Shown here: positions 1-51,020 of the stretch, piece after piece
Position numbering within the stretch: position 1 is the first letter of the stretch
Layout of the letters: every line of letters begins with the position of its first letter
IMG/VR virus record: IMGVR_UViG_3300005286_000507
Location: 1 to 51,020 of that record
Length of the DNA: 51,020 nt
Direction: 5' to 3' (one strand)
From: a virus
Taxonomy: Duplodnaviria > Caudoviricetes
Made by a program: the position numbers and the translations under genes
Notes under the pieces: model-generated
Database searches by the model: none
Seen by the model: the letters and a program-made list of their open reading frames with translations, nothing else
Told to the model about the DNA's origin: nothing

Positions 1-225
1 ATGAAAATAGAGAAAATAATGGATAAAGACGAGTTAATAAACCGCAAAGCCAAGTGCGAAGGAATGGCTGAAGCTTATAAAGGATACAGCTTTTTAGGAT
101 TAGGGGTTCCCTTTATGGAAGAAGAAAAAAAGAAAGAAGCGGAGAGAAGGGAGAAAAATATGGAAAACATTCGTAATGAACGAGAAAAACGATTACATTT
201 TAAGTATCTTCAAACCCGTCAGTAA
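1..225 (+). CDS. Hypothetical protein, probably outside this prophage
   Basis: 74-aa ORF, AT-rich, no recognisable motif. Confidence 0.4.
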   Translation: MKIEKIMDKDELINRKAKCEGMAEAYKGYSFLGLGVPFMEEEKKKEAERREKNMENIRNEREKRLHFKYLQTRQ

Positions 226-343
226 AGAACTATTGATCTCATTTCGAATATTGGTGGACGCGTAGTGGACAATGCAATGTTTGTAATCGAAACAATGTCG
301 CCATTGAGATCGTAAACCGTGACGTATAAGGTTTTATAAACAA

Positions 344-389
344 AAAGTCGACCCCCGTCTCGCGACGGGGGCCTTCATGGGAGAGGAGG
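344..389 (-). other. Candidate attL core: GC-rich hairpin with T-tract on the minus strand preceded by CTCCTCTCCC (3' end of a small RNA?)
   Basis: CCCCCGTC-TCGC-GACGGGGG hairpin next to A-tract, ~140 bp beyond the integrase stop. Confidence 0.4.
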
Positions 390-499
390 GCTACCCTATA
401 TGATACGAACTGTTTAATGATGATATAGAGGTTATAACCCCTTAATTCATGCGAATTTACCGCTTAAATATGATAAAAGATGAAGAACAATGAGGTGTA

Positions 500-529
500 T
501 AACTACCAATTAACTACCATGAAACTACC
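500..529. repeat. AACTACC x3 direct repeats, putative integrase arm-type sites
   Basis: taactacca 500-508, taactacca 511-519, aactacc 523-529 at the integrase 3' end. Confidence 0.5.
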
Positions 530-1937
530 CATTAGATTTTCGCGTGGGAAGCAGGTCCTCAAACACTTCAGCCGCAGCTTCATCGACGGAGGCAAAGATC
601 TTTCCGTAGCGATCCACCATTTTCGTGCTTTTCCATCCTAACCGCTTCGCGATTGCCTTCGAATGAACATTTTTCGCAATCATAATAGATGTGGCGGTGT
701 GACGAATGCCGTGAAACGGTATATATTTCAGGTGTGGGTTTCGTTCGTGAAACGTTGCCCACTTTTTTCCTATTGAAGACGGGTATAGTGGGTTCCCTGT
801 TTTTAAGTTTTGAAAAATATAATAATCATCTTCACTATTGTTGATATCAATCACATTTTCTTTGCCAGCAGCTATTCGCATTAGTTTTTCGATCGTATTG
901 AAATAGTCTATCAGCATTTCAACAATTGATGAACTAAGCGCGAATAATCGAGGTTCGTCATTTTTAGGTCTTTTAATAACCGGTTTCCCATCTTCGAAAG
1001 CAGGTATCGTGTCTAAAACTTCGCAAGTTCCATTCCAGATTTGCTTTTCTGAATTATAGGTAAACACAAATTTATTTCGCTTTAATCCTAATAATTCAGC
1101 CCGCCTCATTCCAGTAGTCAAATCCAGGGTTACAAGCACTTGAAACATCAGTCGTTCAAACGCGTATCGAGGCTGTTTGTATCGGGTTTCGTTATATATA
1201 TCCTTTTCCATAGCCTCAAATAATTGCTCGAGTTCGGCTTCGCTGTAAGCTCCAGGTTTCTTTACGTCATTTTCCTCGGGCTTGTCCACTCCGTCCATAG
1301 GATTATCCTCAAGTTTTTTCCACTTAACCGCTTTGGAAAAAATACTCTTCAGAACGCGATAAATATATACGAGCGTAGCCGACTGAAGAGGTCCCGGTTT
1401 CCCGTCTAGTCGTTTGCCGATCTTGGTTTCAGGATTTCTCAGATCAGTCATGAATTTGACCAAATGAGCAGTAGATATTTCATCAAGAAACATAGCTTCA
1501 AAGTAAGGTACTATTCGAGTTTTGCAATGATATCTATAGTTCTGTCTTGTTTTAAATTCAAGTCCGGACACGTGGTGTTCATCCCAAAAACTTTCGAATT
1601 CAGCGAAAGGGATCCGGCCTGGATTTTTTTTGTGAGTACCGTTTTCGACTTCAATCTTGAACTTCATTAACATCTCGTCGAAATGTTGATCGAGTTTTTT
1701 TGCATGCCTCATGACTGTAACCGGAACATCTTTCTTGTCCAGAAACTTCTTTAAAGCCTTAGTAGCTTTGAGTGATGTTGGATCATATTCCTGTAATTTA
1801 TCGATTGTTTGAAGGAGGACGGGATCTTCGATACGATAGGTTTTTGTCATCGGCGTTCGCATCTTCCCGCGTGCATCGTACCCCATCGGAATGACAAGTC
1901 GCCAAGAAAGTTCGCCTCGCCTCGTAAAATAGGCCAT
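525..1937 (-). CDS. int: Prophage tyrosine integrase
   Basis: TGMRRAEL, FHGIRH, RLGW, terminal Tyr (DRYG); N-terminal arm-binding and SAM-like regions; ATG at 1937 follows a GAGGGG RBS. Confidence 0.95.
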   Translation of the reverse strand: MAYFTRRGELSWRLVIPMGYDARGKMRTPMTKTYRIEDPVLLQTIDKLQEYDPTSLKATKALKKFLDKKDVPVTVMRHAKKLDQHFDEMLMKFKIEVENGTHKKNPGRIPFAEFESFWDEHHVSGLEFKTRQNYRYHCKTRIVPYFEAMFLDEISTAHLVKFMTDLRNPETKIGKRLDGKPGPLQSATLVYIYRVLKSIFSKAVKWKKLEDNPMDGVDKPEENDVKKPGAYSEAELEQLFEAMEKDIYNETRYKQPRYAFERLMFQVLVTLDLTTGMRRAELLGLKRNKFVFTYNSEKQIWNGTCEVLDTIPAFEDGKPVIKRPKNDEPRLFALSSSIVEMLIDYFNTIEKLMRIAAGKENVIDINNSEDDYYIFQNLKTGNPLYPSSIGKKWATFHERNPHLKYIPFHGIRHTATSIMIAKNVHSKAIAKRLGWKSTKMVDRYGKIFASVDEAAAEVFEDLLPTRKSNG

Positions 1938-1953
1938 GTGCAATCCCCCTCAC

Positions 1954-1965
1954 GAATGTATGTTC
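1954..1965. promoter_or_regulatory. LexA (Cheo) box upstream of the integrase
   Basis: GAAC-ATAC-ATTC on the minus strand, 1 mismatch to GAAC-N4-GTTC. Confidence 0.55.
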
Positions 1966-1996
1966 TGGAAGGTCGGGAAAAGAAAAGCCCGGAGGC

Positions 1997-2302
1997 TTAT
2001 TCTTCCTTCTTTTCTTTTAGATCCTGGAGTAACTGGCGAAAAAGGTCGGCCGGCATTGCAAAGTTAGGCGTGTCTGTACGGCCTGTGCGTTGCCTGAAAC
2101 GCGTGAGATCTACGCCTAAGTGTTGACCATCAAATACAATCTCCTCAGGCTCCAGAAGGGCGTTATCGGCATGATCGGCCATTACGCCAAACTTGACCTC
2201 GCTAAAGTATGTCTTTTGCTCATCTGGTAAATGATTTTCGTCCGGGCGGAAGATTGCGATTCGGCGCTGTGGGCCGAGATCTACCTGTATACGAAAACGC
2301 AT
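1997..2302 (-). CDS. Hypothetical phage protein
   Basis: 101 aa, AAGGAGG RBS, co-oriented with int. Confidence 0.75.
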   Translation of the reverse strand: MRFRIQVDLGPQRRIAIFRPDENHLPDEQKTYFSEVKFGVMADHADNALLEPEEIVFDGQHLGVDLTRFRQRTGRTDTPNFAMPADLFRQLLQDLKEKKEE

Positions 2303-2313
2303 ATTTTTCCTCC

Positions 2314-2883
2314 TTAAGTGATTTGTTTGTAGAAATCAGGTATCTTGTTTTTACTCAAAAAGCTTTCTAGTTCATTGTAAAGGTTTTCTTTTCTTTCACT
2401 ATGATCCCCAACTCCTGATAAAACAGCAGAGGCGAAAGAAACGCAATAACCTCGCAAATCAAATACGTTGGTCTGAATGGTCAGAACAACATCAATTATT
2501 TCAGTTCCGCTTGGTGGATTTAATACTTCGAAATCACGAAGTAATAATTCGATTTCGTCTGTAATTCTCAGTTCATCATCTGATTGTACTGTATTTAACA
2601 GTTTGTGGTTCAACTTCTCTAGCTTATTTAGAGATATTGATAATTCCTTGACAAAGGCAATTTCATTTTTAACTTCGCTCAGTTTTGTCCTGACACCTGG
2701 GCTCTCATCAAGTTCCAACGATTTTTCGAATACCTCTACAGCACTGTTAAAATCGCCGGACTTATAATGTTCCCACGCTTGTTTATAAAGTTCATCCGAC
2801 TGTTCTTCCTTAGAAGGACCGCAACCCGAAAGCAATAAGAGTATACTTACTGCAATGATCAAATTTCTCATATTCTTCTCCAT
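2314..2883 (-). CDS. Lipoprotein with TPR-like repeat (possible superinfection exclusion)
   Basis: Signal peptide with lipobox LSGC; TPR-like AWEHYKSGDFNSAVEVFEKSLELD. Confidence 0.75.
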   Translation of the reverse strand: MEKNMRNLIIAVSILLLLSGCGPSKEEQSDELYKQAWEHYKSGDFNSAVEVFEKSLELDESPGVRTKLSEVKNEIAFVKELSISLNKLEKLNHKLLNTVQSDDELRITDEIELLLRDFEVLNPPSGTEIIDVVLTIQTNVFDLRGYCVSFASAVLSGVGDHSERKENLYNELESFLSKNKIPDFYKQIT

Positions 2884-2991
2884 CAGATCCCGATCGGCTC
2901 GGGGATTGGCTCATGTCATATTTTACTTGGTGTAAATCTTGGAATAACAATCTATCATGTTTATAACAACAAGATAAGGCAGCGTGATAGG

Positions 2992-3309
2992 GTGATTGGT
3001 ATTAATATCGAGAATAAGGATTTTGACGAATTTAGGATTATTGATGTAAATTACATAACTCTGACGAGACCGAGCAAGTCAAGAGAGTTGATTCCGATAT
3101 ATCACACTTCAAAAGGTTCATTTGCTCCGTTGTTGACTTTAAGGGATTTATCTAGGGCTTTAATTCCTCATGGATTTAAGCAGTTTGACAAATCTACCCT
3201 TGTCAATCGCAGGAGAATTTTACGAACTATACGGAGCAAAGATGGTCTTAGAATCGTCTTTGTCGATTTTTGCGAAGTGTGGGTATCCGGCAGAAGCCGC
3301 ATAAGATAA
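2992..3309 (+). CDS. Stand-alone LytTR DNA-binding domain protein
   Basis: GFKQFDKSTLVNRRRI resembles the LytTR F-x-R-x-H-R-S-x-L-V-N motif. Confidence 0.65.
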   Translation: MIGINIENKDFDEFRIIDVNYITLTRPSKSRELIPIYHTSKGSFAPLLTLRDLSRALIPHGFKQFDKSTLVNRRRILRTIRSKDGLRIVFVDFCEVWVSGRSRIR

Positions 3310-3466
3310 GAATTTAGTGCGTTTGAACCCCCTCAAGTTGAACGAATATTTCGACAAATTACGACGGCCAAACACAATCACTTCCATCTATAATAAGTTT
3401 AACAGCCACTTTGCTGGAAACAAGTACAATAACTATTGTAGTTTTGCTCAGGTCGGGAGAGATAAT

Positions 3467-3694
3467 TTACTCTCCTAGCCTGTCGTCTTTTTCCCACTCA
3501 TAGAGTTCCTCAGCATGAACTCCGAGTGCAAAAGCGATTGTTGCTGCAGTTGCATAACCCATTTTTGTTCGATTGTTGATGTAGTCGGAAATCTGAGTCT
3601 CGGGCATGTCAACTATATCCGCCAGCCAACGTTGAGTTAATCTTCGCTTTTTTAGAATCTGACGAAGCAGGCAACGACCCGGCAAATACCGCAT
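3467..3694 (-). CDS. XRE-family HTH regulator
   Basis: LTQRWLADIVDMPETQISDYINN HTH. Confidence 0.85.
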   Translation of the reverse strand: MRYLPGRCLLRQILKKRRLTQRWLADIVDMPETQISDYINNRTKMGYATAATIAFALGVHAEELYEWEKDDRLGE

Positions 3695-3730
3695 CGTATA
3701 CCCCTTGGGAACAATATTTTTATTTATGAC

Positions 3731-3759
3731 TTGAACGGGAACAAGCGTTCCTATAAAAT
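3731..3759 (+). promoter_or_regulatory. SigA promoter with a LexA box in the spacer
   Basis: TTGAAC-17 bp-TAAAAT; GAAC-AAGC-GTTC at 3739-3750. Confidence 0.75.
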
Positions 3760-3814
3760 GAGAACACGGCTCACAGTATGTGAATACATTTCATAAAGAC
3801 TGGATGGTGCAAGC

Positions 3815-3952
3815 ATGGACGATCAGAATTCCAATAAGATTAACTCGTTAGTTGAGCAGAATATTCTTGATGATTTATTGATCGTTCTTTCTTCTTGCAG
3901 CGAGAGCGAGATCGAGAGCCTTAAGGAGTATTTCCTTAAACTCGGGGTCTGA
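3815..3952 (+). CDS. 45-aa acidic peptide, antisense-overlapping the CI 3' end
   Basis: MDDQNSNKINSLVEQNILDDLLIVLSSCSESEIESLKEYFLKLGV, GGATGGTG RBS, downstream of the SOS promoter. Confidence 0.45.
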   Translation: MDDQNSNKINSLVEQNILDDLLIVLSSCSESEIESLKEYFLKLGV

Positions 3953-4291
3953 CGTACTTGCATCATACTTATTAGCGACATTCTCAACCTCACGAACCGT
4001 CGACAAAAGGTTACGGTTTATTTTTTCATAGATGACATCATTTATATTTATTGAACTGTCATTGTCATCAACATCTAAATACCCCGCTATCTCCATCAAC
4101 TCCTTATAACCAACACCTAAGTGTGGACTTAACTTTTTTAAAATGTCTGGATTAGGTATCCCTCGCTTTCCATTTTCTATATGAGATAAATATGCGTTTG
4201 AAACACCGGAGTATAGTTCAAGCTGCCTTATTGTCATTTTCTTTGCCTTTCGAAGAGAACGTAAGTACAAACCGAATTCCAATGCATCCAT
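3875..4291 (-). CDS. CI-like repressor (XRE HTH, no S24 peptidase domain)
   Basis: MTIRQLELYSGVSNAYLSHIENGKR; divergent from Cro-like gene. Confidence 0.9.
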   Translation of the reverse strand: MDALEFGLYLRSLRKAKKMTIRQLELYSGVSNAYLSHIENGKRGIPNPDILKKLSPHLGVGYKELMEIAGYLDVDDNDSSININDVIYEKINRNLLSTVREVENVANKYDASTSDPEFKEILLKALDLALAARRKNDQ

Positions 4292-4367
4292 TTGTTATCA
4301 CCCGTTCTTTATTATAAAGAAAAAGTAGCATCTGTAATCAAAACATAATTAAAAATATAAAAATTTC

Positions 4368-4428
4368 GCTTGCAAAAGCTATCAAATCATGATAATCTGA
4401 TAACAGATGAAAGATAGCAAAAGTTATC
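4368..4428 (+). promoter_or_regulatory. Rightward lytic promoter and operators
   Basis: TTGCAA-17-TAATCT with TG extension; operators GCTTGCAAAAGCTATC (4368-4383) and GATAGCAAAAGTTATC (4413-4428); further copy GATAACAAAAGTTATC at 4655-4670. Confidence 0.65.
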
Positions 4429-4447
4429 ATAAGAGGAGGTGTAGTGA

Positions 4448-4687
4448 ATGTTTATCAAATTGAAGGAAGATAGTTTCAAAAGAATTATGCTGATAAAAGG
4501 GTTCACCCAGCGAGGTCTTGCAAAAGCTGCAAAGATTTCTGATACAACTATGAATCATGTGGTAAATGGGCTAAGGAATCCTGGACCAAAAACTGCAAAG
4601 AAACTTTGCTCAGCATTGGAATGTGAGTTTGAAGATATTTTTTTTATAGAAGAAGATAACAAAAGTTATCAAACAAACACTGCATGA
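4448..4687 (+). CDS. Cro-like XRE HTH protein
   Basis: FTQRGLAKAAKISDTTMNHVVNG; strong RBS. Confidence 0.88.
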   Translation: MFIKLKEDSFKRIMLIKGFTQRGLAKAAKISDTTMNHVVNGLRNPGPKTAKKLCSALECEFEDIFFIEEDNKSYQTNTA

Positions 4688-4706
4688 GACGTTATCTCAT
4701 CGAATC

Positions 4707-5501
4707 ATGATTCTGCCTGAAAGGATGATGAACGTGAACAAACCTCAAATGTTCAGCTTCAATAATGCAACAGTACGTATCGTCGATAAGAACGGTCAAC
4801 CATGGTTCGTGCTGAAAGATGTTTGCGACGTGTTGGAAATCGGTAACCCCAGTGACGTAAAGGCAAGGTTAGACAATGGGGTCGTTTCAATCGAGGGCAT
4901 CCCAGATTCACTGGGAAGGACCCAACAGGCAACCATCATCAACGAAGACGGATTGTACGACGTGATCCTCGAAAGCCGCAAACAGGAAGCCCGGGCATTT
5001 CGCAAGTGGGTCACATCGGAAGTTCTTCCGTCCATCAGAAAGACGGGACAGTACAATAGTATTCCGCAAATGACAACTACTGAAATCATCGCCGCCATCG
5101 CAAACCAGGCGGTTGAGCAAGAAAAGCGGGTAAGTGTGTTGGAAGCTCGCATCACCGAGACAACCGAGACGATGGAGGCAATACAAGAAACGTTCCTCCA
5201 GCGTGACGAAGATTGGCGTAAATCAATTAACTCTATGTTAAACGGTGCGGCATTCCGTTTGACCCTCGAACACCGTGATATCAGAAATCGCAGTTATGAA
5301 TTGTTGGACGAGCGAGCGCATAGCGATCTCAAAACTCGGCTTAGAAATATGATCAAACGTTTGGAAAACGTTGGGGCAACTAAGACCCAGATCAAAAACG
5401 CGAACAAATTGGATGTTATCGAAAACGACCCGCACCTGAAAGAAATCTATACGACGATCGTTAAAGAAATCTCGATCGGATCGCTACGAATCGCTAGATA
5501 A
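4707..5501 (+). CDS. BRO-N domain antirepressor
   Basis: PWFVLKDVCDVL, INEDGLYDVILESRKQEARAFRKWVTSEVLPSIRKTG. Confidence 0.92.
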   Translation: MILPERMMNVNKPQMFSFNNATVRIVDKNGQPWFVLKDVCDVLEIGNPSDVKARLDNGVVSIEGIPDSLGRTQQATIINEDGLYDVILESRKQEARAFRKWVTSEVLPSIRKTGQYNSIPQMTTTEIIAAIANQAVEQEKRVSVLEARITETTETMEAIQETFLQRDEDWRKSINSMLNGAAFRLTLEHRDIRNRSYELLDERAHSDLKTRLRNMIKRLENVGATKTQIKNANKLDVIENDPHLKEIYTTIVKEISIGSLRIAR

Positions 5502-5513
5502 GGGGGAACGACA

Positions 5514-5825
5514 ATGACCGGAACTTCTGAAACAAAGGAAATCGTCCAAGTCCTTCGCGAGTTTGTTCAAACGATCCTCCCAAGCATGGTCGATTCCGCC
5601 ATTGAGAAACGAGACAAGGTTCGTCCGGCTACTTTGAACATGGAAGAGGCGGCTGTGTATTTGGGTGTTCACAAGGACACTGTTCGCAAGTTGGTTAGAG
5701 AGAAGAGAATTCCTCATTCAAGGGTTGCGGGTCGGATTCTTCTGAGGACCGTTTCCCTGGACAAGATGATGGACGAACTTGAATTCGAGAGTTTGCAGGT
5801 TCGTTTGAATCAAGATTCTGCGTAG
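5514..5825 (+). CDS. Excisionase-like HTH_17 protein
   Basis: TLNMEEAAVYLGVHKDTVRKLVREKRIPHSRVAGRIL. Confidence 0.85.
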   Translation: MTGTSETKEIVQVLREFVQTILPSMVDSAIEKRDKVRPATLNMEEAAVYLGVHKDTVRKLVREKRIPHSRVAGRILLRTVSLDKMMDELEFESLQVRLNQDSA

Positions 5826-5833
5826 GAGGATCT

Positions 5834-6091
5834 ATGAAACTAACCAAAAAGAAAGCATCATCATTTTACAAATCGCTTCTCGGCCACGCATCCGGAATGG
5901 AATTGGACGATAGCGGAGTTGCTCCAACTTATGAAGTCGCCGTCGGAAAACATCGCTATATGATCTGGATGTACAACGGACGCATCCTGCTTCACATCAT
6001 CCTGAATTGCTCTTCGATCGGTATGTATTACTTCGACCCCGAAACCTTCGAATACGATTATGAATTTACGGAGCGTATTCGCAAGGAGTAA
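5834..6091 (+). CDS. Hypothetical phage protein
   Basis: AGGAGG RBS, operon context. Confidence 0.7.
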   Translation: MKLTKKKASSFYKSLLGHASGMELDDSGVAPTYEVAVGKHRYMIWMYNGRILLHIILNCSSIGMYYFDPETFEYDYEFTERIRKE

Positions 6092-6216
6092 AAAGAAAGC
6101 CCGCCCAGCAGGGCAGGCAGTATCAAGGGTGGGGTTGCTGGGTACATCTCTATCTTAATCCAGTGCAACACAAAACGTTATTCCAATTTGGACTAATTGA
6201 AGGAGTTGATAAGGAG

Positions 6217-6477
6217 TTGAAGGCAATTACTTTCGGGGCAATTATGCAAGCCTGCCGAGAGCGCGTGGGGTTCACTCAGGAATACATGGCGGAATTGATG
6301 GACCGCACCCAATCGTGTATTAGCAAGTTCGAGAAAGGCAAGAAAGTGCCTGACATGCAAACTCTTATGCGATGGGCAGACGTGACGAATGCCAAGGAAG
6401 TCATTGTCGCCTATATGTACGGTATGGATGGTATTGCAATCGCACAAAACATACTGAACCTGAGTGGAGTTGGATAA
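6217..6477 (+). CDS. XRE-family HTH protein
   Basis: FTQEYMAELMDRTQSCISKFEKG; TTG start after AAGGAG. Confidence 0.8.
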   Translation: MKAITFGAIMQACRERVGFTQEYMAELMDRTQSCISKFEKGKKVPDMQTLMRWADVTNAKEVIVAYMYGMDGIAIAQNILNLSGVG

Positions 6478-6655
6478 GATGTTGGTCATTTTAGCAGAAC
6501 TGATGCGCCGGATAGTGGATCTAAAGATGATGCGCGAAACGATCATCGGAAGTAGTCTCGATCCTGACGTATTGGTAGCAGCCCTTTGTTGGGTGGATAT
6601 GGAGATCGCAGAGCACGAACGGTTTTTGGAAGATTCGCTGAAAGAAGCAGCGTGA
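6464..6655 (+). CDS. Hypothetical phage protein
   Basis: Overlaps the upstream ORF; ends KEAA. Confidence 0.55.
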   Translation: MELDKMLVILAELMRRIVDLKMMRETIIGSSLDPDVLVAALCWVDMEIAEHERFLEDSLKEAA

Positions 6656-6878
6656 TCATTGCTGAAGGTGGTGAGCAGGATGGACGAAAGAAACTATTTT
6701 GGTTCGAAATTGTTTCGAGGAATCAGATTTTCAGATGGTTTAACCAATAAGCAACGTCGGAAACGTGATTATAGGAAGTTTATCAGTAAATTGAGATGAA
6801 AAGACCCCTTTGCGAGAGGGGCCTCAAGAAAAAATTTTATACGGATATCTTAACACATTAATAGGAGGTCGACAACGT

Positions 6879-7040
6879 ATGAAAAAACTCAGACTTAAAG
6901 CACTCAAGACCGAAAACTTGGAATTGAAAGCGAGGATCGTTGCGCTTGAGAGGGAGAACACCTTGTTGTCGCTTATCGGAGCGGAGGCTGCAGCGAGAAT
7001 GCAAAATCGTACAGGAGCGAATCGCCGTGTACGGGCCTAA
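6879..7040 (+). CDS. Small coiled-coil hypothetical protein
   Basis: AGGAGG RBS before MKKLRLKAL. Confidence 0.55.
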   Translation: MKKLRLKALKTENLELKARIVALERENTLLSLIGAEAAARMQNRTGANRRVRA

Positions 7041-7254
7041 TGGGCAAGTTGCCGATTCGGACAAGCCTTTGGACTTCGTACAGACTTGTGCAGACCCGTT
7101 TTGTCGATCTCCAATCTACTTCAGTGATCGTTGCATAACGGACAAAGCTGGCAACCATTACTGCTCGGAACGTTGCTTTGTCGGTGACAAAGGCGGCAGC
7201 TACATCAAAGCCGGAACGGAAGAACTAACAATCTAAAATGGAGGCGTGAAATAA

Positions 7255-9237
7255 ATGAAAACATTGAAATTGTTGCGCTTGGCTCTTGATTACTTTAAAG
7301 GTGCGATCAGCTTCGTGCTTGATGCTGAAGGTAAGGAAGTCCGGGTTTACGGCACGAACGAGGCCGGCAAGACAACACTGTTCGATGCGTTCCTGTGGTT
7401 GTTCTTCCATAAAGACAGCCAGAACAAAGCAGACTTCGGCATCAAAACGCTGCAGAACGGCAAGGAAATGCACAACATGGAACACTCTGTAGAGGGATCA
7501 TTCCTTATCGACGGTCGGCGCAGGACGTTCAAGAAAGTCTTCAAGGAAGTGTGGTCCAAGAAACGCGGCTCGGCTTCGACTGAGTTCAGCGGCCACACAA
7601 CGGATTACTTCGTCGATGGCGTCCCGGTCTCGAAAAAAGAATACGACGAAGAGGTCAAATGTATCGTCAGCGAGGACGTATTCAAACTCCTAACCAATCC
7701 ATTTTATTTCCACGAACACATGCATTGGTCTGAGCGCCTTAAGGTACTGCTGCAAGTCTGCGGTGACGTATCGGACGCAGAAGTCATCGCCGGAACGAAA
7801 AGTCTCCAAGGGCTTGAACAGATTCTCGACGGCCGGTCTATTGAGCAGCATCGGAAAATGGTAACTGCTCGTCAATCGAAGATCAATGAAGAGCTCAAGG
7901 ACATTCCGGTCCGTATCAGCGAAGCGAATCGCAGCATGCCGGAGCTCCCTCAGGGCGGAAGAGATTACTTCGCCGGCCGCATTGAATCCCTTCGGGGGCA
8001 AATTTCCGACAAGCAAGAAGAAATCGCCCGGATCCAATCTGGAGGCGAAGTAACGGTCAAACAAAACCGTATTCGTGAAATCGAAGGCGAACTGCTGCAG
8101 CTTAAAAACCAACTGCAAGGTGATGTACTTGAGACAGTTATTGCCCGGCGCAGAACATTGTCACGGATTCAGCAGGTGATTGAGGACATCCGACACGACA
8201 TCGACGTGAAGAAGAGTCGTATCGGTCGCAACGAAAGAACGATTGAGCAGTTGGAGGCGGACCGTAACGATTTGAGGACCCGATACAACATCAGGAATGC
8301 TGAAACATTCAATCCTCACCATGATGATAATTGCGCGGCATGCGGACAAGCATTGCCGGCCGAACGCATCGCTGAGACGCACAGAAGGGCAGAAGAAGCT
8401 TTCAATCTTTCTAAGTCGCGCGACCTTGAGGCAATCCAGACTAAAGGCATTGCGGTCAAAACTGAGTCTGAAAAGCTGCAAGCGGAGAAATCGCAGTTGG
8501 AACGTGAATTGGAACAACTGTATGACCGCCTCGAAGCAGAACACACAGCATTGGAATCTGCTAAAAGAATGCTCGAAGAAGCAGAGTCTCAAGTAACGGA
8601 CGTTGAATCGCATCCCGAATACATCGCCAAGCGTTCCGAAATCGCCGGAATCAAAGCTGAAATTGAATCGCTGCAGCAAAGCACATCGCAAGCGGTGGCG
8701 GAAGTTAGAGGCGAAATCAATGATCTCCAGAACAGCATTAGAGAATTGGAACACGAACGCGCCAAATTCGACCTTGCCGAATCCATCCAGAAGCGTATCG
8801 CCGAACTGGAACAACAAGAGAAGGATTTGGCGTCCGAATACGAACGACTTGCCCACGAACTTTACCTGACGGAAGAGTTCACTAGGGCAAAAACGGCCAT
8901 GATGGAAGACCGTATTAACAGCAAGTTCAAACTGGCACGGTTCAAACTCTACAAGGAGCAGGTAAACGGCGGCTTGGAAGCAACTTGCGTCGCCACGTAC
9001 AAAGGGGTTCCGTTCGACGCTGGGCTTAACAATGCGGCAAGGATAAACGTCGGGCTCGATGTTATTCGGACTCTAAGCAAACACTATAAGATTTCGGTTC
9101 CGATTTTCGTCGACAATGCTGAGTCGGTCGTCGATTTAACTAGAATCGAATCTCAAATGATTTTACTGATAGTATCCGAACGAGACCGTCAACTTCGAGT
9201 TGAGGTGGAATCAATTGACGATGCAAAAGCTTCCTGA
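7255..9237 (+). CDS. SMC/SbcC-like coiled-coil ATPase of the phage recombination module
   Basis: Walker A GTNEAGKTT, zinc-hook CAAC, long coiled coil, Walker B IFVDNAE. Confidence 0.9.
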   Translation: MKTLKLLRLALDYFKGAISFVLDAEGKEVRVYGTNEAGKTTLFDAFLWLFFHKDSQNKADFGIKTLQNGKEMHNMEHSVEGSFLIDGRRRTFKKVFKEVWSKKRGSASTEFSGHTTDYFVDGVPVSKKEYDEEVKCIVSEDVFKLLTNPFYFHEHMHWSERLKVLLQVCGDVSDAEVIAGTKSLQGLEQILDGRSIEQHRKMVTARQSKINEELKDIPVRISEANRSMPELPQGGRDYFAGRIESLRGQISDKQEEIARIQSGGEVTVKQNRIREIEGELLQLKNQLQGDVLETVIARRRTLSRIQQVIEDIRHDIDVKKSRIGRNERTIEQLEADRNDLRTRYNIRNAETFNPHHDDNCAACGQALPAERIAETHRRAEEAFNLSKSRDLEAIQTKGIAVKTESEKLQAEKSQLERELEQLYDRLEAEHTALESAKRMLEEAESQVTDVESHPEYIAKRSEIAGIKAEIESLQQSTSQAVAEVRGEINDLQNSIRELEHERAKFDLAESIQKRIAELEQQEKDLASEYERLAHELYLTEEFTRAKTAMMEDRINSKFKLARFKLYKEQVNGGLEATCVATYKGVPFDAGLNNAARINVGLDVIRTLSKHYKISVPIFVDNAESVVDLTRIESQMILLIVSERDRQLRVEVESIDDAKAS

Positions 9238-9856
9238 TTATAAAACTCGATACGAAAGGATGCTGGTCATTAAAGAGAGCGAGAGGAAGCATGGGAATAG
9301 ATACATGTTATGTAAATGTGATTGTGGAAACGTGAAAGAAGTCATGCTCGGCAATCTCAAACAGGGGAATGTGAAGAGTTGCGGATGTCTTAAGTTTGAC
9401 AATAAACACAATCTAAGCCACGGACACAAAGGAACACGCTTATACCGAATATGGACGGGCATGAAGACCAGATGTTTAAATCCACGCGCAGTAGAATATC
9501 CAAGATATGGCGGAAGGGGAATATCCATATGTTCAGAATGGCTCGATGCTTCGAATTTTATTTCATGGGCAATTTCTAGTGGATATTCAGACAACCTGAC
9601 CCTTGAAAGGGAAGACGTGAACGGTAACTACGAGCCCTCAAACTGTACGTGGATTCCACTGGGTGAACAGGCGCTTAATCGAACAAACACTGTGCACGTG
9701 ACTTTTGAAGGTGTGACAAAACCATTAAAAATTTGGAGTAAGGAAATAGGAATTGATTATCCAACGCTTTTCTCGCGCATCAAGTGTCGGAAATGGTCAA
9801 TCGAAAAAGCATTTACGACTCCAGTAAAAATTAACAGAAAGAAGGTCTTGAATTGA
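9221..9856 (+). CDS. Free-standing HNH-type homing endonuclease
   Basis: LCKCDCG, KSCGC, RLYRIWTGMKTRC, YGGRGI, EREDVNGNYEPSNCTW. Confidence 0.8.
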   Translation: MQKLPDYKTRYERMLVIKESERKHGNRYMLCKCDCGNVKEVMLGNLKQGNVKSCGCLKFDNKHNLSHGHKGTRLYRIWTGMKTRCLNPRAVEYPRYGGRGISICSEWLDASNFISWAISSGYSDNLTLEREDVNGNYEPSNCTWIPLGEQALNRTNTVHVTFEGVTKPLKIWSKEIGIDYPTLFSRIKCRKWSIEKAFTTPVKINRKKVLN

Positions 9857-11001
9857 CAACATTTGCAACTGGTCTTGTAAAGGTAACTGAAACATATGCG
9901 CCGATGATTGAGCGCCAACTGAGCGGCAACGGGGTCCACTTGGACCCCTACGGCAAGCAATGTGTCATCAACGCCATATCGGCAATCAACACTGTACTGG
10001 ACTCTAAGGGGCTGACCTGGAACGACGAGCAGCTTGATAGAAACAATGTCACACAAATCCTGATGAACGTCGCGGCGCTCAAATTGAATGCTGCGGCAAG
10101 CCCCCGAGAAGTTTATTTCCAGCTTCGCAATACCTCTATTAAAACCAAAGAAAACGGCAAGGAAGTCACGATCTGGCGCAAACAGATTGAAATGGGCATC
10201 GAAGGTGATGGGAACGACGCGATCCTAAATAACTTCGGCCGCAACGTGAAGCAAGTTCGTCCATACTGGCTCGTCCGTGAAGGTGATGGATTCGAATACC
10301 CGTCCTTCAATGGCCTTGAAATGTCGCCTCCCAAATGGACGCCGAAGGGTCAGGGAGAAGTCGTCCGGATTGTTTATCCCATCATCTTTAACGACGACAG
10401 TATCCAGTATTTTATCGGTGAGCGCGAGGACGTAGTTAAAAACCTCATCGCTCACATCAACAACAACATCATGAATGAAACATTCGGGGTCATGCCGGCA
10501 GGAAAGAATCGCTACGATGCGAATGCTGAACAGAAGAAGAAAATCGCCGAGAAGAAGGCGGAGGTCTTGAAGAAGGCAAAGGAAGCCGGCCTTGGAGCTC
10601 TGGACGACCCTGAACTTCAGCAATACATCAGCCCGGCGTGGTCTGAGTTTCACAGCCGCGAACAGATGCTGATTCGCAAGATGCGCAACAACATCGTAAA
10701 GAAGATTCCGAAGGACTTCGGCAGCGCGTTCGTCGAGATTCTTCACGCTAACGCTTCGGACGAAACTTATGCCTCTGTACAGCGCGAAATCGCGGAAAAT
10801 GCGAACAGCGAACCGATCGACATCAAGGCTGAATCTCGCCAAGAGGAACCGCAACCAACGAAGGCTGCAGAACCGGACACATCTGAAGAACGAGAACCTG
10901 ATCAAAACGGAGATGTGTCAGAGCCGGTGCAAGGAGACCTCTATGCAGAGTTTGACGCTCACTATGCTAGCGCAGAACCATCTGGCGGTCCGGGCTTCTG
11001 A
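9853..11001 (+). CDS. recT: RecT-like single-strand annealing protein
   Basis: AALKLNAAASPREVYF, MGIEGDG, EQMLIRKMRNN, acidic tail ending PGF. Confidence 0.75.
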   Translation: MTTFATGLVKVTETYAPMIERQLSGNGVHLDPYGKQCVINAISAINTVLDSKGLTWNDEQLDRNNVTQILMNVAALKLNAAASPREVYFQLRNTSIKTKENGKEVTIWRKQIEMGIEGDGNDAILNNFGRNVKQVRPYWLVREGDGFEYPSFNGLEMSPPKWTPKGQGEVVRIVYPIIFNDDSIQYFIGEREDVVKNLIAHINNNIMNETFGVMPAGKNRYDANAEQKKKIAEKKAEVLKKAKEAGLGALDDPELQQYISPAWSEFHSREQMLIRKMRNNIVKKIPKDFGSAFVEILHANASDETYASVQREIAENANSEPIDIKAESRQEEPQPTKAAEPDTSEEREPDQNGDVSEPVQGDLYAEFDAHYASAEPSGGPGF

Positions 11002-11708
11002 TGATCGAGATCAAATCCTTCGGTAGCAGTTCGGCGGGAAACTGTTACTGGATATCTGACGGCAAGACGGAATTACTTCTGGAAGCCGGCTTACGTTTCG
11101 CAGACATCCGCAAGGCGCTGGAATTTCGCGTCTCCCGCCTTGGGGGATGCCTGATCACCCATAACCATGGTGACCACATCAAAGCAGCCATGGATCTTGC
11201 CAAAGCTGGCGTTAACATCTACTCAGCGCAAGGAACATTCGATGCTGCTAAACTGTCCGGACATCGATATAAGGCAATACGATCTATGGAGCAGTTCACG
11301 GTAGGTTCATGGTCGATTATGCCGTTCCCGGTGGAACACGACGCCGAAGACCCGTACGGATATCTCCTAGCCAACCAGGACGGCGACAAGCTTGCGTTTC
11401 TGACTGACACCTACTACTGCCGCTACACTTTCTCTGGCCTCACGCATTTGATGCTAGAGTGCAACTACTCGCTCAGTATCTTGGACGCCAACATAGCAGC
11501 CGGCCGGGTCCATCCGGCAATGCGGCCGCGGCTCCTACGCTCTCATTTCTCGCTCGAGAACTTGAAAGACTTCCTCCGGGCGAACGATCTATCAAAACTT
11601 CAGGAGGTCCACCTCCTGCACCTGAGCGACAGTAACAGCGATGAGGAACTGTTCAAAAGAGAGGTTCAAAAAATAACGGGGAAGCCGGTCTATGTGGCTG
11701 GCAGATAG
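11001..11708 (+). CDS. Metallo-beta-lactamase-fold nuclease
   Basis: GSSSAGN, THNHGDH, EHDA, TDT, HLSDSN. Confidence 0.9.
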   Translation: MIEIKSFGSSSAGNCYWISDGKTELLLEAGLRFADIRKALEFRVSRLGGCLITHNHGDHIKAAMDLAKAGVNIYSAQGTFDAAKLSGHRYKAIRSMEQFTVGSWSIMPFPVEHDAEDPYGYLLANQDGDKLAFLTDTYYCRYTFSGLTHLMLECNYSLSILDANIAAGRVHPAMRPRLLRSHFSLENLKDFLRANDLSKLQEVHLLHLSDSNSDEELFKREVQKITGKPVYVAGR

Positions 11709-11903
11709 GAGCGAAAATATGAAGCCCAAACACAGCAAGCTTGATTCTAGAGGAATGTTGTTCGTCGCTTGCTCCGAATGCAATCGACGAGGAAACGGTG
11801 ATCAAAGCTGCAGCAGTGGTTGGACCATCAAGCGTGGCGGTCCTGAAAAAGGGGCATGTTTCTCCGGATCGTTACTAGAAAAGTACGAGGTGGTGAGGAC
11901 AGC

Positions 11904-12056
11904 ATGAAGAACGGAAAGCGCCCTACCAGACGCCAAATGAAGGCAATCGAGTCCGCCGGCCTTAACCTCGAAAACTGGTTAGTCAGCAAAGCCCTATCCG
12001 ACGAATTACTCCTGGTGCATAAATGGACCGGACAAACAAGACGCCTCCCATTGTAG
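11904..12056 (+). CDS. Conserved small phage protein
   Basis: MKNGKRPTRRQ..GLNLENWLV pattern common in Bacillales prophages. Confidence 0.65.
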   Translation: MKNGKRPTRRQMKAIESAGLNLENWLVSKALSDELLLVHKWTGQTRRLPL

Positions 12057-12249
12057 TCAATCCCGACGAGTTCGGAAGGCCACTCACAATCTTTGGAGTC
12101 GGAGACAACATTTGGAGCATTGCAAAGACGGACAAGCAACAGTTTAAGGAGCGTATGGAGGGCTATGTAGCCCTCTGTATGCCGGGGTATCGAATTGTTA
12201 AGTTAATCTACCCCAATGTGCTTTTGCAAGAAGAGAGACAACCGAAAGG

Positions 12250-12585
12250 GTGATAAAGATGGGGAAAATTGCTGTTCAAGAAGTAACTGATTTGGATTTG
12301 ACATTCGGCGGAAACATGAAAAAACTATTGCCCGATTACAGCATAATTCCCGACGAATTCAAGCACGGTCGGAATAAATGGTGCAAAGTCGTCGGCGATT
12401 GGTATTTCTATGGAATGAAGAATTGCACGTGGAAGCCAAAAGAAGGAATCGATACTCAGAAGGCATTACGGCATGTGAAGGCTGTTGTGGGATCGTGGGA
12501 ACCCAAACACGAACACAAGGTAGCCGGATGCGCGTATCTTCTAAGTGAGTTTTTCGAAGACGTCAAATATGAAAGAGCCAAGTAG
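12250..12585 (+). CDS. Hypothetical phage protein
   Basis: 111 aa, coupled start. Confidence 0.7.
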   Translation: MIKMGKIAVQEVTDLDLTFGGNMKKLLPDYSIIPDEFKHGRNKWCKVVGDWYFYGMKNCTWKPKEGIDTQKALRHVKAVVGSWEPKHEHKVAGCAYLLSEFFEDVKYERAK

Positions 12586-12918
12586 GTGATCCGAATGCCG
12601 ATCGGTGATTTCAATCCTTACAGTAAACAGCAGCAAGTTGAGTGTAACAGAGGGAGGCCTTCTCGAGGCCAAAGAAGCGAGATTTCCCCAACCGAGGTAA
12701 AGCGACTTCATGATCGCTCCGGAGGCGTCTGTGAGAAATGCGACAGCGCCAGGGCGACAGACAAGGCACACGTCGAGCGTAGGTGGAGGTCGGAACGTAT
12801 CCCGACAGCGGATGACGTATTGCACCTTTGCCACGACTGCCATACGTGGTGTGACGGCAGCAAGGAAGGCCGGAAATGGTTGATTGAGAAGCAAAAGGAA
12901 ATAAGAGCAAGGGGATGA
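12586..12918 (+). CDS. HNH-like zinc-binding endonuclease
   Basis: CEKC..KAHV..LHLCHDCH. Confidence 0.65.
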   Translation: MIRMPIGDFNPYSKQQQVECNRGRPSRGQRSEISPTEVKRLHDRSGGVCEKCDSARATDKAHVERRWRSERIPTADDVLHLCHDCHTWCDGSKEGRKWLIEKQKEIRARG

Positions 12919-12922
12919 GGGG

Positions 12923-13783
12923 ATGTCGGATAGTTACCCCTTCATAACATACTCGGGGTTGTTGGAGCCAAAACATTACAAACAAATAGGTTCAGCTTTG
13001 TGGTTATTCCTGTGGTGTATCAGTTCCACGACCAAGGAGGTTGAGAAAGATGGGGTATCGTGGGGCGTCGTCCTCGGGAACAAACCAAAGAAAATAAGTG
13101 AACTGGAAGAGATTTTCGGAGTAACGGATAAAACGGTCCGGTCATGGATAAAAACGCTTGAGCAGTTTGAGTATATCAAAGTAACTCGCGCACCTTACGG
13201 CCTAATTTTTTCAGTAAGAAATTCAAAAAAATTCGCTGTGAGATCGGTAGAAAACAACCGAACTGGATCGGCAGAAAATTACCGATCACCAGAGTCAGAT
13301 CGGAAGAAAACTACCGATCAAGGGGAAGAAAACTACCGATCTAATAAAGATATTACAGAAGATATTGCTTCTTCTGTTGCTATAACCGATCCCGAAGAAA
13401 TCTTCCAACGATCGAATGAAGTCGCCAAGTACTTTGTCGCAAGACGAGGAAAAGGCTTCGATGTTAGCCCGTTGGACTTCGATGAAATCAAACGCATGGT
13501 GGCCGAAGGGATGCCGCTCCCGATCATGAAGGATGCCATTGATAAATCCTTTGCTGAATACAGGCCACGCCATAAGCACGACGAAATTCGAAGTATTACG
13601 TATTGCGTCCCTCGCTGCTATGACGAATGGATGAAATCAAAACCGGTAGATCCCATAACTTCTCCCGCTGTGCCGTCGGCGGGGTCAGTCGCCCTTGGAA
13701 CGCCGAGAAGGAACAAGCCTCAAAAAGAGTTAGACGAATTGCGCAAACGAAGAGAGGAGGCTCGTAAACGTGACCCGGGATGA
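12923..13783 (+). CDS. Phage replication initiator (wHTH plus DnaD-like)
   Basis: N-terminal HTH, internal iterons, precedes loader and helicase. Confidence 0.8.
   Translation: MSDSYPFITYSGLLEPKHYKQIGSALWLFLWCISSTTKEVEKDGVSWGVVLGNKPKKISELEEIFGVTDKTVRSWIKTLEQFEYIKVTRAPYGLIFSVRNSKKFAVRSVENNRTGSAENYRSPESDRKKTTDQGEENYRSNKDITEDIASSVAITDPEEIFQRSNEVAKYFVARRGKGFDVSPLDFDEIKRMVAEGMPLPIMKDAIDKSFAEYRPRHKHDEIRSITYCVPRCYDEWMKSKPVDPITSPAVPSAGSVALGTPRRNKPQKELDELRKRREEARKRDPG
13242..13341. repeat. Four 22-bp iterons (replication origin)
   Basis: GATCGGnAGAAAAyyACCGAwC-like units at 13242, 13266, 13298, 13320. Confidence 0.8.
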
Positions 13784-14111
13784 CATTTACGAATTATTCG
13801 AAGAAATCAAACAAGAATACCCGTTCTTCGATACCGGCGAAGAAAACGTCGAGCGCCATTATAAATATTTGCAGGACTTCCCGTTCGCAGCCGCATTTCA
13901 GAACGTGGTAGATCACATCAAAACAAACAAGTTCCCACCGCTTATCTCCGACATCCGCGGACGGCTCGGGGATCTGCATGACAGTCAGAAAAGCAAGGAA
14001 GAGGCAGCGTCGTTTTTTGCTCAAGTTGAACTATGGAAGGAAAATTGTAGTCCTCCACCAGTAGGCTTTATGGACTTAATCAGGGCGAAATTGGGGGTTA
14101 GCACAGAATGA
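13770..14111 (+). CDS. Helicase loader/inhibitor (SPP1 G39P-like)
   Basis: MTRDDIYELF..YP..LQDFPF..HIKTNKFPPLISDI. Confidence 0.75.
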   Translation: MTRDDIYELFEEIKQEYPFFDTGEENVERHYKYLQDFPFAAAFQNVVDHIKTNKFPPLISDIRGRLGDLHDSQKSKEEAASFFAQVELWKENCSPPPVGFMDLIRAKLGVSTE

Positions 14112-15544
14112 GTGTCGTAGATCAGTGGATGGACATGCAGCCGCCTGTAGACATTGAGGCAGAACAAGCGGTTCTCGGAGCGATTATGCTCGAAGCCGAA
14201 GCATTGGACATTGCTAGAGAAAGGCTGCAAGGTGGAGAATTTCACGAAAAGGCTCACCGCCGAATATTCCGCGCAATGGTCGAGGTCGTTGATAACGGAG
14301 ATCCGCTTGATCTGACTTCTTTAACGGCTTGTCTTTCGGACAGAAACGAACTTGATTCTGTTGGCGGAATTCTATACATCACGAAATTATCGAACTCAGC
14401 GCCGACAGCCGCAAATATCGGGTATTACACCGAACGAGTTGCGGAGATGCACTTCCGAAGAGAGACGTTTGAAACAATTACCGAGCTTTGGCAAAACGCG
14501 ATGAGACAAACAGACACGGCATCGTTTCTTGCTTTGGCTGATAGAGCAATAAACACTCTTTCAGACAAAGCCGCGCCAAAACAAGATTTCAAGACCATCC
14601 GCGAAGTTGTTATTGCGGTCATGGAAGATGCGGAACAGAGATATTTGAATCATCTGGCTAACCGTGGCATAACCGGAATTGCATCTCTTTACCCCGAACT
14701 TGACCGAATGACCGCGGGTTTCCAGAACGGTGACTTGATCATCGTTGCGGCTCGCCCGTCAGTCGGAAAGACTGCTTTCGCCCTGAACATAGCGCAGAAC
14801 GTTGCGGCAAACAGACAAAACAGCGATGGGATAATCGATCTCGGAAAGACAGTTGCAATATTCAGCCTAGAAATGTCGGCCAAGCAACTCGTTCAGCGGA
14901 TGGTGTCAGCCGAAGGAAATGTCGATGCAAGCCGCATGAGATCGGGCTACTTCGAAAGTCAAGATTGGGACAACATGGCGAAGGCAGTGGGCATCCTCGG
15001 TGAAGCAAATATCTACATTGACGACACGCCGGGAATCACAGTCAACGAGATCCGGTCGAAATGCCGGCGCCTGAAAAAGGAAAAAGGATTGAGCATGATT
15101 CTGATTGATTACCTGCAGCTCATTCAGGGCAGCGGCCGCCGCGGTGCCAACCGCCAAGAAGAAGTCTCGCAAATCTCCAGAACCCTGAAGCAGATCGCCC
15201 GCGAGTTAGAAGTTCCGGTTATTGCGCTGTCGCAGCTGTCCCGGGGCGTAGAGCAGCGTCAGGACAAGCGTCCGATGATGTCAGACCTTCGGGAGTCGGG
15301 TGCCATCGAACAAGACGCCGACATCGTGGCCTTCCTGTACAGGGACGACTATTACGATAAGGAGTCTGAGAAGAAGAACGTTATCGAGATCATCATCGCC
15401 AAGCAGCGGAACGGACCGGTCGGGACGGTTGAGCTGGTGTTCCTGAAGAATTTCAACAAGTTCGTCAGTCTGGACCGATCGCATAGCGAAACATTCAACA
15501 CTGCCGGCCGCGGACCGAACATGGAAGCGAGGTACGGGGCATGA
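14108..15544 (+). CDS. dnaB: Replicative DnaB-family helicase
   Basis: AARPSVGKT, IDYLQL, SDLRESGAIEQDAD, KQRNGP. Confidence 0.97.
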   Translation: MSVVDQWMDMQPPVDIEAEQAVLGAIMLEAEALDIARERLQGGEFHEKAHRRIFRAMVEVVDNGDPLDLTSLTACLSDRNELDSVGGILYITKLSNSAPTAANIGYYTERVAEMHFRRETFETITELWQNAMRQTDTASFLALADRAINTLSDKAAPKQDFKTIREVVIAVMEDAEQRYLNHLANRGITGIASLYPELDRMTAGFQNGDLIIVAARPSVGKTAFALNIAQNVAANRQNSDGIIDLGKTVAIFSLEMSAKQLVQRMVSAEGNVDASRMRSGYFESQDWDNMAKAVGILGEANIYIDDTPGITVNEIRSKCRRLKKEKGLSMILIDYLQLIQGSGRRGANRQEEVSQISRTLKQIARELEVPVIALSQLSRGVEQRQDKRPMMSDLRESGAIEQDADIVAFLYRDDYYDKESEKKNVIEIIIAKQRNGPVGTVELVFLKNFNKFVSLDRSHSETFNTAGRGPNMEARYGA

Positions 15545-15933
15545 GGTTAAGCGAGGAAGAATACCGGCGCATCATCGGCCAAGAACCTGAGAAGAAGTCT
15601 AGCAAGTACAGAAACGTTCGAACCGTGGTTGATGGCATTACTTTCGATAGTCGGGCCGAAGCGAATCGATACGTCGAGTTGAAACAACTCATGAAAGCCG
15701 GTATTGTCCTGCTGTTTGTCCGGCAGCCGCGGTTTCTCCTCCAAGAGGGATATGAGAAGGACGGGGAATGGTTTGGGAAACTGGAGTATGTAGCCGACTT
15801 CTTGGTCTGTTATACGGACGGTAGAGCGGAAATTGAGGACGTCAAAGGCCGAAAAACGCGTACGTACATTGACAAGCGCAAGATATTCGAACGGATATAC
15901 CCGCATTTGAAAATCATTGAGGTGAACGTGTGA
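15541..15933 (+). CDS. DUF1064-like PD-(D/E)xK endonuclease
   Basis: SKYRN, DGITFDSRAEA, YVADF, EDVKG. Confidence 0.85.
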   Translation: MRLSEEEYRRIIGQEPEKKSSKYRNVRTVVDGITFDSRAEANRYVELKQLMKAGIVLLFVRQPRFLLQEGYEKDGEWFGKLEYVADFLVCYTDGRAEIEDVKGRKTRTYIDKRKIFERIYPHLKIIEVNV

Positions 15934-16073
15934 AAATACTTGAACACCTGAAAGAACTGAAGGAAGGCGAAGAGACAATCATTATGCTAAATGGTCAACC
16001 GTTTGTTGTCTCTAAAGCAACTACAGATGATATCGAAAGAATCGGGAAAGGGCAATACTGTCTTGACTAAGGA

Positions 16074-16364
16074 GTGGTTAAGTTGACCGTATTGGGCAAG
16101 GTCGAATACGACAGCCATGGACGGACGATGTTTAACCCAAGTTACCACACCAATCATCGTAAGCCTTTTACATTGGATGACCTGATTTATATCAGCAAAT
16201 TTATAGACTATGACGGCTTAAAATCATTGTCCTTGGCGCTCGGAAAAACGGAAAAGACCATCGCAAGCAAATTATCAACGATGCGCAAAACGGGAGAGTA
16301 TTACCGTTACAAGGCGATGACACTTGAGGATTGGGAAAAGATCGCCGGGGAGGGATCTGAATGA
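16074..16364 (+). CDS. Conserved phage HTH-like protein
   Basis: YDSHGR..NPSYH..KPFT..LSLALGKTEKTI. Confidence 0.65.
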   Translation: MVKLTVLGKVEYDSHGRTMFNPSYHTNHRKPFTLDDLIYISKFIDYDGLKSLSLALGKTEKTIASKLSTMRKTGEYYRYKAMTLEDWEKIAGEGSE

Positions 16365-16518
16365 ACTGGCGCAAAGCAACAGACAGAGAGTTAATGGTCA
16401 TCATGAGCAGTGATCCGGTGGCGAGACTTTCGGATATTGTGGAAGCTCGGGAAGAGTGGGAACGGAGAAATCGGAAGATTAAGAAGACTCGGATAAATTG
16501 GCGGGATAAGGTGAAACA

Positions 16519-16878
16519 GTGAGCAAAAATTGGATCGGAAGACCGTCCCCTAAAAGTAAGAGAGTCGGGACAGGATGGTTCGCGGAATTGGACAGGGCAT
16601 GGACATCAAATGATGGTCAGTACGCCGTCATGTCCAGACACGTTGAAACCGAGTGGGGGATAGTCGTTCACGCTTGCATTCGCAACCTAGACAGTACGGA
16701 CATCCCTTGGGCAGAAAAGCAACGGATCAAAAACGAATTGTTCGGTGAAGAGGCAACGGGATTCGAGGTATTTCCGTCCGAATCCGATCTCGTAGACGAA
16801 GCAAACATGTACCACATTTGGATACTTCCAACGGGGTTCAAAATCCCGTTTGGGTTAAGGGAGAAGGATGCAGGATGA
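16519..16878 (+). CDS. Conserved hypothetical phage protein
   Basis: WAEKQRIKNELFG..EVFPSESDLVDEANMYHIW. Confidence 0.75.
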   Translation: MSKNWIGRPSPKSKRVGTGWFAELDRAWTSNDGQYAVMSRHVETEWGIVVHACIRNLDSTDIPWAEKQRIKNELFGEEATGFEVFPSESDLVDEANMYHIWILPTGFKIPFGLREKDAG

Positions 16879-17029
16879 GCAGTAGAGTCATGGGCGTGAG
16901 CAGAGATGGCGGACAACATGAAATGTATCATGCCGATGACTTGGAACTCTTTATCAATCAGTACGAGTTGGAAGAGATTGAACAGTAAGCGTCAAATACC
17001 TCATACCCCTATAAGGAGTGAATAGATAG

Positions 17030-17443
17030 ATGAGCAAACCAATCATAGGAGCAATAGACGGAGATAAGGTTGTCAGTTGGGCAGAAACAGAACATAGCAG
17101 AAAAAAAGGCGAAGACGGATTCTCGGTAGGGTACAGAACTGCCATGAGTTGGATTATCAATCGAGTTGAAAGCGGAACATTCCCCTTATCCGATCAATCA
17201 GAAGCCACAAGGCTAAGAGAGGCGCTACAGAGAGTCCGCGTTCACCTCGTCGCCGGGATGAGTGAATTTTCAGCCGAAGAAGCGCGCTATATCGTCGACG
17301 AAGCCCTCTCCTCCTCCCATAGAGAGGATGGGAAGCGAATAGGAATGACCCATAACGATAGATTCCAGTTGGCGTGCCTCGTTAAAGAGTACGGGGCAGA
17401 AACGATCATCGGGCTCATCCCGGGAATCACGGAGGAGAGATAA
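17030..17443 (+). CDS. Hypothetical phage protein
   Basis: ORF with RBS in early operon. Confidence 0.65.
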   Translation: MSKPIIGAIDGDKVVSWAETEHSRKKGEDGFSVGYRTAMSWIINRVESGTFPLSDQSEATRLREALQRVRVHLVAGMSEFSAEEARYIVDEALSSSHREDGKRIGMTHNDRFQLACLVKEYGAETIIGLIPGITEER

Positions 17444-17671
17444 TTATGTCTCGTTGTCAAAATCCTCACTGTAAAGCGGACAATTGCACAAGGTTTATCA
17501 TGTACGGAGACATTGAGCTTTGTTATGTCTGCTATAAGTTGACTCCTCACAAACTGCGGACGGACGCCGTAATAACGGGAAAAAATCAAGGTCTGGACCA
17601 CTTTAAGGACTAGAGATAAGGGATAGAGCCGATCTATCCCTAACGACCCATTTTGTGAAATAAGGAGATGA

Positions 17672-18034
17672 ATGAAATTGGCAAAAATATTGAGATTTAT
17701 AAGCCTTCCGGTATTGAACGAACTTGTTGGGTTAGAGGTCAATGGTAGCAGGTTCATTGAGGGAAAGGGCTACGTGGTAAAGTTTGGCATTGTTATGGAT
17801 ATACCGAACACATTCCGTTTTAACACAAAACTCGAAATCGCTGAAACACATGGCGGTGATTGGGATTTGATAATGACTCAATTTCTGGCTAGAGGACCGG
17901 AATATTGGGAAATGGAGAGTGCGTTTTCCCGAGTCGGATTCCGAAACCCTGAAATTAAGGAGCAGTTGGAAACATTGTGCAATGACTTGATTGCAAGAGG
18001 TCTGGCCTACTGGGTGGAAGACGCTACTGCATAG
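17672..18034 (+). CDS. Hypothetical protein
   Basis: AAGGAG RBS. Confidence 0.65.
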   Translation: MKLAKILRFISLPVLNELVGLEVNGSRFIEGKGYVVKFGIVMDIPNTFRFNTKLEIAETHGGDWDLIMTQFLARGPEYWEMESAFSRVGFRNPEIKEQLETLCNDLIARGLAYWVEDATA

Positions 18035-18085
18035 TTCGAAGATTTTGCGAAGCAACGCACTGAAAAAAAGAGAGGCAAAGCCCCT

Positions 18086-18304
18086 CTAATCATCGTCTAT
18101 GGTGTCTGGTTGACGTTGCAAATCAGCTTCGAAATCATCCACAATTCCGCGGGCGGTATCGGGTAGCAGGCCGCGCACCTTTGTCAGGTAAAAGTAAAAG
18201 TGGTCATAAATCGTTTCATACTGTCTAAATTCAGCGGCATTTTGTTCACTCGATCCCACATATGCAACGTGATCTCGAGCCAGCATACTTGTTTCGACCC
18301 GCAT
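18086..18304 (-). CDS. Counter-oriented small moron protein
   Basis: GGAGTG RBS; hairpin with T-tract at 18063-18086 on the minus strand. Confidence 0.6.
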   Translation of the reverse strand: MRVETSMLARDHVAYVGSSEQNAAEFRQYETIYDHFYFYLTKVRGLLPDTARGIVDDFEADLQRQPDTIDDD

Positions 18305-18406
18305 CGTATCACTCCATTGGTTTTATAAAAACATTATGCAGTAGTTACTGTTTCAAAGTAAATAGCAAAGGAGAGATAGGACATGACCAATAAAGGAGCG
18401 GATACA

Positions 18407-18682
18407 GTGACCCAACCCAAAAAGCAAATAAATTTCCACAAGACAAGCAATATGGCGATAGAAATTAAAGAACTGTTCTGCCTGTATTGCAACGGAGTTT
18501 TCTATGAACTCGATTCCCGCGAGTTGGACGAATGCCCTCTTTGCGAAAACAGATTCAACAGCGAGCCGAGTGAAAACGATTATGATTCGGAAACGTACAC
18601 CCTTATCGTCGATCCTAAAACTGGTGTGCCGAGCGTGATTCGAAACGATGAGTATGAGCCAGTCAGGAGGGATAAGGCATGA
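18407..18682 (+). CDS. Zinc-ribbon protein
   Basis: CLYC...CPLC; GTG start after AAGGAG. Confidence 0.65.
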   Translation: MTQPKKQINFHKTSNMAIEIKELFCLYCNGVFYELDSRELDECPLCENRFNSEPSENDYDSETYTLIVDPKTGVPSVIRNDEYEPVRRDKA

Positions 18683-18984
18683 CCCAACCTAATACTCCGA
18701 TCCAATTCTTCAACAACGAGCAGTTGGAGACACTGAGCAAAAAATATCGGACTATGACGGTAGACTCGGAAGGCCAAAGCATCGAGCCGGAATACAATAG
18801 CATGGCCGTCAGAAACGACATTATAAAGCTCATCTCCGATTTGCGGGAGAGCCGGAAGCAGTACTATTCAGCCGAAACCGTTCTAGCGATCATCATCCGC
18901 AATTATCATCACGTTTTGTCCTACGACATTACTCGCATGGCGCTTGAGGCCATTGGAAAGGAGCTTGAGCATGACCCAACCTAA
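18679..18984 (+). CDS. Hypothetical phage protein
   Basis: AGGAGG RBS, ATGA coupling. Confidence 0.65.
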   Translation: MTQPNTPIQFFNNEQLETLSKKYRTMTVDSEGQSIEPEYNSMAVRNDIIKLISDLRESRKQYYSAETVLAIIIRNYHHVLSYDITRMALEAIGKELEHDPT

Positions 18985-19420
18985 TGAGCAGTTAATAGAG
19001 ACGATAAGAGATGTCGTAACTGCTGTCGATCGAACTGGCTATACAATTGCAACATGGCATAGTAACGATGAAATTGCTGGATGGCTCCGCGCCCTACTGG
19101 AAGAGAACAAACACCTGAAAGAGCAACGTGATGGTTACTACGAAAATGCGAAGTTTACGGAAGCGGCGGCAGCTAAGGATAAGGTGCTGCAATGGTATGC
19201 GGAAGAAGATGAGTTTCATTGCGGTAATTGCGACCAGTTTCACCGCGATCCAGATTACGGAGATCAAGCCCGTACTATCCTATCATCCTATCCCCCAAGG
19301 GAGAAGGGAGCAGGAAAGTCCTCTTGTAACATTTGCTCCGGTTACGGCGGATATGTTGAAGGGGAAGGGCCGTTAGCAGAGACTATTCCGTGTCCAAAAT
19401 GTAATGAGGTGAAGCCATGA
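18971..19420 (+). CDS. Hypothetical protein with Cys-rich zinc motifs
   Basis: CGNC, CNICSGYG, CPKC. Confidence 0.65.
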   Translation: MTQPNEQLIETIRDVVTAVDRTGYTIATWHSNDEIAGWLRALLEENKHLKEQRDGYYENAKFTEAAAAKDKVLQWYAEEDEFHCGNCDQFHRDPDYGDQARTILSSYPPREKGAGKSSCNICSGYGGYVEGEGPLAETIPCPKCNEVKP

Positions 19421-19575
19421 AATACATCGTATGGGAGTCATTTAGCAGGTGGAATTGGGTTATACGTAGAGGCGTAAGCAAACGGACGGCAGATAGATTG
19501 GTAAAAGAATGCCCTGTAGGACGGCATCGGTGGATCGATCCGTTATACGAAGGTTGAGGGTGAAGGGAGCAGACA

Positions 19576-19941
19576 ATGAGAGAGATTAAGTTTAGAGCGT
19601 GGGATTTAGACAAAAACGAAATGATTTTAGATATTAAACCCAACATATTTGCAACGAAAGGGAATCTTAATTGTCCTGAGTGGTTTGAAGTTGAGCGCTT
19701 TGAAATTATGCAGTACACCGGCCTACACGACAGAAACGGAAAGGAGATATACGAGGGGGATCATCTATGGGCTACCGGAAATCTCGATGACAATCTCCAA
19801 TATGTCGGAATGGTCGAATGGGATCAAATAGATGCACGATGGGAAGTTTCATCACCACATGGACGATTCGAATATATTCCTAACGGTTGTGAGGTAAAGG
19901 GAAATAGATATGAGGATTCCCTATTAGAGGGGCAGGGGTGA
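19576..19941 (+). CDS. yopX: YopX-family protein
   Basis: MREIKFRAWD, MQYTGLHDRNGKEIYEGD, EVKGNRYE. Confidence 0.9.
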   Translation: MREIKFRAWDLDKNEMILDIKPNIFATKGNLNCPEWFEVERFEIMQYTGLHDRNGKEIYEGDHLWATGNLDDNLQYVGMVEWDQIDARWEVSSPHGRFEYIPNGCEVKGNRYEDSLLEGQG

Positions 19942-20023
19942 TACGGACCCCACTTCGTTAGGCGGATTCGGTCGGGACGATGGCGGCTTTGCCGCAATAA
20001 ATCATTAAATATATAGGAAAGGA

Positions 20024-20236
20024 GTGAATATAAGGGTGATTAAACTAACTGACCAGGAAGGGAATCACATTCATTTTCCTGTCGATATCGCATTCAGACC
20101 GAAAGGAAACGGAACAGAAATAAAATGGAACGGCTCGCTATATGAGGTGAAGGAATCGCATGAAGAGGTATCCGAAAAGCTGTTAGATTTTAGGGATAAA
20201 AGACACCGAAAATATGCAATCAATAATCTTAAGTAG
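20024..20236 (+). CDS. Hypothetical protein
   Basis: AAGGAG RBS, 70 aa. Confidence 0.55.
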   Translation: MNIRVIKLTDQEGNHIHFPVDIAFRPKGNGTEIKWNGSLYEVKESHEEVSEKLLDFRDKRHRKYAINNLK

Positions 20237-20284
20237 CGACAGCGGCAGCCGTATAAGCCCTAACCACCCCAAGGAGGATATTAT

Positions 20285-20731
20285 ATGATCGATAAGCCGG
20301 GACCGGAGTTAGATAAACAAATCGCTTATAAATTGTTCAATGCTCAAATTATCAGAATGGAGAACGAACAGGACTATAGAAACGGATGGTATCTGATCGT
20401 AATTGGTCCATCAATGGATCGTAAATTACCCGCCGCTTACACTTCGACCGAAAGAAAATGGCAGTCAGCAATATGGGCAGCAACAGAAGAAAAAGCGTGG
20501 GCGTTACTTCCGGAATACTCTACGAAATGGTCAGGAATGCAATTAGTAGTAGAGGAGATGCAGCGGAGGGGATGGGAATACGTCATCGAATCAGAGGGCA
20601 CAGATAAGCATCACGCCCGTTTCTTCAAAACATATGAAGGAGATTACGGCGAGTACAATGGAGCAACTAAAGCACCATTCGCCGTCTGTATGGCAGCCCT
20701 AAAAGCATTGGAGGATAGCCAAAATGAGTAA
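20285..20731 (+). CDS. Phage ABA-sandwich domain protein
   Basis: GPELDKQIA..PEYST..LVVEEM..APFAVCMAALKA. Confidence 0.75.
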   Translation: MIDKPGPELDKQIAYKLFNAQIIRMENEQDYRNGWYLIVIGPSMDRKLPAAYTSTERKWQSAIWAATEEKAWALLPEYSTKWSGMQLVVEEMQRRGWEYVIESEGTDKHHARFFKTYEGDYGEYNGATKAPFAVCMAALKALEDSQNE

Positions 20732-20915
20732 TAAGATTGCGGATTTAACGGATAGCCTACGCTACAAGAAGGAATACAGCCAGATCGCTAGGGATGCGCT
20801 TGTTGTAATTGACCATCAGGCAGAAGAGATAGAGAGGCTAAAGAAAGAAAACTTCGAGTGGAAAAGAACATATGACAAATTGCTGTTGGAGGCGAACAGG
20901 AATGTTAACCCGTGA
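20724..20915 (+). CDS. Small coiled-coil hypothetical protein
   Basis: GGAGG RBS, coupled. Confidence 0.6.
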   Translation: MSNKIADLTDSLRYKKEYSQIARDALVVIDHQAEEIERLKKENFEWKRTYDKLLLEANRNVNP

Positions 20916-21309
20916 ATCTATATTAGCTATGGAGCCTGGGAGAGAGTTGGATTTGATGGTGGAAAAAGCATTCTTTGAATTAATACTAACGACACCAGAT
21001 GACCCTCTTGCAATTTGCGATCCTTTTGATGTTTGGGATACTACAGGCACAACTCACAACATCAGATTTTACAGGGTAAAAGACCGTTCAACATCAATAT
21101 CCGCAGCGTGGGAAGTATTCGAAAAAATCAAGGATCAAGGCGCTTGGTTCGAAGTAGCGTGGAACCCTCGCAAGCAACGGTATAGAACGTTAATCGGCGC
21201 TAACAACGTTGAGGGGATGTCTGGAGTTGATACCAATTCCGAAACAGCACCATTAGCAATCTGTCGAGCAGCCCTATTAACCACTATATCCGGGGAGGAT
21301 AGCCAATGA
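20902..21309 (+). CDS. Phage ABA-sandwich domain protein (paralog)
   Basis: PGRELD..STSISAAWEVFEK..APLAICRAAL. Confidence 0.75.
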   Translation: MLTRESILAMEPGRELDLMVEKAFFELILTTPDDPLAICDPFDVWDTTGTTHNIRFYRVKDRSTSISAAWEVFEKIKDQGAWFEVAWNPRKQRYRTLIGANNVEGMSGVDTNSETAPLAICRAALLTTISGEDSQ

Positions 21310-21734
21310 GAGAGTATAGAGGCAAGAGGATAGATAACGGTGAGTGGGTGTATGGATGGTATCTATTAGACGAACAGTGGAAAGAGCCGAGACATTGCAT
21401 TTACTTTCGTAAAAATACCCGGAATATCATTGGTCACGATATTGTCGAAGTCGATCCTGATACGGTAGGGCAATATATCGGACAACGTGATTGTAACGAT
21501 AAGCAAATTTTCGACGGAGACATTGCTACCGGTGAACACGCCACATACTTAATATACTGGAGAGAAGATAAGGCGCAGTATATGGCAAAGGTCATTAAAA
21601 CAACATCTGTTCTCATTCGCCACAACTCTTTCCCACTTTGGCAATACATCGAAGATAACGATAAATGCAGGTTTGAAGTCATCGGCAATCGTTGGGACCA
21701 TCCACATTTACTCGGGGAGGTTACAGAAAAATGA
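21306..21734 (+). CDS. yopX: YopX-family protein (second copy)
   Basis: MREYRGKRIDNGEWVYG, TVGQYIG, IFDGDI, EVIGNRWD. Confidence 0.88.
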   Translation: MREYRGKRIDNGEWVYGWYLLDEQWKEPRHCIYFRKNTRNIIGHDIVEVDPDTVGQYIGQRDCNDKQIFDGDIATGEHATYLIYWREDKAQYMAKVIKTTSVLIRHNSFPLWQYIEDNDKCRFEVIGNRWDHPHLLGEVTEK

Positions 21735-22015
21735 TCATAAAGAGAAATACAGCGCGGCAATGGGAAGAAGATATAGCGCTTTGCGACGGAGAAACAGAAG
21801 CAGAAATGGCTTTATCATATTGGCTGGAAGAGTCGAAAAAATTATCCGAAGTAGTGCAAACTCAACAACGAGAAATTATGTCACTAGAAGCGCTAATAAC
21901 AAAAATAAGTCGTATATCCCGGATGGAGGATCGCGCGGGACACTGGAAGGCATGGGATATCAAAGAATTACTGCGGGAGGCCGGAAAATATGAAGAAACT
22001 CGTCGGGGAGGATGA
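21731..22015 (+). CDS. Hypothetical phage protein
   Basis: GGAGG RBS, ATGA coupling. Confidence 0.55.
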   Translation: MIIKRNTARQWEEDIALCDGETEAEMALSYWLEESKKLSEVVQTQQREIMSLEALITKISRISRMEDRAGHWKAWDIKELLREAGKYEETRRGG

Positions 22016-22263
22016 GAAGGGATGAAAGAACTCGACTTGACTCGCAAACTCATCGCTCACGAAGACGGTGAAGAGCCATACGAGATAGATGGATTTAAGC
22101 TTGTGAAGCCAGATGGCGTGACGTTGTTTGTGGGACAGAAGGCGATTACGCTGCCGGCAGCAGACATTAAAATTGTCCAACAATAAGAAAGACCCCCGAT
22201 CCTGAGCTGGGGAGCCGGTCGGGGGAACGTATATTCCTACACCGATTATACCATAATCGAAGG

Positions 22264-22656
22264 GTGTGGGGGAGTGTGGGTACATTGCAATTAGAACTAT
22301 ATCCGAGTGCAACTGAAGCAGATAAAAAGATTGCAAAGGCGCTACTGAATAGGTACAGAAAGAACAAGAAAGTAATGGCTGAGTTCGAACGCAAAGGAAC
22401 GGACGGGCTTGCTAAAGACCAATTAAAGATATACAATACGGCGAAGAAGCAAGTCGAGTCCGTTGAAAGTGCCGTCAGACTGATACTTGATCCAGAGATC
22501 CGTGAGATGATCGAGCACAAGTACATCAATGGGGAGTTTCGCCGGCATAAAGACACGCTAATTAGGTTCAGCACTTGGGACCAGTCAACGGTCGGTCGTA
22601 AGCTTAACGAGGGCATAGAGTCTGTCGCGGAGAGTCTCATCCTCTTTAACTATTAA
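22264..22656 (+). CDS. ArpU/RinA-like late transcriptional activator
   Basis: AKALLNRY..VESAVRLILDPEIREMIEHKY; last gene of the early operon. Confidence 0.7.
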   Translation: MWGSVGTLQLELYPSATEADKKIAKALLNRYRKNKKVMAEFERKGTDGLAKDQLKIYNTAKKQVESVESAVRLILDPEIREMIEHKYINGEFRRHKDTLIRFSTWDQSTVGRKLNEGIESVAESLILFNY

Positions 22657-22715
22657 TATTGCACATAAAATGCTAGTTGGCGGCACGTAAAGAGAGAATA
22701 ATCCACACGTTATAT

Positions 22716-23032
22716 AGGGATACAGTAGAGTCAAATAGGGCAGAAGCCCGGGCGACTCCGCTGTATCCCTTATTACTTTGCGGACCCGGCCACGCGGTGG
22801 GTTAACGACCTTAGGCGCAAGTCGCCGAGCGTGTGGAGATGGGTATCGGGTTCGAGACCCGACAGGAGGGCTTGTCCCTTCTTCAATTAACCGGATCTTT
22901 CCGGCTAATCGAAGAGGCGATAAACCTCTAATAAAAACACCGATCCGACATTGTGTGTATAGCGACGATACATTCATGCGGGAGGTGTTTTCAGTTTGGC
23001 AAGACTGCCCAGCGTGGAGGCATAGTATCCGC
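22716..23032 (+). ncRNA. Putative large multi-hairpin structured RNA at the start of the late region
   Basis: About 8 consecutive hairpins, closing helix GCGGA(22780)/TCCGC(23028), no credible ORF. Confidence 0.5.
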
Positions 23033-23383
23033 GCTTCACGTTTTTATTCCCAACCTTCCTCCTCATAAAGGGGCGATCACATTGATCGTCCCAATTTTCT
23101 TTTAAAGGAGTTGTCCCGCCTTGGTTAAATGCAGAAAGATCCGCCGAAAGGGCGGGGTTAACTTACAACGAGATCGGAAAATGTTGCATCCGGAGCATCC
23201 CCCAGATAAATGCGTTGGCTGTCCTTATGGTCAGTGGAGAGATACAGTCCTATATTGCCCCTGGATCAAATGCATAAAGGAGGACAATCATGTTACAGCG
23301 GCTCAATAGATGGGTGGTTCGTAGACTCGCGCCTTTCGCCGGCCAAATGTCGCGGAATCGGAAGGAACGGAGGGTAAAACGTC

Positions 23384-23497
23384 ATGGAAAAACAGGATGA
23401 CGGACTGGGGTTCTTTCGAGGTCTCATTAATGCGCTCGGGTTGAGTGCAATAATGTGGGGTTTCATCGGATTGCTCGTCTGGTGGTGGTTGCCGTGA
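23384..23497 (+). CDS. 37-aa transmembrane peptide
   Basis: MEKQDDGLGFFRGLINALGLSAIMWGFIGLLVWWWLP; GGAGGG RBS; GTGA-coupled to the recombinase. Confidence 0.55.
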   Translation: MEKQDDGLGFFRGLINALGLSAIMWGFIGLLVWWWLP

Positions 23498-24108
23498 AGA
23501 CTGTCCAACCGATCCGGGACAAGGCGATCATAGTCCAGATCAAGAACTATCTGAAGGTTCGAAATTTCCGGGATTATCTTCTGTTTGCAATGGGAATTCA
23601 TAGCGGTTTACGGATTTCTGACTTACTCAACCTTCAGGTATGGCAAGTTAGAGGACAACTTCACGTCACTTTTATCGCCGAAAAGATTAAAAACCGCAGA
23701 AAGAAGCGGCGCAAGGAAAAAAAGTTCATAATCCATCCGGATTACCGTGAAGACTTGGAAATCTATATTCGGGATATGCCGGAGAATGCATATTTATTCG
23801 CTTCTAGGCAGCGGAAAACGAAAACCGGAGAAGTTGGACTTCCTGTTCGGCGGGAGACAGCTTGGAAAATGCTCAGTAAGGCAGCGCGGTATTTCGGACT
23901 CGAGGAAATTGGATGTCATTCGCTCCGAAAGACTTGGGGCTATCACATGATAACGAGCTCGCCGCCAGAGCAGTCCTCCTACGTCATGGCGTTACTAATG
24001 GAGGCGTTCGGCCATGAGTCTCAGGAAGACACTTTGCGCTATTTAGGGCTGACACAGGACGCTCTGGACGCTATGATTTTACGATTGAGTTACACTCAAA
24101 CCGGTTAA
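23494..24108 (+). CDS. Catalytic-domain-only tyrosine recombinase
   Basis: VQPIRD, SGLRISDLL, HSLRKTWGY, FGH, TLRYLG. Confidence 0.92.
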   Translation: MKTVQPIRDKAIIVQIKNYLKVRNFRDYLLFAMGIHSGLRISDLLNLQVWQVRGQLHVTFIAEKIKNRRKKRRKEKKFIIHPDYREDLEIYIRDMPENAYLFASRQRKTKTGEVGLPVRRETAWKMLSKAARYFGLEEIGCHSLRKTWGYHMITSSPPEQSSYVMALLMEAFGHESQEDTLRYLGLTQDALDAMILRLSYTQTG

Positions 24109-24332
24109 TGTTGCGCTCGACCTGTTAAGATGGGAAAAGATTGATCTATCAAGGGATTCGGAAATTAATGAGTGCAACAGAAATATGTTTATGTGTATCT
24201 CTACTTACATTTACTAGGCGATTCCGTTCAGCAAAATAAAGTGATGGTGGCGAGAGGATTGATGGGATTGATCTGTAACGCCCCCTTAAAGCGTTAGGAC
24301 AACTCAAATAGTTGGGGGTGGGGTGAAATGTA

Positions 24333-25085
24333 ATGGCTCCTGAACGTGGCGGAAACAGGGTTAAAGCCCTTGAAATGTGGATCAAAAGCAAGGGGAAACT
24401 GACTCCAAAAGAGATTGCGGACAAGCTTGGTGTGACGAGTGCGAGAGTACGCCAATGGAAGCACTTGGACAACTGGGACAACATCGAAATGAAACGTCCT
24501 CGCGGAGCTCCTAAGGGGAATAAGAACGCTGTTGGGAATAATGGCGGCGCTCCACTCGGGAATCAAAATGCAGTCAAACATGGTTATTATGCCAAGTACC
24601 TACCGGAGTCAATTCTTGAGATCGTAAAAGAAATCGAAGATGCCGATCCGCTCGAAATGCTTTGGAATAATATCATTATGCTTCAGGCGAAGCTTCTTCA
24701 CGGACAAAGAATTACTCACGTTAAAGATAAGGACGACATGACAAAAGAACTGAAACGTAAAAAGTTCATGCCTGGACAGTTTGGTGACGGAAAAGAAAAA
24801 GAATACGAAATCCAATTCGCTCATGATAAGTTCGCCAATGCCTCTAAAGCTGATGTATTAATGATGCGTGAATTACGAGGTGCTATTAAACAGTTTCTCG
24901 ACATGGCTCCTGAGAACGATGAACGCCGGGCTAAACTATCCCTGATGCAGGCACAGGTCGAAAAGACGAACGCTGAGGTTGAGAAGGTCAATGGCGGCGG
25001 CAAAAACTCCGAAGCAGAGGATTGGGTCGCGGCTCTTAAAGAAGCCGCCGAGAAGAGAAAGAGCCGGGTGAAGCCCGATGAGTAA
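24333..25085 (+). CDS. terS: Terminase small subunit
   Basis: N-terminal HTH, GAPKGNKNA/GAPLGNQNAVKHG. Confidence 0.9.
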   Translation: MAPERGGNRVKALEMWIKSKGKLTPKEIADKLGVTSARVRQWKHLDNWDNIEMKRPRGAPKGNKNAVGNNGGAPLGNQNAVKHGYYAKYLPESILEIVKEIEDADPLEMLWNNIIMLQAKLLHGQRITHVKDKDDMTKELKRKKFMPGQFGDGKEKEYEIQFAHDKFANASKADVLMMRELRGAIKQFLDMAPENDERRAKLSLMQAQVEKTNAEVEKVNGGGKNSEAEDWVAALKEAAEKRKSRVKPDE

Positions 25086-26505
25086 GCCATACAACGTCGT
25101 CGCCACGCTGACAGACCTGATCGACCTCTATTGGGATGATCCGGTATCCTTTTCCGAAGATATGCTCGATTTCGATCCCGACGATTGGCAGAGAGCGGCT
25201 ATGATGGACCTCGCGTCGAACCCGCGGGTTAGTGTTCGTTCCGGTCAGGGAGTCGGGAAAACAGCATTCGAAGCCGCTATTGTAATTTGGTTCCTGACAT
25301 GTCGGCCAAGCCCGAAGGTCATATGCACAGCTCCAACAAGGCAACAATTGCATGATGTCTTGTGGGCAGAAGTCGCCAAGTGGCTGGAAAGGTCGAAAGT
25401 AAAGAACCTCTTGAAGTGGACGAAGACGAAGATTTACATGATCGGCCATGAGGAAAGATGGTTCGCGACAGCCCGGACAGCTACACGTCCGGAGAACATG
25501 GCCGGATTTCATGAGGACTATATGCTGTTCGTGGTCGATGAAGCTTCAGGTGTTGCCGATCCAATCATGGAAACCATATTGGGTACGCTGACCGGACCTG
25601 AAAATAAACTGCTTATGTGCGGAAACCCTACGCGAACTGCGGGGGTTTTTTATGATTCACATAATCGGGACCGGTCAAGGTTCAAGGTTCACAAAGTCGA
25701 CAGCCGGGACAGCAAACGAACGAGCCGGGACAACATTCAAATGCTCATCGACAAGTATGGGGCCGAGAGCGACGTTGTTCGTGTTCGGGTTTACGGTGAA
25801 TTTCCCAAGGCAGAGTCGGATGCATTTATTGCGCTTGAGATCGTGGAATTGGCCGCAGGCGCAACCGTCGAACCAGTGGGAGATACCCTGCATTTGGGCG
25901 TGGACGTTGCGCGTTTTGGTGACGACGAGACAACGATAGCTCCACGGATCGGAATGAAGGTATTCGATCTAAGAGTCTATAACAAGCAAGACACGATGGC
26001 GACGGCTGGACGGGTAATTGCGGCCGGAAAGGAAATGCTCCGCTCCTTCACTCAACTACGAAACGTCGTGATTACGGTTGATGACAGCGGCGTAGGCGGT
26101 GGAGTTACGGACAGGCTGAACGAGGTCATTCTGGAAGAGCGTCTATACGATTGGCGAGTCATTCCGATCAATAACGGCAGCCGGCCGACGGACGACGAAG
26201 AGGAACATTATGAGAACCGCGGAACAGAAGCATGGGCCGTCATTCGCGACGTGCTGCAGGACTGTTTTTCGAAACACCTGCAAGGCGAACCAATCAGCGT
26301 TGAACTGCCTAACGACGAACGCTTGATAACCCAACTGTCGCAAAGGAAATACCGCATGACAAGCAAAGGCAAGATTGCACTTGAACGTAAAGAGGACATG
26401 AAGAAACGTGGGCTTGATTCTCCGGACCGCGCAGACGCGGTTGTTCTTTCGTTCGTGACTGATAAGGAAATGCTCTATAGCAATCAACGTCCTTCTGGTT
26501 GGTAA
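25078..26505 (+). CDS. terL: Terminase large subunit
   Basis: SGQGVGKT, VVDEASG, GNPT, GVDVARFGDD, SPDRADA. Confidence 0.95.
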   Translation: MSKPYNVVATLTDLIDLYWDDPVSFSEDMLDFDPDDWQRAAMMDLASNPRVSVRSGQGVGKTAFEAAIVIWFLTCRPSPKVICTAPTRQQLHDVLWAEVAKWLERSKVKNLLKWTKTKIYMIGHEERWFATARTATRPENMAGFHEDYMLFVVDEASGVADPIMETILGTLTGPENKLLMCGNPTRTAGVFYDSHNRDRSRFKVHKVDSRDSKRTSRDNIQMLIDKYGAESDVVRVRVYGEFPKAESDAFIALEIVELAAGATVEPVGDTLHLGVDVARFGDDETTIAPRIGMKVFDLRVYNKQDTMATAGRVIAAGKEMLRSFTQLRNVVITVDDSGVGGGVTDRLNEVILEERLYDWRVIPINNGSRPTDDEEEHYENRGTEAWAVIRDVLQDCFSKHLQGEPISVELPNDERLITQLSQRKYRMTSKGKIALERKEDMKKRGLDSPDRADAVVLSFVTDKEMLYSNQRPSGW

Positions 26506-26532
26506 ATATGATATATTTACCTAAAAGGAGGT

Positions 26533-26862
26533 TTGAGAATGGATTCGATGAAAATTGTTTATAAGATACTTGAGCATTTGGATAAATCGATGGATGATGA
26601 AATAGTAGATCCCGACCCAATTAGTGCTGAAACTCTAGGAGTGACAAGAGTCAGGCGTTATAGAATTATTTCTATGATGATCGATGCGGGGCTTATTGAC
26701 GGGTTTAGGGATGTGGGCACGTTAGGTTCAGATATCGGAGACTTCAAAATGATAAATCCAAGTATAACTTTGTTGGGTCTCCAGTACCTTTCAGAAAACA
26801 CTGCATCTTCGAAGATTTATCGAGCAGCAAAAGAAATAAGAGATTGGATACCGGGAATGTAA
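26533..26862 (+). CDS. YjcQ-family winged-helix protein (moron)
   Basis: IVYKILEHL..MMIDAGLIDG..PSITLLGLQYLSEN; own TGnTATATT promoter (26509-26517) and terminator. Confidence 0.75.
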   Translation: MRMDSMKIVYKILEHLDKSMDDEIVDPDPISAETLGVTRVRRYRIISMMIDAGLIDGFRDVGTLGSDIGDFKMINPSITLLGLQYLSENTASSKIYRAAKEIRDWIPGM

Positions 26863-26890
26863 GTCGCTCACTCGAGCGGCTTTTTTATTT
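26863..26890 (+). terminator. Intrinsic terminator
   Basis: GTCGCTC-ACTC-GAGCGGC-TTTTTT. Confidence 0.75.
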
Positions 26891-26903
26891 GCCCTGAAAG
26901 AAG

Positions 26904-28406
26904 GTGATTAAACTGACCATCGTCTACAAAAACAAAAGCTTTCCTCCTACTCCATATGATCAAATCGTGTTGGAAATGCTCTATTATCGGTTGTTGTATG
27001 ACGGGGAGCATGCGAAGATTTTCCCTCGTGCCAAATATGCCGGGAAAGATAGGCGGTTGAAACGTAAGCGAGTCGGCTATAAACGGTGGGAAGAGTCATT
27101 CGAGACAATCGATACGGGCGATCCTTATATTGTCGTCAACTTTTCGAGTCTCGTCGCTGAGATACCGGCTGACCTCCTGAACCGTGCGCTCGGAAACATC
27201 TCGGCTGACACGGAAACGAGCGAAGACGAATTAGCTTTTGTAAAGGCGGTCGCAGAGGCTTCGCAAATCAACGAGAAGATATGGGCGGCGGTCGTCTCTC
27301 ATCAGGTGGACGGGTCAATCGCTTATCGCCCTCGCCGGGATGAATCCGGAAAGGTGTGGTTCGAGTGGTTGCTTGGGGACCAATACCTTCCGCACACAGA
27401 CGGCAAAGGCGCTGACGTTGCGTGGATCGAAGAATGGGGCGAAGAGACCAACAAGAAGAGATTCCTGAGGGTCGAACGCCATCGACTAGGTGTTAACGTT
27501 TTGACCGTCGAACAACTGGTTTTCAAGTTCGAAGGTGATTCGGTGGGTGATGAGGTAGACGCTGCTGCCTACGCAGCTGAACATGGCGCTGAAGTACCGG
27601 ACAATATTGAACTATCCGGCGTAACCGAATTGTTGATCGGTGTAGTTACCAATGAGGATACGCTTTATACGCCGCGTGGCCGGTCAGCGCTGAGAAATGT
27701 AGCTGAAATCCAAGAGGAGATAAACTGGACGATTACCCGTGACTCAATCGTATTCGAAAAACACGGGAAACCTAAGTTGGCTATCCCTAAAGGACTGTGG
27801 GACACGGTCGCCAACAACAACAACAGGAATTACGGCGCTCGGTTCGTTAGAAACGCTGACCTGGAGGTTGTCTCCTACGACGAGAACAAAGGCGCAATCC
27901 CGATGTACATTGTTTGGGACGCAAAAACGGAACAATCTTTCAAACACGTCGAACGACTTATCAAGTACATGCTCGCCGTTTCCAAGACCTCCCCGCAGGC
28001 CGCAGGGCTGGAGGAAGGAAAGGGGGACTCGGGGATAGCGCTCCTTTACCTATGGATTCAATCGGTCATCAAGGCAGAGGCGATCAAAGACAAGTTCGAC
28101 GCAGCGATAAAGGCAGCAATTCGGAAATGCATCATTCTCGAAAACGCACTCGGAGGAACAAACATGAATCCGATAGCACCGGTCATCGAATGGGGCGATA
28201 TGTTGCCGAAAGCTGACAGTGAAAAAGCGGCAGAGGAAATAGCGAAGTACGAGGCGGGCGCTCAATCGCTGGAGCAGACGGTTAGAAAGATACATCCAGA
28301 CTGGTCGGAAGCAGCAATTATGGAAGAAATCAAGAAGATTGAAGAAGGCAAAGCTATTGATTCTTTCGATCCACAATTGCGGCAACCGCCAAAGGTGACG
28401 TTGTGA
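26904..28406 (+). CDS. Portal protein (SPP1-like)
   Basis: 500 aa after TerL; SGIAL motif; C-terminal HPDWSEAAIMEEIKKI. Confidence 0.88.
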   Translation: MIKLTIVYKNKSFPPTPYDQIVLEMLYYRLLYDGEHAKIFPRAKYAGKDRRLKRKRVGYKRWEESFETIDTGDPYIVVNFSSLVAEIPADLLNRALGNISADTETSEDELAFVKAVAEASQINEKIWAAVVSHQVDGSIAYRPRRDESGKVWFEWLLGDQYLPHTDGKGADVAWIEEWGEETNKKRFLRVERHRLGVNVLTVEQLVFKFEGDSVGDEVDAAAYAAEHGAEVPDNIELSGVTELLIGVVTNEDTLYTPRGRSALRNVAEIQEEINWTITRDSIVFEKHGKPKLAIPKGLWDTVANNNNRNYGARFVRNADLEVVSYDENKGAIPMYIVWDAKTEQSFKHVERLIKYMLAVSKTSPQAAGLEEGKGDSGIALLYLWIQSVIKAEAIKDKFDAAIKAAIRKCIILENALGGTNMNPIAPVIEWGDMLPKADSEKAAEEIAKYEAGAQSLEQTVRKIHPDWSEAAIMEEIKKIEEGKAIDSFDPQLRQPPKVTL

Positions 28407-28407
28407 T

Positions 28408-29448
28408 ATGGCTACCGCAGAGAGCATAATCGCATTGTATACCCGGGCGGATGAGCGCTTGCGTGAGCTGATTCAGCAACTGGAAGAAGGCTCGTGGAAT
28501 CGCCGAAGGCAGGAAGCATTATTGCGACAGATTGAAGCGATAATCGAGGAGTTGACGGGTAAAGCAAGCAATCAAATGGCCGCTCTAGTCAGCGATGAAT
28601 ACCGCGCCGGGGCCGCTGCAGCCGTCGAGAGCATTACAGCGGTCGGAATCGCCTTGGAGTCCATCGAGCAGACGCTTCGCCCCTTGATCCATACAAGGGC
28701 CGCGCAGGCGATTATGGACGAGGCATTCTATTCGATTCTTGAAGCATCAGAGCATATGTCGGCAGACGCCAAGCGGCGCATCACAGAGGCGACGAGACGC
28801 GCTAATGAGCAATCACTAATCGAGGGTATGAACAGGCGACAAGCCACGAAACAGGCAATTGCAGATCTTAACGCGCAGGGTATCACGGGTATGGTTACCA
28901 AGAATGGAGCTAGAATACCGGCTATGGCTTACATGGCCGGCGTCGTCCATTACCACCAACGCAAGGCGCACGTAACCGGATCTGAGAACATGGCAACTCA
29001 GAACGGTTATGATCTTGTCTATGTCAATTACGTCGGAATCACGTGCGAATACTGTGCCACGATGCAAGGACGGGTTTATTCGATCAGCGGGAACGACGAG
29101 CGATTCCCGAAACTCGAGCGCCGGCCACCTTACCATGCGCATTGCGTCCATTCCTTGACGCCGTGGATAGAGGAATACGCCACGACGGATGAGGTCGCGA
29201 AGATGGTCACTGACTCTAACCGGCCATTCAAGGACAACCGGACGGCTCGGAACATCAGGCGTTACAACGAGATTCAGAAGGTGAAGTCGAGGAAAAACGA
29301 GACCCGAAAACAATGGATCAGGTACAAAGCGGCAATCCCGGACGCACCGAACCTTCGAACTTTTGCCAGTTGGAAGGCACGGAATACACAATCCTATCGG
29401 GACTTGCAGGAGGATTATCGGAAGATTAATGCAGGAGGTGACAGATAG
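28408..29448 (+). CDS. Minor capsid/head morphogenesis protein
   Basis: CEYCATMQGRVYS, PPYHAHCVH. Confidence 0.85.
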   Translation: MATAESIIALYTRADERLRELIQQLEEGSWNRRRQEALLRQIEAIIEELTGKASNQMAALVSDEYRAGAAAAVESITAVGIALESIEQTLRPLIHTRAAQAIMDEAFYSILEASEHMSADAKRRITEATRRANEQSLIEGMNRRQATKQAIADLNAQGITGMVTKNGARIPAMAYMAGVVHYHQRKAHVTGSENMATQNGYDLVYVNYVGITCEYCATMQGRVYSISGNDERFPKLERRPPYHAHCVHSLTPWIEEYATTDEVAKMVTDSNRPFKDNRTARNIRRYNEIQKVKSRKNETRKQWIRYKAAIPDAPNLRTFASWKARNTQSYRDLQEDYRKINAGGDR

Positions 29449-29828
29449 TGCAGGAAGTCATTTTTACAGAGGATCAAATACGCGAAAAGTGCGCAGAATG
29501 GCAGAGAATTCTCCGGTTGCAGGATTGGATTGTATCGGTTTCCATCGTCCGCGAACGAGACATGGGAATGGAAAACACGATGGGAACGATAAATCCGACT
29601 CTGGAGAAGCGGATGGCAAAGATACGTATTCTTGATCCTGTTGATTATCCTCCTGGTCTCATGGAGCCGCAGGACATGGAATTGACGCTTGTCCATGAAC
29701 TGCTCCACCTGCATTTGTGGTTCTTCACAGAAAGCCTTGAGGGGCCTTTGCATGTCGCAGAGGAACAGGCGATAGAAGCGATTAGTCGTGGTTTGGTTGC
29801 ATTAGCTAGAAAGGAGGCTTACCGATGA
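29448..29828 (+). CDS. HExxH zincin-like protein
   Basis: WQRILRLQDW..LVHELLHLH..EEQAIE. Confidence 0.65.
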   Translation: MQEVIFTEDQIREKCAEWQRILRLQDWIVSVSIVRERDMGMENTMGTINPTLEKRMAKIRILDPVDYPPGLMEPQDMELTLVHELLHLHLWFFTESLEGPLHVAEEQAIEAISRGLVALARKEAYR

Positions 29829-30028
29829 AACGTAAAATATTTCGTGTGTTGCAGTTAGTGACGGGAATACATCGAATCCATCACCTTTATTGGTCATATG
29901 GATGGAAGATCCCGCTTTTCAAGGTCGGATTTTTCCCCGGAAAAAGATCTGATCGATCTCATGGCTTTAAGCTTATCAAAGGCCATGCAATCGATTATCA
30001 CAATTGCACAATAACAGGGGTTTACTAA
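29825..30028 (+). CDS. Small hypothetical protein
   Basis: AGGAGG RBS, ATGA coupling. Confidence 0.5.
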   Translation: MKRKIFRVLQLVTGIHRIHHLYWSYGWKIPLFKVGFFPGKRSDRSHGFKLIKGHAIDYHNCTITGVY

Positions 30029-30053
30029 GTCGCCAACAGCGGCTTTTTTATTT
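30027..30053 (+). terminator. Intrinsic terminator-like hairpin
   Basis: AAGTCGC-CAACA-GCGGCTT followed by T-tract. Confidence 0.6.
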
Positions 30054-30124
30054 CGTCCAAACCGTGGCATGACGCTAAACTGCGCTCGAGGATAGTCCAC
30101 CCGGACGTTAAACAGGAGGTCATT

Positions 30125-30823
30125 ATGTTCGAAAATAAAAAGCGCTTTTCCTTGAAAATGGACTTACAGACGTTTGCCGACGATCCCAATCCAAATCAGG
30201 ATCCGAATCCAACGCCTGATCCCAACAAGGACAAGACATTCACTCAGGCAGAACTCGATGCTGCAGTTACTTCCCGACTTTCCAGGGCTGAGAAAGCGGC
30301 GAAGACGGCTCTTGCCAAGGAACTTGGATATGACTCAGTAGAGGCGATGCAAGCGGCCTTAAAGAAGCCGGAAGAAAAAAAGAAGGACGAAGATAAAAAG
30401 ACCGATCCTGTCGATGTTGACAAGATTGTGGAGGCAAAGTTGAAGGAACAGAATGACAAAACCTTCAAGCGCCTGCTTGCATCTGAGGTAAAGGTTGTGG
30501 CGAACGAACTCGGGTTCGTCGATTGGGAAGAAGCGATGGCGTTTGCTGACCTGACAGGTGCAAAAGAAGACGAGAAAGGCAATATCGTCGCCAAAGTGGA
30601 TGACGAGGGCAAGGTCACTACCGTCAAAGAGGTTCTCGAAGAACTGCTGAAAAAGAAACCTCACTTGGGAAAGCAAAAGACCGGAAACGGTGCTTTCGGC
30701 GCTCAGATTGGCGGTGGTTCGGGCGGTGGTGACGACAAAGCGCGGCGAGAGGCCTTGATCAAAGAGGCACAGGGACGCGGCGTGATCCCGCAAAATCAAA
30801 CGGTTCATAATCCATGGTCCTGA
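30125..30823 (+). CDS. Capsid scaffolding protein
   Basis: LQTFA motif, KTFTQAELD, KKPHL. Confidence 0.88.
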   Translation: MFENKKRFSLKMDLQTFADDPNPNQDPNPTPDPNKDKTFTQAELDAAVTSRLSRAEKAAKTALAKELGYDSVEAMQAALKKPEEKKKDEDKKTDPVDVDKIVEAKLKEQNDKTFKRLLASEVKVVANELGFVDWEEAMAFADLTGAKEDEKGNIVAKVDDEGKVTTVKEVLEELLKKKPHLGKQKTGNGAFGAQIGGGSGGGDDKARREALIKEAQGRGVIPQNQTVHNPWS

Positions 30824-30839
30824 CAAGGAGTGAAAAGAA

Positions 30840-31403
30840 ATGAGACTGCAACCTAAAGACCGGTTCTTGGTCGAAGCAGAACCGGAGATCCTCGCCTCGT
30901 TCGAGGTCATCCGGGAAGTGAACAACGGCATTACGATTGATTCCGCGAAAGTCCCGGCAGACGCCGACGGCAATCGAATCATCCGCAAGGGTATGCCGAT
31001 GGCGAAAATCACAGCATCCGGAAAGTTTCGGCCTTATACCGGCACAACTGTACAGACAACGGCCGCGTCGGCTGCAACGGCTGTCATTTTGTCGGATGCA
31101 AGTCGGTTTATTGTTGGTGACGAGGTGAAGATCGGAAATGAAACAAAGACGATTAGCGCGATCAACTATGAAACGAATACGATCACGGTTACGGCGCTTG
31201 CTGGAGAACAGGTTGCTGGCACTGTTGTAGCAGGCACAGACGGAGGAGCAGACCCTACGGTCATTCTCAAGCGTGGAATCAACGTCAAAGACGGCGACCA
31301 CGTTGTCGGTGGTTATGAGGTCGTTAAGGTAATTTCCGAAAGAATTCCGGTTACGGTGGATGCGACGCTGCGGGGGAAAATGCCGCACGTTGTCTTCGCC
31401 TAA
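30840..31403 (+). CDS. Head decoration protein
   Basis: Between scaffold and capsid; GNRIIRKGMPMAKITASGKF. Confidence 0.7.
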   Translation: MRLQPKDRFLVEAEPEILASFEVIREVNNGITIDSAKVPADADGNRIIRKGMPMAKITASGKFRPYTGTTVQTTAASAATAVILSDASRFIVGDEVKIGNETKTISAINYETNTITVTALAGEQVAGTVVAGTDGGADPTVILKRGINVKDGDHVVGGYEVVKVISERIPVTVDATLRGKMPHVVFA

Positions 31404-31424
31404 TCGAAGGAAGGGCTGATAACT

Positions 31425-32558
31425 TTGAAGAGAAAATCGTATATGAAAATGGATCTCCAAACGTTTGCTGATGAGCCGATCAACCTGACGCTTGAACAGG
31501 CGTTGACCGGTTCGGACTTGCTTGTGTACTCTCGCAACCTGGCGATCGATCAGGAATATCTTCATCCGCTGCTGTTTCCGCCCAAGGAGACAGCAGAACT
31601 GACGGTTGATGTCCTGCGCGAGGAATCCGGCAACATTCCGGTCATGGCGAAAATTGCCGAACTCGGTACGGAGGTCGAGTATGCGTCCCGTGAAGGACTG
31701 TCCGGAACGAGGGTTGAAATTCCGAAGATCCAACTCGGCCGGTATATGGACGAGCGTCTTGTGCGGTTAGCTTTGCAAGCATCCGGAAACTTCGGTCTGC
31801 GGCCGCAGGAAGTTAACCAATTGCGCAACAAGCAACTCGACGATGCCGGGTTTGTAGTGGATGCTATCCGCGCCCGTCGCGAGTGGATCGGCATGAAACT
31901 GGCTGCTACAGGAGCTGTGTCCTATGTCGAAGGAGACGTACGGATTAGCGTTGATTATGGATTCACAAACGATCAAAAGCCGGTCCTGACGGGCACAGAC
32001 AGATGGAGCGACACGGAGAACTCGACGCCTCTGACCGACATCCAAACGTGGGTCGATAACCGCAGGGCGCTCGGCATCGTCGTTTCTCGTGCGCTGACAT
32101 CGAGCAAGGTTCTTTCCTTGCTTCTGCAAAACAAATCGATCCGGCTTCAATACTTTGGCAATCCGAGTGGTTCGGCCAATCCGCCGCAACTCAACCGCAC
32201 TCAGCTTAACTCGGTTCTAACCGATCTTGGTCTTCCGCGTATCGCCGTGAACGACAAGATGCTGCGTAACGAGAATCGTGCGCTTATGGGCGGGAAAGTG
32301 GCCTATACGACGACGCGTACGTTCGAGGATAGCCGCTTCATCCTTATGCCGGAAGGCCCTCTTGGTAACTACCTGTGGGCTGAGACGACCGAGGAAATGC
32401 TGGCTGCCGACATCCCCGCAGAGCGGACGGGCGACATGGGCTTGTACGTCTTCCGTGACGTGACGAAGAATCCGATCCGTGTCCGCACGGCCGGCGTCGC
32501 CCTGAACTTCCCGGCGCTTGCTTTTGCTGACTCTATCGTATCGGCAACTGTTCTTTAA
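31425..32558 (+). CDS. Major capsid protein (gpE-like)
   Basis: LFP, RARREW, VDYG, WSD..PLTDI, P..V motifs; 377 aa. Confidence 0.9.
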   Translation: MKRKSYMKMDLQTFADEPINLTLEQALTGSDLLVYSRNLAIDQEYLHPLLFPPKETAELTVDVLREESGNIPVMAKIAELGTEVEYASREGLSGTRVEIPKIQLGRYMDERLVRLALQASGNFGLRPQEVNQLRNKQLDDAGFVVDAIRARREWIGMKLAATGAVSYVEGDVRISVDYGFTNDQKPVLTGTDRWSDTENSTPLTDIQTWVDNRRALGIVVSRALTSSKVLSLLLQNKSIRLQYFGNPSGSANPPQLNRTQLNSVLTDLGLPRIAVNDKMLRNENRALMGGKVAYTTTRTFEDSRFILMPEGPLGNYLWAETTEEMLAADIPAERTGDMGLYVFRDVTKNPIRVRTAGVALNFPALAFADSIVSATVL

Positions 32559-32560
32559 TG

Positions 32561-32581
32561 GAGCGCCTTCGGGCGCTCTTT
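32561..32581 (+). terminator. Hairpin/terminator after the capsid gene
   Basis: GAGCGCC-TTCG-GGCGCTC-TTT. Confidence 0.6.
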
Positions 32582-32606
32582 ACCATTTAGGAGAGGGTGA
32601 ATCAAA

Positions 32607-32930
32607 GTGAGGATCAAAGTGACTGGCGTTGTAAAATACGGCGGACAATGGCGAACTCCTGGCGACGTACTGAATGATGTGTCCGATGAGATCGGACAGC
32701 AAATGATCTCTCAAGACGTCGGAGAGGAAATCAAGAAGACGCCCGAGGAGATTGCGGCAGAGGAATCCGCAAAAGCTGCAGCAGAAGCTGCGAAGACGGC
32801 AGAAAAGGAACTCAAGGCGCTCCGTAAGAAAGCCGAGAAACTCGGAATCGAGGGATTTGCCGAGAAAGATGCCGAAACCCTTACTGCGGATATTGCAGCA
32901 GCCGAGGAAGCTAACAAAGGTGACAAGTAG
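32607..32930 (+). CDS. Small head-associated protein
   Basis: Position; Ala/Glu/Lys-rich C-terminus. Confidence 0.65.
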   Translation: MRIKVTGVVKYGGQWRTPGDVLNDVSDEIGQQMISQDVGEEIKKTPEEIAAEESAKAAAEAAKTAEKELKALRKKAEKLGIEGFAEKDAETLTADIAAAEEANKGDK

Positions 32931-32940
32931 GTGATGTCTC

Positions 32941-33327
32941 GTGAATCCAGAAGACGTAGCGACCTGGATAGCGGATAATCTGCTGGACTCGGACGCATGG
33001 GACCGTGCTACGCCAAAGAAGCAGGAGTTAGCCGTCGTACAGGCTGAACGCAATCTAACTCGTTGGTATCCCGACCAAGCGTTTGACGTTTCTGTCGTCG
33101 CCTATCAGGCTGTTTGGGAGCTTCAGGGCATCGACCCGGCGCTTAAATACCAAAAGCACAACGTCAAGACAGTGCAGGATAACGGCGAGACCGTCACGTA
33201 CAAAGACGGAGAGCGCCCTGTCGTCTCTCCTGACGTGCACGAATTGCTTGGACCTACCGCGGATGAACTGGCCGAGCGGGAAGCCGCGGAAGAGGCACAG
33301 AGGCAGTACGGCGGTGCGCTGATATGA
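32941..33327 (+). CDS. Head-tail adaptor
   Basis: Position and size. Confidence 0.65.
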   Translation: MNPEDVATWIADNLLDSDAWDRATPKKQELAVVQAERNLTRWYPDQAFDVSVVAYQAVWELQGIDPALKYQKHNVKTVQDNGETVTYKDGERPVVSPDVHELLGPTADELAEREAAEEAQRQYGGALI

Positions 33328-33641
33328 GCATCTTCGGGTATCCTGCCTCGGTTGTACATTTTCACTCCGGGAAAGATGAGTGGGGATTCCCCTACCCGGC
33401 AATCCCAATCGAGAAAAACGCCAAGGTCGTTGAGGAACAAAAACTGATTAAGAATGCTCGCGGCGAGGAAATCCAAGTCGCATACGAAATTCACCTGGAA
33501 GGCGTTAACGCGATATCTTTTGACGACAGGATCGAATATGTGAATGCCTTGTGTGAAAAAGTGACGGTGCTTGTCGCACATTATGAAGTCAGAAAATTCC
33601 TCGGAACTGATGATGTAAAGAAGGTAGTCGTCTATGGATAA
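33324..33641 (+). CDS. Head closure/stopper protein
   Basis: GKDEWG..KLIKNARGEEI. Confidence 0.65.
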   Translation: MSIFGYPASVVHFHSGKDEWGFPYPAIPIEKNAKVVEEQKLIKNARGEEIQVAYEIHLEGVNAISFDDRIEYVNALCEKVTVLVAHYEVRKFLGTDDVKKVVVYG

Positions 33642-34080
33642 TCGGGAGATATTCCGTTTTGATCTCGAGGGCATTGACGCCATGATCGAGAATCTCGAGC
33701 AACTGGACGGGGAAATATTGCGTAGGCTTGAGGAACGTCTGGAGAAACTTGCGCTCAAGGTAGTTTTCGATGGTCGTAAACTTGCTCCATTAGACGAGGG
33801 AGACCTGGAAGCCGGATTAATCGTCGGTGATGTTGAAAGAGATAACGGGACTGTCCATGTCGATATCGGAGTATCGCCCGAAATTGATTACGCCGTTGTC
33901 CAGCATGAGGGATTCCGGAAAACTAAGAGCGGCGATATCGTGGAACTGACACCCGGAGAAAAGACGCTTTCAAAGGGTCCACACGGCGGATATATGCCAG
34001 GGAAAAAATTCCTGGAGAATGCGCTGAAAATGAATGAACAACTCATGATGCGAGAGTTGTCCGAAATCCTGCGGGGGTGA
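33634..34080 (+). CDS. HK97 gp10-like neck protein
   Basis: APLDEGDL, YAVVQHEG, PGKKFLENA. Confidence 0.8.
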   Translation: MDNREIFRFDLEGIDAMIENLEQLDGEILRRLEERLEKLALKVVFDGRKLAPLDEGDLEAGLIVGDVERDNGTVHVDIGVSPEIDYAVVQHEGFRKTKSGDIVELTPGEKTLSKGPHGGYMPGKKFLENALKMNEQLMMRELSEILRG

Positions 34081-34084
34081 TTGT

Positions 34085-34489
34085 GTGCTGGGAACGGAAC
34101 TGATAGCCTATCTGACGTCTTCTGGTTTCTCGGTGTCTCCTGTGCCTAACTTCATCCCAACAGATACGCCGGACAACAAACTGCCGGCCCTATATGTCAT
34201 GGGATCAGGCGGCTGGTCTCCGCATGAGTATGTTCTGACCGAGCGGCCGACGTTCCAAGTCATCGTCAAGGGTAAGGCGTTCAAGACAAACACAACTAAC
34301 ATTGCGGCGACCGAAGCAGAGGCAAAGAGGCTGATTTCGTTTCTCCATCGCAAATCCAATTTCGTCGTTGGAAACTCGATGGTTTTTTCGTGTCTTGCGA
34401 TGCAGTCTAATCCGATTTATCTCGGACAAGATGAGCAAAGCCGGCCAATGTTTTCAACCAATTTTACGTTTTACTTGAGGGAGGGATAG
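34085..34489 (+). CDS. Tail terminator/minor capsid protein
   Basis: RPTFQVIVKG, PIYLGQDEQSRPMFSTNF. Confidence 0.75.
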   Translation: MLGTELIAYLTSSGFSVSPVPNFIPTDTPDNKLPALYVMGSGGWSPHEYVLTERPTFQVIVKGKAFKTNTTNIAATEAEAKRLISFLHRKSNFVVGNSMVFSCLAMQSNPIYLGQDEQSRPMFSTNFTFYLREG

Positions 34490-34492
34490 GCA

Positions 34493-34825
34493 ATGCCAAG
34501 GGTAGTTATCCCCCGCACCGCGGCGGGATTAAACGGTGTGGAACTCAGTACGATCGCAGCTGATGACACTGACGGTATGCAGTTTGGCAACAATGGAGGA
34601 CAATTGCTGTATGTCGACAATGGAAGCGAATCATCCATCGATGTGACAATCACAATGGTAACTGATCGATTTGGCCGTTCCGGTACAAAAGTCGTCGCCG
34701 TTCCGGCAGGAGAACAGCGTTATGTCGGTCCATTTCCGATTGAGCCGTATAACCATGACGGGGCGGTACACGTTGATGTTTCCGACGAAACCGACGTGTT
34801 GGTTGGCGTGCTGAGCATGCCTTAA
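34493..34825 (+). CDS. Hypothetical structural protein
   Basis: Beta-rich, LYVDNGS..VPAGEQRYVGPF. Confidence 0.65.
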   Translation: MPRVVIPRTAAGLNGVELSTIAADDTDGMQFGNNGGQLLYVDNGSESSIDVTITMVTDRFGRSGTKVVAVPAGEQRYVGPFPIEPYNHDGAVHVDVSDETDVLVGVLSMP

Positions 34826-34840
34826 TTTTGAAAGGAGGTA

Positions 34841-35392
34841 TTGAAAATCATGGGAGTAGCTGAACAGATTTATGCGGGTCCCGGTATTTTTATCTGGGAT
34901 ATTAACCCCGACGGAACAGAGGCTGCTGGAGCTATCACGTTTGACCTGACGCAAGGCGGAATCAACCTCACGACGACGACGACGTATTTTGAGCCTACCG
35001 CTGACCAAACGGGGAGTGCGCCGCTCAAAACGGTAAAGACCGGCATGACGGCCAATGTTGCTTTTGAGTCGGCCGCGATCGATTATAGCAAGGTCGTTAA
35101 ATTCGACACAGATGTTACGGAAGTCGTCGACGGCACCAAGCGGAGATATGATGTGACTGGACTTGCCGGGCAAGTATTGCCAGCGAAGCGTGCGGTTATT
35201 AAACCGCAGGGGATCACGGATCCAAATCGCTTTATTTACATCGCGAAGTGCTCGTTGAAGTTTGACGCTAACTTCGGATTTGTGTTGGACAACAACCTTC
35301 GCATGCCAGTTAATGCGCTCGGTTATCCCGATCTGGACGCCATACCGAAAGGACTCGTGTACAGTTGGGGAGATATTACAGCAACTGCTTAA
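34841..35392 (+). CDS. Major tail tube protein
   Basis: AGPG..LTQGGI..ADQTG; precedes the chaperones. Confidence 0.8.
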   Translation: MKIMGVAEQIYAGPGIFIWDINPDGTEAAGAITFDLTQGGINLTTTTTYFEPTADQTGSAPLKTVKTGMTANVAFESAAIDYSKVVKFDTDVTEVVDGTKRRYDVTGLAGQVLPAKRAVIKPQGITDPNRFIYIAKCSLKFDANFGFVLDNNLRMPVNALGYPDLDAIPKGLVYSWGDITATA

Positions 35393-35402
35393 GCAATCAA
35401 AC

Positions 35403-35432
35403 AGGGAGGGCTACGGCCCTCTCTTTCTATTT
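35403..35432 (+). terminator. Intrinsic terminator
   Basis: AGGGAGGGC-TACG-GCCCTCTCT-TT. Confidence 0.6.
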
Positions 35433-35452
35433 CATCCCACGGAGGGATTCAT

Positions 35453-35857
35453 ATGTTTTCTTTCTTTAAGAACGATCGTGTTCAACTGGGAAACAAACAA
35501 ATCGAGGTTCCAAAACTAACACGGGCAAGACTCAAAAAGCTGACCGATCATATCGGCACGATTGGAGACTTACTTGTAAAGCTTTTCTTGACACCTGAAA
35601 AAGACCGTGCAGCGTTCATCGTGGCTGCTGCTGACGTTTCAATAGACGAGATTTACGAACTGACCTCCATTCTCAGCGACATTCCGCTTGAATACCTGGA
35701 CGAACACGCGGGACTAGCGGAATGTACTGAGTTTTTGAGACAGGTTTGGGAAAAGAACGATATGAACAACGCTCTGGGAAACCTCAGCGGCCTGATTCCG
35801 CCGATGGCGCAGCAGTTCGTGACAAGCATCGTGACGCGAATGCAGGCCAAAGAATAA
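35453..35857 (+). CDS. Tail assembly chaperone (gpG-like)
   Basis: Between the tail tube and tape measure genes. Confidence 0.8.
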   Translation: MFSFFKNDRVQLGNKQIEVPKLTRARLKKLTDHIGTIGDLLVKLFLTPEKDRAAFIVAAADVSIDEIYELTSILSDIPLEYLDEHAGLAECTEFLRQVWEKNDMNNALGNLSGLIPPMAQQFVTSIVTRMQAKE

Positions 35858-36153
35858 CCGCAGAAGAGTTTGTCTTGAGGTGCTGTGCGACGCTCAGAAA
35901 GACGCAATATGAAATCGAGAACGAATATACCTGGGTGGACCTGCCGGACTTGATAAGGCTGGAGGGAGAGCGCAGAGCGCGTGATTATCTAGATGACATT
36001 GAAGTATCTATCTTCCCGCATGTGTCTGATAAGGACGCGCGCGAGACGATCATCGAAAAACATCGATCTCGGATTCCGAAACCGACAGCACAAGCAAAGA
36101 CTGCTGATGAACAATATCAAGCACTCCTACTACGGATGAGGGGAGGAATATAG
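35776..36153 (+). CDS. gpT-like extension made by -1 frameshift
   Basis: G GGA AAC slippery heptamer at 35776-35782; -1 frame open to 36153. Confidence 0.75.
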   Translation, partial: GKPQRPDSADGAAVRDKHRDANAGQRITAEEFVLRCCATLRKTQYEIENEYTWVDLPDLIRLEGERRARDYLDDIEVSIFPHVSDKDARETIIEKHRSRIPKPTAQAKTADEQYQALLLRMRGGI

Positions 36154-36154
36154 T

Positions 36155-39100
36155 GTGGATCTCGGCGAGCTGCGAGCACGGTTGACGGCAGATGCTCGGG
36201 AAATGCGGGCAGAACTTAGAGCGATAAAAGAAGATCTGAGAGGACAGAGCGCGGAAGCGAAAGCTGCATCAGGAAGTTTTGACGGGCTAAATGCGGCACT
36301 CAGTCAGATCGGATTGAATGCAGACCAAATCAAACGTATCCAAGATAACATCAGAAATACGAACCCGGAAGTGCTTCGACGGCAGCTAGAGGCTGTGCGA
36401 GAGCAGTTGCGAAATATGGGTCTGGACGCGGAGCAAATCGCGGAAATCGAAGAACAGCTAAACGATACAGCCGATGCAGCTGATGAGGCGACTCAATCTC
36501 TGCAAGGAATTGAGTCTATCCTGATCGCCATTGGCAGCATTGTGTCTATCCAAAAGATCGCCGACATTATCAAAGCGACGGTTGGAGAGACAAATAAACT
36601 GCAAAACTCGCTCAAAGGACTCAATAGTATCGCGATGTCGTTTCATCAAAACATCGACGATACAAACGATGCCGTTCAGGGGTTGGCCAAAGATGGACTG
36701 GCGCCGGTTTCTACTTATGCTGCTGGATTGAAGTCTCTACTCTCCACGGGACTCGGATTGGATCAGGCGAATGAGTTGCTTGAAACTTTCAAAGACCGAG
36801 CGGCATTTGGCAAAAGCGAAACAATATCCTTTTCACAAGCAGTTGAAAACCTAGCCCAGTCCTTCAAAACGGAATCTTCTGAAATTGGCGATCTTTCCGG
36901 CATGACGGAGAACTATTCGCTGATCCTTGAAAAGGGTGCGCAAGCAATCGGCAAGAAGGTATCTGCATTAACACAAGCAGAGCGGACACAAGCGAAATAT
37001 CTCGGAATCCTCCAACTTTCGCGACCGTATCTTGGCGACGCCGAAAAGCTTACCGAATCCTTCAGCGGCCGGCAAGCTGCTCTTAATGCTAAATGGGTAG
37101 AGGCACAGCAAATCATTGGGGAAGCTTATATACCTGTGCTTGACCAAGCAATGGAGACAATTACCCCTATCCTTGTGGGATTCGAAAAATGGGCGGCCCA
37201 GAATAAAGATGTTGTTGCGGGAATTACAGCCTTTACTCTTGCCATTGGTGCGCTTGTTGCGGGCATTGTCGTAATGATTCCAGTAGTAGGAAAATCCACC
37301 GTGGCAGTCAACTATTTCCGGAAGGCTATCTTAGATGCGAGTACGGCCGCAGCCGCAGCAACGACAAGGATGGCAGCATTCGGTGCGGCGCTGAATGTAT
37401 TGGCCGGCCCGATCGGCTGGATTATAACTGGGATCGGCATATTAGCAGCAGGAGTGTGGGCTTATAAAAGCGCCGCAGACGCTACAACGGAATCGATTTG
37501 GAAGTTTGCTCAGAGTCAAGAGGAACTAAATCGTAAACTTTCGGAATCGCCTCTAACCAGTACTGTGCAAGATGTTAAGAATCTCCAGGCTGACCTGGAG
37601 AAAATCAATGAAGTGCTCGAGCAAAGGAAGGAATTACAAGATGAACTAAACGCTTTATCGCCAGATGACAGTCTTGAAAGGATAGCAAAAAAAATATCTA
37701 GTTACGTAAAGTTCGATAGTGAGCAAGTAAAAATAGATGAGTTGAAGAAAAAAATTAATGAACTTGATGAGCAATTGTCAACGCTAGGTGTTAATACCCC
37801 TGACGATGCACCGAAGGTTCTTGCTGAACTTAACGAGCAACTGAAAGATTCGATTCCGGCCCTCCAAGAGTTGGAACGAGAAGGGTTGAGAAATATAGCA
37901 ACTCAGGTGCAGCACATCGATAAAGTTAGTGATTTGAAAAAACAGTATGAGCAGTTGGATAAGTTGGAAAAACTTACAACTGCTCAAAAATCACAACTGA
38001 ACGAAGTCGTTAAGCAGTTGACTCAAGAATACCCGGGATTGTTATCCGAACTGGATGAAGAAGGGCGCTGGCACATCAAAAATAAGGATCTGCTTGATAC
38101 TCTCATTGCGGCTGAAAAAGAATCAGTTGCCGTCTCTGCTCAGGGAGCCAAGGATAGAATTGAAAATCGGAAGAAGGAAACGGAGGCGAAACTGAAACTT
38201 GCAAAGTTACAGATTGAAGCTTTAATGAAGGCGGAAGGGGTCAATCTGGAGGATACGAAGATCGGTAGCAAACTTCCCGGAAATTTAGCCAAGGGATTGG
38301 ACTTTGTAGGCGATTTAATTTTACAAGGGACCGCAGCGCAACTGCAACAGAACGTCAATAAATATCAACAGACGATTAATGATTTGGATAAAGACCTGGC
38401 ATCAATTACTACAGGTAGATGGGACGATTTTATTTTCAAAATAGATGACGAACCCGTCGATGAAAAGACTAAAAAAACGAAAACAAAAACACTTGAAGAA
38501 ATACAACAGGAAGAGTATCAAGCTGCACTAAAGTATATACAGTACAAAAGAGACCTGAACCAGATGAGTGAGAAACAGGAACTTGCAGCACTCGAAAAAC
38601 TGGAGGCAAGGTACAAGAAGAATGCTGAAATCCGAATGGATGTAGAAGTGCGTATTTACAAGCTCCGGGATCAGATGAATAAGGCCTCTTTTGATGCATC
38701 GTCTGAGTGGATAGAACAAGAAGAACGCCGTATGACATTAGCGGGCAAGACAGAGGACGAAATAACGAAAATGAAGCTTGAAGCCTGGACCCGAGTGCGC
38801 AACCGGTATATGAAAGACTCGGAATTGTACAAACAGGCGGACACTCAGGTTTATCAGGCAAAAGTGGCCTTGATGAAGTCCGCAGCGAAAGCCGAAGAAG
38901 AGGCTGCAAAGGAGCAGGAGCAACGCAACAAAGAGACGACGAAGAAAGCCCTAGATGCAATCGAGAAGGCCAAGAAAGCGGAACTGGCGGCTCTGGACGA
39001 GCGGAAGAAAGCCATCGAGGACTTTTACCGAGACCAGGAACGCATCATTGACGACAAGGAGCGTTTGAAGGAACGAAACGACCTTGTCGCCGAGATGGAA

Positions 39101-39898
39101 AAGTACCGCTATGCCACGTCTGAAAAGGGGCAGAAACATTTTCTCGAGTTGCAAGAAAAACTACGTCAGATGGATGTGGAGGACCAGAAGCGCAGCCTGC
39201 AGGATGAGCGAGAACAGAAGCTGGAAGCGCTGGAAAAAGAGAAGAAGGATATTGAATCCTGGTACGATGAGTTGAAGGATGCGACGGACGACCTGACCAA
39301 GGACCTGACAAAACTGTACAAACTTGCTGACGATGAGCGGTTGAAGTCTTTTAAGGAGACAAACGCGCTGATCATTGAGGAAATGAACAAGCTTCAGACA
39401 GCCATGGCGGCAGGAACAGCAGTTAATGCTGGTAATGCGGCAGTTATCTCTCAGATGATGGCGAACAGTGCAGCGTGGTCCTCTGCTTCTCCAACGGACC
39501 GAAAACGTCTAGAGGATGATAATTACCGCTTAGGAACGTCACAAGGCTGGATTCGCAAGGTGGACGGCCGTTGGTATTTGCCAGATGGCAAGACGCCGGC
39601 TTACCATACTGGTGGATTTGTCGGAGAATCAAACTTCCGAAACGAAAGCTACCTCATGCCGGATGAAATCCAAGCTATCTTCAAGCGTGGCGAATTGGCG
39701 CTGACACCGCAGCAGATTGGAAGTATCGTAGGTGCTAGGGGTGGACAATCGATATCGGTTGGGAAAATCGTAGGCGTAGAACTAAACGACGTTGTCCTGG
39801 AAGACGAAATTGACTTGAGGTCATACGAAAAATCAGGCGGAAACGAAGCTGTTGAAATCCTGAGACAGCAATTGAGAGGGGGCGGCGGTGTTGGCTGA
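36155..39898 (+). CDS. Tape measure protein
   Basis: 1247 aa, MDLGELRARLTAD, helical, central hydrophobic segment, YHTGG..GE C-terminus. Confidence 0.95.
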   Translation: MDLGELRARLTADAREMRAELRAIKEDLRGQSAEAKAASGSFDGLNAALSQIGLNADQIKRIQDNIRNTNPEVLRRQLEAVREQLRNMGLDAEQIAEIEEQLNDTADAADEATQSLQGIESILIAIGSIVSIQKIADIIKATVGETNKLQNSLKGLNSIAMSFHQNIDDTNDAVQGLAKDGLAPVSTYAAGLKSLLSTGLGLDQANELLETFKDRAAFGKSETISFSQAVENLAQSFKTESSEIGDLSGMTENYSLILEKGAQAIGKKVSALTQAERTQAKYLGILQLSRPYLGDAEKLTESFSGRQAALNAKWVEAQQIIGEAYIPVLDQAMETITPILVGFEKWAAQNKDVVAGITAFTLAIGALVAGIVVMIPVVGKSTVAVNYFRKAILDASTAAAAATTRMAAFGAALNVLAGPIGWIITGIGILAAGVWAYKSAADATTESIWKFAQSQEELNRKLSESPLTSTVQDVKNLQADLEKINEVLEQRKELQDELNALSPDDSLERIAKKISSYVKFDSEQVKIDELKKKINELDEQLSTLGVNTPDDAPKVLAELNEQLKDSIPALQELEREGLRNIATQVQHIDKVSDLKKQYEQLDKLEKLTTAQKSQLNEVVKQLTQEYPGLLSELDEEGRWHIKNKDLLDTLIAAEKESVAVSAQGAKDRIENRKKETEAKLKLAKLQIEALMKAEGVNLEDTKIGSKLPGNLAKGLDFVGDLILQGTAAQLQQNVNKYQQTINDLDKDLASITTGRWDDFIFKIDDEPVDEKTKKTKTKTLEEIQQEEYQAALKYIQYKRDLNQMSEKQELAALEKLEARYKKNAEIRMDVEVRIYKLRDQMNKASFDASSEWIEQEERRMTLAGKTEDEITKMKLEAWTRVRNRYMKDSELYKQADTQVYQAKVALMKSAAKAEEEAAKEQEQRNKETTKKALDAIEKAKKAELAALDERKKAIEDFYRDQERIIDDKERLKERNDLVAEMEKYRYATSEKGQKHFLELQEKLRQMDVEDQKRSLQDEREQKLEALEKEKKDIESWYDELKDATDDLTKDLTKLYKLADDERLKSFKETNALIIEEMNKLQTAMAAGTAVNAGNAAVISQMMANSAAWSSASPTDRKRLEDDNYRLGTSQGWIRKVDGRWYLPDGKTPAYHTGGFVGESNFRNESYLMPDEIQAIFKRGELALTPQQIGSIVGARGGQSISVGKIVGVELNDVVLEDEIDLRSYEKSGGNEAVEILRQQLRGGGGVG

Positions 39899-40436
39899 TG
39901 GATTTACTTTCCGGGGGCAACACTGCTCCCTTTTTGGTATTAACCTATTGTCTTATCGAATCCATGACCCCGATTTGAGAGAGTATGAGGACGAGGCAGA
40001 CGGCAGGGCCGGAACGATCGATTATGGGTCAGAGTTTAGCAAAAGAGCGATCGATCTGAAGATTGACATCGAGCCAAATGATATGCCATTCCGTTTGCGA
40101 CAATCACAAATCTATAACTGGTTAAAACCCACACTACCGGCCGGAATCCTCGTGTTTGACGAGATACCGGACCGGTTTTTTTATGCCAAATTGACCGGAC
40201 GGCTGAGCCCAGAACAATTTTATCGTTACGGCACATTTGACCTGACATTAAAATGCACCGATCCGTTTGCTTACGGGCCGGAGATTATTCACGAATCCAC
40301 TATCACGGCGTCGCCGACACCGATTGATATCCAGTCTCTTGGAAGCGAACCGACACCACCCTTAATCGAGCTGACAAACACTGGGTCGACCACGATCAAT
40401 CTCTTAAAACTGCAAGTCGAATATCAAATCGAATAG
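39888..40436 (+). CDS. Distal tail protein (Dit), N-terminal part
   Basis: GFTFRGQH, GRAG, LVFDEIPDRFFYA, CTDPFAY. Confidence 0.85.
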   Translation: MLADGFTFRGQHCSLFGINLLSYRIHDPDLREYEDEADGRAGTIDYGSEFSKRAIDLKIDIEPNDMPFRLRQSQIYNWLKPTLPAGILVFDEIPDRFFYAKLTGRLSPEQFYRYGTFDLTLKCTDPFAYGPEIIHESTITASPTPIDIQSLGSEPTPPLIELTNTGSTTINLLKLQVEYQIE

Positions 40437-40447
40437 GAGCGATCATC

Positions 40448-40849
40448 ATGGCAATGGCAGTTAGCAACTTTTTGGCAACCGCGCTGCTCAATCAGGTATT
40501 CCGCAACACCGCGTACACGCGGCCGACGACGGTGTATCTTGCGCTGTATACCTCCAACCCTACCGCGGCAGATAGCGGTACTGAGGTTTCAGGAGGATCT
40601 TATGCAAGGCAAGCGATAACGTTCGGAGCGCCGGCCGTGGTCGGGGGAAAGCAAACAATCTCCAATGCTTCCGACATAACATTCCCGACCGCAACGGCTG
40701 ATTGGGGGAACATCACACATGTCGGAATACGAGATGCTTCGACGGGCGGTAACTTGCTCTACTATGGTCCAGCAGAAAATCCTCGAAGCATCCTAAATGG
40801 GGATGTTATTAAGCTTCTTGCCGGATCACTTGCGGCAAATCTGAACTAA
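40448..40849 (+). CDS. Tail/baseplate-associated protein
   Basis: VYLALYTSNP, EVSGGSYARQ, FPTATADWG, GGNLLY. Confidence 0.75.
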   Translation: MAMAVSNFLATALLNQVFRNTAYTRPTTVYLALYTSNPTAADSGTEVSGGSYARQAITFGAPAVVGGKQTISNASDITFPTATADWGNITHVGIRDASTGGNLLYYGPAENPRSILNGDVIKLLAGSLAANLN

Positions 40850-40862
40850 GGCGGGGTGTAGG

Positions 40863-41912
40863 ATGGCACAACAACCAATGTATCCCGGGTTTGTTAACAG
40901 CCCGCAGACAGAGTTGGTCGAAGCGATTGACGATACTCAAACAACCATCGAAGTAACGGATGCGTCAAATTTACCGGACGGCCCCAACCTTGCGACGATC
41001 GGCAGCGACGAAACAGCCGAAACCATCCGTTACGATGAAATAATAGGGAATGAGTTGACCGGCGTTGAGCGCGGCTTTCAGGGTGCATCTAAGGCTTGGG
41101 GTGCGGGGAGCAAGGTTGCTCGCCAATACACAGCATATGACCATGATGCGGCCAGGGAAAATATCGCTGATATTGACGGTCGCGTTGCTGCACAAATGGC
41201 GGATTTTGAGGAGCATGTAGACAATACAACCACTGCGCATGGAGTTAATACAAGATTGCCGATTTCTGGCGGGGTGATGACCGGAAAATTGACTGTTCCG
41301 GAAATCGAACTTGAAAATCGGATGGTTATAAAATCGACGGTTGTCGTTTTTAGTGGAAGCGTAAACGACAAGTTGGACATCGAGGTTCCTGGGGGTTTTT
41401 ACGGATCAATTGATGTTATAGTTACATCTAATTTCGGCACAAACAATGCGACGGGTTCGCTGACCAAACGAATGGAAGTTGGATTTTCACAGGCGGGTGC
41501 TATCACTGCCAACGAGGCAGTATACACAAATGCCGGCTTGCGAGTATCGTCTTATTTCACGATATCAGATTTATCGTGGGATAGTTCCAAGTCTAAGGGT
41601 GTAATAAAAGTTTCTAGGCTTGTTGGCACAGGACCTCAAAGCGTTTCAATTATTGTAATTTTATATGCGCCCAGCGCAACGGTTGCAAATATTGCACGGA
41701 ATACAACTTTTTCATCTGTTTATTCATCGGACACAACCGTATTTCCTGCGGCATATGACATAAAAAATTTCATTTTTAGAGGGACGGGAAGCCCTGAGGG
41801 TGTGGTTACCGCCTCCGTTGGAACCCTTTACTTGCGTTTAGACGGAAGTACATCGACCACGCTTTATGTAAAAACGTCCGGAACAGGGAATACGGGGTGG
41901 ACTGCAAAATGA
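40863..41912 (+). CDS. Tail fibre/receptor-binding protein
   Basis: N-terminal anchor (NSPQTEL..LTGVERG), LPISGGVMTG, C-terminal GSPEGVVTASVGTLYLR..GNTGW. Confidence 0.8.
   Translation: MAQQPMYPGFVNSPQTELVEAIDDTQTTIEVTDASNLPDGPNLATIGSDETAETIRYDEIIGNELTGVERGFQGASKAWGAGSKVARQYTAYDHDAARENIADIDGRVAAQMADFEEHVDNTTTAHGVNTRLPISGGVMTGKLTVPEIELENRMVIKSTVVVFSGSVNDKLDIEVPGGFYGSIDVIVTSNFGTNNATGSLTKRMEVGFSQAGAITANEAVYTNAGLRVSSYFTISDLSWDSSKSKGVIKVSRLVGTGPQSVSIIVILYAPSATVANIARNTTFSSVYSSDTTVFPAAYDIKNFIFRGTGSPEGVVTASVGTLYLRLDGSTSTTLYVKTSGTGNTGWTAK
41185..41216. other. Putative recombination site A (12-8-12)
   Basis: TTGCTGCACAAA-TGGCGGAT-TTTGAGGAGCAT; arms 9/12 complementary. Confidence 0.6.
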
Positions 41913-42226
41913 TAAAATCATGCGTATTGACGAATGGAATGGTTGAACATATCGGAGAGTGGAACTACCAATTCATAGATATCGACGGAGAGCAAATTCC
42001 TCAAAACCCTCTGCCAGAGGGCGCGGTAATTGTCGACCTCGAAGTCTATCAAGACGCGGATGGGGCATGGAGAGTGGTGGGTCACGAGCCGCCACTAGAC
42101 AATACAACCGCGCTAGCGCTTGCTCTCGCGGAGTTAGCGGAAGCGCAGGAAGTGGACAAGACGGAGATCCAGTTAGCTCTCGCCGAGCTAGCCGAGCTTA
42201 TGACAGGAGGCGATATCGATGGCTAA
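41909..42226 (+). CDS. Tail-fibre-associated small protein
   Basis: HIGEWNY..NPLPEGA; helical C-terminus LALAELAE; ATGA coupling. Confidence 0.7.
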   Translation: MIKSCVLTNGMVEHIGEWNYQFIDIDGEQIPQNPLPEGAVIVDLEVYQDADGAWRVVGHEPPLDNTTALALALAELAEAQEVDKTEIQLALAELAELMTGGDIDG

Positions 42227-42323
42227 AATCTACTACGATTTGATAGTTAAAGGTCTCAAGACGATCGACGACGTGCCGATCAGGTGGCGGGCGGATGTAC
42301 AAGCTTTACTCGACGCTGAATAA
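42219..42323 (+). CDS. 34-aa XkdX/CD1375-like peptide
   Basis: MAKIYYDLIVKGLKTIDDVPIRWRADVQALLDAE, AGGAGG RBS. Confidence 0.7.
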   Translation: MAKIYYDLIVKGLKTIDDVPIRWRADVQALLDAE

Positions 42324-42344
42324 ACGGAACATTTTGTGCAGCAA
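42313..42344. other. Putative recombination site B (12-8-12)
   Basis: ACGCTGAATAAA-CGGAACAT-TTTGTGCAGCAA; outer arm is the exact reverse complement of the site A outer arm. Confidence 0.6.
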
Positions 42345-42371
42345 GCTCGCGTCTCCGGCGCGAGCTATTTT
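42344..42371 (+). terminator. Intrinsic terminator right after site B
   Basis: AGCTCGCG-TCTCCGG-CGCGAGCT-ATTTT. Confidence 0.65.
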
Positions 42372-42393
42372 CGCCTTCATGGAGGGGTGACAG

Positions 42394-42672
42394 ATGAAAG
42401 ATCACGAGCATCTGCAGCAAATTGCGGATCGCCTGAATGGTGTCCTTGAATTGCTGTCCGTGGGTTCCGATTATCAGATAAAGGTGATAATCGTTTCGAA
42501 AAATGGTGAGCAAAATGGACGACACAACTTCGCGATTCCGGAGGGTGTCGAGATTCTAACCGTGAACGGAACGACCATTCCGTGGTCGCCGCGTCAAGAC
42601 CACAACATGGGGATGACAAATAAAAAAGCCCCGGATCACTCCGGGACAAGTTCGAGAATATCGGTAAGCTGA
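42394..42672 (+). CDS. Hypothetical protein
   Basis: GGAGGGG RBS, 92 aa. Confidence 0.55.
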   Translation: MKDHEHLQQIADRLNGVLELLSVGSDYQIKVIIVSKNGEQNGRHNFAIPEGVEILTVNGTTIPWSPRQDHNMGMTNKKAPDHSGTSSRISVS

Positions 42673-42842
42673 CAGTTCAGGACTTCGCATATTTTGGCTA
42701 GGTTCTTAAGGGGTAAATGCTTCGTCTTATTGGCGCACATCTCAAATATGGATGGTTGCCGAATACCGGTCAATCTCGACAACTCGTTCTGAGACATGTC
42801 CCTCTTATCGAGCAACACGTCGAGCTTGATGATAATTTTCAC
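42636..42842 (-). CDS. Small Cro/C1-type HTH regulator (YozG-like)
   Basis: KLDVLLDKRDMSQNELSRLTGI..LAKICEVLNCQLTDIL. Confidence 0.88.
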   Translation of the reverse strand: MKIIIKLDVLLDKRDMSQNELSRLTGIRQPSIFEMCANKTKHLPLKNLAKICEVLNCQLTDILELVPE

Positions 42843-42862
42843 ATAATCCCCCCGGAAACTTG

Positions 42863-42914
42863 ATACGAATAACGTATAACACTATACTATAGATAGTCAA
42901 TACGAAAAACGTAT
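42863..42914. promoter_or_regulatory. Twin palindromic operators between the HTH and recombinase genes
   Basis: ATACG-AATAA-CGTAT (42863-42877) and ATACG-AAAAA-CGTAT (42900-42914). Confidence 0.7.
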
Positions 42915-42932
42915 AGTTGCGGAGGGGACGAC

Positions 42933-43925
42933 ATGCAGGCTGCCGGGGAGCATTTACTGTCTCAAGTCACTCAGTCGTTGTTCGCGCTTTGTCCAACCGT
43001 CAGTGTACCGGACATTCAGGCGCGGCTGTCGGAAATCATCTCTCAATATGACATCAAGAGAATTGAATCGGAGGAGCCGCATCCAGATCTTCAAGAGAAG
43101 ATTGAACTTTTTTTGTCGGGAAAGAAGCTTGAAGGCCTATCGCCGTTGTCACTGGATGGGTATCGGCTCCAACTCCGAGTATTCTCCGAGCACGTAAAAA
43201 AGAGGGTCGAGGACATCACGACGGCAGACCTCAGGGTCTACCTTGGGCGCTTCCAGCATTTGAAGAGCGCAACCCTGTCGTCAAAGCTGTCCGTGCTCAA
43301 GTCGTTCTTCGGTTGGTTGACCGCTGAGGATATCATTCCAAAGGACCCTTCCGCAAAAATTAAACCACCGAAGAAAGAAAAGCGGCTGCCGAAGGCGCTC
43401 ACGATCGAAGAGCTTGAAATGATGCGCGAAGCTTGTAAGACGATCCGCGAGCGGGCCCTGATCGAAGCTATGTATGCAACCGGCTGCCGCCTTTCGGAGG
43501 TTCAGAAACTCAACCGGTCTGACATCAACTTTACCACGCAGTCATGCCGCGTGATCGGCAAGGGCAATAAGGAGCGCGAAGTTTACTTCAGCTTCAAGGC
43601 GATCTACCACCTGAAGAAATACTTCCTCTCACGAGGAGACCAGGAGCAAGCGTTGTTTATCACGGAGCGCCGGCCGTACCGCCGTATTTCGAAGCGAGGC
43701 ATTCAACGGGAAATTGGAATCATCGCAGTTCGAGCGAAGATCCCTAAGAACGTAACGCCTCATACGCTCCGCCACACTTTCGCGACGCTAACGCTTAATA
43801 ACGGCGCCGAACTGGTGGCCGTGCAAGAATTGCTGGGCCATGAAAACCCGGCGACAACACAGATATACGCTTCGATCACCGCGGAGCGTAAACGGGAACA
43901 GCATAGAAAATATCTCGTTCAATAA
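42933..43925 (+). CDS. XerD-like tyrosine recombinase (third in the prophage)
   Basis: SAM-like domain, TGCRLSE, GKGNKER, HTLRHT, LGH, TTQIY. Confidence 0.95.
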   Translation: MQAAGEHLLSQVTQSLFALCPTVSVPDIQARLSEIISQYDIKRIESEEPHPDLQEKIELFLSGKKLEGLSPLSLDGYRLQLRVFSEHVKKRVEDITTADLRVYLGRFQHLKSATLSSKLSVLKSFFGWLTAEDIIPKDPSAKIKPPKKEKRLPKALTIEELEMMREACKTIRERALIEAMYATGCRLSEVQKLNRSDINFTTQSCRVIGKGNKEREVYFSFKAIYHLKKYFLSRGDQEQALFITERRPYRRISKRGIQREIGIIAVRAKIPKNVTPHTLRHTFATLTLNNGAELVAVQELLGHENPATTQIYASITAERKREQHRKYLVQ

Positions 43926-43950
43926 GCCCTCATAAGGGGCTTTTTATTTT
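43924..43950 (+). terminator. Intrinsic terminator
   Basis: AAGCCCT-CATAA-GGGGCTT-TTTATTTT. Confidence 0.7.
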
Positions 43951-43968
43951 GAAAGGAGCTGACGCTCC

Positions 43969-44481
43969 ATGTTTAATCGCGGCGCATTCAACCGCATGCC
44001 GTTTAATCGTTCGTTTTCTGTAGAGATATTGTTCTCGGCCGTTTTGCAAGGCGAAGGAGGTTTGATAGCCAATCCCAACGTGGAGTATTTAGCTACCGTC
44101 ACCTTAGAGGGAGAAGGAGAACTGTTCGCATCCTACATCCGTGAATATCTTGTCAGCGCCGTTTTGCAAGGCGAAGGCTCCCTGACAGCCATTTCGATCC
44201 GCGAACGACTATTCAGCGCTCTTCTTCAAGGCGAAGGTGAACTTAAGGTTGCGGCCAGTCGGTTTCACATTGATGAAATCGACGTCCTCGGACCGTTTGC
44301 GCCGGGAGACAAGATCGTCATTGATTCAGCCAAACTCCGCGTCACGAAAAACGGTTCGGCAATCGGATACGAGGGCGAATTCTTTAACCTCAACCCGGGA
44401 GGCAACCACATTGTTTACACGGATACCGCAACTGGGAGAACGGTGCAAATCCGAATTACTCATCGCGACCGCTTTATCTGA
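43969..44481 (+). CDS. Tail protein with Dit C-terminal-like domain and SAVLQGEG repeats
   Basis: Four L(Q/E)GEG repeats; GDKIVIDS..VTKNG..GEFFNLNPGGNHI. Confidence 0.7.
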   Translation: MFNRGAFNRMPFNRSFSVEILFSAVLQGEGGLIANPNVEYLATVTLEGEGELFASYIREYLVSAVLQGEGSLTAISIRERLFSALLQGEGELKVAASRFHIDEIDVLGPFAPGDKIVIDSAKLRVTKNGSAIGYEGEFFNLNPGGNHIVYTDTATGRTVQIRITHRDRFI

Positions 44482-46482
44482 TTGGAGGTGATTACAATCG
44501 CCAGGAAATTCGAATCCCGCCTTGAACTTCACGTTGGTTCGATACGACACATTCTCGCGGCCGCGTTTCAGGTCAGAGTGCGCGAAGTGGTCAACGGGGA
44601 GTATTACGTCCAATTTATCTACCCGCGCGAGGACGACGACGCAGAGCGCTACACGGCACTTCTTGAAGGGCATGACATCCAGTTCCCTCAAAACGTCGAG
44701 CGCGGCCAGCGTTTTAGAATCAGGAGAGTTGAGGAAGTTAGGGAAGGCCGGAAGGTTTATAAGGTCGTCGAGGCCCATCATATCGCCTTCACGCTCAACA
44801 ACTATTACCTAGACGATTATATCGACTTCGCTGCGGCAAAGACGCTCTCCGAGATGCTGACAATGCTGGGAAACGACACTCCGTTCACTTTTGCGATTGA
44901 AGGGTCGTTTGATGCTCAGGATATATTTGACTGGGGCGAGAAAAAGCGTTACGACCTCCTGCAGGAGTTGCGTCAACTCTACGGCGCGGAAATCGCCCAT
45001 GACAATTATGCAATCACCCTGACGACGCGCAAGGGCGGGAACTACGGCGCTCGCGTCCGGTATGCGCACAATATGAAGGGCATACGACGAACAAGCCATG
45101 ACATGGAGCGCATTACGCGGTTGTATGGGTATGGCAAAAACGGCCTGACAATCGAAGGATATGGCGGACGGACGGTCAAATACATTGATTCGCCTTATCT
45201 GGACCCGTCTAATCCGTTTATGGGCTCGATGGAGTGGCCGGACATCGACGATCAAGGCCGGTTGCTGCAGGAGATGGAAAAGTATCTCGCAAAGTACGAG
45301 TTTCCGAACGTCTCCTATGCAACGGATTTTATCCAGATGGAAAAGGTAGACGCCGATTTCGAATCCGAGCGAATACGAGAGGCAGGCGATACGGTTACGG
45401 TCCTGGACACGGATTTGGGATACTCCTTCGACGCCCGGGCGATTGAATATGAGCGTTATCCGTTCGAACCAAAGAGGGGGAGTGCCATTCTCGCAAATTT
45501 CCGGCCAATGAAGACTTCGGACTACATTTTTCAGGCTACGGTTGCGTCAAAGAAGGCCATGGTATATACGTCCGAGAATGCCGTTCTCAAGGGCGTCAAA
45601 TATGATGACTCCTTAACCCTTGTCGATGGTCTCGGGATGAAGGTAACGGATGACCTGGCTCGCGAACGGCTCAGAATTGGGCAGACAGGTCCGGGAGAGT
45701 ACGGACTTACCATGTACAACAAAGCCGGAGACAAGACCGTATGGCAGGATGCCACGACCGGAGACGCGAGGTTTAAGGGGCTTATCCAGGCATCGGCGTT
45801 TGAAGGCGGGACGATAGCCATAGGCAGCGGAAACAATATCTTTAAGGCCGGTCCTGATGGGATACAACTTGGACATGCTAACTTTGCTTCAGCACCGTTC
45901 CGAGTCAGCCCGAACGGTCACATGGTCGCTGTTGGAGCAGAGTTTAGCGGGACGATCACTGCATCAATCCTATCAGGAGGACAGATCAACGGGACGACGA
46001 TTACCGGTTCATTGATTCAGACGGCACAGGCTGGCGTATATCCGAGATCGGAAATGAGTGTTTCTCAAGCCTATTTTGCCGCATATGCCGCAGCAAATAA
46101 GTATATCATGATGTCACCATACTTTTTCCAAGGCAGCGGCGTTGTCTTATCTTTTAATGATGGGGCATATGATACGGCCCTTTACCAAGATGGATCGCTA
46201 TTCGTCATTGGTGGAGTGGATACAAGAGTTCTTGGAGATTTGTCCATTCAAGGTTCTGGAGAGTTGTGGGTTCCTACTTGGGGACAAATAGTTGCAGGGT
46301 CGACATCTCTTTCCACTGAACTAGGGGGTAAAGCAACTTACGGAGCAGACACAACGCCTGCTGGAGGGCATAATCACGGTATATCCCCTGGGAGATATAT
46401 TATGACATACGACGCTGCAGGAAATGAACTTGGTCTGCAACTATGGGTCGCGGCAGCCGCACACGTGCACAATCAGACGTAA
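44482..46482 (+). CDS. Tal/tail spike (prophage tail endopeptidase family)
   Basis: VREVVNGEY, YAHNMKGI, ITRLYGYGKNGL, GDTVTV. Confidence 0.85.
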   Translation: MEVITIARKFESRLELHVGSIRHILAAAFQVRVREVVNGEYYVQFIYPREDDDAERYTALLEGHDIQFPQNVERGQRFRIRRVEEVREGRKVYKVVEAHHIAFTLNNYYLDDYIDFAAAKTLSEMLTMLGNDTPFTFAIEGSFDAQDIFDWGEKKRYDLLQELRQLYGAEIAHDNYAITLTTRKGGNYGARVRYAHNMKGIRRTSHDMERITRLYGYGKNGLTIEGYGGRTVKYIDSPYLDPSNPFMGSMEWPDIDDQGRLLQEMEKYLAKYEFPNVSYATDFIQMEKVDADFESERIREAGDTVTVLDTDLGYSFDARAIEYERYPFEPKRGSAILANFRPMKTSDYIFQATVASKKAMVYTSENAVLKGVKYDDSLTLVDGLGMKVTDDLARERLRIGQTGPGEYGLTMYNKAGDKTVWQDATTGDARFKGLIQASAFEGGTIAIGSGNNIFKAGPDGIQLGHANFASAPFRVSPNGHMVAVGAEFSGTITASILSGGQINGTTITGSLIQTAQAGVYPRSEMSVSQAYFAAYAAANKYIMMSPYFFQGSGVVLSFNDGAYDTALYQDGSLFVIGGVDTRVLGDLSIQGSGELWVPTWGQIVAGSTSLSTELGGKATYGADTTPAGGHNHGISPGRYIMTYDAAGNELGLQLWVAAAAHVHNQT

Positions 46483-46522
46483 CCTATGATATACTTAATC
46501 CAAATATTGGAGGGGGTATAGC

Positions 46523-47104
46523 ATGCGTAAATATCTTGTTGGTTTCATTGCTGGATTGTTGTTCATGGCCGCTCTGCCAGTCTATGGCGCAGTAACTTCG
46601 ATGATCGGTAAGAAGGTTTCGAATGAAATAACGGTAACTCTTAACAATGGTGATGTGGGAAAGGCAATAGTTGTTGATGGTCGTAGTTATCTACCGGTAA
46701 GAGACCTATCAAATGCTCTAAAACTAAAGCTAAATGTCACAAAGGAGGAGATTTCGTTAGTGAGTCAGCTTATCATAACACCAGATAACACGGATCAAGT
46801 TTCAGTAATAAATGAAAAAATTAACAGCCTCACTCTTCAAAAGAATATTGCTGTAAAAAAGAGAGACCAGATTAACGATGGGTTCCCTGGACTAGAAAAA
46901 CAGTTTGAGGGAGCAAAGCAGATGCTTGATTCAACCACTGACACTACGACTTTTCGATATAATCAAATATTAGAAAGCGTAGAACAATTGAAAAAAATGA
47001 TAGCTGACACTGAGCAAGAACTTGTCGACCTCGAAGCCCAAATCATCGATTACGATCGGCAGATTGAAGAACTCGAGTCGCAGCTTGAAGAACTGAATAA
47101 ATAA
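46523..47104 (+). CDS. Secreted moron protein (amine-oxidase-N-like stalk plus coiled coil)
   Basis: Signal peptide, VDGRSYLPVRDL; own TGnTATACT (46487-46495) and terminator (47108-47136). Confidence 0.7.
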   Translation: MRKYLVGFIAGLLFMAALPVYGAVTSMIGKKVSNEITVTLNNGDVGKAIVVDGRSYLPVRDLSNALKLKLNVTKEEISLVSQLIITPDNTDQVSVINEKINSLTLQKNIAVKKRDQINDGFPGLEKQFEGAKQMLDSTTDTTTFRYNQILESVEQLKKMIADTEQELVDLEAQIIDYDRQIEELESQLEELNK

Positions 47105-47153
47105 CCAAAGAGACGCTCTTAACGGGGCGTCTTTTTCATTGGAGGAAACAACG

Positions 47154-47354
47154 ATGGGCACTAATGAACTCCTTGCTTTAATCGTCTTATCAATTCTTAT
47201 TGGTGGTTACATCGTTCTAATCCCGCTTTACTTGGTCAAACGTGCGGAGCTTGAGACGTTATGGAGATGTCACCGAAAGGTATGTGATGAAAGAAATGAA
47301 GCACACATAAAAATCGAAAAGCTCACTCTTGGTTCGGGACAGACGGAACATTGA
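47154..47354 (+). CDS. Small membrane protein
   Basis: GGAGG RBS, N-terminal TM helix. Confidence 0.5.
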   Translation: MGTNELLALIVLSILIGGYIVLIPLYLVKRAELETLWRCHRKVCDERNEAHIKIEKLTLGSGQTEH

Positions 47355-47859
47355 ATTTCCTGACATATTTCTTTCGAGAAGTATGAAAAGTGATTCTGAT
47401 TTTTTCTAATGAGTGTTCACCAAGATCAAAATACAGTGTCTTTCTGATTGTTTCAAACGGTTCAATAATAACAGGAAGCATGAGTACATTACTCTTGAAC
47501 GTTAAACTGTCAATGTCATGGTATTGCACAGGTTGCCTTAACAATAAGTGCTCAATTCCGCCAATAACAATTGCTATTTCATAGATTGATATTGGATGGA
47601 CAGATTTATTTATGAAATTAAATTCTATACAAAGACCGGAAGTATGAACACTTCGGTCTGCAACGGGCTGGCCCCACTCATCTTTTTTGTAACTAAATAT
47701 CTTGAAGTAGAATGGATCAGATCCTTTTGCGAGTTCAAATCGAACGGCTGATCTCTCTTTTAAGTGCCGCGATACGTTCATGCCTAAGGATATTAGCCCT
47801 GCGACTCCGCCGATGATCGGCAATACAACTGTAAGCAAGTTATCAATAGAAAAGTACAT
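47323..47859 (-). CDS. Counter-oriented membrane-anchored moron protein
   Basis: GGGAGG RBS before MYFSIDN; N-terminal TM; AT-rich. Confidence 0.7.
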   Translation of the reverse strand: MYFSIDNLLTVVLPIIGGVAGLISLGMNVSRHLKERSAVRFELAKGSDPFYFKIFSYKKDEWGQPVADRSVHTSGLCIEFNFINKSVHPISIYEIAIVIGGIEHLLLRQPVQYHDIDSLTFKSNVLMLPVIIEPFETIRKTLYFDLGEHSLEKIRITFHTSRKKYVRKFNVPSVPNQE

Positions 47860-47939
47860 GATTTGCCTCCCTTTTAGTCGTACTTCGACAACATGGGAGG
47901 TTTTTCCTTGCAAACAAACGTTCTAAGGAGGACTCAATT

Positions 47940-48173
47940 ATGGCAACCATCAATAACAAAATTGTATTAGAGGCAGATCCACGGAAGCCGATTCCAGAAA
48001 TTTGTTCAGTCATCACACACTTCCTGCAGATGTGGCCGGGGAGTGAGAAATTGATCTTGGAAGGGGTGAAAAAAGAAATTGAAGGAACATTGGCCAATCT
48101 TGAAAAAGCGCAGACGAAGCCCATGCCGGCCGCGAGACCGACCAACAACCGCAGACGCAAGAAGAGAAAATAA
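47940..48173 (+). CDS. Hypothetical protein
   Basis: AAGGAGG RBS; terminator at 48172-48195. Confidence 0.65.
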   Translation: MATINNKIVLEADPRKPIPEICSVITHFLQMWPGSEKLILEGVKKEIEGTLANLEKAQTKPMPAARPTNNRRRKKRK

Positions 48174-48212
48174 GCCCCTCTGAGGGCTTTTTATTATGGG
48201 GGTGGGGATTGG

Positions 48213-48581
48213 GTGAACAATCCGGAGATGCAGGAATTAACCAAACTGAGCGTTGGTCTGGCTAAGGTAGAGGTAGCTCAGGAGCAGACAGCCGCAGCAT
48301 TGTCCAGGATGTCGGGTAGCATTGACCGGCTTGTTGACCGGCTGGAAAAGTCCGACGACATTGCACGCGAAGCCTTTGAGAAGGTCAAGTCGGCGCAACA
48401 CCAGATCAACGAACAGAAGGGCCGTCTAGACGACACCAACCGGCATTATGACGGCGAGGTACGAGCGCTTAATGCGCGGATCGATTCGGAAAACGAGAAG
48501 CGCAAGCAAGGAAATCGCTGGGTTGCCGGAATGGTCTTTACTGCAGCAAGTTTCGTTGTTGCAATCATCAAACTATTCTAG
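48213..48581 (+). CDS. XhlA-like lysis-associated protein
   Basis: Coiled coil plus C-terminal TM, before the holin. Confidence 0.65.
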   Translation: MNNPEMQELTKLSVGLAKVEVAQEQTAAALSRMSGSIDRLVDRLEKSDDIAREAFEKVKSAQHQINEQKGRLDDTNRHYDGEVRALNARIDSENEKRKQGNRWVAGMVFTAASFVVAIIKLF

Positions 48582-48595
48582 GAGGCTAAATAATC

Positions 48596-48943
48596 ATGCA
48601 AGCATATATCGATCAAGTCGTGCAGGCCCTCGTTGGCCTGCTTGTTGTCTTTGTCCTGGGCGTCATCGCGTCCCTGCGCGTAAAGGTTAACGCCTGGCTG
48701 GCGAGCCGAACGACAGCCCAGCAGCGGGAAATCCTACATCGGTTGGCGACGGAGGGCATGGCATTGGCCGAGGCCACTTATGCATCTCTGGACGGCCCAG
48801 CCAAACTAAACAGGGCACTCCAGTATGTCGTAGAACGTGCGAGCGCATATGGGATCGACGTCTCTGTGGAGACGATCAGGGCGGCCGTAGAAAAGGTGGT
48901 CCTCGAATACAACAGCAAGGTAAAAAGCGGTGAAGGTCAATGA
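48596..48943 (+). CDS. Holin (LL-H-like)
   Basis: N-terminal TM; AEATY..GPAKLNRA..IRAAVEKVV. Confidence 0.8.
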   Translation: MQAYIDQVVQALVGLLVVFVLGVIASLRVKVNAWLASRTTAQQREILHRLATEGMALAEATYASLDGPAKLNRALQYVVERASAYGIDVSVETIRAAVEKVVLEYNSKVKSGEGQ

Positions 48944-49758
48944 ACGTCGTCTACTACAGCCAAGAGGACAAGCGATGGGCAAACATCCCGTACACGATCC
49001 GCAACGACCCCAAGCAGACCATAGGCACGTCAGCTTGCGGACCAACCTGTCTAGCGATGGTCGTAGCGACATGGCGGGATAAGTCCATTAGGCCTTCTGA
49101 TACAGCAAAGTGGGCAATTGCACACGGATACAGGACGCCCAATGACGGCACGGCCTGGGGTTACTTTAAGGCGGCGGCCGAGAAGGAGTACGGTCTAAAC
49201 TGTAAACAGACTGGTAGCCTGGAGGAGGTTAAGCGGGCGCTCTCATTGGGGGCGCTCGTTATTGCGTCTATGGGGCCGGGAGACTTTACGGGCGGGGGGC
49301 ATTATATCCTGCTTGTGGGGATCAGCGGGCGCATGATCGATGTCTTTGACCCCAACCACGATAACACCAAATACGGCAAACTGGTTGACCAAGGGATCCG
49401 TAATGACGGCAAGGTACGGGCGGACGAGTCCGTATTCAAAGCGCAAGCGCGGCAGTATTGGATTTTTACCAAACCAATAAACGAGGAGGACGAACCGATG
49501 ACAGATACGGAGCGTAATCAATTTGAGGCGTTGGACAATAAGGTGGACAAGCTGACAAGTATGGTAACAACGCTCACGATGCAACTCGCGGCATCTAAAG
49601 AGCTTGTTCAGCCGCCGCCGTGGTTTGTGAATGAATTCGAGTGCGAAGGACAACCGAGTGTCCTGAAGAAGATGAGCGATCCGATCGGCACAACGGACTT
49701 TTGGAGATCGTTGGCCGTGTCTCTCCGGATGCAGGGGCTCGGCAAAAAAGGAGAGTAA
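48940..49758 (+). CDS. Endolysin candidate with C39-like papain-fold peptidase
   Basis: YYSQ, ACGPTCLAM, GHYILL, FDP; directly after the holin. Confidence 0.8.
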   Translation: MNVVYYSQEDKRWANIPYTIRNDPKQTIGTSACGPTCLAMVVATWRDKSIRPSDTAKWAIAHGYRTPNDGTAWGYFKAAAEKEYGLNCKQTGSLEEVKRALSLGALVIASMGPGDFTGGGHYILLVGISGRMIDVFDPNHDNTKYGKLVDQGIRNDGKVRADESVFKAQARQYWIFTKPINEEDEPMTDTERNQFEALDNKVDKLTSMVTTLTMQLAASKELVQPPPWFVNEFECEGQPSVLKKMSDPIGTTDFWRSLAVSLRMQGLGKKGE

Positions 49759-49764
49759 GGATTC

Positions 49765-49796
49765 AGCCCGGGAGCTTAGGCTCTTGGGCTTTTTTT
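49765..49796 (+). terminator. Terminator of the lysis operon
   Basis: AGCCCGGGAGC-TTAG-GCTCTTGGGCT-TTTTTT. Confidence 0.85.
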
Positions 49797-49922
49797 GTTA
49801 GGGGGGAGTGTACGAAAGAAAAGTAATCTATAAAAAAATCGTACACATAATTGTATGGGCCCAATCAAAATGGTAAAATACAAATGAACGAATTTGTGGC
49901 AATTTAACGGAGGTATCATACA

Positions 49923-51020
49923 ATGAGTGTTGAATCATACATTCCAAAACTTGTGAGGGCATGCCTTGATAACGATCATAGAACGTTAAGGTCAGTGTGT
50001 ACAAGAATTATAAGGAATATTAAATCAAGTCATCCAGGAGTGGCGAAGGAGATTGCTGATGCGCTTTCATATCATGGCATAGGATCTAAATCAATAAGGT
50101 CTGTTGGGATTGAAGCAACTCCACTTGACGCAGAGTCGAGAAAATCGCTTGCATCGGTTGAAGAACCAATTGAATTAAAAAAACCGGTATTATCAAAAAA
50201 GGTTGAAATGGTTATTAACGATTTTGTATTAGAAAGAGAGCAAGCGGCAAAATTAATAGCCGCAGGCCTAAATCCCCCTTCATCGTTGTTGCTTTATGGT
50301 CCTCCGGGTGTAGGAAAAACGTACTTAGCGCAGTATTTATCTGGTGTTTTTGGGTTAAAATTTGCTACATTAGACTTAGCGACATCAATGTCCAGTTATT
50401 TAGGGAAAACAGGGCAGAACCTAAAGAGTGTAATTGACTACGCTCGACAAGAGCCCACACTCCTATTTCTGGATGAATTTGATGCGGTTGCGAAGAAAAG
50501 AGATGATATGTCGGACCTAGGCGAATTGAAAAGGATTGTAAATGTGCTGTTAAAAGAACTTGAGGACTGGCCTGCTCATTCGGTAATTATGGCAGCCACA
50601 AATCATCCCGAACTACTGGACAGAGCAATATGGAGAAGGTTTGATCGAATAATTGAATTAGAAAAACCAGGAGAGGAGGAAAGGTTGGTTTTATTTAATG
50701 AACAATTTAATTCATTCTCAGATGAAAAGATATCTCATTATTTTGATTTATTAGTTGAATTAACAGTTGGATTTTCTTGTGCAGATATATGTAAGTTAAG
50801 TGAACGATCCAAGCGTAAAGCAATTATAACGGGAAATAATATTACTAAAATTGTTTTTAAGGAGCTTGCGGATTTTTCGGGAAATAAGGATTCAACGTTT
50901 AATAAACAATTTTCAATAGCAGCCAGGAAACACTTAAAATTATCGATTCGAGAAATTGCAGAATGGTTAGAGAAACCGGCTTCAACTGTTCAATATTATT
51001 TAAAACCAAAAGGAGAATAG
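49923..51020 (+). CDS. AAA+ ATPase, IetA-like cargo gene
   Basis: GPPGVGKT, LFLDEFD, AATNHPELLDRAIWRRFD; AT-rich. Confidence 0.85.
   Translation: MSVESYIPKLVRACLDNDHRTLRSVCTRIIRNIKSSHPGVAKEIADALSYHGIGSKSIRSVGIEATPLDAESRKSLASVEEPIELKKPVLSKKVEMVINDFVLEREQAAKLIAAGLNPPSSLLLYGPPGVGKTYLAQYLSGVFGLKFATLDLATSMSSYLGKTGQNLKSVIDYARQEPTLLFLDEFDAVAKKRDDMSDLGELKRIVNVLLKELEDWPAHSVIMAATNHPELLDRAIWRRFDRIIELEKPGEEERLVLFNEQFNSFSDEKISHYFDLLVELTVGFSCADICKLSERSKRKAIITGNNITKIVFKELADFSGNKDSTFNKQFSIAARKHLKLSIREIAEWLEKPASTVQYYLKPKGE

Follow-up and report, generated by a model that had tools for sequence, protein, structure and literature searches.

Processive antitermination by RNA alone is known from very few systems. 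One is the put RNA of lambdoid phage HK022, whose two stem-loops act on early operons of this phage of Gram-negative bacteria; we know of no built-in anti-structure in put. Another is the EAR RNA, for which antitermination has, to our knowledge, been tested only with the copy from B. subtilis. Phage lambda relies on a protein antiterminator, Q, which is loaded at a sigma-dependent pause; the late leader there comprises the Q gene, PR' with qut, the 6S RNA, and the terminator tR', after which the long late operon begins. Late genes of Gram-positive temperate phages are turned on by activators such as RinA, ArpU, LtrC, and Alt, and Alt of TP901-1 is said to have direct repeats upstream of the late promoter.

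In the portions of the literature available to us, put and EAR are the RNA-only processive antiterminators named, and the mechanism of EAR is called unknown (PMC8191782, PMC8632103, PMC11658703). Similar excerpts present EAR as a processive antiterminator with long-range action in the eps operon (PMC8191782, PMC11658703, PMC2864571), and a figure legend shows a pseudoknot that joins NGGN in the 5' flank to NCCN in the P1 loop (PMC2864571). Full-text searching of the available literature, which did not extend to Irnov and Winkler 2010 or Goodson and Winkler 2018, turned up no report of EAR from a phage, and the literature searched described no association of EAR with RinA/ArpU/LtrC/Alt activators.

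The window analyzed here (the whole stretch of viral DNA, 51,020 nucleotides) carries a full-length EAR in the 5' leader of a prophage late operon. We think it likely that this RNA makes the polymerase resistant to termination and that the regulator encoded just upstream switches late transcription on. A sequence-only reading of the window had proposed a densely structured RNA at 22716-23103, and the density is real. The plus-strand fold of the region has an energy of -161.8 kcal/mol, whereas shuffles average -119.7 (sd 6.0; z -7.04) and 0/100 of them fold as well; the minus strand gives a z of -6.17. That reading took the region for an unannotated phage noncoding RNA with ~320 nt of consecutive helices. 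Its core at 22751-22861 (plus strand) instead matched EAR/epsC RNA (Rfam RF01735) over the full model (positions 1-117 of 117) with 55.1 bits, where the cut-off is 42 and E, taken over the whole window, is 1.3e-06. Under the rule that the reading had itself set, such a match to a known family rules out a new one. Nor is the region one 320-nt domain: it is a composite leader whose separate parts are, in order, promoter-like repeats, a strand that we term anti-EAR, the small hairpin P0, EAR, a conserved hairpin on its 3' side, ~140 nt that show no conservation, and a terminator.

All EAR elements could be placed on the plus strand: P1 (22757-22761 with 22780-22784), P2 (22785-22796 with 22830-22843), P3 (22799-22803 with 22807-22811), P4 (22814-22817 with 22823-22826), P5 (22847-22851 with 22857-22861), and the pseudoknot, which has three pairs in the window (G22750-22752 with C22767-22769). 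P5 corresponds to the TCGGGT...ACCCGA hairpin previously described as T-loop-like. That resemblance, together with the bracketing of the region by a promoter-like site and a terminator, could suggest a free-standing small RNA of ~360 nt that ends at the leader terminator and functions in trans, or a degenerate tRNA-like element. We consider both highly improbable: ARAGORN found 0 tRNA or tmRNA genes in the window, conservation is missing from the 140 nt that precede the terminator, and the sole Rfam match is to a cis-acting family. Overlapping open reading frames at 22778-23068 and 22953-23105 (plus strand) and 22585-22977 (minus strand) had no Pfam family, and coding is argued against by length differences among relatives that are not multiples of three.

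Homologs collected from other phages allowed a comparative test of the fold, and compensatory changes were seen in EAR and the anti-EAR helix (24 non-redundant leaders) and in the 3' hairpin (14 leaders). The 24 leaders include near-identical sets (window/L002, L005/L006, L026/L030, and L018/L031/L107), so independent lineages number nearer 12-14. Across the 24, paired fractions were 94% for P2, 91% for P3, 94-96% for P4, 92% for P5, and 90% for the pseudoknot. The EAR covariation score was 0.236 versus 0.131 for shuffled alignments (0/500), with compensatory change in 15 of 39 pairs. P1 was only 38% paired on the MAFFT alignment; taken alone, it forms a hairpin in 24/24 leaders with several different stem sequences (CCGC/GCGG, CCCGC/GCGGG, GCCAC/GUGGC, GUCAAUG/CAUUGAU, and GUCUAC/GUAGGC across lineages). 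Covariation of the pseudoknot is also visible in host-type EARs (GGU/ACC, GGC/GCC, and GGA/UCC). Phage EARs scored 46-101 bits among relatives, and the window copy is among the lowest, next to L002 (48.7 bits), L183 (46.3 bits), and L184 (48.7 bits).

The location of EAR at the head of the late operon, proposed earlier, was borne out by PHROG and Pfam assignments, which place a 26.6-kb late operon at 23121-49758 (plus strand). Its order is a small Cys-rich ORF, a small integrase-family gene, TerS, TerL, portal, head, tail, and holin, and its last ORF (48940-49758, plus strand) has no PHROG match. The operon also contains a recombinase insert (42933-43925) and one minus-strand ORF (47323-47913). 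Nine plus-strand intrinsic terminator-like sites lie inside this co-oriented cluster between 23070 and 48189. Eight of them were listed before (about 26861, 30027, 32560, 35403, 42344, 43924, 47107, and 48172), and all eight look like a hairpin plus U tract in an intergenic gap. The ninth ends the leader. A final terminator-like site follows the lysis genes at 49765 (plus strand). By analogy with B. subtilis eps, the nascent EAR would convert the transcribing polymerase to a termination-resistant form, which would then cross the leader terminator at 23070 and eight more over 26.6 kb to reach the lysis genes. The sequence-only reading had offered a put/EAR-like antitermination RNA as one hypothesis. 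Its guess of EAR was right as to family and setting, a full-length RF01735 member heading a terminator-rich late operon, and antitermination itself is probable by that same analogy.

Directly upstream, and 94 nt before EAR begins, is a gene of about 130 aa at 22264-22656 (plus strand; the start is a mechanical ORF call) that belongs to phrog_21810 (E 2.5e-25). Its product would turn on late transcription. The gene had been read as ArpU, but its ArpU/RinA similarity is only remote, with matches to phrog_248 ("transcriptional activator") at E 0.0024 and, in relatives, down to E 1.4e-08. The protein scored 14.2 bits against TIGR01636, below the cut-off of 31.9 (E 0.036; range 0.02-0.04), and had no Pfam ArpU-type match at E <=0.01. 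In the predicted structure (pLDDT 81.5), residues 52-130 superpose on sigma region 4 of ECF sigma factors (SigL 6dv9_F) with an rmsd of 1.9 A over 73 residues in VIA-align and a Z of 8.3, a value near 8 being modest for helical proteins. Most of the top 25 rows of a wide VIA-align search were sigma region 4, and a Foldseek search of the PDB with this model gave nothing at E <=0.001. The firm assignments are phrog_21810 and a sigma-region-4-like fold. Neither the protein nor the leader DNA (window 22657-23130; L192 1860-2060) had a match in a 50,697-record phage collection.

The pairing of this gene with EAR recurs. By protein-profile search, an EAR follows a phrog_21810-type gene in 21/22 viral loci, the sole exception being L191, a record that is 27% complete and carries three tandem paralogues. 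A single-protein search found EAR at 5/7 loci, and the two misses are matches of 22 residues. Downstream of the phage EARs are terminase, HNH, small integrase-family, or tail genes. None of the 57 host-type (polysaccharide-type) EAR loci has a phrog_21810-type gene on the EAR strand, and a polysaccharide-synthesis gene lies downstream in 52 of the 55 host-type loci tested. EAR is known from positions within or ahead of exopolysaccharide or capsule operons of Bacillales; the window leader and the 23 others precede phage late genes instead. The polysaccharide-operon location belongs to the context and not to the RNA. A pattern search of viral contigs for GGTACAGT-N(22-50)-CTGTACC gave chance matches and was of no use for counting; among the 80 loci examined of the matches listed, one (L201) had an EAR-like sequence behind the pattern. 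L201 is the same contig as L009.

Such constant adjacency could also mean that the phage EAR needs the phrog_21810 protein as a cofactor on the RNA or polymerase, as conAn2 needs ConAn1 on pLS20, and that the protein is an antitermination factor instead of, or besides, a promoter activator. Published accounts state that no work has excluded a cofactor for EAR (PMC8191782, PMC11658703), and a weak Foldseek row does point to the antiterminator Q21 (rank 32, E 1.7). We nonetheless judge this reading unlikely, as host-type EARs do without the gene, the confident fold match of the protein is to DNA-binding sigma region 4, and the DNA between gene and EAR looks suited to recognition by such a protein.

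That DNA holds five GCAC-type words with an 11-nt period at 22661-22710 (plus strand), which we propose as binding sites for the regulator: GCACAT at 22661, GCTAGT at 22672, GCACGT at 22683, a degenerate copy at 22694, and ACACGT at 22705. The periodicity score was 22/30 versus a shuffle mean of 17.4 (2/500 shuffles reach 22), and period 11 outscored 9, 10, 12, and 13. The layout is significant in 23/24 leaders, while the word itself varies with protein lineage (GCAC, GCGA, TGTCC, or TGACGG). Lineage-specific words spaced at 11 nt, the DNA helical repeat, beside a -10-like element fit DNA recognition. The element is TACAGT at 22721-22726, a putative late promoter core, with an A at 22733 as the putative start (both plus strand). 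TAC[AT][GT]T occurs in 24/24 leaders and is followed 7 nt later by an A in 24/24; T21, A22, C23, T26, and A33 are invariant columns of alignment A2. A sigma-70 consensus scan did not list TACAGT at 22721-22726 among its sites. We suggest that the regulator binds the periodic words next to TACAGT and that late transcription starts at this A. A search for RNA sequencing runs containing window 22250-23350 listed none, which says nothing either way about expression.

Two further conserved hairpins flank EAR. P0 (GGGC-AGAA-GCCC, 22738-22749, plus strand) lies directly 5' of it and is present in leaders with differing stem sequences. Compensatory change was seen in 3/4 pairs of the window stem and 3/3 P0 pairs of RNAalifold; on the MAFFT alignment, differences in stem length hold P0 pairing to 60.6%. 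On the other side, RNAalifold on 14 leaders gave a conserved 3' hairpin outside the Rfam model (22865-22929, plus strand), a long imperfect stem (22872-22923) with a CCGG/CCGG cap (22891-22904), flanked by GGAGG/CCUCU in the minimum-energy fold of the window. Eleven of its 18 pairs show compensatory change, the apical C-G/G-C pairs are invariant, and the hairpin also forms in the minimum-energy and centroid folds of the window. The CCGGA/TCCGG helix proposed earlier is its apical stem, with CGG/CCG pairs invariant or nearly so in 14/14 leaders. Other proposed helices fared less well. AGGAGGG/CCCTTCT and AGAGG/CCTCT may form local hairpins, but the comparative consensus differs, pairing the CCCTTCT-side bases with the GAAGAGG side within one long hairpin. 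AAAACACC/GGTGTTTT, CAGT/ACTG, and GCGGA/TCCGC appear in the minimum-energy fold of the window but drew no comparative support (0 consensus pairs).

These three lie in the stretch at 22930-23069 (plus strand), a variable spacer that aligned poorly among nine leaders and gave no consensus pair. Behind it, as had been noted, is a terminator-like hairpin with a T tract (stem-loop 23070-23092; full site 23070-23102, plus strand). Its stem has 10 bp, six of them G-C, with a 3-nt loop, a T-rich tail, and an energy of -15.1 kcal/mol. In 17/24 leaders, a terminator of this kind separates EAR from the first late ORF; the other seven had no clear terminator after EAR.

We then turned to the anti-EAR strand at 22716-22732 (plus strand), which pairs with 22754-22770. 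The AGGGATACAG/CTGTATCCCT helix in the sequence-only reading is part of this duplex, which is longer than claimed (16 of 17 positions pair). Its target takes in the 5' flank of EAR, the 5' strand of P1, and those bases of the P1 loop that form the pseudoknot. The duplex in the window has an energy of -27.7 kcal/mol (z -8.1, 0/200 shuffles), and a comparable duplex of 15-19 bp that excludes P1 and the pseudoknot is found in 24/24 phage leaders. On alignment A2, 83.7% of anti-EAR cells pair versus 29-51% when the strand is slid, 8/17 pairs show compensatory change, and RNAalifold predicted the helix unprompted. Upstream of the 57 host-type EARs, an anchored duplex test found no such strand (mean -8.7 kcal/mol, z -0.1). 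This "off" helix is conserved and has not been described before.

How might two incompatible folds be used? Our best mechanistic account, proposed and not demonstrated, is that late-promoter transcripts alone become termination resistant. The anti-EAR strand overlaps the -10 region TACAGT and ends one base before the proposed start at A22733. Transcripts begun at the late promoter would lack the strand, fold an active EAR, and cross all terminators. In transcripts reading in from early or middle genes, the anti-EAR helix would replace P1 and the pseudoknot, and these would stop at the leader terminator. We found no terminator between the regulator gene and the leader in any of the 24 loci, nor any within <=600 nt upstream of EAR (0/24). 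We hold this promoter-gated model tentatively, at somewhat under even odds.

The long 5' helix could also be a constitutive clamp present in all late transcripts, with P1 and the pseudoknot vestigial and no switch. Across leaders it is far more stable than P1 (-20 to -32 versus -5 to -11 kcal/mol), and RNAfold and RNAalifold predict it whenever the strand is present; with the distal strand removed, minimum-energy folding gave P1 in just 6/24 leaders (RNAfold, which cannot model pseudoknots). However, covariation between the two strands of P1 persists across lineages, and 90% of cells retain the local pairing of the pseudoknot, neither of which is expected of vestiges. We therefore regard a clamp as improbable.

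A local attenuator appears very unlikely to us. Here, the anti-EAR and EAR folds would govern the leader terminator alone, in the manner of a riboswitch or a protein-dependent system and without processive resistance, and the internal terminators would be leaky or served by internal promoters. Two mutually exclusive conserved folds do sit directly upstream of a terminator in 17/24 leaders, but neither overlaps it: the terminator is ~210 nt off across an unconserved spacer, eight further terminators lie downstream, and the element matches, over its full length, a family to which processive action is ascribed.

This locus compares with the known systems as follows. The phage copies belong to the same family as the EARs of B. 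subtilis eps and Bacillales capsule operons, with P1-P5 and the pseudoknot conserved, and both kinds lie upstream of long operons containing intrinsic terminators. The host operons carry polysaccharide genes, whereas the phage EAR heads a prophage late operon behind a gene for a sigma-region-4-like regulator. The phage leaders add the anti-EAR strand, P0, the conserved 3' hairpin, usually a terminator close behind, the lineage-specific words with an 11-nt period, and the invariant TACAGT with an A 7 nt later. Their P1 loop reads CUGUAYCC as opposed to UUACCGUU in host EARs. Like the phage EAR as proposed here, put is described in the source excerpts as a phage-encoded, cis-acting nascent RNA for terminator read-through of a phage operon (PMC8191782, PMC9378689). 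Compared by description, conAn of pLS20 also comes from a Gram-positive mobile element and has an RNA heading a long operon with a small protein gene beside it; in the excerpts seen, conAn2 RNA is much larger than EAR and dependent on ConAn1 (PMC8191782). Unlike conAn2, the EAR family is reported to act without a dedicated protein.

Lambda shows the same order of regulator gene, late promoter, short terminator-ended leader, and long operon needing a promoter-proximal antitermination signal. Its engagement is specific to one promoter, as we propose for the phage EAR; the difference is that the antiterminator here is RNA and not the Q protein, and promoter specificity would come from omitting an inhibitory strand. 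With RinA/ArpU/LtrC/Alt-type systems the locus shares a gene for a small protein immediately ahead of the terminase genes, remote sequence similarity, and, as reported for Alt of TP901-1, direct repeats upstream of the (here putative) late promoter. In contrast to those activators, the regulator falls below every curated cut-off and has its own PHROG (21810).

Taken together, what is new is the phage context and the built-in off helix, the RNA family itself being known. About two dozen natural EAR variants with a conserved competing helix are now supplied, and the helix singles out P1 and the pseudoknot as the parts of EAR whose folding is required. If gating is true, it would provide a natural on/off pair for dissecting EAR action, and an element made only of RNA would have the promoter specificity for which lambda uses the Q protein. 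The module could become a compact insulator or antiterminator part for Gram-positive synthetic biology. EAR, until now a curiosity of biofilm biology, becomes a transcription module that is mobile and reusable, is linked to a defined class of late regulators, and belongs to the standard equipment of late-operon leaders in temperate phages of the Paenibacillaceae and their relatives. For these phages, the anti-EAR helix suggests a simple means by which early read-through may be kept from switching on the lysis genes.

Folding of the stretch from 22716 to 23103, singled out earlier as densely structured RNA, gave −161.8 kcal/mol versus a mean of −119.7 for 100 dinucleotide-preserving shuffles (z −7.04), none of which folded as well; the minus strand gave a z of −6.17. 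An Rfam scan of the whole window, a provirus record of 51,020 bases rated 98% complete, placed RF01735 (epsC, or EAR) at 22751-22861 (+) with 55.1 bits versus a curated cut-off of 42 (E 1.3e-06), the match spanning model positions 1 to 117 of 117. The sequence-only reading had taken this for an unannotated RNA, possibly EAR-like. The second half of that idea was right and the first was not; by sequence and structure, the window RNA belongs to the EAR family. No other Rfam family matched anywhere in the window. ARAGORN found no tRNA or tmRNA there; the T-loop-like hairpin noticed previously is real, but it corresponds to stem P5 of the EAR model rather than to part of a tRNA. ORFs overlapping the structured stretch matched no Pfam family, and the insertion lengths that separate relatives across it were not multiples of three. 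The sole EAR feature that the window RNA lacked was the polysaccharide-operon context.

Weinberg et al. (2010, PMC2864571) place the epsC motif in the 5′ UTRs of Bacillales exopolysaccharide genes and note its independent discovery as EAR, with transcription antitermination activity and a predicted pseudoknot. Miguel-Arribas et al. (2021, PMC8191782) and a 2024 Tn916 paper (PMC11658703) both name put of HK022 and the EAR of biofilm or capsule operons as the RNA antiterminators that need no dedicated protein; in both, a host cofactor for EAR is not excluded. According to a 2021 review (PMC8632103), the mode of action of EAR still awaits testing. Full-text searches of the literature returned no EAR in a phage, the primary EAR paper lying outside that search.

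PHROG and Pfam scans gave the gene layout of a typical temperate siphovirus. The integrase (525-1943) and repressor (3875-4291) are on the minus strand, and the plus strand carries anti-repressor, recombination and replication genes, two ABA-sandwich genes, YopX and a regulator ORF of 130 amino acids (22264-22656; phrog_21810, E 2.5e-25, with a weak match to phrog_248, “transcriptional activator”). The first ORF past the leader terminator (23121-23309, +) encodes a Cys-rich protein of 62 amino acids (CxxC...C...C) with no Pfam or PHROG match. Further along the plus strand are an integrase-family protein of 217 amino acids (23455-24108; phrog_216, Pfam Phage_integrase), TerS (24333-25085), TerL (25078-26505), the portal, head, connector and tail genes 3′ of TerL, a holin (48596-48943) and a final ORF that stops at 49758. 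On the plus strand, hairpins with U-tracts occupy intergenic gaps at 23070, 26861, 30027, ~32560, 35403, ~42344, 43924, ~47107, 48172 and 49765, and include all eight late-region terminators predicted from sequence. The late operon contains nine such intrinsic terminator-like sites, and none was found on the plus strand within 21500-23069.

Several genes of this region drew separate attention. Small ORFs with a PP..C.GC.WG.W motif, similar by eye to 23121-23309, follow the terminator in loci L003, L107, L092, L189, L190, L195, L196 and L197. In several other loci, the interval from the EAR leader to the terminase genes again holds the short integrase-family protein (187 to 217 amino acids; phrog_216) (L002 5011-5580, L003 4958-5527, L005 3044-3607, L006 1383-1946, L018 2085-2657 and L031 2082-2654); the gene at 23455-24108, beside the packaging genes, is separate from the prophage integrase at 525-1943. 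A tyrosine recombinase gene of 330 amino acids (42933-43925, +; phrog_1, E 1e-54) lies within the tail module, flanked by the intrinsic terminators at 42344 and 43924, with the region's best sigma-70-like promoter match (10/12) 5′ of it at 42860-42888. Possible readings are a moron, an inserted element or a tail-gene-switching recombinase. A lone minus-strand gene (47323-47913) sits between the tail and lysis modules, adjoined by a hairpin (48172-48189) that is terminator-like read from either strand.

Searching viral contigs with the regulator protein returned seven loci. All five with full-length matches (L002-L006) carried an EAR above the Rfam cut-off ~80 to 95 nt 3′ of the gene, and Rfam found none at the two with 22-residue matches. 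A pattern of 20 letters from the EAR core hit 50 stretches of viral sequence; these, less three repeated contigs and with L002-L008 added, made 54 sources, of which 13 had an EAR by Rfam scan. Twelve of the 13 lay directly 3′ of a phrog_21810 gene (E 1e-25 to 1e-34), with integrase-family, HNH, TerS/TerL or tail genes next in line. L045 (109 bits), the remaining one, has the classical EAR context: it is flanked by CpsB/CapC-like and EpsC-like genes, at one edge of a provirus call. A profile of 12 phrog_21810-type proteins found 22 viral loci, 12 of them repeats of contigs already verified; 9 of the 10 new loci had an EAR at 46 to 101 bits, bringing the pairing to 21 of 22. The only exception, L191, has no EAR in its record of 13,150 bases (27% complete) and carries three tandem regulator paralogues of 118, 119 and 122 amino acids at 1492-2626. 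Ten viral contigs that the core pattern hit by chance (L010, L012, L015, L029, L037, L038, L039, L041, L043 and L044) carry an unrelated Mu-gpT-DE RNA (Rfam, 69 to 72.5 bits). At L020 (1873-3020), tail-terminator and tail-sheath genes directly follow the EAR leader with no terminase between, which suggests a contractile-tail element or tailocin-like cluster with the same leader.

As a control, the core pattern was run against one-genome-per-species contigs and matched at least 80 loci. Among the 80 matches listed, 19 were non-Firmicute chance matches and 61 were EAR-like by eye in Bacillales or Paenibacillaceae; all 10 of the 61 checked with Rfam passed. Four of the 61 were of the phage kind: L091 and L107 (Paenibacillus sp. 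S-38), L092 (P. silviterrae) and L097 (Cohnella sp. AR92), whose leader is identical to that of L026. A profile search of same-strand ORFs found a phrog_21810-like protein in all four phage-kind loci and in none of the 57 host-type loci among the matches listed. The downstream ORF was of testable length in 55 of those 57, and in 52 it was a polysaccharide gene (42 Polysacc_synt_2 of the EpsC/CapD type, 8 NTP_transferase, 1 glycosyltransferase and 1 sugar transferase); no such gene was identified in L060, L064 or L126. L091 (oriented 1-3279) keeps the periodic words, TACAGT, anti-EAR strand and EAR (92 bits) intact; its regulator-like ORF lies ~1.6 kb upstream beyond an ORF of 442 amino acids, a YaaC-like gene comes next, and the leader terminator is lacking. 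This may be a remodelled or decaying prophage.

We aligned 24 nonredundant phage leaders, leaving out L097 (identical to L026), L183 (close to L184) and refetched duplicates in L179-L200. Because close relatives were kept (window/L002, L005/L006, L026/L030 and L018/L031/L107), the number of independent lineages is nearer 12 to 14. The structure scored was that of the Rfam EAR model plus the pseudoknot and P0, a small hairpin on the 5′ side; 82.4% of cells paired and 15 of 39 pairs had compensatory changes. The covariation score was 0.236 versus 0.131 for shuffled alignments (reached by 0 of 500) and at most 0.128 with partners slid. Pairing per helix was 94% for P2, 91% for P3, 94 to 96% for P4, 92% for P5, 90% for the pseudoknot, 61% for P0 and 38% for P1, this last figure being low due to MAFFT misalignment of stems of unequal length. 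Folded alone, the P1 segment formed a single hairpin in all 24 leaders (−5 to −11 kcal/mol), with stems including CCGC/GCGG, CCCGC/GCGGG, GCCAC/GUGGC, GUCAAUG/CAUUGAU and GUCUAC/GUAGGC.

The first helix of the sequence-only reading proved to belong to a duplex of 15 to 19 bp present in all 24 leaders (−20 to −32 kcal/mol; z −4 to −9; reached by 0 of 200 shuffles in each). Its 5′ side, the anti-EAR strand (22716-22732), lies 20 to 45 nt 5′ of EAR and pairs at 16 of 17 positions with 22754-22770, comprising the EAR 5′ flank, the P1 5′ strand and loop bases used by the pseudoknot. Across the alignment, 83.7% of cells paired versus 29 to 51% when slid, 8 of 17 pairs had compensatory changes, and 0 of 500 shuffles reached the covariation. 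With the 5′ parts alone as input, the RNAalifold consensus contained this helix together with P0 but lacked P1. In pseudoknot-free minimum-energy folds, P1 appeared in 0 of 24 leaders with the anti-EAR strand included, at least four P1 5′-strand bases being paired with it in 19 of 24, and in 6 of 24 with it omitted. No such partner was found 5′ of the 57 host-type EARs among the matches listed (mean best duplex, −8.7 kcal/mol; mean z, −0.1). Comparative data show a conserved helix predicted to compete with P1 and the pseudoknot. Covariation of the P1 5′ strand with each of its two partners suggests selection for both folds, the signature of a switch.

In the interval from the regulator gene to the anti-EAR strand, all leaders except L189 (23 of 24) repeat a 5- to 6-nt word at an 11-nt period, a score reached by at most 4 of 500 shuffles and better than at periods of 9, 10, 12 or 13. 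The word tracks protein lineage: GCAC in the window, L002 and L003 (69 to 93% protein identity to the window), GCGA in L004, L005, L006, L009, L026, L030 and L184 (42 to 52%), TGTCC/TGTCT in the L018 group (32 to 34%) and TGACGG in L190. Within the anti-EAR strand, every leader has the hexamer TAC[AT][GT]T (TACAGT in the window, 22721-22726); in every leader an A stands exactly 7 nt past it (22733), which is the spacing of a −10 element to a start site.

Right after EAR, a 3′ hairpin (~22872-22923) is common to 14 leaders of several lineages, with 18 consensus pairs, 11 of them with compensatory changes, and an invariant apical CGG/CCG. By eye, a local hairpin, GAGG-N7-8-CCTC (22914-22929), overlaps its 3′ strand in nine leaders, with GAGAG/CTCTC in L026 and L030; the two may be a second pair of alternative folds. 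The spacer from the 3′ hairpin to the terminator is not conserved, and a short TTGTGTG-type motif recurs by eye in these otherwise unalignable spacers (window 22958-22968, L003, L009, L026 and L030). In 17 of 24 leaders, EAR is separated from the first late ORF by a clear intrinsic terminator, and none was found within 600 nt 5′ of EAR in any of the 24. The parts that make up a conserved unit are the regulator gene, periodic words, TACAGT, EAR and, in most leaders, a terminator. The phage context, phrog_21810 coupling, anti-EAR helix and 3′ hairpin are not described in the literature searched; the primary EAR paper, supplements or the Rfam full hit list may already note prophage copies.

An AlphaFold model of the regulator from a 12-sequence alignment was all-helical (mean pLDDT, 81.5; pTM, 0.73), and Foldseek gave no match at an E of ≤0.001. 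VIA-align against 48,161 chains matched residues 52 to 130 with region 4 of sigma factors, those of the ECF group among them, and most of the best 25 rows were sigma region 4; the best row had a Z of 8.3, modest for helical proteins, and an rmsd of 1.9 Å over 73 residues. NCBIfam matches to sigma factors and RinA were all subthreshold. We take this protein to be a late regulator that binds DNA through a sigma-region-4-like domain; its kinship to the RinA/ArpU class is remote, and no curated threshold makes it a member.

Taken together, the late operon has at its head an EAR-family RNA whose structure is conserved. We propose that the regulator would bind the periodic words and activate a promoter with TACAGT as its −10 element. 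Late transcripts would begin near A22733, just 5′ of P0, and so lack the anti-EAR strand; EAR would then fold and, as the eps EAR is reported to do, make polymerase resistant to terminators, so that transcription would continue as far as the lysis genes. In outline, the activated promoter and the EAR-driven resistance are together probable. More tentatively, the anti-EAR strand may silence EAR only in transcripts entering from the regulator's operon. EAR would stay inactive in these, as the anti-EAR strand is made first and its helix is far more stable than P1, and they would end at the leader terminator. Such read-in would explain why a terminator so often sits right after a terminator-defeating RNA and why none lies between the regulator gene and the leader. 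Counting against this gating, TACAGT agrees with the sigma-A −10 consensus at four of six positions with no −35 partner, it is absent from the output of the consensus promoter scan, and its conservation is partly explicable by anti-EAR pairing alone.

The phage EAR unit resembles conAn of pLS20 in joining an RNA with a small neighboring gene, and phage EAR would be, like HK022 put, a cis-acting phage antiterminator RNA. The late leader of lambda has a Q-PR′-tR′ layout. The phage EAR leader is like it in layout, with an RNA that would act in place of Q.

Follow-up and report, generated by a model that had tools for sequence, protein, structure and literature searches.

Two candidate recombination sites bracket a variable tail-fibre tip beside a phage XerD-like recombinase

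In the R64 shufflon, multiple inversions occur within one locus at a single type of site, with no exchange between molecules, and the sfx sites of the Rci recombinase have one arm and the spacer well conserved, the other arm poorly conserved, and an in-frame position in the gene for an adhesive tip. Integrons have a dedicated tyrosine recombinase, IntI, encoded beside a platform that receives cassettes, each ending in a recombination site; the sites involved are attI, adjoining intI, and the attC of the cassettes. The Rin shufflon of Bifidobacterium prophages, in the available part of its description (PMC6109161), has a phage-encoded XerD-like recombinase without an arm domain beside a receptor-binding gene, constant N-terminal and variable C-terminal parts with short asymmetric crossover sites at their junction, and a separate integrase; its alternative C-terminal genes, of which there are several, lie in both orientations with a single kind of 11-bp site between them, and it acts through inversion inside the genome. 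Gin, Cin, and Min of Mu, P1, and p15B, as outlined in the same portion of that source (PMC6109161), are serine invertases whose genes adjoin the switch, and their recombination of inverted sites at the border of constant and variable fibre parts, with two oppositely oriented tip sets, alters host specificity. Engineered recombinase-mediated cassette exchange (RMCE) with heterospecific lox or FRT sites uses one recombinase and two incompatible sites flanking the exchanged cassette (PMC2887974, available portion). In the Tyroviruses, the recombinase gp50 lies in the structural gene module with a palindromic site adjoining, and the accessible text calls it 'especially curious' and of unknown function (PMC9703825).

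The locus described here lies in a prophage, in the window (the whole 51,020-nt stretch of phage DNA that was analysed), and combines a Xer-like recombinase gene with two different candidate sites, A and B, which bracket the fibre tip. The original prediction had read it as a natural system for recombinase-mediated exchange of tip cassettes; this reading is supported by conservation of the sites and by breakpoints at the sites in relatives, and no published description of such a system was found.

Layout of the fibre locus

The upstream platform comprises the N-terminal (RIFT) part of a Dit-like distal tail protein (39888-40436, plus strand; Pfam Sipho_tail, 1.9e-13; phrog_33 Dit, 1.5e-25) and a Gp80-like small fibre-associated protein (40448-40849, plus strand; Pfam PF23140 Gp80, 1.4e-51), whose gene sits 5' of the fibre in 9 related loci. 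The 349-aa fibre (40863-41912) begins with a constant anchor of aa 1-107 (40863-41184, plus strand), 45-76% identical at the amino acid level in L002, L017, L020, L043, and L045-48, the matches running out at aa 105-128. Conservation in the fibre alignment is lost at about aa 108-112, and the relatives' fibres showed no homology to the window fibre past aa 105-141. The variable C-terminal part (about aa 119-349; 41217-41912, plus strand) forms the first content of the cassette; its last 45 aa match phrog_16355 and phrog_21909, and the earlier impression that it is AT-richer than its flanks was borne out (GC 0.42-0.45 over 41200-41900; flanks about 0.50-0.55). Next in the cassette is a 109-aa partner ORF (41897-42226, plus strand, from the ORF list), with no family match above curated cut-offs and no tblastn match in L002, and the last cassette gene is a 34-aa CD1375/XkdX-like ORF (42219-42324, plus strand; NCBIfam NF040910 CD1375_fam, 1.2e-13; phrog_1382, 3.6e-10). 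The window ORF list holds no long reverse-strand ORF between A and B. A second variable segment, between B and the regulator, holds a 92-aa ORF (42394-42672, plus strand) with no family match, in place of which L002 carries a different 76-aa ORF. The downstream platform encodes a 170-aa Dit-C-terminal-like protein (43969-44481, plus strand; phrog_31951, 4.1e-49; Pfam SPP1_Dit, 6e-08) and a Tal-like tail protein (44482-46482, plus strand; Pfam Prophage_tail, 5.3e-32).

Site A (41185-41216, plus strand; TTGCTGCACAAA-TGGCGGAT-TTTGAGGAGCAT) and site B (42313-42344, plus strand; ACGCTGAATAAA-CGGAACAT-TTTGTGCAGCAA) were read directly from the window sequence, in the positions and letters originally predicted. 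A consists of a strong outer (left) arm (41185-41196), a central GGCGGA (41198-41203), and a weak inner arm extending to 41216. It starts at the second base of codon 108 and was found, as proposed, in frame within the fibre gene (VAAQMADFEEH) just past the anchor; conservation among 9 aligned fibres stops at it. B consists of a weak inner (left) arm over the stop codon, a central GGAACA (42326-42331), and a strong outer (right) arm (42333-42344), and the stop that it had been said to overlap is that of the 34-aa ORF (42322-42324). The outer arms were recovered as a perfect 12-bp inverted pair in the inverted-repeat listing of the window, and the degeneracy of the inner arms (9/12 and 8/12) was confirmed by eye. 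Of the terminator thought to abut B, a GC-rich 10-bp hairpin is present (42344-42366, plus strand; fold -18.8 kcal/mol, z -1.44), but it is only weakly terminator-like, with a short U run, and is absent from the terminator scan. The stretch 39800-44600 contains one perfect 12-mer inverted pair and the full window 10, and Markov-1 random sequences of 4.8 kb contained a mean of 1.23 perfect 12-bp pairs, with at least one in 62%. Judged on the letters of the window, the A/B repeat would be within chance expectation; it proves nothing by itself, because such a pair is expected in most random stretches of this length, and the case for the sites rests on relatives.

The proposed catalyst is a 330-aa XerD-like tyrosine recombinase (42933-43925, plus strand; Pfam Phage_integrase, 3e-36; XerD 1a0p, 5.1e-37), whose gene starts 589 nt past B, in line with the predicted distance of about 0.6 kb, and is intact, with all catalytic residues present (R186, K213, H277, R280, H303, and Y312 align to XerD catalytic motifs). 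Its match to XerD 1a0p covers aa 56-324, with ATGCRLSE, GKGNKER, HTLRH, LLGH, and TQIY on XerD motifs. It belongs to the Xer-like subgroup of tyrosine recombinases, having the R-K-H-R-H-Y residues and a core of two domains (Pfam Phage_int_SAM_1, N-terminal and SAM-like, and Phage_integrase) but no lambda-type arm-binding domain; it scored 228.5 bits against NCBIfam XerA_Arch (cut-off 220). A chromosomal XerC or XerD equivalog was rejected, with scores below the NCBIfam cut-offs (222.4 vs 335.15 and 218.3 vs 329.6), as were an integron (integrase_gron, 107.9 vs cut-off 265; PRK15417, 61.4 vs 435) and a serine invertase tail-fibre switch of the Gin/Cin/Pin/Min kind, the enzyme being of the tyrosine type. 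The gene is located in the prophage tail module and is regarded as accessory because the prophage has its own separate integrase at 525-1943; the highest identity found for it in the phage collection was only about 40%, to proteins annotated 'integrase'. A terminator lies 3' of the gene (43924-43942, plus strand, terminator scan). Divergent from it is a Cro/C1-type HTH regulator (42636-42842, minus strand; Pfam HTH_26, 6.3e-19), with a minus-strand terminator in the regulator region (42647-42628, terminator scan). Two 16-bp near-identical palindromic repeats (ATACGAAnAACGTATA, 42863-42915) overlap promoter-like hexamers (promoter-like sites at 42860-42888 and 42890-42917) and are candidate operators of the HTH regulator, and the Cro-like repressor acting through them probably keeps the recombinase mostly off.

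Sites and junctions in relatives

The clade sample comprised 37 distinct loci, in which the recombinase reaches at least 57% identity. B-type sites were detected in 26 of these loci (29 sites, scored with a matrix built from 20 of the sites that it later recovers) and A-type in-frame sites in 20, all upstream of the recombinase and on its strand, with both A and B bracketing a variable segment in 19; B was undetected in 11 loci and A in 17. No A site was found on the opposite strand or downstream of the recombinase in any of the 37, and elsewhere in these loci there were only 5 other B-score hits. Most B sites (21/29) follow, at a distance of -1 to 12 nt, a stop that ends an open frame of 30 codons or more, and a tandem double B is present in three loci (L016, L017, and L068). 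Seven recombinase-less relatives with the same fibre family have neither B (0/7) nor A in the fibre (0/7); one recombinase-less relative, L146, retains an arm-like LAAH stretch. L143 and L144 have good sites and no recombinase within about 7-8 kb, and two other prophages of that genome have one.

The predicted conservation held in the closest recombinase relatives, L064 (92% aa identity) and L002 (88%), beside which both sites recur amid unrelated surrounding DNA. L064 resembles the window only across the recombinase gene (window 42921-43951), and its site A (TTGCTGCACAAAaGGCGGATTTT) lies in frame at aa 206 of an unrelated 608-aa fibre, in the same codon phase as in the window, with an exact 12-mer arm and 22/23 nt of window A; its site B (GGAACATTTTGTGCAGTA) lies 1 base past the fibre stop. 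Both sites are also present in L002; in L002 and L064 alike, the 18-19 nt GGAACATTTTGTGCAGCA(A) of B stands immediately behind the fibre stop, with 1 mismatch.

The 12-8-12 shape with strong outer and degenerate inner arms, proposed from the window, holds clade-wide (inner vs outer arm, 5.3-5.6/11; slid, 2.2-3.7). The outer arms form a near-perfect inverted pair in many relatives and covary within loci, with 172/228 positions matching, against 150.1 +/- 5.1 in permuted A/B arm pairs, none of which reached 172 in 50,000 permutations, shared ancestry being uncontrolled. The central regions are GGCGGA in A and GGAnnA in B, with C at position 3 of every A and A at that position of every B, and both read GG..A(T/A) on one strand, in direct orientation, with the strong arms facing outward. 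Part of the conservation of A is at the protein level, since the site overlaps a conserved fibre peptide ((V/L)AAQxAD, AAHxAD); the amino acid ahead of Ala nevertheless varies (M, K, S, L, or Q) and its codon always ends in G (20/20 sites), a constraint on the DNA itself. Full palindromic sites with this same geometry (TGCRCA-N12-TGYGCA) were found near more distant homologues, with 6 in 1.59 Mb vs 0 in shuffles, one of them directly behind the fibre stop of Terrisporobacter phage TPELB_ph1, and the sole full site inside the clade is A of L063, where the cassette is still present.

Mosaic boundaries had been expected to coincide with the sites, and identity tracts between relatives do start or stop inside A or B. 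Between the window and L002, identity ends at 41203, in the A spacer as predicted, but resumes at 42622, about 280 nt past B rather than at it, as a further small variable ORF lies behind B. In L074 and L143, two prophages of one Paenibacillus genome, the cassette is 98% identical from A to GGATCAT of B, and the DNA is unrelated on both sides. Identity between L074 and L141 ends after GGCGGAT of A, and L074 and L075 share 127 identical nt ending inside B. The tract shared by L005 and L026 (98.7% over 4646 nt) begins inside A, that shared by L005 and L006 (93.6% over 3924 nt) begins at B, and L006/L026 is also counted among the pairs with exchange junctions in sites. The segment between the two B sites is common to L017 and L068. 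For site-bearing pairs, 8/22 internal HSP ends lie within a 32-nt site in each of the two partners. The exchange products have junctions lying in the sites, as RMCE logic implies; the natural variants seen are replacements, and no deleted or inverted variants were seen among the compared loci.

Proposed exchange and rival explanations

On balance, A and B appear to be two different core-type sites of the adjoining XerD-like recombinase, serving in-frame exchange of fibre tips, a reading held with moderate confidence. Each has a central region of 6-8 bp between its strong outer and weak inner arms, with A marking, in frame, the junction of constant anchor and variable tip, and B lying on or just past the stop of the last cassette gene. 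Two such sites, with covarying outer arms and like geometry, flank the variable segment as in RMCE; the neighbouring recombinase is presumed to recognise them and to catalyse recombination there, and A would not be expected to react with B, given their consistently different central regions (GGC.. vs GGA..). When two site-bearing phage genomes meet in one cell, whether both are prophages or one of them infects a lysogen of the other, AxA and BxB recombination would swap the intervening segment, and each phage would retain its own anchor and baseplate genes while acquiring, in frame, a new receptor-binding tip and small partner genes. A single crossover at A or B would instead reassort the fibre tip against the remaining genome. 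Such an exchange would be expected to affect host range, and the arrangement suggests a dedicated means of host-range change at the fibre tip. It is about an even bet that temperate phages of Paenibacillaceae and Bacillaceae share a natural exchange platform, made of a repressor-controlled Xer-type recombinase and two heterospecific sites, through which co-resident prophages trade tips and small downstream cassettes as precise in-frame modules. Defective prophages without a recombinase that keep only the sites would then take part in this trade, and the platform, if true, would stand alongside inversion switches and retroelement mutagenesis as a third way for phages to change host range.

The sites could instead be mere short conserved blocks at module borders, with exchange by homologous or relaxed (Rad52-like) recombination and the recombinase otherwise employed, for instance in phage genome dimer resolution at B as a dif/lox-like site. 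A does fall on a conserved peptide where two domains meet, the conserved blocks of 20-30 nt could provide microhomology to homologous recombination, whether ordinary or relaxed, the sites of L143 and L144 lack a nearby recombinase, temperate phages commonly have mosaic borders at short conserved sequences (PMC3945230), and the Tyroviruses have a single palindromic site of unknown role by a structural-module Xer-like gene (PMC9703825, accessible text). This account is nevertheless considered unlikely, as it leaves unexplained the retention of the non-coding 19-nt B block amid changing surroundings, the covariation of A and B arms, the invariant G at a synonymous third position in A, and the lack of sites in all seven recombinase-less relatives of the same fibre family. 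A chance resemblance, with the repeat unrelated to the nearby recombinase, is scarcely credible: the frequency of such pairs in random 4.8-kb sequences (62%) would allow it, and conservation in relatives, arm covariation, and breakpoints at the sites contradict it.

Two further accounts keep the recombinase and change the reaction. Excision by A with B would leave a strong-strong palindromic 'empty' site, and the cassette would move as a circle that re-inserts elsewhere, in an integron- or integrase-like manner, as would segments between two B sites. The direct orientation of the central regions with strong arms outward, the tandem B sites of L016, L017, and L068 with an inter-B segment common to the latter two, and the full strong-strong sites near distant homologues such as that of TPELB_ph1 fit such a circle, and the L074/L143 and L074/L141 breakpoints fit it as well as a double crossover. 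Differing central regions, however, block a productive reaction for most tyrosine recombinases, and A differs from B in this way throughout; the fibre genes of this clade yielded no empty site, the clade's only full site being A of L063, which keeps its cassette, and a phage left empty would be without a fibre tip. The circle is accordingly judged quite improbable. Inversion of the A-B segment through the outer arms, switching the tip off, or on in shufflon fashion, would suit their perfect inverted pairing in the window and near-perfect pairing in many relatives, and Rin provides a precedent for a tyrosine-recombinase shufflon acting on the receptor-binding gene of a phage (PMC6109161). A shufflon or other invertible receptor-binding locus of the Rin, Rci, or Min type was rejected, and a switch of this sort is very unlikely: the opposite strand encodes no alternative tip and no long reverse ORF, an opposite-strand A site occurs in 0/37 loci, the flipped segment would stop the fibre after 7-17 more codons in the window, L002, and L064 (by eye), the central regions put the sites in direct rather than inverted orientation, and the natural variants are replacements (L074/L143, L005/L026, and other pairs).

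Comparison with known systems

In-frame exchange at A and B by the adjoining recombinase resembles each of these systems in part. With R64 Rci/sfx it shares uneven arm conservation and in-frame placement, and differs by having two site types. The tandem B sites with a common inter-B segment look cassette-like, as in integrons; unlike integrons, one of the sites is embedded in a reading frame and gives rise to protein fusions, and the recombinase is downstream of the cassettes, on the same strand. The enzyme is XerC/D-like, as in Xer/dif systems, and the geometry of A and B is compatible with 11-6-11, whereas Xer dimer resolution uses a single site per replicon and two distinct sites bracket a variable gene segment here. 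Tyrovirus gp50 is likewise a Xer-like recombinase inside a structural module with a site beside it (PMC9703825, accessible text). As with Gin, Cin, and Min in the available account (PMC6109161), recombination would take place at the constant/variable fibre border beside the recombinase gene, though here by a tyrosine recombinase and with the second tip set absent. Engineered RMCE has the same plan of one recombinase and two sites (PMC2887974, available portion) as a laboratory design, whereas the present arrangement is natural, with A and B presumed incompatible from their central regions. Rin (PMC6109161) has the same kind of recombinase, the same division into constant and variable parts, junction sites, and a separate integrase; in contrast to Rin, there is one cassette, with two different sites and no inverted alternatives, and the replacements are between genomes.

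Recombinase and tail module of the window

At its left end, the provirus record (51,020 bp, completeness rating 98%) has a repressor-like HTH gene (3875-4291) and, on the minus strand, the gene of a canonical integrase (525-1943), so the XerD-like tyrosine recombinase within the tail module (42933-43925) is a second, accessory enzyme. Its aa 56-324 align with E. coli XerD, and R186, K213, H277, R280, H303, and Y312 fall in the catalytic motifs, as expected of the intact XerD-like enzyme in the original prediction. Among NCBIfam models it passes the XerA/integron-integrase model only, and scores below the thresholds of the XerC, XerD, and integron-integrase models.

The tail module runs from a tape measure gene (36155-39898) through genes for a Dit-like N-terminal (RIFT) protein (39888-40436), a Gp80-like protein (40448-40849), and a 349-aa fibre (40863-41912), to ORFs of 109 aa (41897-42226), 34 aa (CD1375/XkdX-like, 42219-42324), and 92 aa (42394-42672), a Cro/C1-type HTH gene (42636-42842, minus strand), the recombinase, a 170-aa Dit-C-like protein (43969-44481), and a Tal-like protein (44482-46482). 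Two ORFs on the minus strand, of 196 aa with no Pfam match (47323-47913) and of 105 aa (47843-48160), follow the tail genes, ahead of the holin (48596-48943).

Dit is present as two separate proteins, the N-terminal RIFT part and the 170-aa protein with the Dit C-terminal domain, which flank Gp80, fibre, and recombinase in the window. This split order is kept in relatives; DitN, Gp80, and DitC are adjacent, without a fibre between them, at one related locus (L044, 7325-8516), and Dit is undivided (264 aa) in L064, a Cohnella contig. The 170-aa protein starts with three copies of a ~60-nt (20-aa) repeat, ...LQGEG... (window 44017-44237). A mobile element splitting the Dit gene, suggested by the DitN and DitC-like ORFs flanking the block, was rejected, since the order DitN-Gp80-fibre-...-DitC-Tal is also found in recombinase-less phages (L043, L045-48, L146). 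A perfect 15-nt direct repeat, CGGAGCGCCGGCCGT, shared by the Gp80-like gene (40624-40638) and the recombinase gene (43663-43677), exceeds in length the 12-bp inverted pair of site arms described below, and is probably due to chance, since it was found in no other context.

Just 5' of the recombinase start (window 42863-42915), paired palindromic repeats, with ATACGAAnAACGTATA occurring twice, sit over promoter-like hexamers, and in L004-L007, L019, L026, L061, L072, and L075, all loci of related recombinases, AAGTTATATAACTT(ATAT) occurs twice about 30-100 nt upstream of the recombinase. These repeats are probably operators, and the Cro-like gene together with two palindromic repeats over promoter-like hexamers suggests that the recombinase may be under tight control. 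The contigs of one run break exactly at the repeats (42857-42889).

Sites A and B across the recombinase clade

Both 32-bp sites, A at 41185-41216 and B at 42313-42344, were present with the predicted sequences, and their outer arms form a perfect 12-bp inverted pair; this pair alone is not significant, being present in 62% of random 4.8-kb sequences. As predicted, A lies in frame after the fibre anchor, starting in codon 108, where the conservation of nine related fibres stops, B contains the last stop codon of the cassette (the A-to-B segment), and the fibre tip is AT-richer than the flanking DNA. Of the terminator said to abut B, the hairpin is present, and is weakly terminator-like.

Loci of recombinase relatives were taken from viral contigs (41 loci) and from species-representative genomes (the best 80 of 160 relatives). 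Rows taken as the same DNA in two collections, judged by identical match coordinates and site strings rather than by a formal identity test, were merged (L001, the window itself; L003 and L008 with L058; L004 with L061; L007 with L006; L009 with L065; L011 with L066; L015 with L067; L021 with L022; L024 and L138 with L074; L027 with L068; L028 with L077; L145 with L002), giving 37 distinct loci whose recombinase has an identity of 57% or more.

The sites were generalised by patterns and a position weight matrix, producing an in-frame A consensus of ..TG(C/A)(A/G)CA..(T/A/C) GGC(G/T/C)GA(T/A), with encoded peptides including AAQxAD, NAQLAD, and AAHSAD, and a B consensus of GGA..A(T/A) then ..TG(C/T)(G/T)CA..... 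A was found in 20 of the 37 loci, B in 26 (29 sites), and both in 19, counts that are partly circular since the matrix was derived from 20 of the sites it then detects; strand, position, and absence in recombinase-less relatives are not circular. All B sites are upstream of the recombinase gene and on its strand, mostly at a distance of 190-1300 nt, and for 21 of the 29 the distance past the stop of an open frame of 30 codons or more is -1 to 12 nt. No A was found on the opposite strand or downstream of the recombinase gene in the 37 loci, five other matrix hits at B score were found elsewhere in them, and neither B, nor A in the fibre, was found in seven recombinase-less relatives of the same fibre family (L043-L048, L146).

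Anchored alignments produced a sharp conservation block at each site, with surrounding DNA unalignable, and inner and outer arms match at 5.3-5.6 of 11 positions, versus 2.2-3.7 with the inner arm slid 3-9 nt. On these grounds the imperfect palindromes of the original prediction, strong in the outer arm and degenerate in the inner, are borne out across the clade, the inner arms being weakly palindromic with the outer ones. The impression from the first three loci that inner arms are wholly unconserved was overturned by weak conservation in the larger sample. The geometry is also compatible with a Xer-type layout of 11-6-11, in which GGCGGA is the central region of A and GGAnnA that of B; judged by these regions, A and B have the same orientation.

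Within loci, the A outer arm matches the reverse complement of the B outer arm at 172 of 228 positions, compared with a mean of 150.1 +/- 5.1 for re-paired loci, and 172 was reached in 0 of 50,000 permutations, which ignore shared ancestry. The codon before the alanine in A specifies M, K, S, L, or Q, yet its final base is always G, and base 3 of the central region is C in all A and A in all B sites. Arm covariation, the fixed G, and the C/A difference may be taken as signs of selection on the DNA.

Among isolated phages, the recombinase is best matched (~40% identical) by one gene of Clostridium phage phiCp-D and one of Terrisporobacter phage TPELB_ph1; each of these genes is annotated 'integrase' and is flanked by the last large tail gene and the holin. 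In TPELB_ph1 a full palindromic site with the geometry of A and B, TGCACAAT-TTGAATCT-ATTGTGCA (L148, 5702-5733), lies upstream of the 40%-identical recombinase and overlaps the stop of the fibre, the last large tail gene; this phage also carries a second integrase. Full palindromic sites of the form TGCRCA-N12-TGYGCA also occur at loci of a more distant recombinase group, about 42-46% identical (L081, 1390 and 5055; L082, 14316; L099, 12825), two of them in an Alicyclobacillus contig with two recombinase copies.

Breakpoints between related loci

The closest relatives carry both sites beside different or unrelated fibres, so the sites are conserved as the original prediction expected. L002, an 8289-nt contig whose recombinase is 88% identical in amino acids, has the entire tail module in common with the window. 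The predicted drop in identity at the A spacer was found, 78% DNA identity ending at window 41203; the predicted resumption at B was not, identity restarting at 42622, the end of the HTH gene. Between the equivalents of these positions L002 has a different fibre (625 aa) and a different small ORF. Nevertheless GGAACATTTTGTGCAACA is still present at its fibre stop, and an A-like TTACTGAACAAAAGGCGGAA occupies the codon at which A lies in the window. For the Cohnella contig L064 (recombinase 92% identical in amino acids), DNA likeness to the window is limited to the recombinase gene (window 42921-43951), and the gene order is Dit, 608-aa tail-spike-like fibre, 195-aa tail protein, HTH (minus strand), recombinase, and Tal. 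Its unrelated fibre has TTGCTGCACAAAaGGCGGATTTT at aa 206, which shares with window A 22 of 23 nt, the codon phase, and all six synonymous positions, and GGAACATTTTGTGCAGTA lies one base past the fibre stop. A PAPS-reductase-like gene (phrog_424) and a transposase (phrog_5749) lie 3' of the Tal-like gene of this contig (10614-12821).

A DNA search of the isolated-phage collection with window 39000-46500 gave no match. The exact pattern of window-type B was found in 10 stretches of viral contigs: that of the related L002, and nine in unrelated DNA, seven of them with one common flanking context. A metagenome scan with the fibre anchor gave two loci only: L146, with neither recombinase nor B, and L145, apparently the L002 contig itself.

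Sites of this kind occur at four fibre loci of one Paenibacillus genome (G001), with a recombinase at two (L074, L075) and none within 7-8 kb of the others (L143, L144). L074 and L143 are unrelated before A, then 98% identical over 1496 nt, through GGATCAT of B; beyond this they have differing outer arms and unrelated DNA. L074 is 83-100% identical to L141/L144 through GGCGGAT of A inclusive, and unrelated beyond, and L074 and L075 share 127 identical nt ending at GGATCATATTGCGCA, with 74% likeness beyond.

An all-against-all comparison of 46 loci (identity of at least 85%) gave 24 HSPs, 13 of them with site-bearing loci. Among the 26 ends of these 13, four are locus edges, eight of the other 22 fall inside a 32-nt site in both partners, and two further ends are at most 31 nt from a site. 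L005 and L026 are 98.7% identical over 4646 nt beginning within A, where outer arms differ and identity starts at CATTCGGC; L005 and L006 are 93.6% identical over 3924 nt from B onward, the L006/L026 HSP begins at B, and L017 and L068 have in common a segment between two tandem B sites. The mosaic boundaries foreseen in the original prediction were thus found, identity switching inside A or at B in several locus pairs. No joints were found in contigs from the only matching runs, three of one sample that may be the source of the window, contig-level data that are uninformative on rare rearrangements. The metagenomic contig of L013 ends exactly at its A site (position 1), and the genome contig of L075 ends 112 nt upstream of B (position 1), ends that would fit assembly-graph branching from shared or alternative cassettes.

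Proposed exchange, its rivals, and known systems

On the simplest account of these sequence patterns, A and B are the sites on which the recombinase itself acts, and they mark the limits of an exchangeable fibre tip. In co-resident genomes, like-with-like recombination (AxA, BxB) would lead to the observed replacements, and each exchange would give a clean protein fusion because A is in frame and B is at a stop codon. One main rival is exchange via a circular cassette, which invokes AxB recombination, the reaction that the constant GGC/GGA difference would prevent. The other is microhomology-driven general recombination, with another job for the recombinase; it has to be weighed against the arm covariation, the fixed G in A, and the absence of the sites from the seven recombinase-less relatives.

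Inversion, as in a shufflon, was rejected on the lack of opposite-strand A sites in the 37 loci and of a long reverse-strand ORF between A and B in the window. That B might be an ECF-type promoter, or belong to a terminator, was judged by eye and dropped because the downstream context differs per locus, with a hairpin directly 3' of B in the window, a ribosome-binding site in L064, and neither in L002.

Tail-fibre mosaicism is usually ascribed to undirected homologous or illegitimate recombination. If site-specific exchange is true, recombinase-guided in-frame replacement would be a mechanism for part of this mosaicism, and would account for Xer-like 'integrase' genes among Firmicutes phage tail genes. 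Polylysogens and defective prophages would then be a common reservoir of host-range modules, and the naturally diverged recombinase/site pairs, with two non-identical sites per enzyme, would be candidate cassette-exchange tools.

No description of recombinase-guided fibre-tip exchange was found in open-access full texts and bioRxiv. In Tyroviruses, an Xer-like gene is described in the structural module, its placement unexplained (PMC9703825). The nearest report is that of the Rin shufflon, an inversion system (PMC6109161), whereas the system of the window is proposed to act by replacement between genomes.
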